A DNA stretch of 63,393 bases, the filler included. It is 3 parts of 3 records of this genome, joined end to end, with 100 filler letters (N's around TTAATTAATTAA, not from the genome) between each part and the next. Parts side by side here need not be neighbours in the genome. Positions count along the whole stretch, not along the records: positions 55,095 to 63,393 come from SRR31156797_339; 2 more parts are not named here. One strand, given 5' to 3'. The notes under the pieces were generated by a model. That model was not told the DNA's origin, did not search any database, and saw nothing but the letters and a program-made list of their open reading frames with translations. A program made the position numbers and the translations under genes. Below are positions 1 through 63,393 of this stretch, one piece after another (the stretch's first letter is position 1; every line of letters begins with the position of its first letter).

Positions 1-1
1 A

Positions 2-640
2 AATAATAATAATGGCAGCAAACATCCATAGCATAGCAATAGCCCGCCCCAATTTCGTCTTTGGGGCCTTGTCGCCATATCCAACGGTGGTCATCGTAAC
101 TGCCGACCACCACAAACCATCAAAAAGTCCGATTAAATTTGGCCTGAATTGATGTCTGTTGTGTTTTCTTTCCACCAGCCAAAGGATGGTGCCAAAAACT
201 AAAATGACCAATACTAGTAAAAGTATAATCTTTAAGAATTGATAAGAGAAAAAGTTCTTTATGAAAATTCCGGTTTGACTTTGTTCCGAAGTTGTTATTG
301 CCACACCTATCGACGAAACAAAAAAAGGTTGGGTAACATCTAACAATCTTAATCGGACTTCATTTACATGAATGGGATTAATTGATAGGTCTATTTCTTC
401 AAAATCGAGAGCTCGGATCAATCCAAGGTGATCGTTGTACTCAATAAACTCATAGGTTATTCCTTGTTTTTCTGCAATTTCTTTCCAAAGATCAATACTT
501 AGCCCCGTAAATACATTATTATCGCCTTTAATTACAAAAGGGGGTTCATGTTTTACTCCAACCTTAATCTTTTCCATATCGTTACCATAAACTGAGAGGA
601 AGCACAAACTCATTAACAATATGGCAACAGGCTTTTTCAT
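2..640 (-). CDS. GluR0-like ligand-gated K+ channel (periplasmic solute-binding domain + pore); runs off the window start; not in the ORF track
   Basis: Manual translation from ATG at 640: MKKPVAILLMSLCFLSVYGNDMEKIKVGVKHEPPFVIK... then a TM helix, then DGLWWSAVTMTTVGYGDKAPKTKLGRAIAMLWMFAAIIII. The K+ selectivity filter TVGYGD is at 88-71. The start overlaps the upstream stop (ATGA, 637-640). Confidence 0.9.
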   Translation of the reverse strand, partial: MKKPVAILLMSLCFLSVYGNDMEKIKVGVKHEPPFVIKGDNNVFTGLSIDLWKEIAEKQGITYEFIEYNDHLGLIRALDFEEIDLSINPIHVNEVRLRLLDVTQPFFVSSIGVAITTSEQSQTGIFIKNFFSYQFLKIILLLVLVILVFGTILWLVERKHNRHQFRPNLIGLFDGLWWSAVTMTTVGYGDKAPKTKLGRAIAMLWMFAAIIII

Positions 641-3534
641 CTTTGATTGATTTGTTCCAGGTAGGTTGCAAAAATACTCATTGCTTTAAGCGCATAATCT
701 TCAAAGAAATTCTCCTTTTCTGAGTAAATGGAAAAAATTGCATTTTTATTATTCAGAAAGAAAGGTACACTGATCGCCGATTTATACCGGTGCAGTCTAA
801 GGTCTTTTTTATTTAAAAGTTCAATGCTTTGCCGGGGGAGGTTATTTAATACCATGGCATTGGCAGTATTTATACAATAGGCAGCCAGGCAGGAGCCTGG
901 ATCATAAGGGATTCTGGCATCGGTAAATCCTTCCTCCTGAAGGGAATACCCTTCAAACTCCAATGTTTTATTTTCCCGAATACCAATTTCAAAGGCTATA
1001 ACTCCTGGTATTTTAAATAAATCTCCTGAAATAATTTCGAGAACAGTATCCCATTTCATCCCGGGTCGTATTTTTGACATAAGCCTGTGCATTACTTCCA
1101 GGCTCAGTAAACTTACACGTTGCTGTTTTTGTCCCAGTCTCATTTCCGACTTTGCTTTGGCAAGATCTGCTTCTTTTTTAATGATTTCTTTTTCTCCTTT
1201 TTCCAGTCCATGACTTAGTACTTCAATATGTTGGAGGTATTTCCTTTTACGTAGGATGAAAAAGGAATAGATCAACACAATTGAAAATCCTCCCAATAGC
1301 CATAAAAAAGTTCTGTTTTTATACCAATATTCGCGTACATGTACATTGACAGTTGTTGGTTTACTCCAGATATAGCTGCCTTCTTGTCTCGATCGTATTT
1401 TTAAAACATAGTCTGAAGGCAGTAAATTGGCGATTGTCAAATTTCTGTTTATCGATGGTTCAGACCATCCTTCATTGTTTATCTTATATTGATAAAATGT
1501 CCGGTAACCGTTAAATGCCGGGGAAACATATTCCAGTGTAAAACTTTGATCGCGAAAAAGGTTTATTTTATCAGTAGCATATTTATTCCCGTCGATGGTA
1601 CACGATATCAACCAGGGCCTATTACTTTTATGTGGTTTGGGCAGCGTATCAAGAGAGTAGACCATCCCCTCCGCTGTTCCGATCCATAAGCGTAATTGAC
1701 GATCCTTAATTAGACAACGATACGACATAACCTTACTGGGCAATCCACATTCTTCCTGCATCAGAACAGTTTCTCCTTTCTCATAGCGAAGAACTCCTTC
1801 GGTGTCGGTCGACATCCATATGCTTCCATCGGGCATGCTTAAAACAGAACGGATTTCAGTTTCCCCGAATTCAGATCCTAAATCTACCTTATTTATCCGA
1901 TCCATATCATGTTTTAACAATCCATCGGTAGATGCCAGCCAGATGATTCCTTCATTGTCTACCGTAAAATCGTGGACTTCAAAATTCGGATTTACATAAA
2001 ACTTAAAGGGCAAACTTAAATTAATAAAGGTATCTTCTTCCGGTAAATAGCGGTAGAGGTATGTTGTTGCTCCAATTCCGGAAGCATAGATCCGGCCATT
2101 GGTAGTTTCTTTTAAACATAAGATTCTGTTTTCAAAACCCTTATTAACATCATATTCCATCATCGAGCCATCGGGCTGTAAACAACCTATGCCAACGATG
2201 GGTTTATCTTTTGGTGCCTGGCAAATCCATAACCTTGAGCTACTGTCACGAAACAGGTAGAAAATACCTTCACCACGTTGTTTTAAGTTTACCGAGCTTA
2301 TTTGTTTCCCATCTTGTGTAAGGTTTATCAACATTCCCAGGCTGGTTCCAACCCATAAATTATTATTCGATGTGGTTAGAGCTGTTACCGTACCTTTAAT
2401 GTAAGAGGGAATACCATGACCATCAAAGCCTAAATCGGTGCTTTCAATAGCATAAATGTCTCCGAAATTCACAAATGTTCTGCCATTCTCTGCTACCGAT
2501 ATTGAGGTTGTATGGGCATTCGGTATGGAGCCTACCGTTTCAAAAAACCTTTTTTGAAGTATGCCCAAACCTTCAGCCGAACAGATCCATAATTCTTCAT
2601 CGGAGATCAAAACAATTTTATTAATATTTTTAAAAGGAAGCTCATCAACTCTGTGAGGATCGTTGTTGCTGAATACTTTAATGTATTTATGTTGCCTTTC
2701 GTGTTTTCTGTCGAGAAAAAATAATCCCTTGTCTTTTATCCCCAGAAATATATTTTCTTTGCTATCCAGGGCTAGCGTTGTAACCTCACCCAACTCTGAA
2801 TTATAGGTTTCTTTTTTTTCGATTTGGTTTCCATTATCATTGAGCTGAAACCTGTAAAGATGATCACCTGCGATCCATAACTCATTTCCCGATGATTTCA
2901 TGTTATTGATCACCGGTAGAATTGCTTTTTGTTCTAACAAACCGGTATTTGCATTAAAAAAATATAATCCGCCCTTACTATCTGCTACCCAAATCGCTTT
3001 ACTTGCTATTTCAGCAAAAAATGCTTTGATGCTTTTATCTTCGTAGGAAGTATTTGTTTTTATATTTAGATTTGCGTCTCCACTTGAAATTCGATGAATT
3101 TCACCACCTGCCTGGCTTATCCAGATATCTCCGTTGCTTTGCTGAAAAAGTTGGTCAGGATAATATAATGCATCTACCTTTGGATCTATGGAAGCTTTCA
3201 GGTAAGTCGAAAATATGGTTGTATCGAGCCCCGGTTTGATGAGGCTGATACCCTCATCGTTACTTAAAAGCAATCCTTCATTTGTTGTACAGAAATGCCT
3301 CCCATACCGGCTCGGTAAGTGTTTAGAATAGTTTACGAATCTGGAACCATCAAACCTAACTAGGCCGTTATCTGTAGCAATCCATAAAAACCCAAAAGTG
3401 TCTTGAGCAACATGTCTCACCTGATTGGAAGGGAGACCATTGGATTCGGAAAACAGTGAAACATGCATGTTTTGACCATTTACTGGAATAAAAAATATCC
3501 AAACAATTGCCCATATGATCAAAATTTTGCACAT
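637..3534 (-). CDS. Membrane sensor: two-component-type beta-propeller + Y_Y_Y domain + TM + coiled coil + C-terminal GAF-like domain; no kinase
   Basis: Signal peptide, GLPSNQVRHVAQDTFGFLWIATDNGLVRFDG repeats, YQYKIN...WSEP...YVLKIRSR, TM after EYWYK, and GAF-like end SAISVPFFL...IFSIYSEKENFFEDY. No H-box or ATPase motifs are visible. Confidence 0.75.
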   Translation of the reverse strand: MCKILIIWAIVWIFFIPVNGQNMHVSLFSESNGLPSNQVRHVAQDTFGFLWIATDNGLVRFDGSRFVNYSKHLPSRYGRHFCTTNEGLLLSNDEGISLIKPGLDTTIFSTYLKASIDPKVDALYYPDQLFQQSNGDIWISQAGGEIHRISSGDANLNIKTNTSYEDKSIKAFFAEIASKAIWVADSKGGLYFFNANTGLLEQKAILPVINNMKSSGNELWIAGDHLYRFQLNDNGNQIEKKETYNSELGEVTTLALDSKENIFLGIKDKGLFFLDRKHERQHKYIKVFSNNDPHRVDELPFKNINKIVLISDEELWICSAEGLGILQKRFFETVGSIPNAHTTSISVAENGRTFVNFGDIYAIESTDLGFDGHGIPSYIKGTVTALTTSNNNLWVGTSLGMLINLTQDGKQISSVNLKQRGEGIFYLFRDSSSRLWICQAPKDKPIVGIGCLQPDGSMMEYDVNKGFENRILCLKETTNGRIYASGIGATTYLYRYLPEEDTFINLSLPFKFYVNPNFEVHDFTVDNEGIIWLASTDGLLKHDMDRINKVDLGSEFGETEIRSVLSMPDGSIWMSTDTEGVLRYEKGETVLMQEECGLPSKVMSYRCLIKDRQLRLWIGTAEGMVYSLDTLPKPHKSNRPWLISCTIDGNKYATDKINLFRDQSFTLEYVSPAFNGYRTFYQYKINNEGWSEPSINRNLTIANLLPSDYVLKIRSRQEGSYIWSKPTTVNVHVREYWYKNRTFLWLLGGFSIVLIYSFFILRKRKYLQHIEVLSHGLEKGEKEIIKKEADLAKAKSEMRLGQKQQRVSLLSLEVMHRLMSKIRPGMKWDTVLEIISGDLFKIPGVIAFEIGIRENKTLEFEGYSLQEEGFTDARIPYDPGSCLAAYCINTANAMVLNNLPRQSIELLNKKDLRLHRYKSAISVPFFLNNKNAIFSIYSEKENFFEDYALKAMSIFATYLEQINQR

Positions 3535-3794
3535 CTCAATAACGGTTTATATATAAATATAAGAAATAAACAGGAATTAGTTATTAAGCAAATGATTCAG
3601 TCTGTAGTGTAAGGGAAAAGTTGTGGGTTGTTATGTTAATGATCTGTGAATAACAGATTTAAATAGTATTGTGTGGTTTTGTATTAAATTGGTAATTTTT
3701 ATTAAGTCTATCTTTCTAATGTTTTTAAAAAAAGAATAAATTATTACTTTTGACGCTATTCAAATTAAGAGGGGTAATAACAATAATTTAGAAG

Positions 3795-4997
3795 ATGAAG
3801 TTGCGTTTATTTTTAATCGTACTTGTTGCGATAGTTTCGTTTAGTGGATATGCTGAAGATGATAAGAAAGACAAGGTAAAAGGATATGTATTTGAAGAAG
3901 ATATTCAACTGCCAAGTACTAAAGTGAAAAACCAGTATCGGTCGGGTACTTGTTGGTCCTTTTCCGGATTATCGTTTCTGGAGTCAGAAATGTTACGACT
4001 TGGTAAACCGGAAGTCGATCTATCTGAAATGTTTATTGTATGGCATACTTATTCTGAAAAAGCTAAAAAGCATGTTCGCGTACATGGAAATTTGAATTTT
4101 GCTGCAGGTGGAGCTTTTCACGATGTAACCAATATGATTCGCAAATATGGAATTGTTCCTGAATCGGTATACAATGGACTTAATTATGGTGAGGAAAAGC
4201 ATGTTCATGGTGAAATGGACAATGTTTTAAAACAACATGTTGATGCAGTTGTGGAAAATAAAAACCGGAAGCTTAGTACAGTTTGGCACGAAGCCATTGA
4301 AGGAACATTAAACTCATACCTGGGAGAGTTACCTGTAAAATTTACCTACGAAGGGCTTGAATATACCCCACAGAGTTTTGCCAGCGAATTTGTTGACCTG
4401 AATATGGATGACTACATTGAGATTTCATCCTATTCTCATCATCCATTTTACTCGAAATTTATTTTAGAAGTACCGGATAACTGGTCGTGGGATGAAGTAT
4501 ACAATATACCGCTGAATGAACTGGAAGAGATAATTGATTATGCATTAACCAACGGTTTTACAATTGCCTGGGCTGCCGATGTTAGCGAAAAAGGGTTTGC
4601 TACCAGCAATAAAGGTGTAGCTGTTTTACCAGCCGCTCCGGAAGAGGATATGACCGATGCGGAAATTGCAAAGTGGGAAGCTTTGCCTCAGAAAGAGAAA
4701 GATAAAGCGTTATATAAGCTGGAAAAACCCGTGCCGGAACTGGTCGTAACTCAGGAAATGCGTCAGGTCGCATTCGATAACTATCAAACGACTGATGACC
4801 ATGGTATGCATATTGTTGGTACGGCAAAAGATCAGAATGGAAATACGTTTTATAAAGTAAAAAACTCGTGGGGTGATTACAATAAATACAACGGTTATTT
4901 TTACGCGTCAAAACCTTATGTGAATTACAAAACAATGTGCATAATGTTGCACAAAGACGGCATACCTCAAAGTATAAGAGAAAAACTTAAACTTTAA
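3795..4997 (+). CDS. pepC: Aminopeptidase C (C1 family cysteine peptidase), exported
   Basis: NQYRSGTCWSFS (catalytic Gln/Cys), DDHGMHIVG (His), VKNSWG (Asn); signal peptide. Confidence 0.9.
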   Translation: MKLRLFLIVLVAIVSFSGYAEDDKKDKVKGYVFEEDIQLPSTKVKNQYRSGTCWSFSGLSFLESEMLRLGKPEVDLSEMFIVWHTYSEKAKKHVRVHGNLNFAAGGAFHDVTNMIRKYGIVPESVYNGLNYGEEKHVHGEMDNVLKQHVDAVVENKNRKLSTVWHEAIEGTLNSYLGELPVKFTYEGLEYTPQSFASEFVDLNMDDYIEISSYSHHPFYSKFILEVPDNWSWDEVYNIPLNELEEIIDYALTNGFTIAWAADVSEKGFATSNKGVAVLPAAPEEDMTDAEIAKWEALPQKEKDKALYKLEKPVPELVVTQEMRQVAFDNYQTTDDHGMHIVGTAKDQNGNTFYKVKNSWGDYNKYNGYFYASKPYVNYKTMCIMLHKDGIPQSIREKLKL

Positions 4998-5002
4998 TGG
5001 AT

Positions 5003-5038
5003 AAGCCCTTCAGAACTTCTGAAGGGCTTTCTTTTTTT
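5003..5038 (+). terminator. Intrinsic terminator
   Basis: AAGCCCTTCAGAA-C-TTCTGAAGGGCTT followed by a T tract, just after the pepC stop. Confidence 0.85.
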
Positions 5039-5119
5039 ATTTCCCGATATTTTGCTGTTATTTTGGTGTTGTTGCTAAAGCATATAAAAATTGATTTACT
5101 TTTGGTGTAGCGCTACAAT

Positions 5120-6019
5120 ATGAAAAAACTACTAATTATAATTTTCTCACTTGCATTTTCTCAAATTACAATAGGGCAAGAAGAAGATTGGTCGTGGTGG
5201 AACGAACTTCACGGGTGGGAAAGTGGAGATCCCGGGTGGCGCAACTGGCTAACTATTTCTCCAGGATTTTTAGGCCCCAACGCTTTACCGGTACCGGACG
5301 TAAAACGAGGATTTATTGCTACAAATTCCGAAATTGAATTAACTGCATCAAGCCATTTTTACAAAGGAGATCCAACCCAAGATATTTCGGGTAGGGCTTT
5401 TATTCCATTTGCCAAAGGCAAAATTGCAATAGAAATGTATGGGGTTGTTTTAGAACATTACGCATATACCGAAGATATACGCAACGAGCGTGTTTCGCGT
5501 GACAAAGATGGAAAAGGATATGCTGTAGGTGACTTTTACTTTTGTACACTGGTTCAGTTATTTAAAAACAGACGTTTCCCCAATACTTTATTTCGTGCAG
5601 CATTAAAAACAGCGTCGGGCAGTGCTTACGATGCAGCACGTTATGCCGACGCTCCGGGGTATTTCTTCGATTTTAGTTTCTCGAAAGATTTCGGAAAAGA
5701 AGAAAGTTTATTATTTCGTCCCTATACTATGTTGGGATTTTATAGTTGGCAGACCAATGATGAATTAAACCTGCAAAACGATGCTTTTCTTTATGGTGTT
5801 GGTATGGACTGGATGAAGAATAGTTGGACCTTTACTTCATCATGGTCGGGTTATTATGGATACAAGAATAATGGTGACCGCCCGATGCAACTTAACTTTG
5901 AACTAAGAAAAGATTTTGAAAACAAAGCAATTAGGCTACAGTATCAACACGGACTTCATGATTGGTTGTATCGTACAGTGCGATTCTCATTCATTTGGAA
6001 GTTGGATGGTGTTAACTAA
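5120..6019 (+). CDS. Exported hypothetical protein, probable outer-membrane beta-barrel (paralog 1)
   Basis: Signal peptide, aromatic-rich alternating strands and C-terminal VRFSFIWKL; co-linear with 6360..7265. Confidence 0.65.
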   Translation: MKKLLIIIFSLAFSQITIGQEEDWSWWNELHGWESGDPGWRNWLTISPGFLGPNALPVPDVKRGFIATNSEIELTASSHFYKGDPTQDISGRAFIPFAKGKIAIEMYGVVLEHYAYTEDIRNERVSRDKDGKGYAVGDFYFCTLVQLFKNRRFPNTLFRAALKTASGSAYDAARYADAPGYFFDFSFSKDFGKEESLLFRPYTMLGFYSWQTNDELNLQNDAFLYGVGMDWMKNSWTFTSSWSGYYGYKNNGDRPMQLNFELRKDFENKAIRLQYQHGLHDWLYRTVRFSFIWKLDGVN

Positions 6020-6359
6020 TTATATGATTAATATTATGTTATAACTGTTGTATTCTATAGCTTTTTCCAGTAAGAATTTCTATAAATCAAAAGGCATAAT
6101 ACAATCCCCCGGTTTTTTCATTGTATTTAAATATTTCAAAAAAGATAAAAAGTTCCGAAAGATTCTTATTTGCAGGGATTTTAAACGTCGACTTAAAAAA
6201 AGAGATAGATAAAATTCAATTTTAAGAATCAGATATAACTCTCGTAATGTTTTTGTTTTCAGATGCCTAAACTATCTGTATAAACACTAATCCTTTTATA
6301 TCACATAAAATTTTCGTATTTTAAATAATAGGGAAAGGTATTAAATAGGGTTTTATCGT

Positions 6360-7265
6360 ATGAGGGGAATTATTATTGTAATTTTTGCCCTCTTAAACAC
6401 TTTGGTTTGTAGCTCGCAGATTGGATGGTCTGACTGGTCGTGGTGGAGAGAGCAACACGGGTGGGAAAGTGGTGATCCGGAGTGGCGTTATTGGCTGGTG
6501 CTTTCACCAGGAAAACTTGGCCCAAATGCTATTCCGGTTCCGGAGTTAAAACGTGGAATACTGGAAGGAAATGCAGAATTTGAAATTACAACATCAAATC
6601 ATTTTCATAAAGGGGATCCAACCCAAGATATCTCAGGTAGAGCCTTTATCTCTTTTGCTAACAGGAAGATAGCGGTAGAAATGTATGGAGTATTGGCTGA
6701 ATATTATTCGTATATAGAAAAAATAAGAAATGAACGTTTTTCTATTGACAAAGATGGAGAAGGCTATGTAGTTGGCGATTTTTATTTTTGTACTTTAATT
6801 CAGTTATCTCGCGATCGAAAGTTTCCCAATACCTTATTTCGCCTGGGAATAAAAACTGCCTCAGGAAGTGGTTTATATGCAGCTCGTCATACCGACTCAC
6901 CCGGTTATTTTATGGACTTTAGTTTTTCAAAAGATATCGGAGACAGTGATTATTGGTTGCTCCGACCGCACGCAATGGTTGGTCTTTACGTATGGCAAAC
7001 CAACTATCAATACAATTTTCAGAATGATGCTCTGCTTTATGGCTTGGGGACTGATTTGGTAAGAGGAAGTTGGAGGATTACTGCATCATGGTCTGGGTAT
7101 CAGGGGTACAGGAATGATGGCGATCGTCCCATGCAACTTAACTTTGATTTAAGAAAGGATTTTGAAAACAAAGCTGTAAAGGTGCAATATCAACACGGAT
7201 TGCATGACTGGTTGTATAAAACAGTTCGATTTTCATTTATTTGGAAACTTAATATTGTAGATTGA
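6360..7265 (+). CDS. Exported hypothetical protein, probable outer-membrane beta-barrel (paralog 2)
   Basis: Shares long blocks with paralog 1 (HGWESGDP, KGDPTQDISGRAFI, GDFYFCTL, DRPMQLNF, QYQHGLHDWLY). Confidence 0.65.
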   Translation: MRGIIIVIFALLNTLVCSSQIGWSDWSWWREQHGWESGDPEWRYWLVLSPGKLGPNAIPVPELKRGILEGNAEFEITTSNHFHKGDPTQDISGRAFISFANRKIAVEMYGVLAEYYSYIEKIRNERFSIDKDGEGYVVGDFYFCTLIQLSRDRKFPNTLFRLGIKTASGSGLYAARHTDSPGYFMDFSFSKDIGDSDYWLLRPHAMVGLYVWQTNYQYNFQNDALLYGLGTDLVRGSWRITASWSGYQGYRNDGDRPMQLNFDLRKDFENKAVKVQYQHGLHDWLYKTVRFSFIWKLNIVD

Positions 7266-7370
7266 TTCTATATGAGCAGAATATTTACCTTTGCACTTTG
7301 AAAAAAATTATCAATGTAATTCGGTAGCTACTGGATACAAACAAACAGAAGATATAGACTGTACGAACAA

Positions 7371-8315
7371 ATGAAAAAACTTTCGCTTGTAATATGTGTT
7401 TGGAATGAGGAACCAAACATAAAACCTTTGTCAGAGCAAATAAAAACTGCATTGGAAGGAATCGATTATGAAGCTATTTTTGTAGATGATGGATCGACAG
7501 ATAATACCCGTAAGGAAATCAGAAAAATAAACGATGACCGTTTTTTACTGGTTGAGTTAAAGCGAAACTACGGTCAAAGTTCCGCATTGCAGGCAGGTAT
7601 CGATCAGGCAGAAGGCGAATTTATTGCATTAATTGATGGCGATCTGCAAAATGATCCGGAAGATATTCCAATGATGCTGGAGATGATTGAATCGGATGAA
7701 TGGGATATGGTAGCTGGAGTACGGGCCAATAGAAAAGATGGGATGTTTTTGCGAAAAGTACCTTCTAAAATTGCAAACTATCTGATTCGCCGAACCACAG
7801 GTATTTATATGAAAGATCTGGGATGTACTTTAAAGATATTTACCAACGAAACTATAAAAAGCATTCATATTTACGGAGAACTGCACCGTTATATCCCGGC
7901 ATTGGTAACACTCGAAGGTGCTACAAAAATTACGCAGATTGACGTGAACCACCGTCCGAGAGAGTTTGGTAGTTCAAAATATAATCTTAGCCGTACTACT
8001 CGTGTAATAAGTGATCTGGTACTGATGTTATTCTTTAAAAAATACCTACAGCGTCCGATGCACTTTTTTGGAAATTTAGGGATTGTAACACTTGGAATAG
8101 GTTTGCTTATTAATTTTTATATGTTAATCCTTAAAATTCTTGGTAACGATATTTGGGGAAAACCTTTACTGTTACTGGGGATATTATTGGTTCTGGGAGG
8201 TATTCAATTTATAACAACCGGTATAATTGCCGAATTACAAATGCGTACCTACTTCGAGTCGCAAAATAAAAAGCCTTACCGGGTGAAAAGAGTTATACCT
8301 GCAAAAGAGGGGTAA
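7371..8315 (+). CDS. GT2 polyprenol-phosphate glycosyltransferase (GtrB/ArnC-like)
   Basis: VDDGSTD, RNYGQSSA, DGDLQNDP, ELHRYIP and two C-terminal TM helices. Confidence 0.88.
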   Translation: MKKLSLVICVWNEEPNIKPLSEQIKTALEGIDYEAIFVDDGSTDNTRKEIRKINDDRFLLVELKRNYGQSSALQAGIDQAEGEFIALIDGDLQNDPEDIPMMLEMIESDEWDMVAGVRANRKDGMFLRKVPSKIANYLIRRTTGIYMKDLGCTLKIFTNETIKSIHIYGELHRYIPALVTLEGATKITQIDVNHRPREFGSSKYNLSRTTRVISDLVLMLFFKKYLQRPMHFFGNLGIVTLGIGLLINFYMLILKILGNDIWGKPLLLLGILLVLGGIQFITTGIIAELQMRTYFESQNKKPYRVKRVIPAKEG

Positions 8316-8529
8316 CCTGCTTCTTGTATCGAAAATAGCGATGGTAGATTCATTCTTATGCCTCCAAATTTATATTAGTGGGAAAATTATAAACCTGTGC
8401 CACAGTTTATAGTATACGTGTACTTGTACTTAAAGGGATAGTTTTGTTTGCCGAAACTATGAGAAAAAAAATCGTTTAAGGGAAGTTTTTATGTTAATTG
8501 TCTTAATTTAGAACAATAAATCAGGAACT

Positions 8530-9219
8530 ATGATAACTCAAAAAACTTTTAAATTTTTAACCTTATTCTTATTTGTACTCTCAGGTTATGTTGTAAATGC
8601 TCAGGAAAGAACAGTTCGGGGTGTGGTAACAACCTTTGATAGTATTACCGTTGTTGGCGCCGATGTTTGGGTAAAAAGTTCAAAGCAGGAAGTTAAAACC
8701 GACACATTAGGCCAATTTACTGTTACTGTTCAGGGAAACGATAAAATAAAAGTTTCGGCAAAAGGCTTTGTAACCAGAAGTGTAAAGCTGGAAGAAAAGA
8801 CAAAACTGGTAGCGGTCAACCTTAAGTTAAAATCGGGCAGTAAGGCAACAGAATATGCTATTGGTTACGGATATGTACGAGACAAGGAGAAGCTTAATGC
8901 CTTGGCTCAAATGACCAATAAAGATGTTGATTTTTCGCAGTATGGCAACATGTTTGATCTGATAAGGGGGCGTTTTGCCGGGGTGCAGGTAACAAACAGT
9001 GGCGAAATTATTATACGCGGTGTAAATTCTATAAATATGAGTAGCTCAGCTCTTATTGTAGTTGATGGAATTGTAACCGACGATAGTATACTGAGCACAC
9101 TGGTTCCTGCTGAGGTAAAAAGTATTAACATTATAAAAGATGGCAGTGCGGCCATTTATGGAGCGCGTGGTGCAAACGGAGTGGTAATAATCGAAACAAA
9201 ACGGGGAGGAGACGAATAG
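8530..9219 (+). CDS. Stand-alone TonB-dependent receptor N-terminal extension + plug domain protein (no barrel)
   Basis: Carboxypeptidase-regulatory-like N-terminus and SusC plug signature SINIIKDGSAAIYGARGANGVVIIETK, then a stop. Confidence 0.8.
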   Translation: MITQKTFKFLTLFLFVLSGYVVNAQERTVRGVVTTFDSITVVGADVWVKSSKQEVKTDTLGQFTVTVQGNDKIKVSAKGFVTRSVKLEEKTKLVAVNLKLKSGSKATEYAIGYGYVRDKEKLNALAQMTNKDVDFSQYGNMFDLIRGRFAGVQVTNSGEIIIRGVNSINMSSSALIVVDGIVTDDSILSTLVPAEVKSINIIKDGSAAIYGARGANGVVIIETKRGGDE

Positions 9220-9602
9220 TCCTTCCTTCGGTTTAAGGCAGATAACAGTTGCCACGGAACCTGTAATAATTGATCAAAGTTTTGCAGTTTTGGTTGATTA
9301 ATTTTGGCGTGTTTATATAAATTTTGGTGAACTGAAAAAATGCTTCATTCAGAACCTCAATATTTTTTTAGCCTGAAGTTGGGACAAAATCGGAATTTTA
9401 AGTGTAACCCGAAGAAAGATGCTGTTCTCATCTACGGGAAGTTAAAGAGGTCGTTGGCTTTAAAAAGTTAAACCAGGAAGTACTCCAGAGGGTAGTGATT
9501 GCATTGCAACTACTTTATTCATCAAAGATAGATCGGCGAATTCTGAAACAGTAGAGGAAAGATTTATTTAGAAACATTATTCAATCTCAAAATAAAAACT
9601 AT

Positions 9603-9830
9603 ATGAGTAAAGCTGTAACCATAGCATCGTTTACCAGTAATTTCGATATGAAATATGTTTTATTTAAAGAAATGCTTGATGAAGCAGGAATAAAGTATAT
9701 GTTGGTTAATGAAATAACCAGTACAATCGATGGAACTTATAGTGGAAGTCCATCGAATATTGGGATTGAAATTAGGGTTATGCAGGAAGATGCCGAAGAA
9801 GCGTTAAAAATCTTCCAATCGATTAAGTAA
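9603..9830 (+). CDS. DUF2007-like small protein
   Basis: Pattern ...KEMLDEAGIKYMLVNE...IEIRVMQEDAEEALKI. Confidence 0.7.
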   Translation: MSKAVTIASFTSNFDMKYVLFKEMLDEAGIKYMLVNEITSTIDGTYSGSPSNIGIEIRVMQEDAEEALKIFQSIK

Positions 9831-9987
9831 GGTTTATTAAACAGGATTTTTATTCACTTCCAATTTCTTTTGTATTTCGCATAAAACAAAAGTGGAGGCG
9901 TAAATAATGTGTTATATTTGCGTCTATTCATGAATAAAAATCTTGTATTTATGTTACTTATGAACATCCCGTTTTAAAGCTTCCGGT

Positions 9988-10386
9988 TTAAGCTTCTGCC
10001 ATTAACATTCGGGCTTCGCTAACCAGTATCGACGGAAGTTGAATACTTCTTCGCTCGATACTTAATAACCAAAACCTTATTTCTTCTGTTTTTAAGGTAT
10101 ATAATACTTCCCTAAACTGATCGATTTGTGAAGCAGTATAAGCTTTCTCATTTATATTTTGAAATTCATCCAATTCTTCATCGTCGTAATATTCAATAAT
10201 GTTGGTATCAACCTTTATTTTATCAAATTCGCAAACCTCATGTGCTCCACAACAATCCGACGCCGGCACTGAGTCTTGTTGCTCAATTGTTTTTGTAGAT
10301 TTGCTCTTGTTCTTATTTGCTTTGATCAGAACAACAATGCCGATAAAGGTAAAAAGTGCTATAATGCTTCCAATAATTATTTCCAT
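9988..10386 (-). CDS. Conserved Bacteroidota membrane-anchored protein with CCGxHxxC motif
   Basis: N-terminal TM, DCCGAHEVCE, IEYYDDEELD, FREVLYTL. Confidence 0.65.
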   Translation of the reverse strand: MEIIIGSIIALFTFIGIVVLIKANKNKSKSTKTIEQQDSVPASDCCGAHEVCEFDKIKVDTNIIEYYDDEELDEFQNINEKAYTASQIDQFREVLYTLKTEEIRFWLLSIERRSIQLPSILVSEARMLMAEA

Positions 10387-10469
10387 GGCGCAAAAATAGA
10401 AATTTGTTGCAAAAATGTAAGGGGCAAAGGATAAGGTTTCTAAATAATTAAGAGAAAAAATAAAAGAAA

Positions 10470-11600
10470 TTATTGTTGACTTATGTTATATATGACATTT
10501 CTTTCTTTTAGGTACTTCAGAATATAAGTCAGGTTGCCATCTGGTTGTCCTACCATTTCAGGTGCACTTATCCCTTTTGAGTTATAACCACCGTCGAGCA
10601 TTAGGTTTGCTACAGCATTACAGGTATATCCGGTGGTCCGTGCCATTGAAATAATTTGATTTTTACGATCAAACCTATCGTGCAAATGGCAAGTAACAGT
10701 TTTTGGGATTCCGTCTTTTATTCCCGTAATAACAATTCTCATAACAGTGAAATCTTCTTCTCCTTCTTGCAATTGCCATTTGGGGAAAAGTAGTTTGGCT
10801 GTAACATCAATTGGGCGTATTTTAACACCATTTATTTCCAATTCTTTATAAGAAAAAAAGCCCGACTCTCGCAATACCCTTAGGTATTTAATACAGCCCG
10901 GATACCTCAGTGTTTTTTCTATCATGTTTGGAATGTTCTTCATTGTTTGAATCAACGAACGAAGTCCATCGGAGTTCCAGGATTCAAGAGTACCTATTTC
11001 TTCAAAATCGACCAATTCCGGTTCTGAAAGCGCTTCTTTGGTCACAAGTTCATAGTTTTGAATGTAACGGGCCGGCCTTGTATATTCTTCAATAACATCG
11101 ATTGGAGAGAATACCGCTTTATATTCAAAAGGCCATTCGCGGATTATCGGTAGTCCGCCAACCAAACATTCGTAAGACTGAACTTGCATTTGTTTGCTAT
11201 AATGGCCCAGGATAATATTTCCCATTCCCGGAGCTACACCACAGTCGGCAACAATAGTTACTTTGTTCTTTTTAGCTAAGCCGTCAAGTTTAAAAAAGTC
11301 TTCGGGCATAAAAGAAATGTCAACCATATTAATGCCAGTCTCAATAACAGCTTTCATGGTTTGGAAACCTAAAAAACCAGGGACCGCACCAATTACCAGA
11401 TCGTAATCGCCAATAAGTTTTTTTATTGTTTCCGGATGCGAAAAATCAGCTTTAATTGTTTTTATGGCATCAAATGAGTCAAGTTTTTTTAGTGCTTCTT
11501 TATTGATGTCGACACTGGTTACGGAGTGATTTTCTGATAGGTCTTTAGCGATAGTGTTACCTACCAATCCGGCTCCCAATACAATGATTTGTTTTTTCAT
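10470..11600 (-). CDS. Saccharopine/lysine dehydrogenase family oxidoreductase
   Basis: GAGLVG Rossmann motif, DCGVAPG, VGGLP, EKTLRYPG, MARTTGY. Confidence 0.88.
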   Translation of the reverse strand: MKKQIIVLGAGLVGNTIAKDLSENHSVTSVDINKEALKKLDSFDAIKTIKADFSHPETIKKLIGDYDLVIGAVPGFLGFQTMKAVIETGINMVDISFMPEDFFKLDGLAKKNKVTIVADCGVAPGMGNIILGHYSKQMQVQSYECLVGGLPIIREWPFEYKAVFSPIDVIEEYTRPARYIQNYELVTKEALSEPELVDFEEIGTLESWNSDGLRSLIQTMKNIPNMIEKTLRYPGCIKYLRVLRESGFFSYKELEINGVKIRPIDVTAKLLFPKWQLQEGEEDFTVMRIVITGIKDGIPKTVTCHLHDRFDRKNQIISMARTTGYTCNAVANLMLDGGYNSKGISAPEMVGQPDGNLTYILKYLKERNVIYNISQQ

Positions 11601-11709
11601 AAATGCCCTGATTATTAGCTGTTAAAACGCTTGTGTGCAACTAGTGTATCGGGATCATCGCCAAACGTGTAATTGTGGAATCAGGTTAAAAATATAGTAT
11701 GGATAGTCC

Positions 11710-12357
11710 TTAATCAAGTTGGATTAGTCCTTTCTTTAATGCATATTTTACAATGTCCGAGTTTGTCTTTATTTCAAGCTTTTCCAGAATATTTTGTTTA
11801 TGTGTACCAACGGTTTTTACACTAATAAAAAGTTTGTCGCCAATTTCACGTGTTGATTTACCTTCAGCAAAAAGTAAAAATATTTCCTTTTCACGTTCCG
11901 ATAGTTGTGAGTAGGCATCGTTGTCGGAAGCACTTGAATTGAGGTAGCCGTTAATTACAATTTCCGTAATATCTTCGCTTAAAAATTTTTTGCCATCGTA
12001 AACCGAATTTACTGCATCGGTCAACTGACGGTATGTACAGTTTTTTAGCAGGTAACCATCTGCCCCTGCTTCAAGCATTCCTTTAACATATTGCTTGTCG
12101 GAATGCATCGATACTGCAATGATTTTGATTTCAGGGACCCTCTCTTTTAGGATTTTTGTTACTTCAATTCCATTTACTTTAGGCATTGCAATATCTACCA
12201 ATAACACATCTGGTTTAAATGCTTCCACTTTGTCAATAGCATCCTGCCCATTTTCTGCCTGAGCAATAACCTCGATATTATCAGCAGAATGAAGTAGGTT
12301 AATTAATCCTTCTCTAAAAAGTTGGTGATCGTCAGAAACTATTACTTTTATCTTCAT
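11710..12357 (-). CDS. NarL/LuxR-family response regulator
   Basis: DDHQLFREG, DIAMP receiver; LSEREKEI...ISVKTVGTHKQNILEKL HTH. Confidence 0.92.
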   Translation of the reverse strand: MKIKVIVSDDHQLFREGLINLLHSADNIEVIAQAENGQDAIDKVEAFKPDVLLVDIAMPKVNGIEVTKILKERVPEIKIIAVSMHSDKQYVKGMLEAGADGYLLKNCTYRQLTDAVNSVYDGKKFLSEDITEIVINGYLNSSASDNDAYSQLSEREKEIFLLFAEGKSTREIGDKLFISVKTVGTHKQNILEKLEIKTNSDIVKYALKKGLIQLD

Positions 12358-12432
12358 TTTAATGAAATTTTTTAGGTTATAAGCAATATTTTATTGATAA
12401 AATTTGCTTATAACCGAGTTGTTAGCCTATTT

Positions 12433-13497
12433 TTAATATGTTGTCGGAATTTCGATTTCAGCTAGTGTCCCTTTTTCTTTTGCTTCTATTTTAAAGGATC
12501 CGTTTAAGCTTTCAATTCGTTCCGTAATACTTAATAATCCAAATCCTCCTTTGTTAGAAGGTGATTTTATTTTTGATTTATCAAACCCAATCCCGTTATC
12601 TTCAACCGAAATATAGTACATGTCATTTCTAATAGCTTGTTTAACAATGATCTCGGTTGCTTCAGCGTGTTTGTAGGTATTGGTTAGCAATTCCCCTACA
12701 GTTCGGTATAGAAAGATATTATTATCTCTGCTCAATTGTGTTTCTTCGTTGTTAACAATAAGCTTTGTAAGTATTGCAAATTCTTTTTCGAATTGTTCAA
12801 GTTTCCATTTTATTGCCGGAATAAGACCAAGTTCGTACAAAATAGGAGGACTAAGGTCGTAGGTAAGTCTGCGCGATTCCTCAATTGCTTTATTTAATAG
12901 TTTGGAAGTAAACTGAATGGTATTTTTAACATTAGGAGAACAATCTTTTACGTGGATAGAAGATAGGTTTATAAAAGCCAGACCAAGTGTTTGTCCCAGA
13001 CTGTCATGCAGGTTTTCAGCAATTCGTCTTCTTTCTCTTTCTTCAACCAGTGTAATTTCTTTATTTAACTTTTTTAGTTGCTCCTGGTATGTTTTAATAC
13101 GTAAAGCAACATTTATCTGGGCTTTTAACTCTATTTGGTCAAAAGGTTTGGAAATAAAAGAATCGGCACCTGCATTTAAGCCTTTAGTGCGTTCTGTACT
13201 GTCTCGCCCAAGGGCTGATACCATTATTATTGGAATGTGCCTGGTTTTGTTGTTGCTCTTTAACAGTTTACATGTTTCGTATCCATCAAGTCCCGGCATC
13301 ATTATATCGAGTAATACAAGGTCTGGATTTTCGTTCTTTGCTACCTTAATTCCTTCTTCCCCGTTCAGTGCGCCTATAAAAGTGGAATCAGGATAATACA
13401 GTTTAATAATTTGCGATAAAAGTTCCAGATTGATACTATTATCATCTATTGCTAGAATTTTCTTCATTCTTTCTGTTTCATTATCGTTTACCAACAT
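12433..13497 (-). CDS. Cytoplasmic receiver + HisKA_3 histidine kinase (start probably MKKILAIDD)
   Basis: Receiver LLDIMMP; EERERRRIAENLHDSLGQ; VEDNGIGF; GGFGLLSI. Confidence 0.88.
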   Translation of the reverse strand: MLVNDNETERMKKILAIDDNSINLELLSQIIKLYYPDSTFIGALNGEEGIKVAKNENPDLVLLDIMMPGLDGYETCKLLKSNNKTRHIPIIMVSALGRDSTERTKGLNAGADSFISKPFDQIELKAQINVALRIKTYQEQLKKLNKEITLVEERERRRIAENLHDSLGQTLGLAFINLSSIHVKDCSPNVKNTIQFTSKLLNKAIEESRRLTYDLSPPILYELGLIPAIKWKLEQFEKEFAILTKLIVNNEETQLSRDNNIFLYRTVGELLTNTYKHAEATEIIVKQAIRNDMYYISVEDNGIGFDKSKIKSPSNKGGFGLLSITERIESLNGSFKIEAKEKGTLAEIEIPTTY

Positions 13498-13694
13498 AAT
13501 GAAAAACTGTTAAGGGTGTAAATTTTTACCTGCTTTTAAGTTAAAGTTACTAAAACTGTGGGCAATTATGCAATAAAAGGTAAAAAATACTTAGAAAGAA
13601 TTGGGTATTTTACTGATGTTGTGCTTGGGAAAAATTGGAGAATTAAGAATTTCTATCTTTTTTAGTTATAAGCTTACAGTGATCAAAATTGAAA

Positions 13695-14324
13695 TTATTG
13701 CTTTATAATTCCATACATAAGTCCTATTCCTGCTCCAAAATATGTTTGTTTGCTGTTTAGCACAACAAGCGGTCCTACCGACATGCCAATTGTGCAACAT
13801 AATGGCAATTCAAATTTTGGATTCATAACAAAACTTATCTTTTTTGAAGTGTCGGTTTTAAAACCATATTTATTTCCAGTTGATGCCATTTCAAAAATAG
13901 GTTCGCGGTAAGTTGATATTCCAGGTCCACCCTGCATAACAAGACGAATACTTTTCTTTTTGCTTAAGTTGAATATGCGTCCCACCATCATGTGTAAGTT
14001 TTCGGCATTCTCGAATGGCTGCGAGGCATAAGCCGGTTCCATATTTGAGGCTGATTTTAGAAATTCATCGGTTGGAGAGGATGATGATTTAGTAGTTGCC
14101 GAATAACCAAGGCTTATTTTATACTTGTTATTATAAACATAATTCAGACCAATGTTCCCACCATTTTCTTGACCAACAATAAATTCTCCGGAGGTATATA
14201 AAAAGTGCTCATGCGAAGAAAGGAATTTGTAGGACCATTGTGCCTTTCCGGCGATTGTAGCTAAACAAAATGCAATTATAAGTATGGTTGTTTTCATAAT
14301 AGTATGTTTTGCGTGTTCGTTCAT
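13695..14324 (-). CDS. Exported hypothetical protein, likely small beta-barrel
   Basis: Signal peptide and Gly/aromatic-rich strands ending GAGIGLMYG. Confidence 0.55.
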   Translation of the reverse strand: MNEHAKHTIMKTTILIIAFCLATIAGKAQWSYKFLSSHEHFLYTSGEFIVGQENGGNIGLNYVYNNKYKISLGYSATTKSSSSPTDEFLKSASNMEPAYASQPFENAENLHMMVGRIFNLSKKKSIRLVMQGGPGISTYREPIFEMASTGNKYGFKTDTSKKISFVMNPKFELPLCCTIGMSVGPLVVLNSKQTYFGAGIGLMYGIIKQ

Positions 14325-14730
14325 GCGCGTTTAGCTGAAGGTAGTTTGGGGTTTGTTTGCTAAAAGGATGAAAGAACTTTTTTGATTTAATAATTTGAAT
14401 TGTCCTGTATTTCTATTTGTAAAGTTATCGAGTACTTATCAGGCATATAAATATTTTGTGCTGAATTGATTTGAGAGTAAGGACTATAATCTTTTCAGCA
14501 AAAGGTTCTGTTAACTAAGAAATTAAGAAGAGTGATTACGCGATTTAGCTCTTTTGTGCTGTAATTTACCGGGTAGAACGATCATTAATTGAGGTTTGGG
14601 CTAATAATTGAAAGCGCAGGTATACTTTTCTTATTAAAAGAAGAAATTATCAGTTTTATCATACAGGTAACCGGATAAAAGATATATTTGTACTTGTTAC
14701 AATAAGTAGTGTTGGAAAAAAGATGAAATC

Positions 14731-15573
14731 ATGAAAAACCTTAATTTAAGAGTAAAGCTTACTTTTTTGTTTGTTATTGTATTAACCAGTTCGCAACTAT
14801 TTGCTCAAAATCCTAATTTCCATATTTACCTATGTTTCGGACAATCGAACATGGAAGGTTGTGGAACTATTGAGGAAAAAGATAAAGTTGTTGATAGTCG
14901 ATTTAAGATGATGGCAACAGTTGATTGTCGGGAAAGGGGAAGAGTAAACGGAAATTGGTATACCGCTATACCTCCTTTAAGTCAGTGTTGGGCTGGTTTG
15001 TCTCCGGTCGATTATTTTGGGCGAACAATGATTAAAAATTTTCCTGATAGTGTGGAAATAGGTGTTTTAAGTGTTGCAGTTGGCGGATGCGATATTCGGT
15101 TATTTGATAAGGATATTTACCAGAATTTTACATCAACCTACGAAGAGGATTGGTTTCAGGATAAAATTAAAGCTTATGGAGGAAATCCATACGAAAGGTT
15201 TATTAGTCTTGCCCAAAAAGCTCAGAATGATGGAGTTATTAAAGGAATTTTATTACATCAGGGAGAAACAAATACGGGAGATAAGGACTGGCCGCTGTAC
15301 GTGAAAAAGATTTACGAAAATATTTTGGCAGATCTTTCTTTAAAAGCAGAGGATGTGCCTCTTTTGGCAGGAGAAGTGGTACACGAAGCACAGCATGGCA
15401 AATGTGCAGAAATGAATTCAATAATCAATAAATTGCCTGAAATAGTTTTGACTGCAAAAGTAATTGCGTCGGAAGGATGTGATGTGCGCACTGACAGTAT
15501 ACATTTTAATTCGGCCGGAGTACGCGAACTTGGAAAACGTTATGCTGAAACGATGCTTGAAGTGATTAAATAG
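14731..15573 (+). CDS. SASA/CE6-like carbohydrate acetyl esterase
   Basis: GQSNMEG, LHQGE and DSIHFN motifs; signal peptide. Confidence 0.85.
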   Translation: MKNLNLRVKLTFLFVIVLTSSQLFAQNPNFHIYLCFGQSNMEGCGTIEEKDKVVDSRFKMMATVDCRERGRVNGNWYTAIPPLSQCWAGLSPVDYFGRTMIKNFPDSVEIGVLSVAVGGCDIRLFDKDIYQNFTSTYEEDWFQDKIKAYGGNPYERFISLAQKAQNDGVIKGILLHQGETNTGDKDWPLYVKKIYENILADLSLKAEDVPLLAGEVVHEAQHGKCAEMNSIINKLPEIVLTAKVIASEGCDVRTDSIHFNSAGVRELGKRYAETMLEVIK

Positions 15574-15639
15574 CTTAAAGAAAATTTGTTTAATTGTGGA
15601 TTCGTACAAACGAAAGAATGTAAGGTTTTAATCCGATTA

Positions 15640-16518
15640 CTAAAGAACACTTCTTGTTCCTGTAAAATTAATCCGAAACTCGCTGGGAGTGCAGCCTTGT
15701 TTCTTTTTGAAAATACGATTGAAATTAGAAATATTATTAAAGCCACAATCAAAGCAGATTTCGGAAATACTTTTATTGGATTCGATTAACCACCGGGTTG
15801 CATATCCGAGACGGATCTCGTTTACAAAATCGACAAAAGATTTACCGGTGCGTTGTTTTATCAGGCGGCTAAACGATACTACCGACATGTTTACCATTTG
15901 TGCAGCATCTTCCAATTTTAGTTTTTCAGAGTAATGGTCTTTTACATATTTATATACTTTTTCAATTCTTTCACTGTTATGAAAATCGTTTTGTCTTTGA
16001 AAAGACATATTGGTAAGCATTTCCTGATCACGTGAAATAGCCAGGTCGTATAAAAGTGATTGAAAAAGAAGGAACCCATCAAATCCTTGTTTTTGACTAA
16101 GACCGAACAGTTTGGGTTCAATCAGTTTGATTGTTTCCTCTGAAAACTTAATGCCTCGATTGGCATTTTGAAAAAGTTCACGAACAGGCTTTAACAAATT
16201 ACGATTGAGCAGATTTTCTGAAAAAAGTTCGCGTGGAAATTGTATTGTAATTTCATGTAATAGTTCCTTTTTTAAGTTTTTATCGTTTTCCCAACCATGA
16301 TACAAATTGGGACCTACCATTACCAGTTCTCTTTGGTCGATGTTTCTGATGTGGTCTCCAACTACTCTTTTGCCACCTTCAGCATTAAATATATAATTGA
16401 TTTCAAATTCCGGGTGAAAATGTATTGGGAAAGTAAAGGCATGTCTTTCGCGGTCAAAAATCAGGAAGCAATCATTTTCTTTTAGCGGTGTAATCTCTCT
16501 GTGAATATGTTCGTTCAT
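15640..16518 (-). CDS. AraC-family regulator (cupin + HTH), divergent from the mannan operon
   Basis: PIHFHPEFEIN cupin; CGFNNISNFNRIFKK HTH. Confidence 0.92.
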   Translation of the reverse strand: MNEHIHREITPLKENDCFLIFDRERHAFTFPIHFHPEFEINYIFNAEGGKRVVGDHIRNIDQRELVMVGPNLYHGWENDKNLKKELLHEITIQFPRELFSENLLNRNLLKPVRELFQNANRGIKFSEETIKLIEPKLFGLSQKQGFDGFLLFQSLLYDLAISRDQEMLTNMSFQRQNDFHNSERIEKVYKYVKDHYSEKLKLEDAAQMVNMSVVSFSRLIKQRTGKSFVDFVNEIRLGYATRWLIESNKSISEICFDCGFNNISNFNRIFKKKQGCTPSEFRINFTGTRSVL

Positions 16519-16534
16519 TGGTCCGAATTTTCTG

Positions 16535-16563
16535 CAAATATAATTGAATTGATAAAATAGTAT
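16535..16563 (-). promoter_or_regulatory. araC promoter -7 box with adjacent repeat copy 1 (TGATAAAATAGTAT, 16550-16563)
   Basis: Minus-strand TATATTTG at 16542-16535 matches the Bacteroidota TAnnTTTG box. The repeat matches 16772-16785 at 13/14 positions. Confidence 0.5.
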
Positions 16564-16771
16564 TGCTTAATGTGTGTTAGAGTGTAGGTTTGTGTAAAAT
16601 GAATGTTTTTTGAATGTAAAATAAATGTAAACTGGTTTTTGTAGTTTGGTTGTTGTTGTGTTGGGTTTATTATTGATGTGTGTTGTAAAAGTCAGTAATA
16701 CAGGTGGATAGGTTGTGTTCTTGGTGTTGCTCTGCTTTAGTGTTTTGTTAATTGGTTTAAATAGATCTGAA

Positions 16772-16837
16772 TGATAAAAAAGTATCATATATCGATATGT
16801 TTTCACTTGTAACCCCTTATTGTAACTTTTACATTTG
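16772..16837 (+). promoter_or_regulatory. Mannan-operon promoter: repeat copy 2 (TGATAAAAAAGTAT) and -7 box TACATTTG
   Basis: Repeat at 16772-16785 and TACATTTG at 16830-16837, upstream of the GH130 ATG. Confidence 0.5.
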
Positions 16838-16909
16838 CCCTGTAAGTTTCCTAATTATCAGTTGGATGGAACAAGTGCATTAACAGGTTAATGCAGATAT
16901 AAAAATAGC

Positions 16910-18094
16910 ATGAACGATTTATTTAAAGATAGACTACGCAGGATTAAGACCGATTACGAGAAGCTGGTTAAGGTAGAAAACGAAGAGTTGTTTTCAACGA
17001 ATGGCGTATATAGTCGGTACAAGAATCCAATATTAACCAGAAATCATATTCCTCTTCATTGGCGGTATGATCTCAATCCTGAGTCGAATCCTCTGTTTAT
17101 AGAGCGTATTGGATTTAACGCCACCTTTAATGCCGGAGCAATGAAGTGGAATGGAAAATATATACTTGCAGTGCGTGTGGAGGGTAACGACAGAAAGTCG
17201 TTTTTTGCTATTGCAGAAAGTCCAAATGGAGTAGATAATTTTGAATTTTGGGAACGACCAATTACGATTCCTCAAACCGAAGATTTGGATACAAACGTTT
17301 ACGACATGCGTTTGACCAGGCACGACGACGGTTGGATTTATGGTGTTTTTTGCACCGAACGCAAAGATCCGGCTGCACCAGATGGTGATACATCAAGTGC
17401 AGTTGCTGCGGCAGGAATTGTTCGCTCAAAAGATTTGTTGGAATGGGAACGTTTACCGGACCTGATTTCTACAACCGGGCAACAACGTAATGTGGTTTTG
17501 TTTCCTCATTTAGTAGATGGGAAATATGCCTTTTATACACGTCCGCAAGATGGATTTATTGATACCGGAAAAGGTGGTGGTATTGGGTTTGGTTTATCGG
17601 ATACGATAGAAAATCCTGAAGTAAAGGAAGAAGTTATTGTAGACGCTAAAACATATCATACTATTTATGAGGTAAAAAATGGCTTAGGTCCTGCCCCCAT
17701 TCGTACCGAACATGGTTGGTTACAGTTGGCACACGGAGTTCGAAATACTGCAGCAGGATTGCGTTATACTTTGTATGTTTTTATGACTGATTTGGAAAAA
17801 CCGTGGATTGTAACCTATAAACCTCACGGACATTTTATAGCGCCTTATGCTGATGAACGCACTGGTGATGTTTCGAATGTGGTATTTTCCAATGGTTGGA
17901 TTGAGGACGAAGACGGAACTGTATTTGTTTATTATGCTGCATCGGATACGCGAATGCATGTGGCAAAAACCAGCGTTGATCAGTTGGTTGATTACTGCAT
18001 GAATTCACCACAAGATAAATTGCATTCTCATTGTTCGGTAGAAACCATAAACGAATTGGTTGACAAAAACAGTGACTTTATGGATTTGGTATAA
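16910..18094 (+). CDS. mgp: GH130 4-O-beta-D-mannosyl-D-glucose phosphorylase
   Basis: RVEGNDRKSFF, DTNVYDMRLT, YTRPQDGFI, EVKNGLGPAP, GDVSNVVF; mannan operon context. Confidence 0.9.
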   Translation: MNDLFKDRLRRIKTDYEKLVKVENEELFSTNGVYSRYKNPILTRNHIPLHWRYDLNPESNPLFIERIGFNATFNAGAMKWNGKYILAVRVEGNDRKSFFAIAESPNGVDNFEFWERPITIPQTEDLDTNVYDMRLTRHDDGWIYGVFCTERKDPAAPDGDTSSAVAAAGIVRSKDLLEWERLPDLISTTGQQRNVVLFPHLVDGKYAFYTRPQDGFIDTGKGGGIGFGLSDTIENPEVKEEVIVDAKTYHTIYEVKNGLGPAPIRTEHGWLQLAHGVRNTAAGLRYTLYVFMTDLEKPWIVTYKPHGHFIAPYADERTGDVSNVVFSNGWIEDEDGTVFVYYAASDTRMHVAKTSVDQLVDYCMNSPQDKLHSHCSVETINELVDKNSDFMDLV

Positions 18095-18152
18095 ATAGGC
18101 CAATCCGTTAAACTCAAAGTAAAAAAAACAGGTAGGCTATCAGGATAATTAA

Positions 18153-19400
18153 ATGACAACTAATCAGAACTTAAAGCAGCTTTCGGAAGAAATGGATCAG
18201 GAGTTGAAAAATATTCTTGAATTTTGGTCGACCAAGGCCATCGATAATAAGAACCAGGGATTTTGGGGGCAGATTGATCATTTGGGAAAAGTGAACAAGA
18301 AAGCCGTTAAAGGCGTTGTTCTAAATGCCCGAATATTATGGACCTTCTCTGCGGCTTGTCGTCATGTTGGTTCTAAGCAACTTGAAGAAATGGCAACACG
18401 AGCATACCAATACCTTACAAAATATTTTTTCGATGATGAGCTTGGAGGGCTGTATTGGGCAGTAGATTGTAACGGGCAACCCGAGAATACAAGGAAACAG
18501 GCTTATGCACAGGGATTTGGTGTTTATGCTTTTTCTGAGTATTATCTGGCAACCGGAAATAAAGAAAGCCTGGAATATGCAAAAGAGCTTTACCACCTGA
18601 TTGAGGTTAACTTCTATGATGAGGTTTATGGTGGCTATATTGAAGCTTTGGATAGAGATTGGAAGCGGTTAGATGATATGCGCTTAAGTGAGAAGGATGC
18701 CAATCTGCCTAAGTCGATGAATACTCATCTGCACCTTCTTGAACCGTATACAAATTTGTACAGGGCCTGGCCAGATCCAAAATTGAAGGAGAGTATCCTT
18801 CATTTACTTGATATTTTTCAAACAAAAATTATTAATACCACAACTGGTAATTTTGATCTTTTTTTTGAAATGGATTGGGAATGTAAAAGTAAAATTGTTT
18901 CGTATGGGCACGATATCGAAGGAGCATGGCTGTTGCATGAAGCGGCTCATGAAATTGGAGACGCTGAGTTAATTAAAAAAGTTCAGGCATTTTCCCTAAA
19001 ATTAGTCGATAACACTCTCGAATTTGGAACCGATGAAGATGGATCTCTATTTAACGAAAAAGAAAATGACCATCTGGATTCTGATAAACATTGGTGGCCA
19101 CAAGCCGAAGCAATGGTTGGCTTAATGGATGCCTGGGAAATTTCAGGAAATAGAAAGTACATTGTTGAAATAGAACGAATTTGGAAATTTATCAGGGAAA
19201 ATATAATCGACCGCGAAAATGGTGAATGGTTTTGGCGGGTGGATATAAATGGGTGTACATGCAATACCGATGATAAAATTGGTTTTTGGAAATGCCCGTA
19301 TCATAATAGTCGTGCTTTAATTGAAATAATTACGCGAATAAAAAAGGTCAATTCAAAATATGGCGAAGCAGAAAACCCGAAAGTTTCGGCATTGGAATAA
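18153..19400 (+). CDS. Cellobiose/mannobiose 2-epimerase (AGE family)
   Basis: NARILWTFS, KSMNTHLH, SYGHDIE, WWPQAE, WKCPYHNSR. Confidence 0.92.
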   Translation: MTTNQNLKQLSEEMDQELKNILEFWSTKAIDNKNQGFWGQIDHLGKVNKKAVKGVVLNARILWTFSAACRHVGSKQLEEMATRAYQYLTKYFFDDELGGLYWAVDCNGQPENTRKQAYAQGFGVYAFSEYYLATGNKESLEYAKELYHLIEVNFYDEVYGGYIEALDRDWKRLDDMRLSEKDANLPKSMNTHLHLLEPYTNLYRAWPDPKLKESILHLLDIFQTKIINTTTGNFDLFFEMDWECKSKIVSYGHDIEGAWLLHEAAHEIGDAELIKKVQAFSLKLVDNTLEFGTDEDGSLFNEKENDHLDSDKHWWPQAEAMVGLMDAWEISGNRKYIVEIERIWKFIRENIIDRENGEWFWRVDINGCTCNTDDKIGFWKCPYHNSRALIEIITRIKKVNSKYGEAENPKVSALE

Positions 19401-19443
19401 TTAAAGCAACAAAAATAAATCTTTACTGGGTATACTTAAAACT

Positions 19444-20814
19444 ATGAACGACAAACTAAAAATAAGAGAAAAGATTGGTTACGGATTTGGCGATGGTGCT
19501 TCATCCATGTTTTGGAAGATTTTTACCATTTATTTACCAATTTTTTATACCGATGTTTTTGGCATATCGGCCGCTGCCGTTGGAACAATGTTGTTGGTGA
19601 CCCGTATCTGGGACACCGCCAACGACCCAATAATGGGAGTTGTTTCTGACCGAACAAATACGCGATGGGGAAAATTCAGGCCATACCTGCTATGGATTTC
19701 TGTTCCCTTTGGAATTGCAGGTGTGCTCTTGTTTACTACTCCTGATTTTGGTTATTCCGGTAAGTTAATTTATGCTTATTGTACTTATACACTAATGATG
19801 ATGGTGTATACGGCCATAAATGTGCCATACGCCAGCTTATTGGGAGTAGCAACTGCTAATTCAAATGATAGAACTACACTGGCTTCTTACCGTATGGTTT
19901 TTGCATTTGGTGGTAGTTTATTGGTTGTGGCTATCTATCAGCCAATAGTTGATTTTTTTAAAGCAGATATGGCAGAAACGAGATCTTACCAGATGACTAT
20001 GATTATAATTGGTGTTCTGGCCGTAGTCTTCTTTTTATTGGCTTTTGCCTGGACCCGCGAAAGAATTACCCCTCCTAAGTCTCAAAAGAACAACCTGAAA
20101 AAAGATTTAAAAAATCTGCTGAACAACGGGCCTTGGTTTATACTCTTGGGAGCGGGAGTAATGACCATCCTGTTTAATACAATACGCGATGGGGTTGCTC
20201 TGTATTATTTTAAATATTTTATCATTGATGAAACTGCCATAGCCTTTTCAAAAATGACCTTTACATTCAGTACTTTATATCTTTTTATCGGGCAGGGAGC
20301 AAATATGCTTGGGGTTATTTTTGCAAAAACAATTTCATCGAAGTTGGGTAAGAAACAAACTTTTGTTTCGGCAATGGTTGGAGCGGCTGTCTTTAGTGTT
20401 TTGTTCCTTTTTATCGGAAAAGGTGAAGTTATTCAGATATACACGTTGCAAATAGTGGTTAGCTTCTGTGCCGGAATCGTATTACCTCTGTTGTGGTCAA
20501 TGTATGCCGATTCTGCTGACTGGTCGGAATGGAAAACAGGAAGGCGTGCTACCGGTTTGGTATTTTCTGCATCGAGTATGACTCAAAAGCTGGGATGGAC
20601 ACTCGGAGGTGCTGTAACGCTTTGGTTGCTGGCTGCCTATGGTTTTAAGGCCAATGTTGATCAAAGCGCAGAAACCATTAAAGGTATAAAATATATGATG
20701 AGCATTTTACCTGCTGCCGCCGCTTTATGTTCAGGAATCTTTATCTATTTCTATCAGCTTAGCGATAAGAAAATGAAACAGATTGCAGCAGAACTGCAAC
20801 AAAAAAGAAGATAA
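19444..20814 (+). CDS. GPH-family MFS sugar:cation symporter
   Basis: EKIGYGFGD, DRTNTRWGKFRPY, TGRRATG; many TM helices. Confidence 0.92.
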   Translation: MNDKLKIREKIGYGFGDGASSMFWKIFTIYLPIFYTDVFGISAAAVGTMLLVTRIWDTANDPIMGVVSDRTNTRWGKFRPYLLWISVPFGIAGVLLFTTPDFGYSGKLIYAYCTYTLMMMVYTAINVPYASLLGVATANSNDRTTLASYRMVFAFGGSLLVVAIYQPIVDFFKADMAETRSYQMTMIIIGVLAVVFFLLAFAWTRERITPPKSQKNNLKKDLKNLLNNGPWFILLGAGVMTILFNTIRDGVALYYFKYFIIDETAIAFSKMTFTFSTLYLFIGQGANMLGVIFAKTISSKLGKKQTFVSAMVGAAVFSVLFLFIGKGEVIQIYTLQIVVSFCAGIVLPLLWSMYADSADWSEWKTGRRATGLVFSASSMTQKLGWTLGGAVTLWLLAAYGFKANVDQSAETIKGIKYMMSILPAAAALCSGIFIYFYQLSDKKMKQIAAELQQKRR

Positions 20815-20815
20815 T

Positions 20816-21913
20816 ATGATACGACTAAATTTTATATTATTACTTGTTTTGAGTTTAAGTGCATATGCACAGAAGCCAATGCCCAGCGATAAAAAGGCAA
20901 CTAAAGAAACAGTAAAACTGTATCAAAACCTTCTGAAAATAAAAAAAGAAGGAATTATGTTTGGTCACCAGGATGCCTTGGCATATGGCGAAGGATGGTA
21001 TGGCGAAGAAGGGCGTTCGGATGTTAAATCAGTTTGTGGCGATTATCCTGCTGTTTATGGTTGGGAAATTGGACACCTTGAGCTCGGAGATAAGTACAGC
21101 CTGGATTCGGTTGGTTTTAAAGATATTCAACAGTGGATTAAAACAGCTTATAATAGAGGAGGTGTTAATACTATTAGTTGGCACCTTCGAAATCCGTATA
21201 CCGGAGGTTCCTCTTGGGATACTTCTTCTGACAAGGTAGTGGCATCGATTTTACCGGGTGGTGAAAAACATGATTTATACGTTGAGTGGTTGGATAAGCT
21301 TGCGGTTTTTTTTAAGGGATTGAAAACGGATAATGGAACTTTTATTCCAATTTTGTTTCGACCCTTTCACGAACATTCCGGAAGCTGGTTTTGGTGGGGA
21401 AAAAATTTGTGTTCAGTGGAAGATTATATTGCACTATGGCATTTTACAGTAAGTTATCTGCAAAACGAAAAAGGAATTCACCATCTGCTTTATACTTATT
21501 CCACCGATAGATTTGAGACCCAGGAAGATTACCTTGAACGTTATCCGGGAGATGAATACATCGATATTTTGGGATTTGATCTTTATGACCGGGGGCCCTA
21601 TTATTCGTCAAGTCTTAAAAATTGTGCAGAAAAGGTCAGTCGTTTAGCAGTTGAAAAAGGAAAGATTGCAACGGTTAGCGAAACTGGTGGCCCGATCAAT
21701 AAAAATCACCAATGGTGGACTCATGTACTTAATATTTTGAGGCCATACGAACTATCCTATGTTTTGGTGTGGCGTAATCCTTTTCGCCCTACCGATCATG
21801 CCAATTTTGCACCCTATAAAGGGAGTCCTGATTCCGATGATTTTGTCAAGTTTTATAAGGATGGACATACATTCTTTCAGAATGAGATTTTAAATAAAAT
21901 GATTTATAAATAG
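20816..21913 (+). CDS. GH26 beta-mannanase
   Basis: MFGHQD, SWHLRNP, FRPFHEHSGSWFWWG, SETG, LVWRN. The ATG at 20816 (signal peptide follows) is preferred to the TTG at 20783. Confidence 0.9.
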   Translation: MIRLNFILLLVLSLSAYAQKPMPSDKKATKETVKLYQNLLKIKKEGIMFGHQDALAYGEGWYGEEGRSDVKSVCGDYPAVYGWEIGHLELGDKYSLDSVGFKDIQQWIKTAYNRGGVNTISWHLRNPYTGGSSWDTSSDKVVASILPGGEKHDLYVEWLDKLAVFFKGLKTDNGTFIPILFRPFHEHSGSWFWWGKNLCSVEDYIALWHFTVSYLQNEKGIHHLLYTYSTDRFETQEDYLERYPGDEYIDILGFDLYDRGPYYSSSLKNCAEKVSRLAVEKGKIATVSETGGPINKNHQWWTHVLNILRPYELSYVLVWRNPFRPTDHANFAPYKGSPDSDDFVKFYKDGHTFFQNEILNKMIYK

Positions 21914-22331
21914 GTTCTCGATTCCAATAAAAAGAGAAGAGCTATGAATAAAAAAATAATATTGGGGGATTACCTGGGTAGAACGAATCGTTCTAAGGTT
22001 GTACAACATGCTTTTTTAGTTCGCCTCTGTATGTTGCTGTTATACAGTGCATTGTGGGGGCGTTGGTTTTTGGGGGAACTTGCTGGGAAACAAATTGTAC
22101 CACCATTTTTTACAAAAAATACAGTCCGAATTTGAAATACTGAATAACTTGCGCCGATATTGTTGAAGTGACAATAAGTATCAAGCTAAGAAAAACACTT
22201 ATGGACAGGAATTCTTTTACTGCAGCATTTTTTACTCTTCAAATAAATGGCATGCGTATTTCTGGTCATAAAAAATAATAAAAGAGAAAAATTATTGTGA
22301 ACACTATGTCAAACCAAAATCAGATTATTCT

Positions 22332-25300
22332 ATGAATGAGAAGCTAGTTAAGGGAAATTTCGTTAGAAACTTTTCTACAGGCAGGATTTTATCGTCCATA
22401 GCGATGATATTAGTCCTAGTGCTATCGGCTAATTTGTATTCGAGCGCAGAGAATGTGCCCGGTTTACAAAAAAAGAGTATAACAGGAACCGTTATCTCTG
22501 CGTCTGACAATCAACCGGTAATTGGAGCCTCAGTTGTTATTGAGGGAACAACTTCCGGAACAGTTACAGACATCGACGGTAAGTTTACACTTGAGGCTGA
22601 AGCTAATGACGTAATTATTGTATCGTTTATTGGTTATAAACCTTACAAATTTACTGTTGGAGACCAAACCTCTTTTTCAATTACCATTGAAGAAGATATG
22701 ACTGACCTTGAAGAGGTAGTTGTTGTTGGTTATGGTGTGCAGAAGAAAAAGCTTGTTACAGGTGCAACTGTGCAGGTTAGTGGAGAAAATCTTCAAAAAA
22801 TGAGCACAACCAGTCCGCTGGGCGCTTTACAGAGTCAAACTCCGGGGGTGAACATTACACAAAGTTCAGGTCAACCAGGTGAAGGGTTTAAAGTAACCAT
22901 TCGTGGTATTGGTACAACGGGTAACTCTAGTCCTCTTTATGTTATCGATGGTGTTGCAGGTGGCGATATTAACGCACTAAATCCATCCGACATTGAATCG
23001 ATTGACGTATTAAAAGATGCAGCATCTTCGGCTATTTATGGAGCGCGTGCAGCAAACGGGGTAATTCTTGTGACTACCAAAAAAGGTAAAGCCGGTAAAA
23101 TGCAAGTAACTTACGATGGTTACTATGGTATTCAGAATCCTTATAAAGTTCCTTCATCACTTACTGCTAGCGAGTATATGACAATACTTGACGAGGTTAA
23201 CTTTAATGAGGGATTGGCTGCTAACGATTGGGCTGGAATGATGCCTGAATTGTATCAACGCGTACAGAATGGTTGGGAAGGAACAAATTGGTTAGAGGAA
23301 ATAGAAAACTCTAATGCCCCAATTCAAAACCATGCTGTAAACATTCTTGGTGGAAATGATATGTCGAGGTTTTCCATTGGTTTTTCTTATGCCGATGAAG
23401 AAGGTATCTATGGTTCTCCGGTTGAACCAAATTATAAGCGTTATACCGTGCGTATAAATTCCGACCATGTTCTTTATGAAAAAGACGGTTTGGATGTTAT
23501 TAAATTTGGTGAAAACCTAAATTACAGTTACAACAATAAGATGGGTATCGGTATTGGTAACATTTACTGGAATGATATTCATAATATGTTGGTTGCTACT
23601 CCGTTAATGCCAGTTTATAACGACGAAGGTGAATATTGGGATCGTGATGCCAATAGTGACTCAGGGTTAGATAACCTGAGCCCTAACCTAACGAACCCAA
23701 TTGCTTCTATGGTATACAATAGAGGCCAGAATATTTCTAAAAACCATACATTGCAGGCTAACGGATATCTCGAAATTCAGCCAATTAAAGATTTGGTACT
23801 GAAAAGTAGTTTTGGATATAAACTAAATGCGGGGTCATATAGAAGTTATGTTCCTGAATACGATTTATCTGTAAGTTCAATTAATACTGTAGACAAAGTT
23901 AACCAGAGTATGTATGCTGGTTACTCTTGGACTTGGGAAAACACCATTCGTTATGCAACTAATTTTGGTTCGCACAATATTGATGGATTAATTGGACAGT
24001 CGATGGAAAAATCGGGAATGGGTGAAAACTTGGAAATTACAAACGGAAACTCTTTGTTTAGTGATTTTGATCATGCCTGGATTGAAAACACCCCATCTTA
24101 TACTTCTGGTATTACATCCTGGAGTGGTGAACCTTGGGGCGAAGGAGGATTGTTGTCGTTCTTTGGTCGTGTAAACTATAACTACGAAGAAAAGTATATG
24201 CTTACGGTTGTAATGCGTGCTGATGGTTCTTCAAACTTTGCTGAAGGAAATCGCTGGGGATATTTCCCGTCCGTTTCAGCAGGTTGGGTAGTTACCAACG
24301 AATCATTCCTTGAAAATAGTGATGATGTACTTGATTTCCTAAAACTTCGTGCCAGCTGGGGGCAAAATGGTAATGCGTCAATTTCAAATTTCCAATACCT
24401 TGCCACCGTAGCTTTCGACGACAGTAACGCTTATTCATTCGGAAACTCAAAAGATTCGCAATCAACTGGTGGATATGCTGATATACTTCCAAATGAGGAT
24501 ATTACCTGGGAAACATCAGAGCAGTTAAATATTGGAGTTGATGCACGTTTCCTTGACTCGCGTTTAGGAATGGCTTTCGATTATTATATCAAAACAACAA
24601 AAGACTGGTTGGTTGTAGCTCCAACACTTGCTTCTTATGGTACAGGTGCTCCTTACATTAATGGTGGGGATGTTGAAAACAAAGGTTTTGAATTGGCCTT
24701 AACATGGAATGATAATATTGGTGATTTTACTTACGGTGTGAACCTGAACATGGCACACAATAAAAACGAAGTTACCAGAATTGCAAACGGTGAAGGCATT
24801 ATTCATGGAGAATCCAATGTTTTAAGTCAGGGAACTACTGAAATGTACCGTGCCGAAGAAGGATATTCAATTGGTTATTTCTGGGGATACAAAACAGATG
24901 GTGTTTTTCAGAATGCTGAGGATGTTGCAGCAGCAGGAGGGGTAACCCTTCAGGACGATCCTCAACCAGGAGACCTAAAGTTTGTGGATACCAATGGCGA
25001 TGGAGCTATTACAACTGATGATAAGGTAGAGATTGGAAATCCTCATCCTGATTTTACAATTGGTTTTAACCTGAATCTAGGTTACAAAGGATTCGATCTT
25101 TCTATAAATACTAATGGAGCTTTTGGTCATCAAATTGCAAAATCTTACCGATCATTTGCTGATACTTATGTTCAGAACTATACTACCGAGATATTTGGTC
25201 GTTGGCATGGTGAAGGAACATCAAACAAACTTCCCCGTTTAACCAGCGGTAGTAATACAAACTGGCAAGAGATTTCAGACATCTATATTGAAGATGCTGA

Positions 25301-25538
25301 CTTTGTGAAAATCCAGAATGTTACTCTTGGGTACGATTTCAAAAAATTATTTGAGAATTTACCATTTGGACAGGCACGTTTATTTGTAACGGCCAAAAAT
25401 CTATACACGTTTACCAATTACTCTGGTCAGGATCCTGAAATTGGTTACGGATACGGAGAAGACTGGGTTAGTGGTATTGACTTAGGATTTTACCCAAGTC
25501 CGAGAACTTACCTAATGGGTGTTAATCTTAAATTTTAA
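22332..25538 (+). CDS. susC: SusC/RagA TonB-dependent transporter
   Basis: LEEVVVVGYG, DIESIDVLKDAASSAIYGARAANGVILVTTKKG, C-terminal YPSPRTYLMGVNLKF. Confidence 0.96.
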   Translation: MNEKLVKGNFVRNFSTGRILSSIAMILVLVLSANLYSSAENVPGLQKKSITGTVISASDNQPVIGASVVIEGTTSGTVTDIDGKFTLEAEANDVIIVSFIGYKPYKFTVGDQTSFSITIEEDMTDLEEVVVVGYGVQKKKLVTGATVQVSGENLQKMSTTSPLGALQSQTPGVNITQSSGQPGEGFKVTIRGIGTTGNSSPLYVIDGVAGGDINALNPSDIESIDVLKDAASSAIYGARAANGVILVTTKKGKAGKMQVTYDGYYGIQNPYKVPSSLTASEYMTILDEVNFNEGLAANDWAGMMPELYQRVQNGWEGTNWLEEIENSNAPIQNHAVNILGGNDMSRFSIGFSYADEEGIYGSPVEPNYKRYTVRINSDHVLYEKDGLDVIKFGENLNYSYNNKMGIGIGNIYWNDIHNMLVATPLMPVYNDEGEYWDRDANSDSGLDNLSPNLTNPIASMVYNRGQNISKNHTLQANGYLEIQPIKDLVLKSSFGYKLNAGSYRSYVPEYDLSVSSINTVDKVNQSMYAGYSWTWENTIRYATNFGSHNIDGLIGQSMEKSGMGENLEITNGNSLFSDFDHAWIENTPSYTSGITSWSGEPWGEGGLLSFFGRVNYNYEEKYMLTVVMRADGSSNFAEGNRWGYFPSVSAGWVVTNESFLENSDDVLDFLKLRASWGQNGNASISNFQYLATVAFDDSNAYSFGNSKDSQSTGGYADILPNEDITWETSEQLNIGVDARFLDSRLGMAFDYYIKTTKDWLVVAPTLASYGTGAPYINGGDVENKGFELALTWNDNIGDFTYGVNLNMAHNKNEVTRIANGEGIIHGESNVLSQGTTEMYRAEEGYSIGYFWGYKTDGVFQNAEDVAAAGGVTLQDDPQPGDLKFVDTNGDGAITTDDKVEIGNPHPDFTIGFNLNLGYKGFDLSINTNGAFGHQIAKSYRSFADTYVQNYTTEIFGRWHGEGTSNKLPRLTSGSNTNWQEISDIYIEDADFVKIQNVTLGYDFKKLFENLPFGQARLFVTAKNLYTFTNYSGQDPEIGYGYGEDWVSGIDLGFYPSPRTYLMGVNLKF

Positions 25539-25550
25539 CGACTTAAGAAC

Positions 25551-27281
25551 ATGAAAAATTTATCAATTATATTCGTTATTGCAGCATCAATGCTGTTAAT
25601 GAGTTGTGAGGATTTTCTTGACACAACAAACTATACGAAAAAGGATACATCAAATTATCCCGAAACTGTTACCGATGCGGAGCAGGTGCTTACAGGTATT
25701 TATTCAAACCTGAACTATGCTTCTGCTTCTCCTCATACTTCTTTTTATTACGCTGCTGAATTGGCCTCAGATGACCGTTTTGGCGGGGGTGGCGAGAACG
25801 ACAAATTAATGCAATCGCTTGACTTGATTATGAACAACGGTTCAAGCATGTTAGAAGAGTTCTGGAGTGTACGTTATACCGGTATTTTCCGTGCCAATAT
25901 GGCTATTGAAACATTAGATAACTGTGACGGTTATGAAAACGAAGACCAAAAGAACCAAATGAAAGGTGAAGCCTATTTTATGCGTGCCTTTTTCTACTAC
26001 GAAATGGCTTCGTTTTATGGAGAGGTACCATTGGTTGTAACTACCGAAGCAGTTAATTTGCCAAAAGCCTCGGCAGAAGAGATCTTTGCACAAATAGCAA
26101 CCGACTTGAAAACAGCTATTGAGTTAATGCCTTCAAAAACATATTCAAGTATTGAGGCAGGTCATGCAACAAAATGGACAGCTCAGGCTTTAATGGCAAG
26201 AGCATTCTTGTTCTATACCGGTTATTATGGTACAGATGCACTTCCATTGGTTGGCGAAGATGGAACTATTTCTGGTTCGGTAACTAAAAGTGAAGTAATT
26301 GCCTGGTTAGAAGATTGTATTACGAATAGTGGTCACGAACTGGTTGACGACTACCGCGAATTATGGCCTTATTCTAATCGATATACGGTTGAAGAGTATG
26401 AATTTACCAAAGATCAAAATTTGGAGTGGGTTGAAAATGATGGTGCAGTAAACCCTGAAACAATGTTTGCTGTAAAATATTCGAACTTCCCTGATTGGGG
26501 AACCACAATTGGTTACGCAAACCAGTATGCATTGCACTTTGGTTTACGTGGTGGTCAGGATTATGAAAATACTTTCCCGTTCGGACAAGGATGGGGAGCT
26601 GGGCCGGTTGTTCCTACAATTTGGGATGAATGGTTACAAGCTGAACCTGAGGATACAATCCGTCGTGAAGGTTCGATTATTAACATTCCGGTTGAATTGC
26701 CAAACTATGCTAAAGGTGGTTGGACTGATTTTATCCAGGAAACAGATTACTGGAATAAAAAAATGGTTCCTGTAACTGCTCGAAATCCTGAAGATAGTAC
26801 ACTGGCTTCGTCATACAGTGTTTTAATGTACGGAACAGAAGATAACTTCCAGCTCGATAATACAATGGATCTTATCATTATTCGTTACGCAGATGTTCTG
26901 CTAATGCATTCGGAATTAACCGAAACAAATACCAATATGAATAAGGTACGGACCCGTGCTGGTCTCGACGACTTACCTTATTCTTTGGAAAACATCCAGA
27001 AAGAACGCCGTTGGGAGCTGGCATTTGAAGGAGTACGTTGGAACGATATCCGTCGTTGGGGTATTGCTGCTACCGAATTGGAAAAGCAAATTGGTCAGTC
27101 GATATATACCAAAGGGACGGATGACGTAAGTAAAGGATTTGGAGGTGGATATGCTGCCCGTTATAACGAAACCGGTGGATTCTTCCCAATTCCTGAATCA
27201 CAAATTCTGTTGTCTGACGGTGTGCTTGAACAAAACGCTGGTTGGGGAACCTCAGCTGCGGAATATACCGGTTGGAAATAA
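25551..27281 (+). CDS. susD: SusD/RagB surface glycan-binding lipoprotein
   Basis: Lipobox LMSC, GEAYFMRAFFY, IRYADVLLM, ERRWELAFEGVRWNDIRRWG. Confidence 0.95.
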   Translation: MKNLSIIFVIAASMLLMSCEDFLDTTNYTKKDTSNYPETVTDAEQVLTGIYSNLNYASASPHTSFYYAAELASDDRFGGGGENDKLMQSLDLIMNNGSSMLEEFWSVRYTGIFRANMAIETLDNCDGYENEDQKNQMKGEAYFMRAFFYYEMASFYGEVPLVVTTEAVNLPKASAEEIFAQIATDLKTAIELMPSKTYSSIEAGHATKWTAQALMARAFLFYTGYYGTDALPLVGEDGTISGSVTKSEVIAWLEDCITNSGHELVDDYRELWPYSNRYTVEEYEFTKDQNLEWVENDGAVNPETMFAVKYSNFPDWGTTIGYANQYALHFGLRGGQDYENTFPFGQGWGAGPVVPTIWDEWLQAEPEDTIRREGSIINIPVELPNYAKGGWTDFIQETDYWNKKMVPVTARNPEDSTLASSYSVLMYGTEDNFQLDNTMDLIIIRYADVLLMHSELTETNTNMNKVRTRAGLDDLPYSLENIQKERRWELAFEGVRWNDIRRWGIAATELEKQIGQSIYTKGTDDVSKGFGGGYAARYNETGGFFPIPESQILLSDGVLEQNAGWGTSAAEYTGWK

Positions 27282-27308
27282 TTGAGATAAAATTTAAAAT
27301 GAACTGAG

Positions 27309-27605
27309 ATGAAAAAATCAATCATATATTCTTTAATAATAATATTGGCAGCGTTTTACGCGTGCGATCCAATTGAAGACAGGGATGAAATTGGTTATCC
27401 TATAACGGCCGATGAGCTGGATGTTACTGCCACGCCTGTAGTTGTGGATGGAGTAAACTCAAACAAGGTTATTCTTGAAAATCATAGTCCGGTAAATTCT
27501 GAATGGAATTATGGTGTTGGGATAACAAGAAAATCCTGCGATACTGTATTGATGGTAGTAACAGGTTCTTCAACTATTACGTTCACAGGTCTTAATCCTG
27601 ATGGA
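27309..27605 (+). CDS. PUL lipoprotein, truncated at the contig end
   Basis: Lipobox FYAC-DP after susD; the frame is open until the N run. Confidence 0.75.
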
Positions 27606-27705
27606 NNNNNNNNNNNNNNNNNNNNNNNNNNNNNNNNNNNNNNNNNNNNTTAATTAATTAANNNNNNNNNNNNNNNNNNNNNNNNNNNNNNNNNNNNNNN
27701 NNNNN
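27606..27705. other. Artificial contig linker (N44-TTAATTAATTAA-N44)
   Basis: Exactly 100 nt with a six-frame stop core; identical to 54995-55094. Confidence 0.97.
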
Positions 27706-27795
27706 AAATGACTTGTTTTGAAGCAGTTTCAATATATAATAGACTTTTTAATGCATATTCCAGGTATTATAAATGTTGAACCAAAATAAAACAAA

Positions 27796-28638
27796 ATGAA
27801 AACAAAAGCTTTAACAATTACCGTATTCATGTCAATGCTGCTGATTTATGCCAGTTCGTTGTATTGTCAGAAAAATGCTCAAATTAAGAAGTACCTGGAA
27901 AGCCTTCCTAAAAATCTTAAGCTTGAAGAGAAAACGCCACAGAAATATCTTATGACGGCAGAATACTTCAATAAAGATATCTATGGTAACTTAGGCAGTA
28001 AAGTAAAAATTACCGGGGTATACACAAGAGGTTTAAAGGATGAGTCTGTTAGGTGGAACAATACTTATCTATCTAAAACCTATAACCAAGCTGAAGCATA
28101 CGCGAGCAGCATAAAACAAGATTATATGGAAGGGCTGACCTATAATCCGTCATCGAAAATATTAGATGAGTCCTTTTTTGAAGTCTTCGAAAAAAGTGAG
28201 GACCATATTTTTGCACGCAATTTAATTTGGGATATGACCGCCATAGAAAAATTTGCATGGGCTTACTTTGATTCTCTGCAATTAAACAAAACCTATGTAG
28301 TGCCCGAAGTTCAAGGTGCATTTAATATGGCCGATGTGGGCACGTACAATCATGCGAAGGTGGAACTGAACTGGATTGGAATTTCGATGATGAATAATAA
28401 ACTATGTGCTGTTATTGAATACTGGGCTCTAGATAATAAGCTGGAATTACACACCGAAAACATAAACTCAAAAGGCAGTGAACTGTATTGGGGCAAAACC
28501 TGGGTTGCGCTCGAAAATAAACAAATTGAATATGCCGAAATGTATAGCAACACTATTCAAGATATGGAAATTAAGAGTTTACCGGATAAGATAATGGCCT
28601 GCACTAAACGAGTACTAAAGCTGGAAAGAATCAAATAG
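27796..28638 (+). CDS. Exported hypothetical protein
   Basis: Signal peptide and 280-aa open frame; no recognised motif. Confidence 0.6.
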   Translation: MKTKALTITVFMSMLLIYASSLYCQKNAQIKKYLESLPKNLKLEEKTPQKYLMTAEYFNKDIYGNLGSKVKITGVYTRGLKDESVRWNNTYLSKTYNQAEAYASSIKQDYMEGLTYNPSSKILDESFFEVFEKSEDHIFARNLIWDMTAIEKFAWAYFDSLQLNKTYVVPEVQGAFNMADVGTYNHAKVELNWIGISMMNNKLCAVIEYWALDNKLELHTENINSKGSELYWGKTWVALENKQIEYAEMYSNTIQDMEIKSLPDKIMACTKRVLKLERIK

Positions 28639-28784
28639 ATGAGTAAGTTTGACGGTATAAAACCGGCATGGCCGAAGCTAATAATTAGACCACACCGGAG
28701 CTTGATTGAATTTTTAACCGCTTATCAGCTTTTTGCTATTTTTAAACATAAACAAGCCATAAATATATATTCTCACACATAAGA

Positions 28785-29888
28785 ATGATTGACATGGCAT
28801 GTTCCATCAAACCAATAAAAACCAGACAAATGAAAACAAGAGGAATAAAAGATTTATACTTACCCAAAGGAATTGCCAAGCATGTAAAGTTTATACTTTT
28901 TTGTGCTGCCTTTACGCCTATTTGGGGTTTAATAACAAAAGTCGAACTTGATAAAAACTACCTTCTCAGTACATTTATTATAATGTGCATAGTTATTGAA
29001 ATTGTGAATTTGATATCGCATAGAATCTTAAAAATAAAAATAGAATCTTCTCCCAAATCAAGTAGCTGGAAAGAAATAATACGCGTATATCTTTTTCGTT
29101 TGCTATTGTTTTATATCATCTGCATAACCATAACCTCCATACTTGTGCTGTTGTATTTATATTTGTTCCATAAAGTGCAAGGATATGATATGCCTTCCGG
29201 AGAATGGTTTTTCAATATTTTTCTTAACACGGCCAAAGTAACAGCCATTGGATTTTTATTTGCGAGCCCAATATTTTTCTTTATTCCCTGGCAACAATCC
29301 TTAAAAAGAGAATACGAACTTCGCGAACAAAACCTGATCTTTCAAAACGAAACGTTAAAAAGCCAGGTAAATCCACATTTCTTATTCAATAGTTTAAATA
29401 CCTTGACTTCTTTGATGAATAACGAGGTTGAAATAGCCAACCAGTTTGTTGGAAAACTATCACTTATTTACCGCTATATTCTTGATAATTCGGTTAAAAC
29501 AAAGATTCCTTTGGAAGAGGAAATAAATTTTATCAAGGATTACTTTTATATGCATCAAATACGTAGCGAAGGAAAAATTAAACTCCATATTCACATCACG
29601 GACGATGCATATAAATACGAAATATTACCGGTATCCCTGCAGTTATTAGTTGAAAATGCCATAAAGCACAATATGGCAACCGCCGAAAAACCATTGGATA
29701 TTAATATTTATCTGGAAGATGGGTATATTGTGGTCCATAACAATATACAGAAAATGGCCACTCAAATTGTTTCCACAAAAATAGGACTTAAAAACCTGAA
29801 GGAAAGAGTGCGATTGATTGCGGGTAAAGAGATTGTTATTTCAGAAACAGAAGAAGATTTTATCGTAAAAGTTCCCTTGACCACATGA
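28785..29888 (+). CDS. LytS-type membrane histidine kinase (start possibly 28830)
   Basis: About 4 TM helices, LKSQVNPHFLFNSLN, LQLLVENAIKHN. Confidence 0.9.
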   Translation: MIDMACSIKPIKTRQMKTRGIKDLYLPKGIAKHVKFILFCAAFTPIWGLITKVELDKNYLLSTFIIMCIVIEIVNLISHRILKIKIESSPKSSSWKEIIRVYLFRLLLFYIICITITSILVLLYLYLFHKVQGYDMPSGEWFFNIFLNTAKVTAIGFLFASPIFFFIPWQQSLKREYELREQNLIFQNETLKSQVNPHFLFNSLNTLTSLMNNEVEIANQFVGKLSLIYRYILDNSVKTKIPLEEEINFIKDYFYMHQIRSEGKIKLHIHITDDAYKYEILPVSLQLLVENAIKHNMATAEKPLDINIYLEDGYIVVHNNIQKMATQIVSTKIGLKNLKERVRLIAGKEIVISETEEDFIVKVPLTT

Positions 29889-30640
29889 ATGTTTTAGTAG
29901 TAGAAAATGAAAATCCTGCAGTTGAAGGACTAATTAATCAGTTAAAAAAGATTGATCCCGATATTCATATTATCGGGATTACGCAATCTGTAGAGTCAAC
30001 CATAAACTGGTTTCAGAGCCATCCAAATCCCGATCTTATTTTTATGGATATTCAGCTCGATGACGGCCTTTGTTTTGAAATATTTGAAACAATGAAGATG
30101 GACACACCCGTTATTTTTACTACAGCCTATAATGAATATATGCTCTCTGCATTTAAGGTGAATAGTGTAGATTACTTATTAAAACCTATTGAAGAAAAAA
30201 GTCTGCGCCAGGCGATTGATAAATTTAAGTCTATTCATTACAATGCTTCCATAAATAATGAGGTAATAAAGCAATTGCTAACTGAACTAAACAAGGAATA
30301 TAAAAATCGGTTTCTGATTAAGGTAGGCGAAAACTACAAATCGATTCCCGATAAAGAAATTGCTTGTTTTTACATATTGGAACGAGCTACTTTCCTCAGA
30401 ACCATTTCTGATAAAGATTATGCCATTGATTATTCTCTGGATAGTTTGCAGGAAATCATTAACCCGGATAAGTTTTTCAGAATCAATAGAAATAGCATTA
30501 TCAATATTAATGAGATCAATGATATACTCAGTTATTCTTCGAGCAGATTAAAAATTAAACTTAACAGCAACAAACCCATACATGATTTAATTGTGAGTAA
30601 GGACAAAGTAAAAGAATTTAAAAAATGGATTGATAAGTAA
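29885..30640 (+). CDS. LytTR-family response regulator
   Basis: FMDIQL, FTTAY, DYLLKP, FFRINR; ATGA overlap with the kinase. Confidence 0.92.
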   Translation: MNVLVVENENPAVEGLINQLKKIDPDIHIIGITQSVESTINWFQSHPNPDLIFMDIQLDDGLCFEIFETMKMDTPVIFTTAYNEYMLSAFKVNSVDYLLKPIEEKSLRQAIDKFKSIHYNASINNEVIKQLLTELNKEYKNRFLIKVGENYKSIPDKEIACFYILERATFLRTISDKDYAIDYSLDSLQEIINPDKFFRINRNSIININEINDILSYSSSRLKIKLNSNKPIHDLIVSKDKVKEFKKWIDK

Positions 30641-30659
30641 GGACTCTGCTCCTATCATT

Positions 30660-30719
30660 TATATTCTGAACATTTTACCTCTCTCCCAATAATTATTATG
30701 TATATTCGTTTGCATATAA
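30660..30719 (+). repeat. About 60-bp intergenic repeat, copy 1
   Basis: Aligns to 32711-32768 at 50/60 positions by manual alignment; contains TATATTCG (a -7-like box). Confidence 0.75.
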
Positions 30720-30882
30720 AAGAACGATATAAGTAATTGAGATTATAGTTTTGTTGGGAGCCACCAAAAAAGTTTTTCAACTCCCAAAATTTTAATATGG
30801 CCTATAAATAATAACACTTGTTGGAATTGAAAAGAAGTATAATTAGCTGGTTTTATGTAACCACTCTTAAAATCTAAAAACA

Positions 30883-31824
30883 ATGAGACAATCAATCAAA
30901 TTCTCAATTATTATAACTTTTGTATTATTAGGATTTAGCTATAAATCTAATCGTATTGACATAATCGGAAAATGGCAAAATATAGAGGATATACATGGTT
31001 GTTATACAGAGTTTAGGGCAGATAGTACCTGTTCTCAAATTATTAAGGATGTGTTACCTAATGGACAGCCACTATATATTGATTTAGCAAAGAGCTTAAT
31101 ACAAAATATTGATACAACATTCCATTATAAAATGAAGCAAGTCGATGATGGAGCGATGCTATACACTTATTTCAAGGATAAGTATAAAGAATTAAAATTG
31201 TATTCTGCAGAACATGTTCAAAAAGAAAATGATTTATTGGTTTTTACAGGCTTTAAAATTTACAAGGGTAAAATATATGAGAATCATATTGATGAAGTTT
31301 GCGCAATGAAAAGAATTGATAAACCAGCAAAATCAAATGTTTCTAAATTGCCTGTTAGTAATGCTATTATTACTGTTCCTGATAAATATACGGGTTTGTT
31401 TTTTATAGTATATGGTAATTCAGAAACAAATGATGAATATGATGGTAACAATAGAGTTTACAAAATACCAGAACTAGGTGTATTAAACACTAAATTTAAA
31501 GCGCGTACTATTGATCATGCCTTAGACAGAGAAGTGTTTTATAGAAACTCAAGCAAAAATAGGATTCCTGTAATATCAACAAATGAGTATGTTAGGTTAA
31601 AGCAGAAGCAAAAAACTTTTGGGACTTATTGTATGGATTCTGTTTATGTATTCACAAAGGGATATAACCAAATGGAAGGAGAAGAAAGGTATAAACAAAT
31701 TTGTGAGCAATTTGATGGAAATATCGAGCAATTTTGTATTGATACATTAAGAAATATAGTCAGTCAAAGTGTGCGAAATTATATGGATAAACGTATAGTG
31801 TATCTTGAAAACGTAAGAAAATGA
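30883..31824 (+). CDS. Exported hypothetical protein (C-terminal half DUF6843-like)
   Basis: Signal peptide, IIGKWQ, ITVPDKYTGLFFIVYG...YKIPELGVLNT. Confidence 0.55.
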   Translation: MRQSIKFSIIITFVLLGFSYKSNRIDIIGKWQNIEDIHGCYTEFRADSTCSQIIKDVLPNGQPLYIDLAKSLIQNIDTTFHYKMKQVDDGAMLYTYFKDKYKELKLYSAEHVQKENDLLVFTGFKIYKGKIYENHIDEVCAMKRIDKPAKSNVSKLPVSNAIITVPDKYTGLFFIVYGNSETNDEYDGNNRVYKIPELGVLNTKFKARTIDHALDREVFYRNSSKNRIPVISTNEYVRLKQKQKTFGTYCMDSVYVFTKGYNQMEGEERYKQICEQFDGNIEQFCIDTLRNIVSQSVRNYMDKRIVYLENVRK

Positions 31825-32603
31825 TTATGAAACAGTATTTAATATTTGTATGTGTCTTTTTTCCACTAAGTTTATTGGCACAGCATAATTCTTACTTAGT
31901 GAATGTATATTTTGACTCCGATAAATATTATCTTTCAAAGAATGAGCAAAATAAGCTGGATGATTTTTTAAATAGTATTGATAGCTTAACTATAAAGAAG
32001 GTTTCTATTTTTGGTTATTGTGATGACATAGGATCAACTGGATATAATGATACCCTTTCTCAAAAGCGAGCCATTCAATTAGAAAAGACAATTAAGAGTT
32101 ATACTGGTAATAATAATATTGTATTTCATTATGAAGGAAGAGGTGAATTACCTATAGACAGTAACAATGAGAATAAAAATACGATTCAAAGAAAACTTAA
32201 CCGAAGGGTTGATATTGTTTTTGATACTAGTATAGAATCAAAAGGAAAAACGATTGTATTAAAAGATGTGAATTTTGTAGGAGGCACAACCAAATTATTA
32301 ACGGGAGGTTATCCAGCTCTAAATAAGTTTTTAACATCCTTAAAAGAAAATGAAAACCAAAAAGTTATCATCTTGGGTCATGTTTCAAAGTCAATTATTG
32401 ACGATGGTCGTAAAGATGGATATGATAAAGCTACTGGTAAATATAATTTATCTGAGGCCAGAGCAAAATTCGTATATGATTATTTAATTAAAAATGGAAT
32501 TAGTAAGGATAGACTATCATATAAAGGATTGGGGAACGCATTTCCAACTGGAAAAAGCCGAATTTATGACAGAAGAGTAGAAGTAAAAATATTAGAAGAA
32601 TAA
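31821..32603 (+). CDS. Protein with two OmpA-like peptidoglycan-binding domains
   Basis: GYCDDIGS..YNDTLSQKRA..NRRVDI and NLSEARAKFVYDYL..DRRVEVKI. Confidence 0.85.
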   Translation: MIMKQYLIFVCVFFPLSLLAQHNSYLVNVYFDSDKYYLSKNEQNKLDDFLNSIDSLTIKKVSIFGYCDDIGSTGYNDTLSQKRAIQLEKTIKSYTGNNNIVFHYEGRGELPIDSNNENKNTIQRKLNRRVDIVFDTSIESKGKTIVLKDVNFVGGTTKLLTGGYPALNKFLTSLKENENQKVIILGHVSKSIIDDGRKDGYDKATGKYNLSEARAKFVYDYLIKNGISKDRLSYKGLGNAFPTGKSRIYDRRVEVKILEE

Positions 32604-32710
32604 CATTGTTCGAAAGCGTAATAAATTATTTTTGAAATAAGACTAAAGTCCCGTAAAAGTGAAAATAAGGTATATCGGGATTTGTGCCGATTCGACATTG
32701 TCCAATCCCT

Positions 32711-32768
32711 TATATTCTATACATTCTACTCTCTCCAATAATTAATAAGTATATTCGCTTACACATAA
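32711..32768 (+). repeat. About 60-bp intergenic repeat, copy 2
   Basis: TATATTCTATACATTCTACTCTCTCCAATAATTAATAAGTATATTCGCTTACACATAA; homologous to 30660-30719. Confidence 0.75.
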
Positions 32769-32825
32769 TAAGTGAATAGATATAACGCTAATTACTTAAA
32801 GTTGTGTTATTTGTGAAAGAAAGAT

Positions 32826-33917
32826 ATGAAATTAAAAAGCAAGATATTATTAGAGCTAGAACAGCTTATCACATTAAAGGGGTCGAACAAGAAATGGCAA
32901 ATATCTTTATTAACCACTATTTCCCTAGGTATTCCCTTATTACTTGGTCTTTATTTCGATAATCTAAAAGCCGGGCTAATTGCCTGTTTAAGTGGCTTGG
33001 TAATTGTTTATGTACCTAATATCGGTAGCATAACCAACAAAATATCTACGCTCCTAATTAGTTCTTTTGGCTTTTTAGTATCTTTTTCAATCGGACAGTT
33101 TTTCAGCTTTAATCACCTGGCTTCAGTTATTGCCTTTGGTGTTTTTTCATTGACTATACATTGGGTTATTTTGTATTATAAAACGGCTCCTCCCAAAAGT
33201 TTCTTTTTTATTTTCATAGCTGCTATATCTATCTGTCAGCCATTTAATATTTATGAAATACCAACCAAAGTTGGGCTGATGAGTTTGGGTTTAATGCTAT
33301 CGAGTTTTTTAACCTTAGCCTATTTGGTGCACGAATCAACAAAAGTTAATTGGGAGATACAACCCCAGCCACAAAGAATACTTCAAAAAAACAATTATGC
33401 TGACTTTTGGGAAGCCATTATCATGGGCGTATTTATGTCGCTATCCTTAATGTGCGGATACTGGCTAAAAATGGATAATCCATATTGGATTCCGGTTTCT
33501 TGTGCAGCAGTTATGCAGGGTGCATCCCGTTATCATATTTGGCAGAGAACATTTCATAGAATTCTCGGAACTTTATTAGGCTTAGGCTTATGCTGGATAG
33601 TACTTAGCATTACTAATTCTATTATTGTACTGTGTGTTTTAATAATAGTACTTCAATTAATTGTAGAAATGCTAATTGCAAGAAATTATGCCCTAGCGGT
33701 TATTTTTATAACTCCTCTGGCTATTTTTTTATCCGAAGCGGCTAATCCAATTATCGACAGTCCTAATTTGCTTATAAAATTACGTTTACAAGAGATAGTG
33801 ATAGGAAGTGCCATAGGTGCTTTTGGTGGCTGGCTACTTCATAAAGAAAAAATAAGATATGCAACTATAAAGGGATTGAAAAAAATAAGTCTTAGCCTTG
33901 ATAATAAAGATGATTAA
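32826..33917 (+). CDS. FUSC/aromatic acid exporter-like membrane protein
   Basis: PYWIPVSCAAVMQ, RILGTLLG, RNYALAVIFITP. Confidence 0.85.
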   Translation: MKLKSKILLELEQLITLKGSNKKWQISLLTTISLGIPLLLGLYFDNLKAGLIACLSGLVIVYVPNIGSITNKISTLLISSFGFLVSFSIGQFFSFNHLASVIAFGVFSLTIHWVILYYKTAPPKSFFFIFIAAISICQPFNIYEIPTKVGLMSLGLMLSSFLTLAYLVHESTKVNWEIQPQPQRILQKNNYADFWEAIIMGVFMSLSLMCGYWLKMDNPYWIPVSCAAVMQGASRYHIWQRTFHRILGTLLGLGLCWIVLSITNSIIVLCVLIIVLQLIVEMLIARNYALAVIFITPLAIFLSEAANPIIDSPNLLIKLRLQEIVIGSAIGAFGGWLLHKEKIRYATIKGLKKISLSLDNKDD

Positions 33918-34041
33918 GGATTATATTGTACCACAGAACCAAACTTTTAATGAAACGAGTCATTGGCTGATTATTTTACAAATGAGAATAAAATAACTAA
34001 AATGACGATTTCTATGTTGCAATTAAAATCAATTCAAACAC

Positions 34042-34962
34042 ATGAAAGCAGTAATTTGTCCACAATATGGTCCACCGGAAGTACTGGTAATTCAAGATAT
34101 TCCAAAACCGTCGCCTAAGAAAAATGAGGTATTAGTCAAGATAGTTGCCGCATCGCTTAACTCAGGAGACGCCAGAATAAGAGGTTTAAGAGTAGAAGGA
34201 TTTATGAAATTCGTAATGCGTGTGATGTTGGGATTTAGTAAACCTCGCAAACCGGTATTAGGAACAGGGTTCTCAGGTATTGTAGAACAGGTAGGAGAAG
34301 CTGTAACGCAATTTAATGTGGGCGATGAAGTGTATGGTACAACCGGCTTAAAACAAGGATGCCATGCTGAATATATTTGCATTCCGGAAAATAAGGTGAT
34401 TACCCGAAAGCCTAAAAATGCATCATTTGAAGAAGCTATTGCTCTTCCCTTTGGTGGCCAGACCGCCATTTATTTTTTAAGAAAAGGTGGAATTGCAGAA
34501 ATAACAAATGCTCAAGTCCTTATTTATGGAGCTACCGGCTCCGTTGGAACAGCTGCCGTGCAAATTGCCAAACACTATGGAGCAACGGTTACTGCAGTAT
34601 GTAGCTCAAGAGGAAAAGAACTTACCCAACATCTTGGTGCGGATCATATCATTCTATACGATCAGGAAGATTTTACTAAAGCTTCCGACCAATATGATAT
34701 CGTTTTCGATGCCGTTGGAAAAACAAATAAAAAAGTGTGCAACCCACTTTTAAAACCCAATGGTAAGTTCTTTACGGTAGAAGGAACTGATATTTCGGCT
34801 GAACGAAAAGAATACCTCGAATTCTTGCGCCAGCTTTATGAGGAGCATAACTATCATGCTGTTATCGATAAGATATATCCCATGGAGCAAGCTGCAGAAG
34901 CTCATCGATATGTAGACTCCGGAAGTAAAAAAGGTAATGTGATTCTGAAAATAATTACCTAA
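34042..34962 (+). CDS. MDR-family NAD(P)-dependent oxidoreductase (quinone reductase-like)
   Basis: MKAVICPQYGPPEVL, IYGATGSVG, AHRYVDSGSKKGNV. Confidence 0.88.
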   Translation: MKAVICPQYGPPEVLVIQDIPKPSPKKNEVLVKIVAASLNSGDARIRGLRVEGFMKFVMRVMLGFSKPRKPVLGTGFSGIVEQVGEAVTQFNVGDEVYGTTGLKQGCHAEYICIPENKVITRKPKNASFEEAIALPFGGQTAIYFLRKGGIAEITNAQVLIYGATGSVGTAAVQIAKHYGATVTAVCSSRGKELTQHLGADHIILYDQEDFTKASDQYDIVFDAVGKTNKKVCNPLLKPNGKFFTVEGTDISAERKEYLEFLRQLYEEHNYHAVIDKIYPMEQAAEAHRYVDSGSKKGNVILKIIT

Positions 34963-34979
34963 AATATGATTAAAAAAGC

Positions 34980-35498
34980 ATGAACCTGCCTCTTAGACAA
35001 AAAAGATACATTTTATTTGTATTACTATATGCATTAGGAACCGTTCTTAATAGCATATTTAATTTATTTCCTGAAATTGTAGGAATTACACTTGGAATGT
35101 ATGGAATTGGAACACCTCTTATTTTATTATGTTCTGAAATGATAATTGATTTAAGAAATAATAGTGTCTTTGCAATTTGGTTTTCGATAAGCTTACTAAA
35201 CTTAGTAATCTATTATTTTATCAAAGACCATCATTTGTTTTATATAGAACTTACAGGAGAACCGAATCAAGGAATTAGAATTGATAGCTGGACACATTCA
35301 TTAAGAATTTTGTTTGTTTTCTTAATAGCATATAAAGTGATTGACCTTTTATATAGCCAGTTTACTAAAAAGCATGTTTTAAATAGCTTTTGGGCTTACA
35401 ATTGGTGGCATGCAGAAGACGATAGAAAAATAACAGGAGTGGATGTTTTCTTTAATATTGTGCTCTATTTTATAATTGCTTTTAGCATAATATTCTAA
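34980..35498 (+). CDS. Hypothetical integral membrane protein
   Basis: Several hydrophobic segments; AT-rich ORF. Confidence 0.6.
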   Translation: MNLPLRQKRYILFVLLYALGTVLNSIFNLFPEIVGITLGMYGIGTPLILLCSEMIIDLRNNSVFAIWFSISLLNLVIYYFIKDHHLFYIELTGEPNQGIRIDSWTHSLRILFVFLIAYKVIDLLYSQFTKKHVLNSFWAYNWWHAEDDRKITGVDVFFNIVLYFIIAFSIIF

Positions 35499-35555
35499 TA
35501 AATAACTATGCACTGCAATTTCAAAAAAGCTGGCTTCTAACCCTAATATTTATAT

Positions 35556-36191
35556 ATGAAAATTAAACTCTTAACGATTGGTCTTCTTATAACTTCACTT
35601 TCATACTCTCAAACGTTCTTTACAAATATAGATTATGAGTCAATCACCTCTTTTCGGAGTTATAAACCATCAATTGGAACTGTTGATTATGGATTTTCTA
35701 TATTAGTCAGTGAATACTTTGCCTTCAATAATCATGTTTCCGTAGGGCTAGGTGTAGGATATTCTTCTGCACCCTATGAAAACACCGATAATTTAAATGC
35801 TCCATATTCTACCTATAAAACAACCATTGAACTTGAGACTCTTAAAATACCTATTATTTTAAGGTATGAAACAAAGAATTACTGGATTGCAGAAGTATCT
35901 AGCGGAGTATTATTCGGATTTAATTCTAGAGTTAAGAATACCTTAAGCTTTTTAGATGAATCTAGGGCTAATGAGAACAAAAGCGAATTAGAGAATGTGA
36001 ATTTTGGATTCTCTGAATTTAATTTCGGAAAAGGATTCTCTATTGGAACATGGTGGTTTAGTTTTAGACTATACTACCTAATTGCATTAAATAGTCATAC
36101 ATACCAAGATTTAAATTCTTCAGTCTTTATTAACGATGATTACACCTTATGCCCACGTCAATTAGGATTTAAAATAGGAATAGAGCTTTAA
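35556..36191 (+). CDS. Outer-membrane beta-barrel (porin-family-like)
   Basis: Signal peptide, LKIPIILRY, C-terminal LGFKIGIEL. Confidence 0.65.
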   Translation: MKIKLLTIGLLITSLSYSQTFFTNIDYESITSFRSYKPSIGTVDYGFSILVSEYFAFNNHVSVGLGVGYSSAPYENTDNLNAPYSTYKTTIELETLKIPIILRYETKNYWIAEVSSGVLFGFNSRVKNTLSFLDESRANENKSELENVNFGFSEFNFGKGFSIGTWWFSFRLYYLIALNSHTYQDLNSSVFINDDYTLCPRQLGFKIGIEL

Positions 36192-36215
36192 TAAATTCAA
36201 CTTAAACACCTAAAA

Positions 36216-36950
36216 ATGAGAATAGCCTTAGCACAAATAGAAGCCATAAAAGGCAATATTGAGAAAAACATAGAGAATCACGCTAAATGGATTAAGCAAG
36301 CCATTCTGAACAAAGCAGATATGTTGATTTTTCCTGAGTTATCCTTAACCGGTTATGAACCCGACTTAGCAGAAGGCTTAGCTTCTAATCAGGATGATGC
36401 CCGCTTGGATGAAATGCAACGATTAAGTGATGCTAACAAGATCTCAATTGGTGTTGGAATGCCAACCTCAAAAGATGGAAATGTATTTGTGAGTATGATT
36501 ATTTTTCAAGCTCATCAGGAACGCATCACCTACTCTAAGCAATATTTATATCCAACCGAAAAATCCATTTTTACTGCAGGTAAACAACCTTTGCTGCTTC
36601 ATATGGATACAGAAGTGATTTCCCCTGCTATATGTTACGAAGCTTTAATCGAAGCGCACGTCGAATATGCAAGTCAGAACAATGCTACAATTTATATAGC
36701 CAGCGTACTCAGTTCGGTTAATGGGATTAAAGATGAACTTGAAAAATTGGCAGGCATTGCAAAGCATAAAAACATGGTGACATTAATGGCTAATTATGTT
36801 GGAGAATCAGGTGGCTATGAATGTGCAGGAAAATCATCGGTTTGGAATGAGAAAGGAGAACTATTGGGACAGCTCGATGGAAAAAACGAGGGGATCATTA
36901 TTTTTGACACACAAACTAAAGAAATATCATCGGTTATCAATACGCTGTAA
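36216..36950 (+). CDS. Carbon-nitrogen hydrolase (nitrilase superfamily)
   Basis: FPELSLTGY (Glu), YSKQYL (Lys), ICYE (Cys). Confidence 0.9.
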   Translation: MRIALAQIEAIKGNIEKNIENHAKWIKQAILNKADMLIFPELSLTGYEPDLAEGLASNQDDARLDEMQRLSDANKISIGVGMPTSKDGNVFVSMIIFQAHQERITYSKQYLYPTEKSIFTAGKQPLLLHMDTEVISPAICYEALIEAHVEYASQNNATIYIASVLSSVNGIKDELEKLAGIAKHKNMVTLMANYVGESGGYECAGKSSVWNEKGELLGQLDGKNEGIIIFDTQTKEISSVINTL

Positions 36951-36976
36951 TATTAGAGAACATCTAGAAAAAGATA

Positions 36977-37006
36977 CTTCCCTTTTGCACAAAGGCAAAA
37001 GGGAAG
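36977..37006. terminator. Hairpin between convergent genes
   Basis: CTTCCCTTTTGC-ACAAAG-GCAAAAGGGAAG, a perfect 12-bp stem. Confidence 0.7.
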
Positions 37007-37012
37007 ATTAGT

Positions 37013-39499
37013 TTATTTCTTCATTTCATAATACGGTGCATAAGCTTTGGGCTGTATGGCAATCTGATCGATAACGATGCCCGTTTGGTTGACAGCTAAA
37101 GTCAATACATGATTACCTGATTCTTTAATTTCTACTACGTATCGTATTTCTTTCGCATTTCTTAGAACATTCTCTTTCCATTCCCTGCTTCTACCTTTGG
37201 TGTTCAAAACAAAATCCTTTTCATTCTCCTTATCCACACTCACCTTTAACTGGTGGTCGTAGTTATTAGAATGCGTAGGCAAGCAATGTATCACCACTTC
37301 ATATTCACCAGCTTCCTGAATCTCAAAATTATAATTCACCGTCGGCATCTCTTCTTTGAAATAGTTTTGTTTAAATGGATATAAAGTAAGCGCAGCATCA
37401 CTATATCCTAAACCTTCAACCGACTGCCACTTATATTCTCCTGTTCCTTTTGCTTCAGCATAATCATTTGCCTGAATAAAAATTGGATCTGGTAAATTTG
37501 TATTTACCTCCTCCTTTGTCGTTGTTTTTTCCTTTAAATGGAAATCCAGCATCTGATATACAGCCAGATTTCGAGGTTTGCAATCCATCATTCCTTCCCA
37601 CTTTCCCTTACTTATTTTTTCATTGTACATGGCGGTAATAATCTGAATACCCTGGTGTGCTTCTTCCACATCCATAATGTATTCACTTTTATCTTCAGGA
37701 TTGTCTGCTTCCAAGGCTAACTGTGCATACAAAAACTTCGCATTCATCCAGGATGCACCTTTAACAGGGTATTCAACCAACTGAAAATAAGCATCCATTA
37801 AAGGCGACTTAATATCTTCTTTGAGTTCATCTACCTTTATAATCAATTGATGATAGGCGTCTATTCTTCTTTGCAACTCATTATCATTGGCAAATTGATT
37901 AAAAGCTGATTTTCTGGTCGGTGTCGAAGGTTCAGTTTGGCTCCATCCCATATACTCCGGTTTTCTGATAAATGCCAATCGATAATATTCATTCATAATA
38001 TCTCCGATTACAGTACTTGCTTTAGCTCCAAATTCGCGACTATAAAAAGCCTTTTGATGCGCTTTAATGGCATTGGCTTTTATCGAATGAATATCCCAGG
38101 CTAAATCCATAAAAAACTCCATATTATACTCCGCCGGTTTTATATCACCTACATTGGCTATCCAAATCTGATCAGCTCCATTTTCATAGGCTCTGGTCAT
38201 CTCATACCAAATTAATCCGGGTTGGGTAGTACTCAACCATAAATAATCATGTGGACGTCCCCAATAACTTAAGTGATAATAAACACCAGATCCTCCGCTA
38301 CGTTTTTGTTCTTCTTCATTACTCAACCTTCGAATGTATCCGTAATTATCATCACACCACATCAAACTCACATCTTCCGGAACCTCAAGTCCGGCATTAT
38401 ATAAATCCAACACCTCCTTATAAGGAACCAACACCTGGGGTATTTCTGATGGTTCCTTTTTAAAAGTAGAAGCCAGCATTTCTCTTTGATCCCGCATAAT
38501 GGTATGCATAATATCTACCATCTCTTCTTTACTAGAAGCACCTTCCATCTTTGAATCATGCACTCCCCTCATACCAATGGTAAACAAACAATCATTGCCG
38601 GTTTCGCTTAACTCTGTAACACGTTCCTGCCAGTAATCTTTTACCTGATCACTATTGGTAAAATAATTAAAAGCTCCCCTTTCCTTATGATTCCATTCCC
38701 TTACATTGTTACGCAACATTGGTTCGGCATGACTGGTACCTAAAACTATTTTGTATTTCTGAGCCATTTCTTTATTGCCCTCAATGGTAAAAAACGGCTG
38801 AGTACTTTTATGCATAGCCGGCCATATGGTATTGGCCTTTAAACGCAACATCAATTGAAATATCTTTTCATATGTTTTTGGGCCGATATCTCCTACTTCC
38901 GGCTCAAAGGTTTTTGCTGCCCATGGTTGTAATCCCCAATCTTCATCATTTAAAAAAATACCTCTGAATTTAACCGATGGCGATTCTATAATTCCTCCCT
39001 GAGGTAAATCCAGCACCAACTCCTTTTTAACTTGTGGATGCACATCTGCCCACCATTTCCATGGAGAGATGCCTAAACGCTCTGCCACATCGAAAATTCC
39101 ATATACAGCTCCTCGAATATCACTTCCTGCAATAAGCAGTTTATCCGATACTTTTTGAACAGAGAAGCATTCCCATTTTCCTTCAATCTCCTTTAACTGA
39201 GATGAGAACTGCTGTTGCAAAAGAGCTGAATTGACTGTACCTATGTAGATACCTGCTTTTTCTATTGAATTTGCTGTAATTATCTCTACTTGAACCTTTC
39301 TACCTGTAATCAGTTCCAAATCGCTGGCAAAATCTTTCCCTGCCCATTTGATAAGTTCATCTTCATCCTGATGAATATAAATTTGAATGGGCGAGTTTTC
39401 TTCTTCCGAAAATGAGTATTGTTGACCTACCTTATTTGTACACGAAACAAAAACCAGGCATACAATAAGTAATAATAAATTGGTAATTGACTTAATCAT
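37013..39499 (-). CDS. GH115 alpha-glucuronidase, lipoprotein
   Basis: Lipobox FVSC; FRGIFLNDEDW, RLKANTIWPAMH, SHAEPM, GMRGVHD, DDNYGY, NVGDIKPAE. Confidence 0.92.
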   Translation of the reverse strand: MIKSITNLLLLIVCLVFVSCTNKVGQQYSFSEEENSPIQIYIHQDEDELIKWAGKDFASDLELITGRKVQVEIITANSIEKAGIYIGTVNSALLQQQFSSQLKEIEGKWECFSVQKVSDKLLIAGSDIRGAVYGIFDVAERLGISPWKWWADVHPQVKKELVLDLPQGGIIESPSVKFRGIFLNDEDWGLQPWAAKTFEPEVGDIGPKTYEKIFQLMLRLKANTIWPAMHKSTQPFFTIEGNKEMAQKYKIVLGTSHAEPMLRNNVREWNHKERGAFNYFTNSDQVKDYWQERVTELSETGNDCLFTIGMRGVHDSKMEGASSKEEMVDIMHTIMRDQREMLASTFKKEPSEIPQVLVPYKEVLDLYNAGLEVPEDVSLMWCDDNYGYIRRLSNEEEQKRSGGSGVYYHLSYWGRPHDYLWLSTTQPGLIWYEMTRAYENGADQIWIANVGDIKPAEYNMEFFMDLAWDIHSIKANAIKAHQKAFYSREFGAKASTVIGDIMNEYYRLAFIRKPEYMGWSQTEPSTPTRKSAFNQFANDNELQRRIDAYHQLIIKVDELKEDIKSPLMDAYFQLVEYPVKGASWMNAKFLYAQLALEADNPEDKSEYIMDVEEAHQGIQIITAMYNEKISKGKWEGMMDCKPRNLAVYQMLDFHLKEKTTTKEEVNTNLPDPIFIQANDYAEAKGTGEYKWQSVEGLGYSDAALTLYPFKQNYFKEEMPTVNYNFEIQEAGEYEVVIHCLPTHSNNYDHQLKVSVDKENEKDFVLNTKGRSREWKENVLRNAKEIRYVVEIKESGNHVLTLAVNQTGIVIDQIAIQPKAYAPYYEMKK

Positions 39500-39613
39500 T
39501 GATATAACTATTGGTTAGCATATAAAGAAGAATCTATTTGCTTCTTAAATTGAAAACAGATAGATTCTTGAGGATTTTAATATTATAATCATTCGAACGC
39601 TATTTAACCGGAA

Positions 39614-42600
39614 CTACTTTGATTCTATGGAATTTGAAGTATCTACACCATATTTAGAAGGTGCACATCCAAACTGTGCCTTGAAACACTTACTAAAATA
39701 AAATGGATCTTCAATTCCAACTTTCCAGGATACCTCAGACACATTGTACTTGTCTTCCAACAGCAATTCAGCCGCCTTTTTCATTCTCTTTATTTTAATC
39801 AGTTCATTTGGAGAATAGCCTGTTAAACCTTTTACTTTTTTATAAAAGATGGTTCTGGACAATTTTGCTTTCTGTGTAAACTGAGCCACCGTAAATTCCG
39901 GATCCGATAAGTTTTCATCCACAATGGTATTTATCAAATCATAGAATTGCTGATCTTTGTCTGCCTCACTCACAATGGCTTTCTTAACACTAATATCAAT
40001 TGAAAAACGCTTTTTAAGCTTCTCTCTTTGCTCAATTAAAGCATAAGCTCTCGATAAAAGATATTTAAGACTGAAAGGCTTCATGATATACTCATCAGCA
40101 CCGCTTTCACTACCCTGTAATTTTATTGTTTCAGAAGATAAGGCTGTCAACAGAATAACCGGTATATGACTGGTTTCAAAGTCTTCCTTCAACTTCTTCG
40201 TTAATTGTAAGCCATCCATTTCCGGCATCTTCACATCACAAATAATCAGGGTAGGATTTATAGAAATAGCTTTTTCTAAACCTTCTTTTCCATCGGCAGC
40301 CACTTCCACCTGGAAATGATGCTTTAACTCTTCACTTAAATATTGTCTGATATCATAATTATCATCAATGACCAGAACTTTATAATTGCTCGGATTGGCC
40401 GGACGTTTTACAGCATGATCTTCGTTGTAAGCTACCTCCTTATTATCACTTTCTTCGTTGCTATCCAAAAAGTTGGCATCTCCATATATTTCAGGATCAA
40501 CTGGTAGTTCAATAGTAAATATAGAACCACCTTCAGGATTGGAAGCATAAGAAACATGTCCTTTATGCGCTTCAATAAACTCTTTCACCAATTCCAAACC
40601 AATTCCTGTTCCTTCGGCAGATGGATTCAATTTCATAAATCGACTAAAAAGGAGTTCCTGTTTATCTTTTGGTACACCAACACCTGTATCGGCCACTTGA
40701 ATCACACACTTGTTATTTCCCTCATCTTTTGAAAGCCTAACAATAATTTTTCCATCTGCCGGCGTAAATTTAAATGCATTTGACAGCAGGTTAAACAGAA
40801 TCTTCTCAACCTTATTACGATCAATATATACATCCCACTTTTCGTGAATACCATCAAATTGGTAATCAATATTCTTTTGAAACCCAATCTCTTTAAATGT
40901 AAAGAAAGCATTTAGGGTAAAATCACTGATGTCTGTTTTTTCAAGATTTAGCGTTAATACATTGTTTTGCAACTTTCTGAATTCCAACAACTGGTCAATT
41001 AACCTCGACATTTGTTGTGTATTCCTATTCAGTAGATTTACATTCTTGGAAACCTCATCCGGAAGATTCTCAATATCATTCATGCGTTCGATAGAACCTT
41101 TAATTAAGGTCAATGGTGTTCTGAACTCATGCGATATATTTGTAAAAAAGCGCAACTTATAGTCGGTCAATTGCTTTTCCATCTTAACCGCATTATTCAG
41201 CCCATTCATTTTTATAAATATTCTGAATATGATATATGCAATAACCGACATAAATATGATATATGCAGCGATGGCGTATTTAGATTTCCAGAATGGAGGT
41301 AAAATGGTGATTTTACATTTGGTTATTTCATTATTCCATTGCCCATCAGCATTAGCACCTCTTACTTTAAATTCGTATTCACCAGGAACCATATTTTTAT
41401 AGGTTGCCCAATTATTTTTACTGGGTGCACTCCAGTATTGATCGTAAGGTTCTAGATTATAGGAATACTTATTTGCAGAAGGATCTGTTAAATCAAGGCA
41501 GGCAAAGTTCAGTGTAAAGGTATTTTGATCATAAGGCAAGACCACTTCTTTAACTTTACCTATTGAAGCTTTTAATAATGAGTTTTTAGTGCCTGTTTCC
41601 AGTCGCTGGTCGAAAACCAACATATCTGTTAACTCCACTTTAGGCACTTCGGCATTAGCCACAAAACTAGACGGATTAAATATTAACAGGCCTTGTAATG
41701 TGCCCCAAAGCATTTCGCCATTATCTTTGAGTAAACTTGCATTTTCGTTATAATAGTTTCCGTAAGAACTGTTAGAAAACAGATAGTTTACAAAGGTGTT
41801 TCTTTCCTCATCAAAATGTGAAAGACCACTCTCAGAACTTACCCAAAGTACGCTATCCTTACTTTCCATGATGGCAGCAATTATATTAGAAGGCAATCCT
41901 TCTTCTTTGGTGTACTTTATAAATGCACCCTGCTTATCCTCACTGTTTTTATCAAACAAATTGATACCTCCTCCGGCAGTACCCACCCACAAACGCTTTT
42001 TACTATCCTCGAACAAGGCTTTTATATCGTTACTGTTAAGTCCGGCTGAATGCCCCAGGTTGTAAGAATATAAGGTATATGCAGATGAATTATTGACAAA
42101 ATCATCAGGTTTAAAACAGATCAAACCATCATAGCTCCCTGCCCACATTAAACCGTCACTATCCTGTAGCAGACATCGTATATAACTTATATTTCCCTGA
42201 CCATCGAAGAAATGCTTAAAGTAAAAATGACCGTTACGCTCACTAATTAAATCCATTCCTCCTCCAAAGGAAGCTACCCACATGTGTCCTTCTTGATCCT
42301 GAATAATATCGAAAATAGAATTATTACATAAACTTTCCTCATCTTCAATTGCTTCTAGATGATGCAATTCTTTATAATTAGTCCGATCAAAAATGTAAAT
42401 TCCGTTTCCTTTTGTTCCTACCCAAACTCTACCTTTATCATCTTCTTCAATCGTATACGGATTAATTCCTTTTTTAATTCGTTGCTTTAGCTCCAATTGG
42501 TTATTGTACAGATACAAACTACCATTTTTAGCCCCTACCCATATATTCTGATCTGAATCCTTGTAAATTACTTTGATATTATTTCCTGTTCCGATGGATT

Positions 42601-43930
42601 GATTTTGCTCCGGTTTCAGGTATTCTACCTTATACTTTTTCTTGGTGACTTTTAATGCTCCGGCATATTCACATCCAATCCAAATATTGCCATAATTATC
42701 TTCGGTTAAGGATAGTAAATAATCTGAAGCAGGACTATTCATTCCTTGTTTATAAGTATAATTTACCAGCTCATCATTGGCTTTATCGTAATAATATAAA
42801 CCGTTTCCATAAGTAGTAATCCAGTAAATACCTTTATCATCAATCAAAATATTATATCGACCATCATCAATTACCTCTGCAATTTCAGGAGCTATTAGTT
42901 GTAGTTCCTTTGAATACCCTGTTTTTACATCATAGTATATAACACTTCCGGAATGATCATAAATCCATAAATCCTTATTTTCATCCAGAATAAACTGAGG
43001 CGGACTGTCGAAAGGTTGTGATGTATTCAGTGCATTTGTCGTAAACTGGTTTGTTGTAAGATTTAATTGAAGTACATCATTGTCCCATGCCGAAACTAAC
43101 AAACAATTATCATTGATTAACGCAAAATCGAAAAAGCGATATTTATCGTCCGATCTCAAAGGACTAACAAAAGACTGTTTACTGATATCGTATCTGTATA
43201 TTATATTTTTATTGGATAAAAAATATACCATCCCATCGTGTTCCAGCGCTTTTCTGAACGAACCATAGGATTCATCTTTATAAAACTGGGTAATATTTCC
43301 GGAGTCATCGCGCTTATTTAAACCTTTACCACATCCAATCCATTGAGTACCTTCTGAATCCTGAAAAACAAACCTAACTTCGGTATCGCTTAATACATTT
43401 TCCTCTTTCGAATTAGAAAAAACTATTTTGGGTAGCAGATTTTCGTCCTTATCAATTTGCACACAACCTGCATTTCCCCATAACCAAATATCTCCATTCT
43501 CTAATTCAAGGTAATTGGTATAAAAAAGAGAACGCTTTTTATCGTTATCTTGAATTGGAATAAATTGTTCAAACTGCGGATCGTAACAACTAAAGGAGTT
43601 ATCATACATTCTTACCCAAATGTATCCGTCTTTATCTTCAAAAATTTCCCTAATTCGCTGATCGCTTAAGTTTGTACTTATACCCGGCTTAGGTTTGTGA
43701 GTAATAAATCGAGTACCATCGTATCTAACCAAACCATCTAATGTACCTATCCAAACATAGCCTTGTTGATCTACTAAAATACTTCGTGCTGTATTTTGTG
43801 ACAAGCCATCCTGTGTACTTATTTGAGTAAAAAGTAACTCTTCTTGTGCGTTAATTCCTGTGATATAAAATGTAAAAATCAATACCAGATAGAAAACCTT
43901 CTTCATCATACTTTGCAAATAAAACTCCAT
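39614..43930 (-). CDS. Hybrid two-component system (propeller-Y_Y_Y-HK-REC-AraC)
   Basis: FFTNISHEFRTPLTLI, NLLSNAFKFT, GTGIGL, CDVKMP, EDPFYFSKCFKAQFG. Confidence 0.95.
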   Translation of the reverse strand: MEFYLQSMMKKVFYLVLIFTFYITGINAQEELLFTQISTQDGLSQNTARSILVDQQGYVWIGTLDGLVRYDGTRFITHKPKPGISTNLSDQRIREIFEDKDGYIWVRMYDNSFSCYDPQFEQFIPIQDNDKKRSLFYTNYLELENGDIWLWGNAGCVQIDKDENLLPKIVFSNSKEENVLSDTEVRFVFQDSEGTQWIGCGKGLNKRDDSGNITQFYKDESYGSFRKALEHDGMVYFLSNKNIIYRYDISKQSFVSPLRSDDKYRFFDFALINDNCLLVSAWDNDVLQLNLTTNQFTTNALNTSQPFDSPPQFILDENKDLWIYDHSGSVIYYDVKTGYSKELQLIAPEIAEVIDDGRYNILIDDKGIYWITTYGNGLYYYDKANDELVNYTYKQGMNSPASDYLLSLTEDNYGNIWIGCEYAGALKVTKKKYKVEYLKPEQNQSIGTGNNIKVIYKDSDQNIWVGAKNGSLYLYNNQLELKQRIKKGINPYTIEEDDKGRVWVGTKGNGIYIFDRTNYKELHHLEAIEDEESLCNNSIFDIIQDQEGHMWVASFGGGMDLISERNGHFYFKHFFDGQGNISYIRCLLQDSDGLMWAGSYDGLICFKPDDFVNNSSAYTLYSYNLGHSAGLNSNDIKALFEDSKKRLWVGTAGGGINLFDKNSEDKQGAFIKYTKEEGLPSNIIAAIMESKDSVLWVSSESGLSHFDEERNTFVNYLFSNSSYGNYYNENASLLKDNGEMLWGTLQGLLIFNPSSFVANAEVPKVELTDMLVFDQRLETGTKNSLLKASIGKVKEVVLPYDQNTFTLNFACLDLTDPSANKYSYNLEPYDQYWSAPSKNNWATYKNMVPGEYEFKVRGANADGQWNNEITKCKITILPPFWKSKYAIAAYIIFMSVIAYIIFRIFIKMNGLNNAVKMEKQLTDYKLRFFTNISHEFRTPLTLIKGSIERMNDIENLPDEVSKNVNLLNRNTQQMSRLIDQLLEFRKLQNNVLTLNLEKTDISDFTLNAFFTFKEIGFQKNIDYQFDGIHEKWDVYIDRNKVEKILFNLLSNAFKFTPADGKIIVRLSKDEGNNKCVIQVADTGVGVPKDKQELLFSRFMKLNPSAEGTGIGLELVKEFIEAHKGHVSYASNPEGGSIFTIELPVDPEIYGDANFLDSNEESDNKEVAYNEDHAVKRPANPSNYKVLVIDDNYDIRQYLSEELKHHFQVEVAADGKEGLEKAISINPTLIICDVKMPEMDGLQLTKKLKEDFETSHIPVILLTALSSETIKLQGSESGADEYIMKPFSLKYLLSRAYALIEQREKLKKRFSIDISVKKAIVSEADKDQQFYDLINTIVDENLSDPEFTVAQFTQKAKLSRTIFYKKVKGLTGYSPNELIKIKRMKKAAELLLEDKYNVSEVSWKVGIEDPFYFSKCFKAQFGCAPSKYGVDTSNSIESK

Positions 43931-44095
43931 TACCTTTTTCTAATCTATACCTAGAAAAACTCAAGCTCTAAAATTATATAAAATCCACATATAGCCTTAA
44001 ATTATGATCGCTTTTTACATGAGATTGTATAATAATCCATCAATTTTATCCGTTAATCCTACTATCTTGCAACTATAAAAATAAAGTACACAAAA

Positions 44096-45058
44096 ATGAC
44101 TATTAAACGAATTAATCTAAAAACAATTTCAATTTTACTATTTGCGTTAATTTTTACTGCTTGCCAGGAAGAAAAAAAAGACGTTTATATGTTCTCCTAT
44201 TTTGTGGGAGGCGGACAAGATGGACTCCACTTAACCTATAGTCTCGACGGCCACAAATGGGAAAAACTTAAAAATGGAGAATCATTTTTAAAACCCAATG
44301 TGGGAAAAGATAAATTAATGCGCGATCCAAGTATTGCACAAGGTAAAGATGGTACTTTTCATATGGTATGGACTACCGGTTGGTGGGATAAAGGTATTGG
44401 ATATGCTTCATCTAAAGATTTAATAAACTGGTCGGAACAAAAAAACATTCCGGTAATGGAACACATGGACTCAACCAGAAACACCTGGGCTCCTGAAGTT
44501 TTTTATGATGATGCCAGTGATTTGTTTTATATTATCTGGGCTTCTACCGTTCCTGGTGAATTTCCTGAAATAGAAACTTCTCCAAATGAAAAAGGGCTAA
44601 ACCATCGTCAGTATTATACCACAACCAAGGATTTTGAAAACTTTGCTCCAACAAAATTATTTTTTGAGCCTGGATTTAGCGTTATAGATGCCGCCATTAT
44701 TAAAAGAGACTCTGATTATATGATGGTTGTAAAAAATGAAATGTCGGCACCTGCAGAAAAGAATTTGAGAGTGACTTTCACTAAAAACTTAGCTGAAGGT
44801 TTTCCAACTGAAGTTTCAGAAAGCATCTCTGGCGATGATTGGGCAGAGGGACCAACTCCAATGCAAGTTGGTGAGTACATTTACATTTACTTTGATAAAT
44901 ACCGTGATAAAAAATATGGCGCTATTCGCTCTAAGGACGGTCAAAACTGGGAAGATATTTCGGAACTAATCGGGTTACCAAGAGGTATTCGCCACGGAAC
45001 CGCATTTAAAGTTTCTGAAGATGTACTAACTAACATTCAAAAACAGTTAGCTCAATAA
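44096..45058 (+). CDS. GH43-like five-bladed beta-propeller glycosidase, lipoprotein
   Basis: Lipobox FTAC; MRDPSI, WAPE, VIDA, AEGPT, RHGT. Confidence 0.85.
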   Translation: MTIKRINLKTISILLFALIFTACQEEKKDVYMFSYFVGGGQDGLHLTYSLDGHKWEKLKNGESFLKPNVGKDKLMRDPSIAQGKDGTFHMVWTTGWWDKGIGYASSKDLINWSEQKNIPVMEHMDSTRNTWAPEVFYDDASDLFYIIWASTVPGEFPEIETSPNEKGLNHRQYYTTTKDFENFAPTKLFFEPGFSVIDAAIIKRDSDYMMVVKNEMSAPAEKNLRVTFTKNLAEGFPTEVSESISGDDWAEGPTPMQVGEYIYIYFDKYRDKKYGAIRSKDGQNWEDISELIGLPRGIRHGTAFKVSEDVLTNIQKQLAQ

Positions 45059-45086
45059 TAAAAGAAATTACCTACCTGAAAACAAC

Positions 45087-45128
45087 AAAAGGGCCTTAGC
45101 TAATTTATAGTTAGTTAAGGCTCTTTTT
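45087..45128 (+). terminator. Intrinsic terminator
   Basis: AAAAGGGCCTTAGCTAA...TTAGTTAAGGCTCTTTTT after the GH43 stop. Confidence 0.65.
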
Positions 45129-45490
45129 GCTTTCTGCAAAATTGTTTTTGAGCATTAACTATCGTATTCTTGCCGCAACCAAAAAAGAAATACACATATT
45201 GCCAAAGAAAGAAGTAATTAATATCTAATGAATAATCCATTATCAGGATTTAGTAAATTAATACATAAACACTTGTTTTTCCGCTACATATCAACTTTAG
45301 TTTCTATTATCCAATAGACATGAAACATGGTATTTATACACATATATTTGACTCTTTAAACATATGTGTAATTAATCCAATTTTTTAACCCATATATTGT
45401 CATTTCATTTATACATATATCTAATTGTAATGTATTAACATTTTGTATTATAAAAGAAAGATATCACTTATAACTCTCAAATTTAAACAT

Positions 45491-47569
45491 ATGCAAATGA
45501 CAAAACACTTAACACTCCTTGTTCTTACTTTATTGCAAACACTTTTTATTGCTAATACCAATGCACAAAAAACCATCTATGTACCCAATGGCTGGGATCC
45601 CAGTAATTCGGCAAGTGAATTTACTTATGAACGAAGCCGAGAATCGGAAAATTGTATCGTTTTTTGGCAAGAAGGTTTTGGTTCAGATCCTGTTTCTGCA
45701 CCTGATGCTAACCTCCGAGTAGATGTTGATTTGCTTTTAGAAAGAGCTGAAAAAACTTTTCTTAAAAATCGCGACGATTTAAAATTTGTAAACCCGGGAA
45801 GCTCATATACAGATGACTATAAATTAATCATTGCTCTATATTACACTACAGAGTGGATGGCATACGGATCGGGATATGACAATATTATTGGTGGATTACA
45901 GGTAAATCCAGCTGCGGCAGGTCACGCTTCTACTATTTCTCACGAGTTAGGTCATTGTTTTCAATATCAGGTAGATTGCGACAAAGCATTAGATTCTAAT
46001 ATTACAGGAGGATTTAGATATGCAACAGGCCCCAATGGCAGTGTTTGGTGGGAGAATTGTGCTCAATGGCAAGCTTACGAAGTTTTTCCAGAACTAAAGT
46101 TTGAAGAAGGAAACTATCAGACATATCTTGACTTGTGCTACCACGATGTTCTTCACGAAGGAACAAGATATCAACAATTTTTCTTTCAGGATTATATGGT
46201 TTTTAAACAAGGTCTTGATATTATAGGGAGAATATGGAAATATAGTAATGCTTCAATTCAGGAAGATCCTTTAAGTGCTTATATACGATTAGCAGGTTTA
46301 AGTACCTCGGAATTCAATGATGAATATTACGATTATGCATCCAGAGCTGTAACCTGGGATATTCCTCAAATTAAGGAAATAGGAGAAAATTATATGGATC
46401 TTCGAGGAAGTAACACCATGAATAAATCAGGTGATTACTGGGTCATTGATCCTTCTGAATGTATCGAAAGTTACGGCTATAATGTAATAAGGTTAAACTT
46501 AACTGATGCAGGTAGTGTAAATACGGTTTATTTTCAAGGTTTAGCCGGTGAGGATGGTTATAGAGCTGTAAATGTGTCTGATGCAGGATGGCGATATGGA
46601 ATTGTAGCCCTATTAGAAGATGGTACACGAGTTTATAGCGACATGCATTCACCTGTCTATGATGGAGCAAACCCCGAGGATGTTTTAACTTTTACCACTC
46701 CTGAGAATTGTTCAAAAATGTGGTTGGTAGTTTCAGGTGCACCTCAGGTTTTTAGAGCACACCAATGGGATGAAGATGAAACCAATGATGAACAATGGCC
46801 TTATCAGGTCAAATTTGATAATACTAACATATATGGTGAATTTAATTTTTCCGGATCCACACCTACTGATATAACAGTTACTTACGAAGTAGAACAAACA
46901 CCTACTGACGATTATTTAGCCGTTTCTGTTCCAATTGATCTTTTACCAATTTGTGAAGCATTTTGCTTATCTCTTTCGGACTTTAAGGCTGCATTTGGTT
47001 CTAACGTTTTATATTGTGCAGTAAATCCTGACGATAGTTATAATTATAACTCAACTGCCTATGCTCCGGGGCACTGGTTCAATAAAAATGGTGAGGTAAC
47101 TAATTATGCAAACAATAGTTATGTATATTCTGAATTAAAAACCGGTAATTACGTGTTCAACCTTGGTCAATACCCTAATTTATGTCAGGTTGGAGACACT
47201 TATACTATTCGTCAGGCCTTTGTATTCACCCCGGAAGGAGGTGATCCAGTAACGGCAACCATTGTTTTTAATTATTCTATTGTAAATGAAATTTCTACGT
47301 CTGTTTCTGAAACTGAAATTCAAGGTAGTTATGTAACTATTGATGCATATCCAAACCCGGTTGAAACAAACCTAACAATAGCAGTGGATGGTTTTGACGG
47401 TGAAGTATCTGTTGCTATTTACAACATGGAAGGACGCATCGTTAAACAAGCTGTTGAATATGTGGGCATGAGCGGAAATATTGTAATTCCATCTGTGGGT
47501 TATAAAGGCCTTGGATTAGTAAAGGTAACTGCAGGTGAAGAGGTAAAAATGATAAAAATGATCTTTTAA
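45491..47569 (+). CDS. T9SS-secreted protein: DUF6055-like HExxH domain + DUF4859-like domain + CTD
   Basis: ISHELGHCFQYQ, WWENCAQW, GWRYG, APGHWFNKNG, YPNPV CTD. The ATG at 45491 is preferred to the TTG at 45443. Confidence 0.75.
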   Translation: MQMTKHLTLLVLTLLQTLFIANTNAQKTIYVPNGWDPSNSASEFTYERSRESENCIVFWQEGFGSDPVSAPDANLRVDVDLLLERAEKTFLKNRDDLKFVNPGSSYTDDYKLIIALYYTTEWMAYGSGYDNIIGGLQVNPAAAGHASTISHELGHCFQYQVDCDKALDSNITGGFRYATGPNGSVWWENCAQWQAYEVFPELKFEEGNYQTYLDLCYHDVLHEGTRYQQFFFQDYMVFKQGLDIIGRIWKYSNASIQEDPLSAYIRLAGLSTSEFNDEYYDYASRAVTWDIPQIKEIGENYMDLRGSNTMNKSGDYWVIDPSECIESYGYNVIRLNLTDAGSVNTVYFQGLAGEDGYRAVNVSDAGWRYGIVALLEDGTRVYSDMHSPVYDGANPEDVLTFTTPENCSKMWLVVSGAPQVFRAHQWDEDETNDEQWPYQVKFDNTNIYGEFNFSGSTPTDITVTYEVEQTPTDDYLAVSVPIDLLPICEAFCLSLSDFKAAFGSNVLYCAVNPDDSYNYNSTAYAPGHWFNKNGEVTNYANNSYVYSELKTGNYVFNLGQYPNLCQVGDTYTIRQAFVFTPEGGDPVTATIVFNYSIVNEISTSVSETEIQGSYVTIDAYPNPVETNLTIAVDGFDGEVSVAIYNMEGRIVKQAVEYVGMSGNIVIPSVGYKGLGLVKVTAGEEVKMIKMIF

Positions 47570-47599
47570 TAGAAATCTATCATCTATCTAAGTATGAGT

Positions 47600-47638
47600 A
47601 AAAAGTGAACTAACTTTAAATATTAGTTCACTTTTTTT
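47600..47638 (+). terminator. Intrinsic terminator
   Basis: AAAAAGTGAACTAA...TTAGTTCACTTTTTTT. Confidence 0.8.
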
Positions 47639-48271
47639 ATGCCTGTTCATAGGAAATTCATTTTTTTACAAACCTACCATTTATAGAGATTTCCTACAGT
47701 TTACAACTGCTTAATATATATAGCTTTTCTAATTTGTGGCTGTACAATATTTATACATAATAATGAGCTATAACATGATAACAAACTAGATTACAAACCC
47801 TTAAAAAATGATTACCAAGCTATTATAAAGTGAGGTTAATAATGAACTAATAATTGCATATTGTATATCATTAACTAATGACTAATTTGTTACTGTTTGT
47901 TATTGGTAGTTTAGCTTGGTTCGTCTAAATACATCTTTAACTCATAGAATTATTGCTTAACCTCTCTATTTACTAATAAATGTTAATGATGTTTTAGATT
48001 CTATTAACACCTATCAACCATAAACACTACGAAAACAAAACCCCCTTAATCGCTGTTTTTCTGCTCCTTACAAACCACCGCTTGAACATTGGAATTTATT
48101 ATGCCGAAATTCCAACCCTTTTTGACTAATATACCCCGCTTCTATTTTTTCCCATTTGTTAATATTTGTAAACGGAAAAACACGGGATAATATTCTTTCT
48201 TACCTCTTAAGAAAATTCAGCATAACCAGACTACCACCTTAAACTCAAATTTTAATTAAAAAATTTAGTTT

Positions 48272-50893
48272 ATGAAAAAAGAGTACTTTAAAAGGAGAAA
48301 TGCGATATCTGCATTTATTCTGTTCATTCTTGGGATGAATCTGTTCCAAATGAAAGCACAAGACAGAACCCTGTATTTCGATGTAGATGCAGCTGGTGTA
48401 TCTAAACCCATTACATGGGGACTTGACCTGGCCTGGCTTAGCGAAGGAAACATCCGAAGAGGAATTACCTTTATGGGAGGAGCCAGTAATGTAGATGTCG
48501 TAAGATCCTCATTTATTCCAAGTGATCCTATCGTGAATGGTGCACTTACAGGTGATGCGTTAGTAAATACAAATCTCCGTCTGGATATCATTAATACATG
48601 GTTAAATTCAAACACTCAAATAGTTTTAAATTGCGACCATCCATCCGTTGATGCTTCTTTTTATGGAAATGCCTCTACCTGGACTGATTTACTTGACATC
48701 ACAACTACGATGCACGAAAATACAGGACGTAGTGTGGTTACCGTATCCCCATTTAACGAACCAGACTACACTGTGGCACAAGGAACCGTATCCCACTTTT
48801 ATAATATTTGTGCCGAAATGAGAAACCGCTCGCGTTTTAATAATATTCGTATTAGCGGAGGAAACACATTAAATTGTGATGTAGCGCTTGATTGGTATAA
48901 TAACTTAGTCTATTATTTGGATGAAGGTAATACACATCAATTAGCAGGAAGTTTCGACAACTATGCCAATTTCTATCAAACAGTAAGAAACAACGGTGAC
49001 CATGGTACTAACGACGAGCTTCATAATGTAATGGAGGCGATGGTAGGCGTTGAATATGGTATGCAAACAGGTATTTGGTGGGGAACAGCTGAATATGCTC
49101 GTGGCGAATTTTGTAAAGCCAGCGACGGGGTACGTTTGGCTTACGCAGAGCATCGTGATAACTGGACTGCAGCATCGGTTTATCGTGCACCAAGTGGAAA
49201 AGTACAAGCATTTGTTGGAGGCTCTGAAAGACAAGCTGCCACAACTACTTATAAATTTGTATCTCAAAATAAAGCAGTATATTTTGATGGATATGGACCT
49301 TATTACGAGTACACTATGGAATATCCTGGAGGTGCAGTTGGTAGTTATCAAAATGGACAAACAAATGCAGAAAAGGTAATCAATATTACCTGGGGTGAAG
49401 ATATTCAACCTGTTATCGATGGTACTTATACAATAGTTAGCCGCCATAGTGGTAAAGTATTGGACGTTGCCGATAACTCAACTGCCGACGGAGCCAATAT
49501 TCAACAATGGACTTATTCCGGTGGAACAAACCAACAATGGGTGGTTTCTCCTGTTGATTCAAGAATAGGTGGTGATTTTAGCTACTTTTCTATCATTGGT
49601 GTGGGTAGCGGAAAATCGTTGGATTTAACCAACTGGTCGTTAGACAACGGTGCCAATATACAATTATATTCAGCTGGTACCGGAGCAACACAACAGTGGT
49701 ACTTGGAATATGCCGAAGATGGTTGGTTTTATATCCGAAGCAGACAAAGTGGAAAGCCGCTGGATGTATATAACTGGAGTACTGAAGATGGTGGAAATAT
49801 TGCCCAATGGGATTATGCCGGCGGAGCTAATCAACAATGGCGTTTTATCCCGGTTGGTGCACCTGTTGAATTTGATGCGCCCGCAGCTCCTTCTAATCTT
49901 TCAGGTACCGGTAATGTTTCATATATCAATTTATCGTGGACAGCCAGTTCTTCATCTGATGTTGCAGGATATACTATTTATCGTGCAGCTGCAGGAGAAG
50001 CTTACAATACCATTGCAAGAAATGTCAGCTCAACATCTTATAACGACTACGATGTACAATCAGGTACTCAGTATTATTACAAAGTTATTGCAGTTGATCA
50101 ATCGCTGAATCGTTCCACTGCATCTAACGAAATAGGAGGATTAGAAACCAGTACTTCCGGCGGAGGAAGTAGCATTGCAGATGGACATGTTTATTCCTTT
50201 ATTTCAAAGCTCTCCAACAAAGCCATTGAAATATACAATGCGGGAACGGATAATGGATCTTTAATTACACAGTTTGATTACTATGGTACGAATCACCAAA
50301 AATGGATAGCTACCCAAAATTCAGATGGTACATATAGCTTTGCGTCTTCAAACTCAACGGGCAGATCGCTTGATGTGCCTGCCTGCAACTTCACCAATGG
50401 TGTACAATTAAATATTTGGGACACCTATGGCAATGATTGTCAGAAATTCAATATGGAAGATATGGGCAATGGCTATTACAGAATTCATACTACTGATGAC
50501 TCAAAATGTATCGACGTTTATGGCGCTTCTACAGATAATAGTGCAGCAATAGCTTTATGGGATTGTCACAGTGGTGATAACCAACAGTGGGCACTGATAG
50601 ATCATGGCTTAAAAAGTGGAACTATATCGGATCCAATTTTGGAAGAGGATAACACTATAAGCATTGCTGCTTATCCAAATCCGGTTGAAACAGAATTGAC
50701 TATTGCAATTGAAAATTTTGAAGGACAAGTGCTAGTGGAAATTTACAGTATGGACGGACGTCTTGAAAAACAAGTTATCGATAATATTAATATTTCTGGT
50801 AATCTTACAATTCCTACCTGGGGTTATAAAGGTTTAGGTTTGGTTAAAGTAACAGCAGGCAACGAAGTGAAATTATTTAAATTAAACTTTTAA
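48272..50893 (+). CDS. T9SS-secreted modular protein: putative glycoside hydrolase domain + ricin/CBM13 + FN3 + ricin/CBM13 + CTD
   Basis: PFNEPDY and TNDELH in the N-terminal domain; QxW repeats (NQQW, HQKW); APAAPSNL..LSWTAS FN3; YPNPV CTD. Confidence 0.8.
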   Translation: MKKEYFKRRNAISAFILFILGMNLFQMKAQDRTLYFDVDAAGVSKPITWGLDLAWLSEGNIRRGITFMGGASNVDVVRSSFIPSDPIVNGALTGDALVNTNLRLDIINTWLNSNTQIVLNCDHPSVDASFYGNASTWTDLLDITTTMHENTGRSVVTVSPFNEPDYTVAQGTVSHFYNICAEMRNRSRFNNIRISGGNTLNCDVALDWYNNLVYYLDEGNTHQLAGSFDNYANFYQTVRNNGDHGTNDELHNVMEAMVGVEYGMQTGIWWGTAEYARGEFCKASDGVRLAYAEHRDNWTAASVYRAPSGKVQAFVGGSERQAATTTYKFVSQNKAVYFDGYGPYYEYTMEYPGGAVGSYQNGQTNAEKVINITWGEDIQPVIDGTYTIVSRHSGKVLDVADNSTADGANIQQWTYSGGTNQQWVVSPVDSRIGGDFSYFSIIGVGSGKSLDLTNWSLDNGANIQLYSAGTGATQQWYLEYAEDGWFYIRSRQSGKPLDVYNWSTEDGGNIAQWDYAGGANQQWRFIPVGAPVEFDAPAAPSNLSGTGNVSYINLSWTASSSSDVAGYTIYRAAAGEAYNTIARNVSSTSYNDYDVQSGTQYYYKVIAVDQSLNRSTASNEIGGLETSTSGGGSSIADGHVYSFISKLSNKAIEIYNAGTDNGSLITQFDYYGTNHQKWIATQNSDGTYSFASSNSTGRSLDVPACNFTNGVQLNIWDTYGNDCQKFNMEDMGNGYYRIHTTDDSKCIDVYGASTDNSAAIALWDCHSGDNQQWALIDHGLKSGTISDPILEEDNTISIAAYPNPVETELTIAIENFEGQVLVEIYSMDGRLEKQVIDNINISGNLTIPTWGYKGLGLVKVTAGNEVKLFKLNF

Positions 50894-50924
50894 GATAAAT
50901 TCATATTTCTCTAATCAATTAGTT

Positions 50925-50952
50925 AAGGCTACTTCTCGGAGTAGCCTTTTTT
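50925..50952 (+). terminator. Intrinsic terminator
   Basis: AAGGCTACTT-CTCG-GAGTAGCCTT followed by a T tract. Confidence 0.85.
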
Positions 50953-51130
50953 CATTTATCTATCAATTTTGAATTGAAATAAGAAAAGACTGTATTTTAT
51001 CTATTAGCATACATTATTCCGTATATACCTAAAAACATACAGAAGTGTCGAATTTATCTTCTTTAAGTATCTATGACTTAGTTATCTTTACAATTGTATT
51101 AAATCTAAAAAACAACGAAAAAGATTAACG

Positions 51131-53536
51131 ATGAAACGAATTCACCTATTAAGCCTGTTAATGGCTTTCATTGCGATTTCTTGTACTTGTTCCAGTTCTT
51201 CTGATATTAATCAGCGCAAACAGCTATTTAATTTTGACTGGAAATTTAAACTCGGAGATCACCCTGAGGCATCTAAAATCGCTTTTGATGATAAAGACTG
51301 GCGATCTCTTGATTTACCGCATGACTGGAGTATCGAAGGAGTAGCAAATCCGGATAATCCAACAGGTAATGACGGAGGTTATTTTCCTGCTGGTTTGGGT
51401 TGGTACCGAAAAACATTTCAAGCACCAAAAGATTGGGCAGATAAAAAAGTCGGTATTTATTTCGAAGGTGTATATATGAATGCCGAAGTATTTATCAATG
51501 GTGAATCATTGGGCATCAGACCATATGGTTATTCTTCATTTTTCTACGATTTAACGCCATATATTAAAACCGGACAAAACAATACCATTGCGATTAAAGT
51601 AGATAATTCTCAACAGAAAAACTGCAGATGGTATAGTGGATCTGGAATTTACAGACATGTGTGGTTGAGCGTTAAAAATCCTGTTCATATAGAACAATGG
51701 GGTGTTCAAATTACGACACCTGAGGTAAACAAAGAAAAAGCGACTGTTGAAGTTAAAACCAATATTTCTAATAATACAGACAAAGAGCAGGAATTAACTA
51801 TTCAGGCTCAGCTTAATGGAAAAGGCAGCGATACTTTTAACAATGAGGTCATCGTAAAATTGGCTCCTCAATCGAGTAATGTGTTTTCTCAGAAAATCAC
51901 TGTAGAGAATCCTTCTTTGTGGTCTCCTGAAAATCCAAATTTATATACAACTAATATTCAAATCCTGAATCAGAGCGAAGTATTGGATCAAACAGAAAAG
52001 TCATTTGGTATCAGAACAATTTCTTACAGTACAGATAAAGGTTTTCAGTTAAATGGAGAAACAGTATTGATAAACGGTGGTTGTGCTCACCATGATAACG
52101 GAAGTTTAGGGGCTGCAGCCTACGACCGTGCTGAATATAAAAAAGTAGAATTATTAAAAGCAGCCGGATTTAACTCTGTCAGAACTTCTCACAATCCACC
52201 TTCAGAAGCCTTTTTAGATGCTTGTGATGAAATTGGAATGTTGGTAATTGATGAATCATTTGATGGATGGAGAACGCAAAAAACACCTTTCGACTATGCC
52301 ATGGTCTTTGATGAGTGGGCAGTTAAGGATGTGCAGGATATGGTGCTTAGAGATTTTAATCACCCATCTATCATTATGTGGAGTATTGGTAACGAAATCA
52401 TCGAAAGAAAAGAACCGCAAGCTGTTAAAACAGCAAAATTATTAAGCGATGCTGTTAAAGAAATTGATACAACCAGAGCAGTGACTTCAGCCATGACAGC
52501 ATGGGATCCTGAATGGGATATATTTGATCCATTAATGGCAGAACATGATGTTTGTGGTTATAACTACCAAATGCATCAATCAGAATCTGATCACGAACGC
52601 GTTCCTTCCAGAATCATTGTTCAAACTGAGTCATATCCAAGAGATGCATTTTATAACTGGAATATGGTTCAAAGTCACAGCTATATTATTGGCGACTATG
52701 TATGGACTGCCTTGGATTATTTAGGCGAATCTGGTATTGGTCGTTATTACTATCCGGGAGAACCTGATGGAGAACACTGGACACGCAATTTTTACCCCTG
52801 GCATGGAGCTTATTGTGGTGATATTGATTTAATCGGTCAGAGAAAACCAATTTCGCATTATCGCGATATGCTGTACAATCCTTCTAAAAAATTATATATG
52901 GCAGTTAAAGAGCCAAATCCTGAAGGTGGTGTAATCAAAGAAACTATGTGGTCTGTTTGGCCAACCTGGGAAAGCTGGAACTGGCCGGGATACGAAGGAA
53001 AAGATATTCAGGTGGAGATTTATAGCCGTTACGCCAGTGTAAAACTGTATTTAGATGATCAATTGATTGGCGAAAAAGCAACGACCATTAAAGAAGAGTT
53101 TAAAGCTGTTTTTGACGTGCCATTTAAAGAAGGTACCTTAAAAGCGGTAGGTGTTGAAAACGGAGAAAATAAAGAAACATTTATCTTAAAGTCGGCTGGC
53201 GAAACTGCTTTGATTAAGCTGGAAGCTGACCGCAGCACGATTAAAGCAGACGGACAGGATTTAGCTTATATTACCATCAAGCTTACCGATAAAGACGGAA
53301 TTGTACAGCCTAATGCTGAAGACGAATTAATATTTGATGTAGAAGGTGAAGGTGTTATTGTGGCGGTTGATAATGCCAACTTAAAAGATACCAGTTCTTA
53401 TGTTGCCAATACCAGAAAAGCCTGGAAAGGAAAAGCATTGGTTATCGTTAAAAGTACCAGAAAAGCGGGTGATTTTACTTTAAAAGTAAGCGCACCTCAG
53501 CTAAAAGAAACAGCTATCACTGTTAAAACAGAATAG
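51131..53536 (+). CDS. GH2 beta-galactosidase-like glycosidase
   Basis: LPHDWSIE, RWYSGSGIYRHV, RTSHNPP, NHPSIIMWSIGNE, WTALDYLGE. Confidence 0.92.
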   Translation: MKRIHLLSLLMAFIAISCTCSSSSDINQRKQLFNFDWKFKLGDHPEASKIAFDDKDWRSLDLPHDWSIEGVANPDNPTGNDGGYFPAGLGWYRKTFQAPKDWADKKVGIYFEGVYMNAEVFINGESLGIRPYGYSSFFYDLTPYIKTGQNNTIAIKVDNSQQKNCRWYSGSGIYRHVWLSVKNPVHIEQWGVQITTPEVNKEKATVEVKTNISNNTDKEQELTIQAQLNGKGSDTFNNEVIVKLAPQSSNVFSQKITVENPSLWSPENPNLYTTNIQILNQSEVLDQTEKSFGIRTISYSTDKGFQLNGETVLINGGCAHHDNGSLGAAAYDRAEYKKVELLKAAGFNSVRTSHNPPSEAFLDACDEIGMLVIDESFDGWRTQKTPFDYAMVFDEWAVKDVQDMVLRDFNHPSIIMWSIGNEIIERKEPQAVKTAKLLSDAVKEIDTTRAVTSAMTAWDPEWDIFDPLMAEHDVCGYNYQMHQSESDHERVPSRIIVQTESYPRDAFYNWNMVQSHSYIIGDYVWTALDYLGESGIGRYYYPGEPDGEHWTRNFYPWHGAYCGDIDLIGQRKPISHYRDMLYNPSKKLYMAVKEPNPEGGVIKETMWSVWPTWESWNWPGYEGKDIQVEIYSRYASVKLYLDDQLIGEKATTIKEEFKAVFDVPFKEGTLKAVGVENGENKETFILKSAGETALIKLEADRSTIKADGQDLAYITIKLTDKDGIVQPNAEDELIFDVEGEGVIVAVDNANLKDTSSYVANTRKAWKGKALVIVKSTRKAGDFTLKVSAPQLKETAITVKTE

Positions 53537-53595
53537 TATAGAACAACATTTTTCTTGTGGGAAGGGAAACAAATGGAACCTGTTGGTTCTTAATT

Positions 53596-53624
53596 AAAGC
53601 CGGAATTACTTCCGGCTTTTTTTT
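53596..53624 (+). terminator. Intrinsic terminator
   Basis: AAAGCCGGAA-TTAC-TTCCGGCTTT followed by a T tract. Confidence 0.85.
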
Positions 53625-53643
53625 GCTCTTAAATAAACATTCA

Positions 53644-53658
53644 TGCAACAATGTTGCA
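53644..53658. promoter_or_regulatory. Zur/Fur-family-like operator TGCAACA-A-TGTTGCA
   Basis: Perfect 7-1-7 palindrome about 67 nt upstream of a COG0523 gene. Confidence 0.65.
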
Positions 53659-53724
53659 CTTGATGTGTTGTTGATTTTGAAAATATGAATATATCATCAT
53701 ACTTTTATCGAATAAATACAAGAT

Positions 53725-54696
53725 ATGTCAGATAAAAATACAATGCCTGTTACCATTATTACAGGATTTTTAGGTGCCGGAAAAACAACATTGCTAAATC
53801 AATTACTGAAGAAATATGAGCACACAAAATTTCTGATTATTGAAAATGAAGCGGGAAATGTGAATATCGATAGTCAACTAATAAATGGTAATACGCAAAA
53901 CAAGGTATTTGAATTAACGAATGGATGCATATGTTGCTCTTTAAGTACAGAGCTGGGAACATTGCTAAACAGCCTGATATTATCCCGTGTAAAATACGAT
54001 TATGTTTTAATAGAAGCGACAGGGATGGCAGATCCGGGTCAAATCATTGAAATGTTCTCTGGTAAACGCGTGCAACGGTATTTTGAACTAGACAGTGTAG
54101 TTTGTATGATTGATGCTGAATCCGTTTTAAACCGGGTTGACAACTTTGATGAAGTTTCAAAGCAGATAGCACAATCTGACTATCTTATCATTAATAAAAC
54201 AGATCTGATCAGTGCAGAAAAAATACCTGAGGTAGAACAAAAGCTTGCTTCCATCAATCCTTTTGCCCAAACCGAAAAAACCACCTTTGGAGAATTAAAC
54301 GACAACAAAATTCTAAACAGTAAAATGTTTCATCCTCCTAAACTTGAAAAATCTATTATAGATTTTAGTCATTTAACCTTGCTTAAACCCCAAACCAATC
54401 ATGCGCATCAAATTCAAACCATAGGCATTTCAATTACAGGTTGCTTTAACATGGAAAAAGTAGCTCAATGGTTTGAGAATTTCTTATCGCTCAATGCCGA
54501 AACAATTCTAAGAATCAAAGCCATTTTGTGTGTTACAGATATGAAACATAAAATGATTCTTCAATCTGTTGGACAAAGCTATCATGTTACCCAGGGTTCG
54601 CCATGGAAACAAGATGAAAAAAAAGAAAGTCAGATCGTGTTTATCGGTACTGATTTAAACAAACAGCAAATTCAAAACGAATTGTCGGAATTGTAA
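53725..54696 (+). CDS. COG0523/CobW-family metallochaperone GTPase
   Basis: GFLGAGKTT, NGCICCS, EATG, INKTD, C-terminal IVFIG. Confidence 0.92.
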   Translation: MSDKNTMPVTIITGFLGAGKTTLLNQLLKKYEHTKFLIIENEAGNVNIDSQLINGNTQNKVFELTNGCICCSLSTELGTLLNSLILSRVKYDYVLIEATGMADPGQIIEMFSGKRVQRYFELDSVVCMIDAESVLNRVDNFDEVSKQIAQSDYLIINKTDLISAEKIPEVEQKLASINPFAQTEKTTFGELNDNKILNSKMFHPPKLEKSIIDFSHLTLLKPQTNHAHQIQTIGISITGCFNMEKVAQWFENFLSLNAETILRIKAILCVTDMKHKMILQSVGQSYHVTQGSPWKQDEKKESQIVFIGTDLNKQQIQNELSEL

Positions 54697-54847
54697 GATA
54701 ATTGCAAATGACTGAGTGGTCTTCTATTGAGAGATAATATAGGCGGGGTTCAGCGGGTTTGAATCAGTACCAACATAACCTCGACTTAGTGCTTGTTTTT
54801 AACTATCTGAATTTACAGGAATGCCATCTAAGCTTTGGCTTGAAATC

Positions 54848-54923
54848 TTATGCGCATAAAAAATATTTCTATGCCTATAAGTTTTACATCTTATGCCTAT
54901 AAAAATAAATCCTATACGCATAA
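54848..54923. repeat. Four 12-bp quasi-palindromes with 21/22/21-bp period
   Basis: TTATGCGCATAA (54848), CTATGCCTATAA (54869), TTATGCCTATAA (54891), CTATACGCATAA (54912). Confidence 0.8.
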
Positions 54924-54994
54924 GATTTGAGACTATCAAGTTACAAGTTCGTGCGGGCTACAACCGTTGAATTTACTACTATTTCGCCTATTTT

Positions 54995-55094
54995 NNNNNN
55001 NNNNNNNNNNNNNNNNNNNNNNNNNNNNNNNNNNNNNNTTAATTAATTAANNNNNNNNNNNNNNNNNNNNNNNNNNNNNNNNNNNNNNNNNNNN
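54995..55094. other. Artificial contig linker (N44-TTAATTAATTAA-N44)
   Basis: Same 100-nt structure as 27606-27705. Confidence 0.97.
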
Positions 55095-55096
55095 CG

Positions 55097-55285
55097 GATG
55101 GTAAAGTTGTTGGGCTAAAATTTCGTATCGGAAAAGAATCCATAAAAGCCAGTTCGGTTGACCGTGCGCTTAGTGCAGCTCGTTTGCAAAAAGCAATTCA
55201 CCAAAACTTCGAGTATCACAATCGGTACAGGAACCGATACCCGAAGAATACTATTCAATCCCATAAAAACAAATTTAGAATTTAA
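55097..55285 (+). CDS. C-terminal fragment of a probable relaxase/mobilisation protein; not in the ORF track
   Basis: Manual translation DGKVVGLKFRIGKESIKASSVDRALSAARLQKAI...KFRI*, resembling the G-x-x-F...K-x-S-x-x-DR-x-x-S tail of Bacteroidota relaxases. The next ATG follows 3 nt after the stop. Confidence 0.55.
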   Translation, partial: DGKVVGLKFRIGKESIKASSVDRALSAARLQKAIHQNFEYHNRYRNRYPKNTIQSHKNKFRI

Positions 55286-55288
55286 GCT

Positions 55289-55582
55289 ATGAGAAAACAA
55301 TTATCGCAACAAAAATTACTGGAGATTTTAATTCATGAAATAGACATGCTCCGGGAAACCAGTAAAAACATTAATGCTATTGCACCGGAAATTGAAAAGC
55401 AATTAAACAAGCTAAAAACAACAGAAGTTAGAGCAACTATCAACACCGAACGCCTTGAGTGGCTTTTTGCAGACCATGAAGAGAAACTGAAAAAGAGTGT
55501 TGTTATACCGAGGTGGTTCTTTGGGATGGTGATTGGAGTAATAACTGGCTTAATCATCAATTGGCTAATTCTGATATTATAA
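55289..55582 (+). CDS. Small coiled-coil protein with C-terminal TM helix (mobilisation accessory-like)
   Basis: Directly follows the relaxase-like frame; C-terminal WFFGMVIGVITGLIINWLILIL. Confidence 0.5.
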   Translation: MRKQLSQQKLLEILIHEIDMLRETSKNINAIAPEIEKQLNKLKTTEVRATINTERLEWLFADHEEKLKKSVVIPRWFFGMVIGVITGLIINWLILIL

Positions 55583-55721
55583 TCAATTTTTTTTTTGAAT
55601 AAATTCTATTTTATTCTAAAAGACTTACTTTTAATGTATTAATTGACGACTAAACGAAACATAAACACCATTGTAAAACTCAAAGAAATCGTTAGATTTA
55701 TTCTCAAATTAACCAAAACCT

Positions 55722-57245
55722 ATGAACATAGAGAGTTATATTGTAAGTAAAGCATCATCAAATACTGAAATCCCAAGGTTACTTACTGATTTTTTGAATC
55801 TTAATGAAAGGATGGCTGCTTGGATATTTAAAAAATCCTTAATGCCTCATTTAGAGCAACTAAAAGACGATGTCTCTTTTTTTATTGAGACGCCCTATGT
55901 TGATAAGGTTTATAGAGATAGCTATTACACCTATTTTTCTTCCAAATTAGGCGACTACAAAAAAGACAGTATACGTTTATCTATTTTTAGCGGTGAAATA
56001 GAAATAGATGATTTCAAGGATGAAGAATCGATTAAATCATTACACGAAAGATATAATGGTTTTATTATCATTCGACCAACCATTTCAAACCTAATAGGTC
56101 GTAGCATCATTTCACCTGAAATTATTAAAGAAAACAATTTTATTATTTGTAAGGCTACTTTTCCAACGACAGTCAATTTTGTGAAATTTAGAACACAAGG
56201 CTTTCCTCATTCTTCGCAAGACGCAGAAACAATATCGTGCGCGGAAACAACTATTTGGGCTATTATGGAATATTTTGGCTTTAAATATGCAGAATACAAA
56301 CCAGTATTACCGTCTAAAATAATTGAAGTTCTACGAAGAGTATCAACTGAACGGCAGATTCCATCAAAAGGGCTTAATATACCTCAAATGGCTTATGCTT
56401 TAAGGGAGTTTGGATTTGGGACTAAAGTTTATTCTCTTTCAGAATTTGGTATTGACGAATTCAAAAGACTGTATAGTTGTTATGTTGAAAGTGGTCTCCC
56501 TATTATTGTGGCGTTAGATAATCGTAGGTTGAGCGGAGACATAGGTCATGCAATAATGGGAATTGGACATGCAACTGTAAGTGAAGACATAGTTGATAAT
56601 TTGAAAGAAACGACAGGCAGTAAGGAAATATCTTCACCTCTGAATAAACCTAAAAAGATAACTCTTTTTGACAATGATGACATCAATAAAGAGTTCATTT
56701 TTAATGATGACAATATGCCGGCATATCAGAAATCGTATTTTGAAAAGCCTGCTGTTCATTATAGTAATAAAGAATGGCACAATTGTGAAATTACCGCATT
56801 TGTTGTTCCATTATATCCCAAAATATATTTGGATGCATATGAAGCAAAAACATTATTTAAACAAGTTCTTTTAAATTATTTCGACATTCCTGATAATTCA
56901 GAAATATATATTCGTTTCTTTTTGACTTCCAGTAGGTCTTTTAAAGATTCGGTTAATTTTAACAAAACCTTTGACGAAGAGGCGAAAGGTCTGGTACTGG
57001 AAAAACCAATGCCAAAGTTTATTTGGGTAGGTGAAATATCAACAAAAGAACTTATAAAAAAAGGACTCGCAAATGGTTTAGTTTTAATTGATGCAACTGA
57101 AGCAAATACTTTATATTTGAAGCCACTAATTATGGCTTTCTATCTAAATAGTTTAATTTCAATAGATTCAAACACGCATTTGCTTTCAGAAAAAACATTA
57201 TCTTTGTCGAATTTTAGTATATTTACCAGTAATCTTAAAAATTAA
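55722..57245 (+). CDS. Uncharacterised papain-like (C39-related) cysteine protease candidate
   Basis: SSQ166DAETISC173AETTIW, GH276AIMGIG, FIFND329DN: the Gln/Cys-His-Asp order of papain-like enzymes. No signal peptide. Confidence 0.65.
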   Translation: MNIESYIVSKASSNTEIPRLLTDFLNLNERMAAWIFKKSLMPHLEQLKDDVSFFIETPYVDKVYRDSYYTYFSSKLGDYKKDSIRLSIFSGEIEIDDFKDEESIKSLHERYNGFIIIRPTISNLIGRSIISPEIIKENNFIICKATFPTTVNFVKFRTQGFPHSSQDAETISCAETTIWAIMEYFGFKYAEYKPVLPSKIIEVLRRVSTERQIPSKGLNIPQMAYALREFGFGTKVYSLSEFGIDEFKRLYSCYVESGLPIIVALDNRRLSGDIGHAIMGIGHATVSEDIVDNLKETTGSKEISSPLNKPKKITLFDNDDINKEFIFNDDNMPAYQKSYFEKPAVHYSNKEWHNCEITAFVVPLYPKIYLDAYEAKTLFKQVLLNYFDIPDNSEIYIRFFLTSSRSFKDSVNFNKTFDEEAKGLVLEKPMPKFIWVGEISTKELIKKGLANGLVLIDATEANTLYLKPLIMAFYLNSLISIDSNTHLLSEKTLSLSNFSIFTSNLKN

Positions 57246-57247
57246 CC

Positions 57248-57445
57248 ATGTTTAAAAAAGTAAGTAAAACCTCTGAAATTAATGCTCGTCTGAAAAAAGA
57301 GGACAAAATTAAGTTTCTCAATTCAGATGAAGACATGAACCAAATTACTGCGATTAATGACTACATGGAAGTTGTTAGAAAGGATTATCAGATAAAAGAA
57401 AGTAAATCTCAAATATCTGCTTCCCATGTTATTTTAAATGCCTAA
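57248..57445 (+). CDS. 65-aa helical hypothetical protein, co-transcribed with the protease
   Basis: ATG 2 nt after the upstream stop; followed by a terminator. Confidence 0.65.
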   Translation: MFKKVSKTSEINARLKKEDKIKFLNSDEDMNQITAINDYMEVVRKDYQIKESKSQISASHVILNA

Positions 57446-57464
57446 TTATTTTAACTCATATAGT

Positions 57465-57491
57465 AAAAAAAGCGCCAATGGCGCTTTTTTT
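57465..57491. terminator. Bidirectional intrinsic terminator
   Basis: A7-GCGCCA-A-TGGCGC-T7 between convergent genes. Confidence 0.8.
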
Positions 57492-57567
57492 ATATCTCTT
57501 ATTTACACTTTCTATATTCTCTATATGAAAAATCATTGTTTAGAATAATTCACTTAATGATTCTATC

Positions 57568-58083
57568 TCATATATTATAATTCAAATTTGTCAAGCGATA
57601 AGTCATTGCTACTTCACTGACTTTAAAAACATTAGCTAATTGTTTTATTGCTTCTTCCACAGTAATACCATCCTCCAGTTTTTCAATCTCATTCTTAATG
57701 AATTTTTCAGGCATTAAAATTGCCGCCGCAAAAGAATTAGCTTCTCTCTCTTTTCGAAGTTCACCTGTAGAAGAACTTTCATTTCTAAATAGAACTTTTG
57801 AGATAAATATATCATCAACTTTATTGCTATGGAACAAATGATGTCCTAATTCATGAGCAATAGTAAATCTCTGTCTAACTTCACTTTCAGTAGCTTTAAC
57901 TGCAATTATATTTTTGTTTTCCTTTGTAAGAAGAAAACCTGATATAGTATCTCCAAACATTCCTTTCTGAACAATTAGCCCTAAGTTTTTGACTACTTGT
58001 TCTATGGGAACCGGAGCCTTGACAATATGTAAACGAGATAATATCTTCTTGGCCCGAAGCTCAATATCATTTGTCTTAATCAT
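57568..58083 (-). CDS. ImmA/IrrE-family Zn metallopeptidase (CapP-like)
   Basis: RQRFTIAHELGH and EREANSFAAAILMP. Confidence 0.92.
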   Translation of the reverse strand: MIKTNDIELRAKKILSRLHIVKAPVPIEQVVKNLGLIVQKGMFGDTISGFLLTKENKNIIAVKATESEVRQRFTIAHELGHHLFHSNKVDDIFISKVLFRNESSSTGELRKEREANSFAAAILMPEKFIKNEIEKLEDGITVEEAIKQLANVFKVSEVAMTYRLTNLNYNI

Positions 58084-58100
58084 GTCAAAATAATTTAAAA

Positions 58101-58442
58101 TTATTCAGATAAAAGTTTAGATGAAATAAAATCCTTTAACATGATACTATCTTCTTCTTTTAAAACCTTTTTATCGATTTTCTTAGAATAAATAGTATCA
58201 TCCATATCGACTGTAGGGATAGAACTGAAAAAATAATTCATGTCAACATTTCCAATAGTTGACATTTTATAAAGAAGATGCACTGTAGGTCTTTGTCTTT
58301 TTTTTTCAATATTAACAATTGAGGCTCTTGAAATATGCAACCTATCAGCAAAAATTTCTTGTGTAAGGTTCAAGTGCTTCCTTAATTCAATTATCTTATT
58401 AGATAAATGCGTATAGAATATTTTTAATTCCTTTTCAGACAT
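58101..58442 (-). CDS. XRE-family HTH regulator (CapH-like)
   Basis: IIELRKHLNLTQEIFADRLHISRASIVNIEKKRQRP. The ATG at 58442 is preferred because the longer start overlaps a -7 box. Confidence 0.88.
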   Translation of the reverse strand: MSEKELKIFYTHLSNKIIELRKHLNLTQEIFADRLHISRASIVNIEKKRQRPTVHLLYKMSTIGNVDMNYFFSSIPTVDMDDTIYSKKIDKKVLKEEDSIMLKDFISSKLLSE

Positions 58443-58458
58443 AAGCGAGTGACTTCTG

Positions 58459-58491
58459 CAAATATACAAAAAAATAGTTTGTTATACAAAC
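58459..58491 (-). promoter_or_regulatory. Promoter of the HTH-IrrE pair, overlapped by palindrome GTTTGT-TAT-ACAAAC
   Basis: Minus-strand TTTG (58490-58487)-N20-TATATTTG (58466-58459); the palindrome at 58477-58491 covers the -33 box. Confidence 0.65.
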
Positions 58492-58512
58492 AATAAATTA
58501 TTTCAATAATAT

Positions 58513-58543
58513 TTTGATTACTGAATTCTTTGATTTATTTTTG
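58513..58543 (+). promoter_or_regulatory. Candidate promoter of the Ubl operon
   Basis: TTTG (58513-58516)-N19-TATTTTTG (58536-58543), matching the Bacteroidota sigmaA consensus. Confidence 0.5.
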
Positions 58544-58579
58544 TCTATAAATAATTAAATGAAAGAAAAATAGAGATAT

Positions 58580-58645
58580 AAAAAAAGCCCAGTTAAAAAC
58601 TGAGCTGCATTTTTAAAAGAAACAATTTGTTCCTTTTTACGTGAG
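58580..58645 (-). ncRNA. Candidate small antisense RNA in the Ubl operon leader
   Basis: Minus-strand promoter TTTG (58681-58678)-N20-TATCTTTG (58657-58650) and minus-strand terminator AGCTCAGTT-TTT-AACTGGGCT-T6. The U-G pair in the stem forms only in this orientation. Confidence 0.45.
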
Positions 58646-58827
58646 ACTTCAAAGATACAGCGTTTCTGCAAAAAATGCAAATTCAGGCCTTTTTACTGTA
58701 TAGTTTATCGATTGCTCAATGATAAATACCAGAGCTTTTTACCTCAATAAATCAAACTACTCTGTTGAGGGAGGGTAGACTTAGAGCTCAATTAATGTTT
58801 TTATAAATCGATAAAAATTTATTTATC

Positions 58828-59070
58828 ATGAAAAAAGATTTAGTTATTATAGTTAATGGTCGAGAAAAAGAATGGAACGATAAGACCATATCGTTTGAGC
58901 AAGTAGTAATACTTGCACTCGGAACATACCAAAACAATGGTAGAACCGCATATACAGTTACCTATACAAGAGGCAATAACGACAAGCCTCAAGGCTCAAT
59001 GGTAGCCGGAGACATAGTGAAAGTAAAACATAAGATGATTTTCAATGTCACAGCTACTGATAAGTCGTAA
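58828..59070 (+). CDS. Ubiquitin-like beta-grasp protein (multi-ubiquitin domain family; BubA-like)
   Basis: IIVNGREKEW..ISFEQVVILA..YTVTYTRG..G.M..GD.VKVK..MIFNVTATDKS; immediately upstream of a ThiF/E1. Confidence 0.85.
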   Translation: MKKDLVIIVNGREKEWNDKTISFEQVVILALGTYQNNGRTAYTVTYTRGNNDKPQGSMVAGDIVKVKHKMIFNVTATDKS

Positions 59071-60229
59071 TGCAGACCTTAAACGTTTAAGAGACGAAGG
59101 TTATAACATTGTAGTGAGTGGTGGGTATTTATTTACCCACCACATACCTTATGTAAATTCTATCAAAAAAATTAAGTTTGGAACCTTAATTTCTGCACTA
59201 AATATGAGTGGCGAAAAAACTGCTAAGCCTAATACTCATGTTATGATGTTTAGCGGAGAATTTCCATGCAACAATCTTGGAGTCCCTATGAACGAGATAA
59301 AACATCCATCGCCGAACATCAATAAAGGCTTTGAGAATGGCATTATTGCAAAACATCAATTCTCAAATAAACCGAGAAACGGCTACTCCGATTTTTACGA
59401 GAAGGTAAAAAGGTACGCTGATATTGTTTCCTCACCGGCAAAATCTATCGACGATTCAGTTACGGAGAAACCATTTCTACCAATAGAAGACAAAGAGGAA
59501 AACAGCATATTTAATTACCTAGACACAAATTCTAGCAGGGCGAATATTGATTTTATAAATAATAAGCTTCGCTCTCAGAAAATTTGTATCGTTGGTTTGG
59601 GTGGAACCGGAGCCTATATTTTGGATATGGTTGCTAAAACTCACGTTAATGAAATTCATATTTATGATGGTGATGTCTTTCTAAATCATAATGCGTTTCG
59701 TTCACCAGGTGCTGCAACTATAACCGAACTTGAAGAACAAATTAGTAAAGTCGATTATTATCAGAAAAAGTATTCGGAGATGCGTAAAGGTATAGTTGCC
59801 CATAATTACTACGTTTTCGAATCCAACTTTAGCGAGTTCTTAAAGTTTGACTTTGTGTTTATTTGCATCGATAATAATCAGATTCGAAAAGCTTTTATTA
59901 GCTTTCTTGTAAAAGAAGGAATCCCTTTTGTTGATGTAGGTTTAGGTGTAAATGTTGTAAATGATTCGTTGATTGGACAAATTAGAGTTACATCGGCCAA
60001 TAAAAACAATAATAGCCACCTGGACAAATATATTCCTGATGGTGATGACACGGATAACGACTATGTAACCAACATTCAAATAGCTGAACTAAACCTGTTA
60101 AATGCAGGTTTTGCAGTGCTTAAATGGAAAAAGATGTTCGGTTTCTATCAAGACCTTGAAACTGAATTTCACTCAACTTACTCAATCAATAATTCTTTTT
60201 TGAATAATGAAGCAAGAAGTGAAATTTAA
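59045..60229 (+). CDS. N-terminal DUF6791/E2-like domain fused to ThiF/E1 adenylyltransferase
   Basis: DLKRLRDEGY, IPYVN, FSNKP in the N-terminal domain; IVGLGGTGAY, YDGDVFLNHNAFRS, FICID in the E1 domain; 26-nt overlap with the Ubl. Confidence 0.85.
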   Translation: MSQLLISRNADLKRLRDEGYNIVVSGGYLFTHHIPYVNSIKKIKFGTLISALNMSGEKTAKPNTHVMMFSGEFPCNNLGVPMNEIKHPSPNINKGFENGIIAKHQFSNKPRNGYSDFYEKVKRYADIVSSPAKSIDDSVTEKPFLPIEDKEENSIFNYLDTNSSRANIDFINNKLRSQKICIVGLGGTGAYILDMVAKTHVNEIHIYDGDVFLNHNAFRSPGAATITELEEQISKVDYYQKKYSEMRKGIVAHNYYVFESNFSEFLKFDFVFICIDNNQIRKAFISFLVKEGIPFVDVGLGVNVVNDSLIGQIRVTSANKNNNSHLDKYIPDGDDTDNDYVTNIQIAELNLLNAGFAVLKWKKMFGFYQDLETEFHSTYSINNSFLNNEARSEI

Positions 60230-60614
60230 GTTTGTTAAATCAGTTCCTGATTCTCTGGAATCGGGAACTGTTTACATTTCGACTCATTACAACACAGCTA
60301 TACATAATTGCATGTGTGGCTGTGGTAATGAAGTTGTGACTCCATTATCGCCAAAGGATTGGCGTTTCTGCTATGACGGAGAGAATATCTCTTTAAGTCC
60401 ATCCATTGGAAATTGGAGTTTTGAATGTCAGTCACACTACTGGATTGAGTCCGGGGAAGTGGTTTGGGCTCAAAGTTGGTCTAAACACAGAATCAAAAAA
60501 AATAGAAAGGCTGATGCCTTAAACAGAAAAATCAACAATCAGATATCCGGAAAGTCCAAAAGATGGAAATCAATTTTGTATCGACTATTTAGTTTTTTAA
60601 ACATTAAATTTTAA
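60207..60614 (+). CDS. DUF6527-like Zn-binding protein
   Basis: AIHNCMCGCGNEVVTPL..W..SLSPSIGNW..CQSHYWI; 23-nt overlap with the E1 gene. Confidence 0.82.
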   Translation: MKQEVKFKFVKSVPDSLESGTVYISTHYNTAIHNCMCGCGNEVVTPLSPKDWRFCYDGENISLSPSIGNWSFECQSHYWIESGEVVWAQSWSKHRIKKNRKADALNRKINNQISGKSKRWKSILYRLFSFLNIKF

Positions 60615-60618
60615 AACA

Positions 60619-60867
60619 ATGGGTTATCAACATAAAAAAGAACAGGTTTGGGATAAAGGTCAAAAAATGAGAGGGAAAGACCCTGACCTTTACCGGAAAG
60701 ATAAAATGGGTAATGTTATGTACAAACCTTCATATGGGAAATCAAGTCAAATGGGTTGGGAGATTGACCACAGCAAGCCACAGTCCAAAGAAGGAACTGA
60801 CCATTTGAATAATTTACAACCGATGAACACTTCTGCAAATAGAAGTAAAGGAGATAAAAGGTTATAG
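60619..60867 (+). CDS. Minimal HNH endonuclease
   Basis: GWEIDHSKPQSKEGTDHLNNLQPMNTSANRSKGD; ATG 4 nt after the upstream stop. Confidence 0.88.
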   Translation: MGYQHKKEQVWDKGQKMRGKDPDLYRKDKMGNVMYKPSYGKSSQMGWEIDHSKPQSKEGTDHLNNLQPMNTSANRSKGDKRL

Positions 60868-60876
60868 CTAGGATAT

Positions 60877-60911
60877 TCTTGTCGCAAATTTAGTAAACAT
60901 TTGCGACAAGA
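60877..60911. terminator. 13-bp perfect hairpin closing the Ubl-HNH operon
   Basis: TCTTGTCGCAAAT...ATTTGCGACAAGA; no strong U tract. A second hairpin lies at 60928-60948. Confidence 0.55.
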
Positions 60912-61305
60912 CTTGTATCTCTATGTCCTGCAATGCACTGTATTGCAGTATGTTGTAAAAATTAAATCAGCGAGCCCCCTCTAGCAAAAAACATTTTCAT
61001 AGCTATTCAATGGCACTGGGGCACAAACCCTACCACAAAATAACTACATTTCCGAAAGACAAGCTCTGAGGGTTTTCAAAAGCTTTGGCATAAATCATTC
61101 ATTCCAAAATCGGAAGAGTTAATTCCGACCAACACACAATGCCAATTTCAAAAAGACTTAACCTCGTATAATTCGGTCAAAACTTTATGAAATCTCACAT
61201 TAACACTTCCGCTTTTTCCATTCATTTTTTATTCCTTTTCCTTTTGAAAATCTTTCGGAAATGTTGCCGGAGATGTTTACGGATTTGAACTGAGAATGGA
61301 TGTGG

Positions 61306-62073
61306 TTAATCTAAAGAGAAGATTGTTTTAATTTGCTGGAACACAGAAATTGCATCTATAGCCCCTAAGCCCATTTGTTTAAAGATTGCTTTGTCAGGTA
61401 ATTCTTCGGAAATTGAATTAACGAAAGCTTTAAGGTCATTTTTTATTCCAGCCGGTAATTCAACCTTATGCCCTGCTGGTAATAATACTGCCAATCGAAA
61501 TATATCTGTTTTATGTTTTTTGATGTTCCTACCATCAATATTTTCACCCTCCAGTTTTCGTTGTGTTAAATCCAGAAATGCTTTTGCTTTTAAACAAATT
61601 AATGCTTCTTCGGCCGCAAAGTGAGCACCCTCTTCCGTCTTGCTATTGGCTATGGTGAATTTATAATATTCCTTGTCCATCAATATTGCTGAAAGACTTG
61701 ACAAATCATCATCGACAGGAATAGGTGTTAAGTGAGGTTCTCCTTCCAGGTCCATTAAATCGGGAATCGTTGAGAAGAGTTCAATTTGAAGAGGAAAACC
61801 ATTGGTTTTTGGTTTTATAAAACGATAATATTTTCTTTCATCTTCGCTTTTTTCCCGTCTTTGATAGTCTCCATCATTAATGAACTCCCAGAACTTTTGA
61901 ACAAATTCCTTGGTTAAAGCTTCAACTATTAAAATTATATCGATGTCTTTAGTTGCCCTGGCTTCAAACCCAGCATCGTCAATTATAACATCACATGCCG
62001 TACCTCCGATGATTATGTAATTCTCGGAATAGTTTTTAAAATATTCTTTAAATTTTTCCAGCCCTCTAACCAT
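61306..62073 (-). CDS. AbiEii-like (Pol-beta superfamily) nucleotidyltransferase, putative toxin
   Basis: IIIGGTAC, RATKDIDII, ICLKAKA, KKHKTDIFRL; 8-nt overlap with the upstream gene. Confidence 0.75.
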   Translation of the reverse strand: MVRGLEKFKEYFKNYSENYIIIGGTACDVIIDDAGFEARATKDIDIILIVEALTKEFVQKFWEFINDGDYQRREKSEDERKYYRFIKPKTNGFPLQIELFSTIPDLMDLEGEPHLTPIPVDDDLSSLSAILMDKEYYKFTIANSKTEEGAHFAAEEALICLKAKAFLDLTQRKLEGENIDGRNIKKHKTDIFRLAVLLPAGHKVELPAGIKNDLKAFVNSISEELPDKAIFKQMGLGAIDAISVFQQIKTIFSLD

Positions 62074-63070
62074 AGATATATTTCTCTTTTATTTGTTCCA
62101 ATGCCATTTCAATCCTTTCGTCCGATGTGTTTTTCAAAGTTAAATACAAAGATAAGGGGTCAGCTATAAACTCAGTAGAAATTGTTAAGAGCCCTGGATT
62201 ATATTTCCAAACCTCTAAGCAATAGTTTCCTTCTGTAGGATTTGCATTTAGAAACAAGTTTTGTTTGTTTAATCGATTGTATTCTGTTCTTCCTATAGCC
62301 ACATAGTTTTGTCGGCTCGGATTCATATCTGAGTATTCTGGTAATGCAGATGTATTGCAGTCCCATATTTTTATCCCAGCAGGAAGTTCGTCGATATAAA
62401 CACGTTTAAATACCGGATAATTCCAGAAATCGTTTTCCTCAATTTTTTCCCAAAGCTTTACCTCTTCGTAACTGAATTGAATGTATTTTTCTTTTTCACC
62501 AGCAATTGTAATTAAGCCAAGTACCTGAAGATTGTCGACAGCTTTGCTAATTGCCATTGGAGAATAATCCAACTTTAAAGCTATTTCTTTAAACGGCTTC
62601 TGCTCCATATCCCATAACTCACTTAATCCTAAAATCTGGTATAGTACTATAACTTGTGCCGATGGTATTAATTTCTGTTTTTCTTTAATTGAACTTTTTA
62701 TTGTATTCCCGCCTTTTAGGTCTATCAACATTTCTGGAAGAAAAAGTTGCTTCCCTGGTACAATAAAATTCACTTTCTTTTTTGTCAGCCTGATACGGTT
62801 ATATGACACCACGTGGTCGAGTATAAGAACTACGGTTTTATTGAATAGTTTCTTTAGATTGCTTAACTGTTTCTCGGTCTGGGCAATTGATATATTATCT
62901 TCATCGACAAGTTGCACCAATACCAATTCTGCACCTAAAAGTCTGGTTGTGTAAATTTTATACAATTGTTTTACATACATCGGAAGTTTTGATACCTTGT
63001 GTTCAGGTAATCGGTTCACAACAATTATTTCGCCGAGTACTTCCTTTATATATTCCTGAAGACTTTTCAT
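62066..63070 (-). CDS. AbiEi-like winged-helix regulator/antitoxin
   Basis: FIVPGKQLFLP, EIALKLDYSPMAISKAVDNL (wHTH), SALPEYSDM, DPLSLYL, DERIEMA. The ATG at 63070 is preferred. Confidence 0.7.
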   Translation of the reverse strand: MKSLQEYIKEVLGEIIVVNRLPEHKVSKLPMYVKQLYKIYTTRLLGAELVLVQLVDEDNISIAQTEKQLSNLKKLFNKTVVLILDHVVSYNRIRLTKKKVNFIVPGKQLFLPEMLIDLKGGNTIKSSIKEKQKLIPSAQVIVLYQILGLSELWDMEQKPFKEIALKLDYSPMAISKAVDNLQVLGLITIAGEKEKYIQFSYEEVKLWEKIEENDFWNYPVFKRVYIDELPAGIKIWDCNTSALPEYSDMNPSRQNYVAIGRTEYNRLNKQNLFLNANPTEGNYCLEVWKYNPGLLTISTEFIADPLSLYLTLKNTSDERIEMALEQIKEKYIYG

Positions 63071-63072
63071 AG

Positions 63073-63127
63073 TAAACTTAATTTTGCACAATAAACCGAC
63101 TAAGTATATTGTGCAAATATAGGTTTA
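63073..63127 (-). promoter_or_regulatory. Long inverted repeat overlapping the -7 box of the TA operon
   Basis: Perfect core TTTGCACAATA (63083-63093) / TATTGTGCAAA (63107-63117), extending to 18/21-bp arms; TATATTTG on the minus strand at 63121-63114. Confidence 0.7.
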
Positions 63128-63139
63128 TTATATTAATAA

Positions 63140-63391
63140 TCAAACAACAATGCATTTGTAGGTTAAAAAGCCGACATGCTCATTAAACTCAACATATCCA
63201 AGCTGGCAGGTAAGCAATTTTGATTTTCCAATCGTAAAATCAGAACCATTCTGATGATGGTGACCAAATATCCAGAAATCAATATCTGAATCCATTATTA
63301 AATCATGTAACTCAACAGCGAAAGCCGCATTTAAGCTACTACCTTTATATTTTTTGGGATAACTCAGCATTGTTGGAACATGATGGGTTAC
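63140..63391 (-). CDS. Calcineurin-like metallophosphoesterase, C-terminal part (5' end beyond the window)
   Basis: The frame stays open to the window end: VTHHVPT...WIFGHHH...QLGY. Confidence 0.82.
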   Translation of the reverse strand, partial: VTHHVPTMLSYPKKYKGSSLNAAFAVELHDLIMDSDIDFWIFGHHHQNGSDFTIGKSKLLTCQLGYVEFNEHVGFLTYKCIVV

Positions 63392-63393
63392 CA

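Follow-up and report, generated by a model that had tools for sequence, protein, structure and literature searches.

The window, by which we mean the whole stretch of DNA that was analysed (63,393 nucleotides), contains a ubiquitin-like (Ubl) conjugation operon, a pair of regulatory genes upstream of it on the opposite strand and, directly past its last core gene, an open reading frame for a small HNH protein. The features of this locus are the following:

57568–58083, minus strand: CapP/ImmA-like M78 zinc peptidase, 171 amino acids, a short form without a C-terminal GAF part (Pfam, PADLOC)
58101–58469, minus strand: CapH-like XRE-family helix-turn-helix (HTH) repressor, 122 amino acids (Pfam HTH_3, E = 6.4e-11; PADLOC capH, E = 3.4e-7)
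58470–58827, no strand assigned: divergent intergenic region between the capH-like gene and bubA, presumed promoter and operator (from its position only)
58828–59070, plus strand: BubA, single β-grasp ubiquitin-like protein, 80 amino acids (Pfam Multi_ubiq, E = 7.5e-16)
59045–60229, plus strand: BubBD, E2-like part (DUF6791) fused to an E1-like ThiF part, 394 amino acids (profile matches)
60207–60614, plus strand: BubE, DUF6527 protein, 135 amino acids (Pfam DUF6527, E = 6.6e-25)
60241–60270, plus strand: hairpin with a 13-bp stem near the 5′ end within bubE, with the U-rich tail UUUACAUUU after it (terminator-like scan)
60619–60867, plus strand: predicted stand-alone HNH (ββα-Me) nuclease gene, 82 amino acids (Pfam, AF2 model, conservation)
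60877–60911, plus strand: inverted repeat past the HNH stop codon with a perfect 13-bp stem, a possible terminator without a T-run (folding)
60928–60948, plus strand: second, weaker hairpin (terminator-like scan match; −10.8 kcal/mol, z = −3.3)

The names BubA, BubBD and BubE and the definition of a Type II Bub operon are taken from the accessible text of PMC11601596, where BubE (DUF6527) is reported to be a serine protease. All three core genes of Type II (6E.2/DUF6527) operons are present in the window in the order given in that text (Multi_ubiq, DUF6791 plus ThiF, DUF6527; 58828–60614), and BubBD matches Pfam DUF6791 (E = 4.4e-53), Pfam ThiF (E = 9.7e-14) and NCBIfam NF004805 (E = 1.8e-163). 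The HTH repressor and M78 peptidase genes lie upstream of bubA on the opposite strand (57568–58469), which is the CapH/CapP-type layout and a second likeness to published Bub operons, of which 168 out of 544 are reported to carry a CapH and CapP pair (accessible text of PMC11601596). What an earlier note on this DNA had described as a Ubl-conjugation operon is accordingly a Type II Bub operon beside a CapH/CapP-like repressor/protease pair. Unlike the window operon with its HNH gene, the Type II operons described in the same text have no fourth gene.

The CapP-like protein of the window matches Pfam Peptidase_M78 (E = 1.2e-23) and PADLOC capP (E = 2.6e-34), the latter over profile positions 2–154 of 242; with its 171 amino acids it does not show the peptidase-HTH-GAF architecture of CapP and presumably resembles a short ImmA-type peptidase. 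The divergent intergenic region contains 16 sigma-70-like matches against a mean of 17.1 after shuffling and is thus not enriched in them. The CapH/CapP-like pair may control the window operon. Single-stranded DNA activates CapP, according to the accessible parts of 10.1101/2022.04.27.489752 and 10.64898/2026.05.16.725639, and the GAF part helps to form the ssDNA groove of the CapP studied in the latter. Because the CapP-like protein of the window lacks this GAF part, which serves ssDNA sensing, control of the operon by DNA damage is uncertain, and a damage-sensor role may only tentatively be assigned to the pair.

The HNH gene begins with an ATG at 60619, four nucleotides past the stop codon of bubE, and its translation contains the E48-I49-D50-H51 motif and 13 lysines among 82 residues; the gap, the motif and the richness in lysine had been named in the earlier note. 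The open reading frame scores above the cut-offs of both Pfam HNH (PF01844; E = 2.4e-5, 24.8 bits, cut-off 21.4) and Pfam HNH_4 (PF13395; 23.9 bits, cut-off 22). It is a real gene and not a chance open reading frame, because all 242 of 242 candidate homologues fall at E ≤ 0.001 (the best 120 of the 242 are 67–86% identical) and because dN/dS against L001, the locus of the nearest relative, is 0.05 at a dS of about 1.0. This ratio is as low as those of BubA and BubBD (0.08), and the HNH gene of the window and L001 is under strong purifying selection.

Relatives of about 80 amino acids form a family that spans many phyla at 53–89% identity and comprises 846 clusters at E ≤ 1e-10. N65 is the same in all of 86 family members, and D50, H51 and N74 are each conserved in at least 90% of them; among 27 close relatives of the window protein all four residues are invariant, as are K13, K41 and K77. 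By analogy, we take H51 to be the general base, preceded by D50, and the two asparagines to be metal ligands. Judged by these residues, the catalytic motif of the window protein is intact. Residue 58 is Glu, while at least 90% of the close relatives carry Gly there, which is a point against the reading that we favor below; nuclease activity and the substrate of the protein are predictions from sequence. A four-copy tandem relative, P0121, carries Tyr instead of this His in all but one of its repeats. This replacement, together with the small size and basic character of the window protein, would fit a non-catalytic DNA-binding or regulatory protein that merely keeps an HNH-like fold, an explanation that we consider very improbable given that stand-alone members, including that of the window, show little or no variation at D50, H51, N65 and N74.

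A first AF2 model, calculated from a shallow alignment (27 sequences, 66–83% identical), reached a pLDDT of 51.6 and was discarded in favor of a model from a deeper alignment (pLDDT 85, pTM 0.67). The latter displays two strands (residues 47–51 and 66–70) and a helix (residues 71–78), that is, the two-strand hairpin and helix core of HNH nucleases, and this core superimposes on colicin E9, Gme HNH and the Cas9 HNH domain with 0.8–1.8 Å over 32–36 columns (Foldseek). A Foldseek search of the PDB yielded nothing at E ≤ 0.001, and its weak rows are all HNH nucleases except for rank 1 (6itw, Atu4351). The top 24 rows of a VIA comparison are likewise all HNH nucleases or domains, with Z values of at most 5.5 that are modest and possibly unspecific (EcoKMcrA, for example, at 5.1).

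Among the closest known proteins is Gme HNH (4H9D), a small Mn-dependent nicking endonuclease of Geobacter metallireducens, which is also a stand-alone protein (chains of 81–97 residues) and superimposes with an rmsd of 2.8 Å over 62 residues (VIA, Z = 4.7) or 0.8 Å over 32 columns (Foldseek). The two proteins differ in sequence (14–25% identity; Gme HNH was missed by the PDB sequence search) and in the zinc-binding cysteines, which the window family lacks; their genomic contexts, too, are presumably unrelated. The best sequence matches of known structure are Cas8f-HNH (E = 2.3e-4) and the Cas9 HNH domain (E = 5.9e-4), and the top structural matches are IscB (Z = 5.5) and the GeoCas9 HNH domain (Z = 5.2). 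We assume that these domains and the window protein have a common, cysteine-free D-H…N…N type of site. Unlike them, however, the window HNH is not a domain of a large RNA-guided protein but a whole protein, and no guide machinery lies nearby.

Several HNH effectors resemble the window protein both in fold and in their occurrence in defence loci, namely CBASS Cap5 (Z = 4.3), the HNH protein of retron Ec83 (Z = 3.8) and Septu PtuB (Z = 3.2). Effectors of the Cap5 and PtuB type carry sensor or partner-binding domains (SAVED, PtuA interface), which the protein of 82 amino acids does not have. In PADLOC, the window protein has no PtuB or Cap5 match at E ≤ 0.01, its sole match being Cas9 (E = 0.0076), and neither Pfam nor PADLOC finds a PtuA or SAVED gene in the window operon. 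A different kind of relative by context is provided by DUF2188 and DUF3892, small proteins that accompany HTH and metallopeptidase pairs with varied defence cargo (accessible text of 10.1101/2022.04.27.489752, in which the HNH family does not occur). Like these accessories, the HNH protein is small and found in CapH/CapP-type operons, in L043, for example, together with DUF3892; unlike them, it has a predicted enzymatic site. No paper on the family of about 80 amino acids was found in the literature on HNH with CapH/CapP, DUF3892, and ImmA/IrrE with defense island, nor is it mentioned in the accessible text of the CapH/CapP, CapK/CapS and Bub papers searched.

From the four-nucleotide gap to the bubE stop codon we infer that bubE and the HNH gene are co-transcribed, and the HNH gene is very probably the end cistron of the operon, as the earlier note proposed. 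The stem at 60877–60911, when folded alone, has a free energy of −16.8 kcal/mol (z = −6.2) and is kept in L001; it was not flagged in the terminator scan. The region that includes both this stem and the hairpin at 60928–60948 folds with −35.2 kcal/mol (z = −5.8), and neither of the two is followed by a T-run. The statement that the first strong hairpin comes after the HNH gene has to be given up, as the hairpin inside bubE is stronger (−20.2 kcal/mol, z = −5.7). This hairpin, which is partly conserved in L001 (−17.0 kcal/mol) and not in L081, could lower read-through into the HNH gene.

The earlier note had further proposed that the HNH protein is coupled to Ubl conjugation, either as a lysine target of BubA or as a nuclease that conjugation switches or oligomerises. 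Its lysine content and the three lysines invariant in close relatives speak for such coupling, as does the position after BubE, which is retained under the strong purifying selection described above. Adjacency of Bub and HNH genes is, moreover, found in three arrangements: directly after BubE (the window and L001), after BubE with one gene in between (L070, whose BubBD shares only 47% identity) and before BubA (L185). With the exception of L070 and L185, the sampled Type II Bub operons other than those of the window and L001 carry no HNH gene. Among 80 Type II Bub loci from metagenomes, 69 had at least 300 nucleotides past BubE and were usable for the downstream comparison; none of these 69 has the HNH gene downstream of BubE, and one of the 80 has it upstream of BubA. 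It is equally absent downstream of BubE from 13 non-seed Bacteroidota loci and from two loci of the phylum to which G002 belongs. Even in G001, the genome that contains L001, only one of two Bub operons carries the HNH gene, and in the three non-seed genomes that hold both HNH and Bub genes these are separated by 96 kb or lie on different contigs. Viewed from the HNH side, Bub is adjacent in two of 80 genomic loci and absent from the other 78.

The link between Bub and HNH is therefore rare, and the HNH gene does not recur with Type II Bub operons as a component of them would. The earlier note had itself listed a rare linkage to such operons under what would refute its model, and on this measure the view of the protein as a Bub-specific effector or conjugation target finds no support.

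The wider surroundings of the family bear on the same proposal. HNH genes are located at the margins of various defence operons, among them CBASS, Thoeris-like, CHAT and Bil-like ones, and their nearest defence neighbours include Cap15/CBASS, AbiLi, ThsB, SoFic, pPIWI-nuclease and CHAT. In favor of coupling, a Bil-like operon (L063; BilC, E = 3.7e-11; BilD, E = 4.3e-7) ends with the HNH gene, and an E2 gene is present in six of the seven HNH-linked CBASS operons. Recurrence beside Ubl and E2 systems (Bub in three arrangements, the Bil-like operon, six E2-CBASS operons) could thus reflect a functional tie. Against it, the five Cap15-type E2-CBASS loci represent one operon lineage and are not independent; many partners have no conjugation genes (sigma-like/CapH/CapP alone, ThsB, TIR-STING CBASS, CHAT, pPIWI-nuclease, AbiLi); and the words ‘HNH’, ‘nuclease’ and ‘effector’ occur nowhere in the main text of the Bub papers. 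Considering also the absence of the HNH gene from the position after BubE in all three samples and the 78 HNH loci free of Bub, a specific link between the HNH protein and Ubl conjugation lacks support, and we regard it as decidedly unlikely.

The steady partner of the HNH family is instead the HTH and M78 regulator pair, which comes with varied defence cargo. Of 80 HNH loci, 24 have an M78 peptidase gene within 7 kb (21 within 1.5 kb), and in all 24 it is upstream of the HNH gene, never downstream; in 21 of the 80 loci the HNH gene is located just downstream of the HTH and M78 pair. Six genomic loci and L185 display the order HTH, M78, HNH and then variable genes (DUF3892, Fic, CHAT, unknown, Bub). 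The HNH gene of L043 is flanked by an M78 gene on one side and by DUF3892 (Pfam, E = 2.2e-10) on the other, and L046 has the same layout as judged by gene clustering. In about 12 loci a capP (E = 2.4e-57)/capH (E = 4e-5 and 3.9e-7) operon is divergent from the HNH gene, which is the sole conserved sizeable cargo there. The first gene of these capH-capP operons (198–269 amino acids) has no Pfam match; by eye, its product resembles region 4 of sigma factors. A compact example is L003 (1700–4300), which combines the sigma-like gene, capH and capP with a divergent HNH gene and two tiny open reading frames.

These arrangements allow a reading in which the HNH protein belongs to the sensor module as a generator or amplifier of its signal, that is, a third, so far undescribed part of CapH/CapP-type switches that moves between cargoes (Bub, Bil, CBASS, CHAT, Fic, DUF3892). 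As a nickase of phage, host or damaged DNA, it would give rise through the processing of nicks to ssDNA, which would activate the CapP-type peptidase; in the window, where the HNH gene would be under the repressor, this would amount to positive feedback and commitment to full induction. Such a role agrees with the reported activation of CapP by ssDNA, with the way the HNH gene stays with the regulator pair across different cargo genes, with the invariably upstream M78 gene and with the location of the HNH gene at the 5′ border of CBASS and Thoeris-like operons, the usual place of regulators. Nevertheless, in the divergent capP-capH loci it looks like the output, as they hold no other conserved sizeable gene; 56 of the 80 HNH loci have no M78 gene within 7 kb; and in the window the gene is at the end of the operon, far from the regulators. 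We therefore consider an amplifier role unlikely. In the seven CBASS loci the HNH gene is the first cistron and no M78 gene was found nearby; an unregulated non-specific nuclease would be toxic in such loci, which suggests either a restricted substrate or a role other than that of an effector.

The mobility of the gene raises the question of whether it is of any use to the operons that carry it. Compared to 50 other loci, DNA similarity to the window is limited to the HNH open reading frame and at most about 20 nucleotides upstream of it, and among the loci compared the flanks are similar in L001 only. Together with the tiny gaps to adjoining genes, the spread across phyla at 53–89% identity and the sporadic presence among close operons exemplified by G001, this would be consistent with a selfish, homing-type free-standing HNH gene that inserts into mobile defence islands and adds nothing to the operon. 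Several properties make this explanation rather improbable: (i) the gene is single-copy in five of five genomes and in each of the 14 HNH-positive genomes among 401, (ii) 82 amino acids leave no room for an extra DNA-recognition domain to read a long target site, (iii) homing genes decay fast, unlike this very highly conserved family, which is under purifying selection in place, and (iv) its placement relative to M78 genes is non-random. A scan of 2.9 million viral contigs yielded 20 relatives, of which six align over at least 70 residues at 44% identity or more. With only about six true members in a set of this size, which also speaks against a homing gene, phage origin was dropped as the main reading.

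Combining these findings, our best reading of the family is that of a single-copy, horizontally moving accessory of defence loci and not a component of Bub. For the window protein we put the chances somewhat above even that it is an independent small DNA nuclease, an accessory of this kind that was captured into a regulator-controlled Bub operon, and we propose the following model. A Type II Bub operon facing an HTH and M78 pair would have captured the HNH gene as its end cistron. Upon cleavage of the repressor, the HNH protein would be made along with BubA, BubBD and BubE, provided that the operon is co-transcribed and regulated as we suppose. The protein would bind DNA via its basic N-terminal half and nick or cut it, unaided, through the D50-H51…N65…N74 metal site. 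It would thus be an extra output of the regulated operon, for which Ubl conjugation would not be needed.

Bub operons are not known to have an effector or target, and a nuclease fixed to one of them would have given a strong hint, which, however, does not hold in general. The picture that arises is instead that of a tiny, highly conserved HNH family of many phyla, found repeatedly near HTH and M78 regulators and bordering defence operons of at least six kinds. If the protein feeds the sensor, it would account for a gain in the sensitivity of the switch. If it acts as a regulated nuclease on its own, the sigma-like/CapH/CapP/HNH loci would count among the smallest modules for damage-triggered defence or suicide.

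In the window, the HNH gene follows three genes that, by their domains, are the BubA, BubBD and BubE of what PMC11601596 defines as a Type II Bub operon, and the operon diverges from a CapH/CapP-like pair of an HTH repressor and an M78 peptidase, here called the switch. The features are as follows.

57568–58083, minus strand: CapP-like M78 peptidase, 171 amino acids (PADLOC capP, 2.6e-34, profile positions 2–154 of 242)
opposite strand to the operon, facing bubA: XRE-type HTH protein (PADLOC capH, 3.4e-7)
58828–59070, plus strand: BubA, the ubiquitin-like protein (Ubl; Multi_ubiq)
59045–60229, plus strand: BubBD (DUF6791 and ThiF)
60207–60614, plus strand: BubE (DUF6527)
60241–60270: hairpin in the 5′ portion of bubE, shortly beyond the BubBD stop codon; 13-bp stem and U-rich tail (−20.2 kcal/mol, z −5.7)
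60619–60867, plus strand: HNH, 82 amino acids, from the ORF list (Pfam HNH, 24.8 bits against a cut-off of 21.4; also HNH_4)
60877–60911: perfect 13-bp stem after the HNH stop (−16.8 kcal/mol, z −6.2)
60928–60948: weaker hairpin after the HNH stop

The HNH frame starts 4 nt past the stop of the DUF6527 gene, a spacing already seen in the earlier note and confirmed here together with a Pfam match above cut-off, and from this spacing to bubE we infer that HNH is co-transcribed with the Bub genes. The accompanying claim that the first strong hairpin comes after HNH does not hold, since a hairpin of −20.2 kcal/mol already lies inside bubE. It is partly kept in L001, the nearest relative of the window locus, and not kept in L081, another Bub locus; it may act as an internal attenuator or may have arisen by chance. 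The 60877–60911 stem is conserved in L001.

CapH and CapP adjoin 168 of 544 Bub operons (PMC11601596), and in the CapP that has been studied the GAF region forms half of the ssDNA groove (10.64898/2026.05.16.725639). The window peptidase has 171 residues and covers only positions 2–154 of the 242-position capP profile, and therefore lacks the GAF region; because of this partial coverage, the damage sensor proposed earlier would be a supposition for so short a protein. It is nearer to a short ImmA-type form.

Directly after HNH, two overlapping minus-strand genes (61306–63091) encode proteins of 341 amino acids (weak MarR-type HTH match, E 0.0019) and 255 amino acids (weak AbiEii match, E 0.0052); they are conserved in L001 (70% and 79% identity, respectively) and may be an AbiE-like pair. 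Just past capP, a pair of plus-strand genes for 507 and 65 amino acids (55722–57445) has no match in Pfam, NCBIfam or PADLOC and is missing at the corresponding position of L001.

The last gene of the operon is genuine and under constraint, and it encodes a minimal HNH nuclease that is probably active. All 242 candidate homologues from a word-indexed search had E ≤ 0.001, the best 120 being 67–86% identical and nearly all 80–90 amino acids long. When 1.84 billion representatives were searched with a profile, 2549 proteins reached E ≤ 0.001, 846 of them even E ≤ 1e-10, and the majority have a length of 80–120 amino acids. N65 never varies among 86 diverse members, at least 90% of which keep W11, R26, D28, G40, G46, W47, D50, H51, P54, G59 and N74; zinc-binding cysteines are absent from the family. 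Residue 58 of the window protein (60790–60792) is Glu, where at least 90% of 27 close relatives, L001 included, have the Gly of a KGG motif ahead of the TDH turn. Longer variants include P0121, with four tandem HNH units in 306 amino acids and Tyr for the catalytic His in three of them, and P0135, P0136, P0152 and P0189, with about 300 amino acids, in which repeats and Ser/Thr-rich low-complexity tails flank the HNH unit and which weakly match a PBCV basic adaptor domain.

A poor first AF2 model (pLDDT 51.6) was replaced by one from a deeper alignment (pLDDT 85, pTM 0.67), which comprises an N-terminal helix, a small hairpin, strands 47–51 and 66–70, and helix 71–78. In Foldseek its core superposes on colicin E9/E7, ZRANB3, Gme HNH and Cas9 HNH at 0.8–1.8 Å, with weak E-values. 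In a VIA comparison with 48,161 chains, HNH proteins filled all 24 highest-ranked rows with Z of 5.5 or less (IscB 5.5, Cas9 HNH 5.2, EcoKMcrA 5.1, Gme HNH 4.7, Cap5 4.3), a range below the Z of 8 under which the tool itself cautions that matches can be unspecific. The nearest solved chains by sequence are Cas8f-HNH (2.3e-4) and then Cas9 HNH domains.

Between the window and L001, HNH has a dN of 0.052 and a dS of 1.0, and its dN/dS of 0.05 compares with 0.08 for BubA and BubBD and 0.19 for BubE. Constraint has therefore held the gene in the fourth position since the two genomes split, and it is no decaying passenger. Outside L001, the DNA of the HNH loci resembles that of the window only within the ORF, or up to about 20 nt ahead of it. 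Such homology, confined to the ORF, fits a selfish homing-type gene, but we consider this reading quite unlikely: the gene has one copy, no recognition domain, high conservation and an ordered position, and with these it does not fit. The gene is single-copy in all five genomes checked and occurs in 14 of 401 Bacteroidota genomes, once each; in viral contigs it is rare (20 relatives, 6 aligning over most of their length).

Linkage to Bub was examined from both sides, in HNH loci and in Bub loci. A one-genome-per-species scan gave 112 HNH relatives, and the best 80 of these loci span Bacteroidota, Clostridia, Alphaproteobacteria, Planctomycetota, Dehalococcoidia, Spirochaetes, archaea and others. 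By tblastn with the window proteins, Bub adjoins HNH in only two of these 80: L001, from a Saccharicrinis MAG (BubBD 87% identical to the window's; 79% DNA identity across window 58562–63391), and L070, from a Clostridia MAG (BubBD 47% identical). Starting from Bub, 24 of 401 Bacteroidota genomes had a PF20137 score above cut-off, and full-length BubBD marks 14 loci there as Type II operons; HNH is found in none of the 13 other than L001 within about 1.4 kb of downstream sequence. The genome of L001 carries two such operons, L084 (BubBD 87% identical to the window's) with HNH and L081 (71%), one of the 13, without. In L070's phylum, PF20137 scored above cut-off in 4 of 401 genomes, and neither of two further Type II loci has HNH. 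A metagenome scan gave 521 BubBD relatives; in the best 80, with BubE detected in 75, the HNH-family HMM matched nothing after BubE in the 69 loci with at least 300 nt past it; its single match in all lies upstream of BubA (L185). DUF6527 is present in 4 of the 14 HNH-bearing Bacteroidota genomes, L001's excepted always 96 kb from HNH or on a separate contig. Seen from both sides, HNH is rarely linked to such operons, which is the linkage part of what the earlier note named as a refutation of its proposal; the association with Bub is occasional. Small ORFs that overlap or follow BubE in two other Bub loci, L090 and L098, look DUF2188-like by eye, DUF2188 being a further small gene known from reports alongside CapH/CapP.

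The steady partner is the switch. ORFs were called in the 80 HNH loci and clustered, and neighbourhood maps were drawn. With an HMM built from the M78 cluster, 24 of the best 80 loci show the peptidase within 7 kb, upstream of HNH in all 24 and within 1.5 kb in 21; these counts are lower bounds because several loci have less than 1 kb of upstream sequence. In arrangement A (about 12 Bacteroidota-type loci, L002–L008, L011, L013, L014, L017 and L024, including the closest relatives of the window HNH), an operon of a 198–269-amino-acid protein, CapH (PADLOC, 4e-5 and 3.9e-7) and full-length CapP (2.4e-57, profile positions 8–241 of 242) diverges from HNH across about 100 bp. The first protein has no Pfam match; its C-terminus looks sigma-factor region 4-like by eye, and sigma factors lie beside 24 capH-capP pairs (Lau et al., 10.1101/2022.04.27.489752). 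Genes past HNH vary, save two tiny ORFs conserved in seven loci, one of 44 amino acids and basic, the other of 46 with two CxxC pairs; neither was found in the window. In arrangement B, HTH, M78 and HNH share one strand and variable genes follow; in arrangement C, the pair diverges from an operon that carries HNH at or near its end.

L003:1737–4267 (likewise L004–L008, L013), arrangement A: 198-amino-acid protein, CapH and CapP on one strand, HNH and the two tiny ORFs on the other; a candidate minimal damage-controlled system
L043 and L046, arrangement B: DUF3892
L047, arrangement B: Fic
L062, arrangement B: CHAT
L050 and L074, arrangement B: genes without an assigned family
L185:1715–4679, arrangement B: whole Type II Bub operon; HTH, M78, HNH, BubA and BubBD on one strand, HNH thus between regulators and Bub, not after Bub
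window, arrangement C: Bub operon, HNH last
L070:3613–8357, arrangement C: CapP/HTH pair diverging from BubA-BubBD-BubE, a hydrophobic 125-amino-acid protein, HNH and a CHAT protease
L063:2922–7260, arrangement C: CapP/HTH pair diverging from 102- and 162-amino-acid proteins, BilC-like JAB, BilD-like E1 and HNH, the last gene

In L063, with matches to BilC (3.7e-11), BilD (4.3e-7) and Prok-JAB (1.7e-6), a family HNH is carried by a second type of Ubl system, a Bil-like operon. HNH-CHAT pairs also occur without Bub (L062, L069, L075). Fused HTH-M78 proteins flank HNH in L012, L025 and L054, one matching PD-Lambda-2_B at 1.3e-53. In loci where no M78 was detected, defence genes still predominate among the nearest neighbours, and seven of these loci have HNH as the first cistron of a CBASS operon (five with Cap15, CD-NTase and E2; one with CD-NTase, E2 and a patatin-like protein; one with CD-NTase and TIR-STING). 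The 106 nearest neighbours include AAA_21/AbiLi (5), ThsB (3), SoFic (3), pPIWI-nuclease (2), methylase with UvrD (2) and integrases (2), and also housekeeping genes. The HNH family is a mobile accessory of defence loci whose steady partner is the HTH-M78 switch.

We propose that in the window an HNH gene was captured into a switch-controlled operon, so that the nuclease would be made together with the Bub proteins. Its role is somewhat more probably than otherwise that of an independent DNA-cutting output, favoured mainly because in arrangement A the switch has no other sizeable cargo that is conserved. The main rival, unlikely in our estimate, is that HNH serves the switch itself through nicks that yield ssDNA; such a role would account for its staying with the regulators through changes of cargo, and for its place at the 5′ edge of CBASS operons, given that a non-specific nuclease without regulation ought to be toxic there. 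Coupling of HNH to Ubl conjugation, as the earlier note envisaged, draws on its adjoining Bub in three arrangements, one Bil-like operon and E2-bearing CBASS; considering that the five Cap15-type loci are one lineage and that most HNH partners are without conjugation machinery, we rate it as very unlikely.

The nearest described analogues are the small DUF2188 and DUF3892 genes linked to HTH-metallopeptidase pairs (Lau et al., 10.1101/2022.04.27.489752, and Burroughs and Aravind as cited there). The term HNH is absent from the main texts of the papers on Bub, CapH/CapP, the CapP mechanism and CapK/CapS, and a full-text literature search returned no paper on an HNH family with CapH/CapP, DUF3892 or ImmA/IrrE, although many subscription papers lie outside its scope and absence is not proven. 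As a nuclease gene within a regulated defence operon, the window gene belongs to a kind already known; beyond Bub, it offers a lead to a switch-associated HNH family as yet undescribed.
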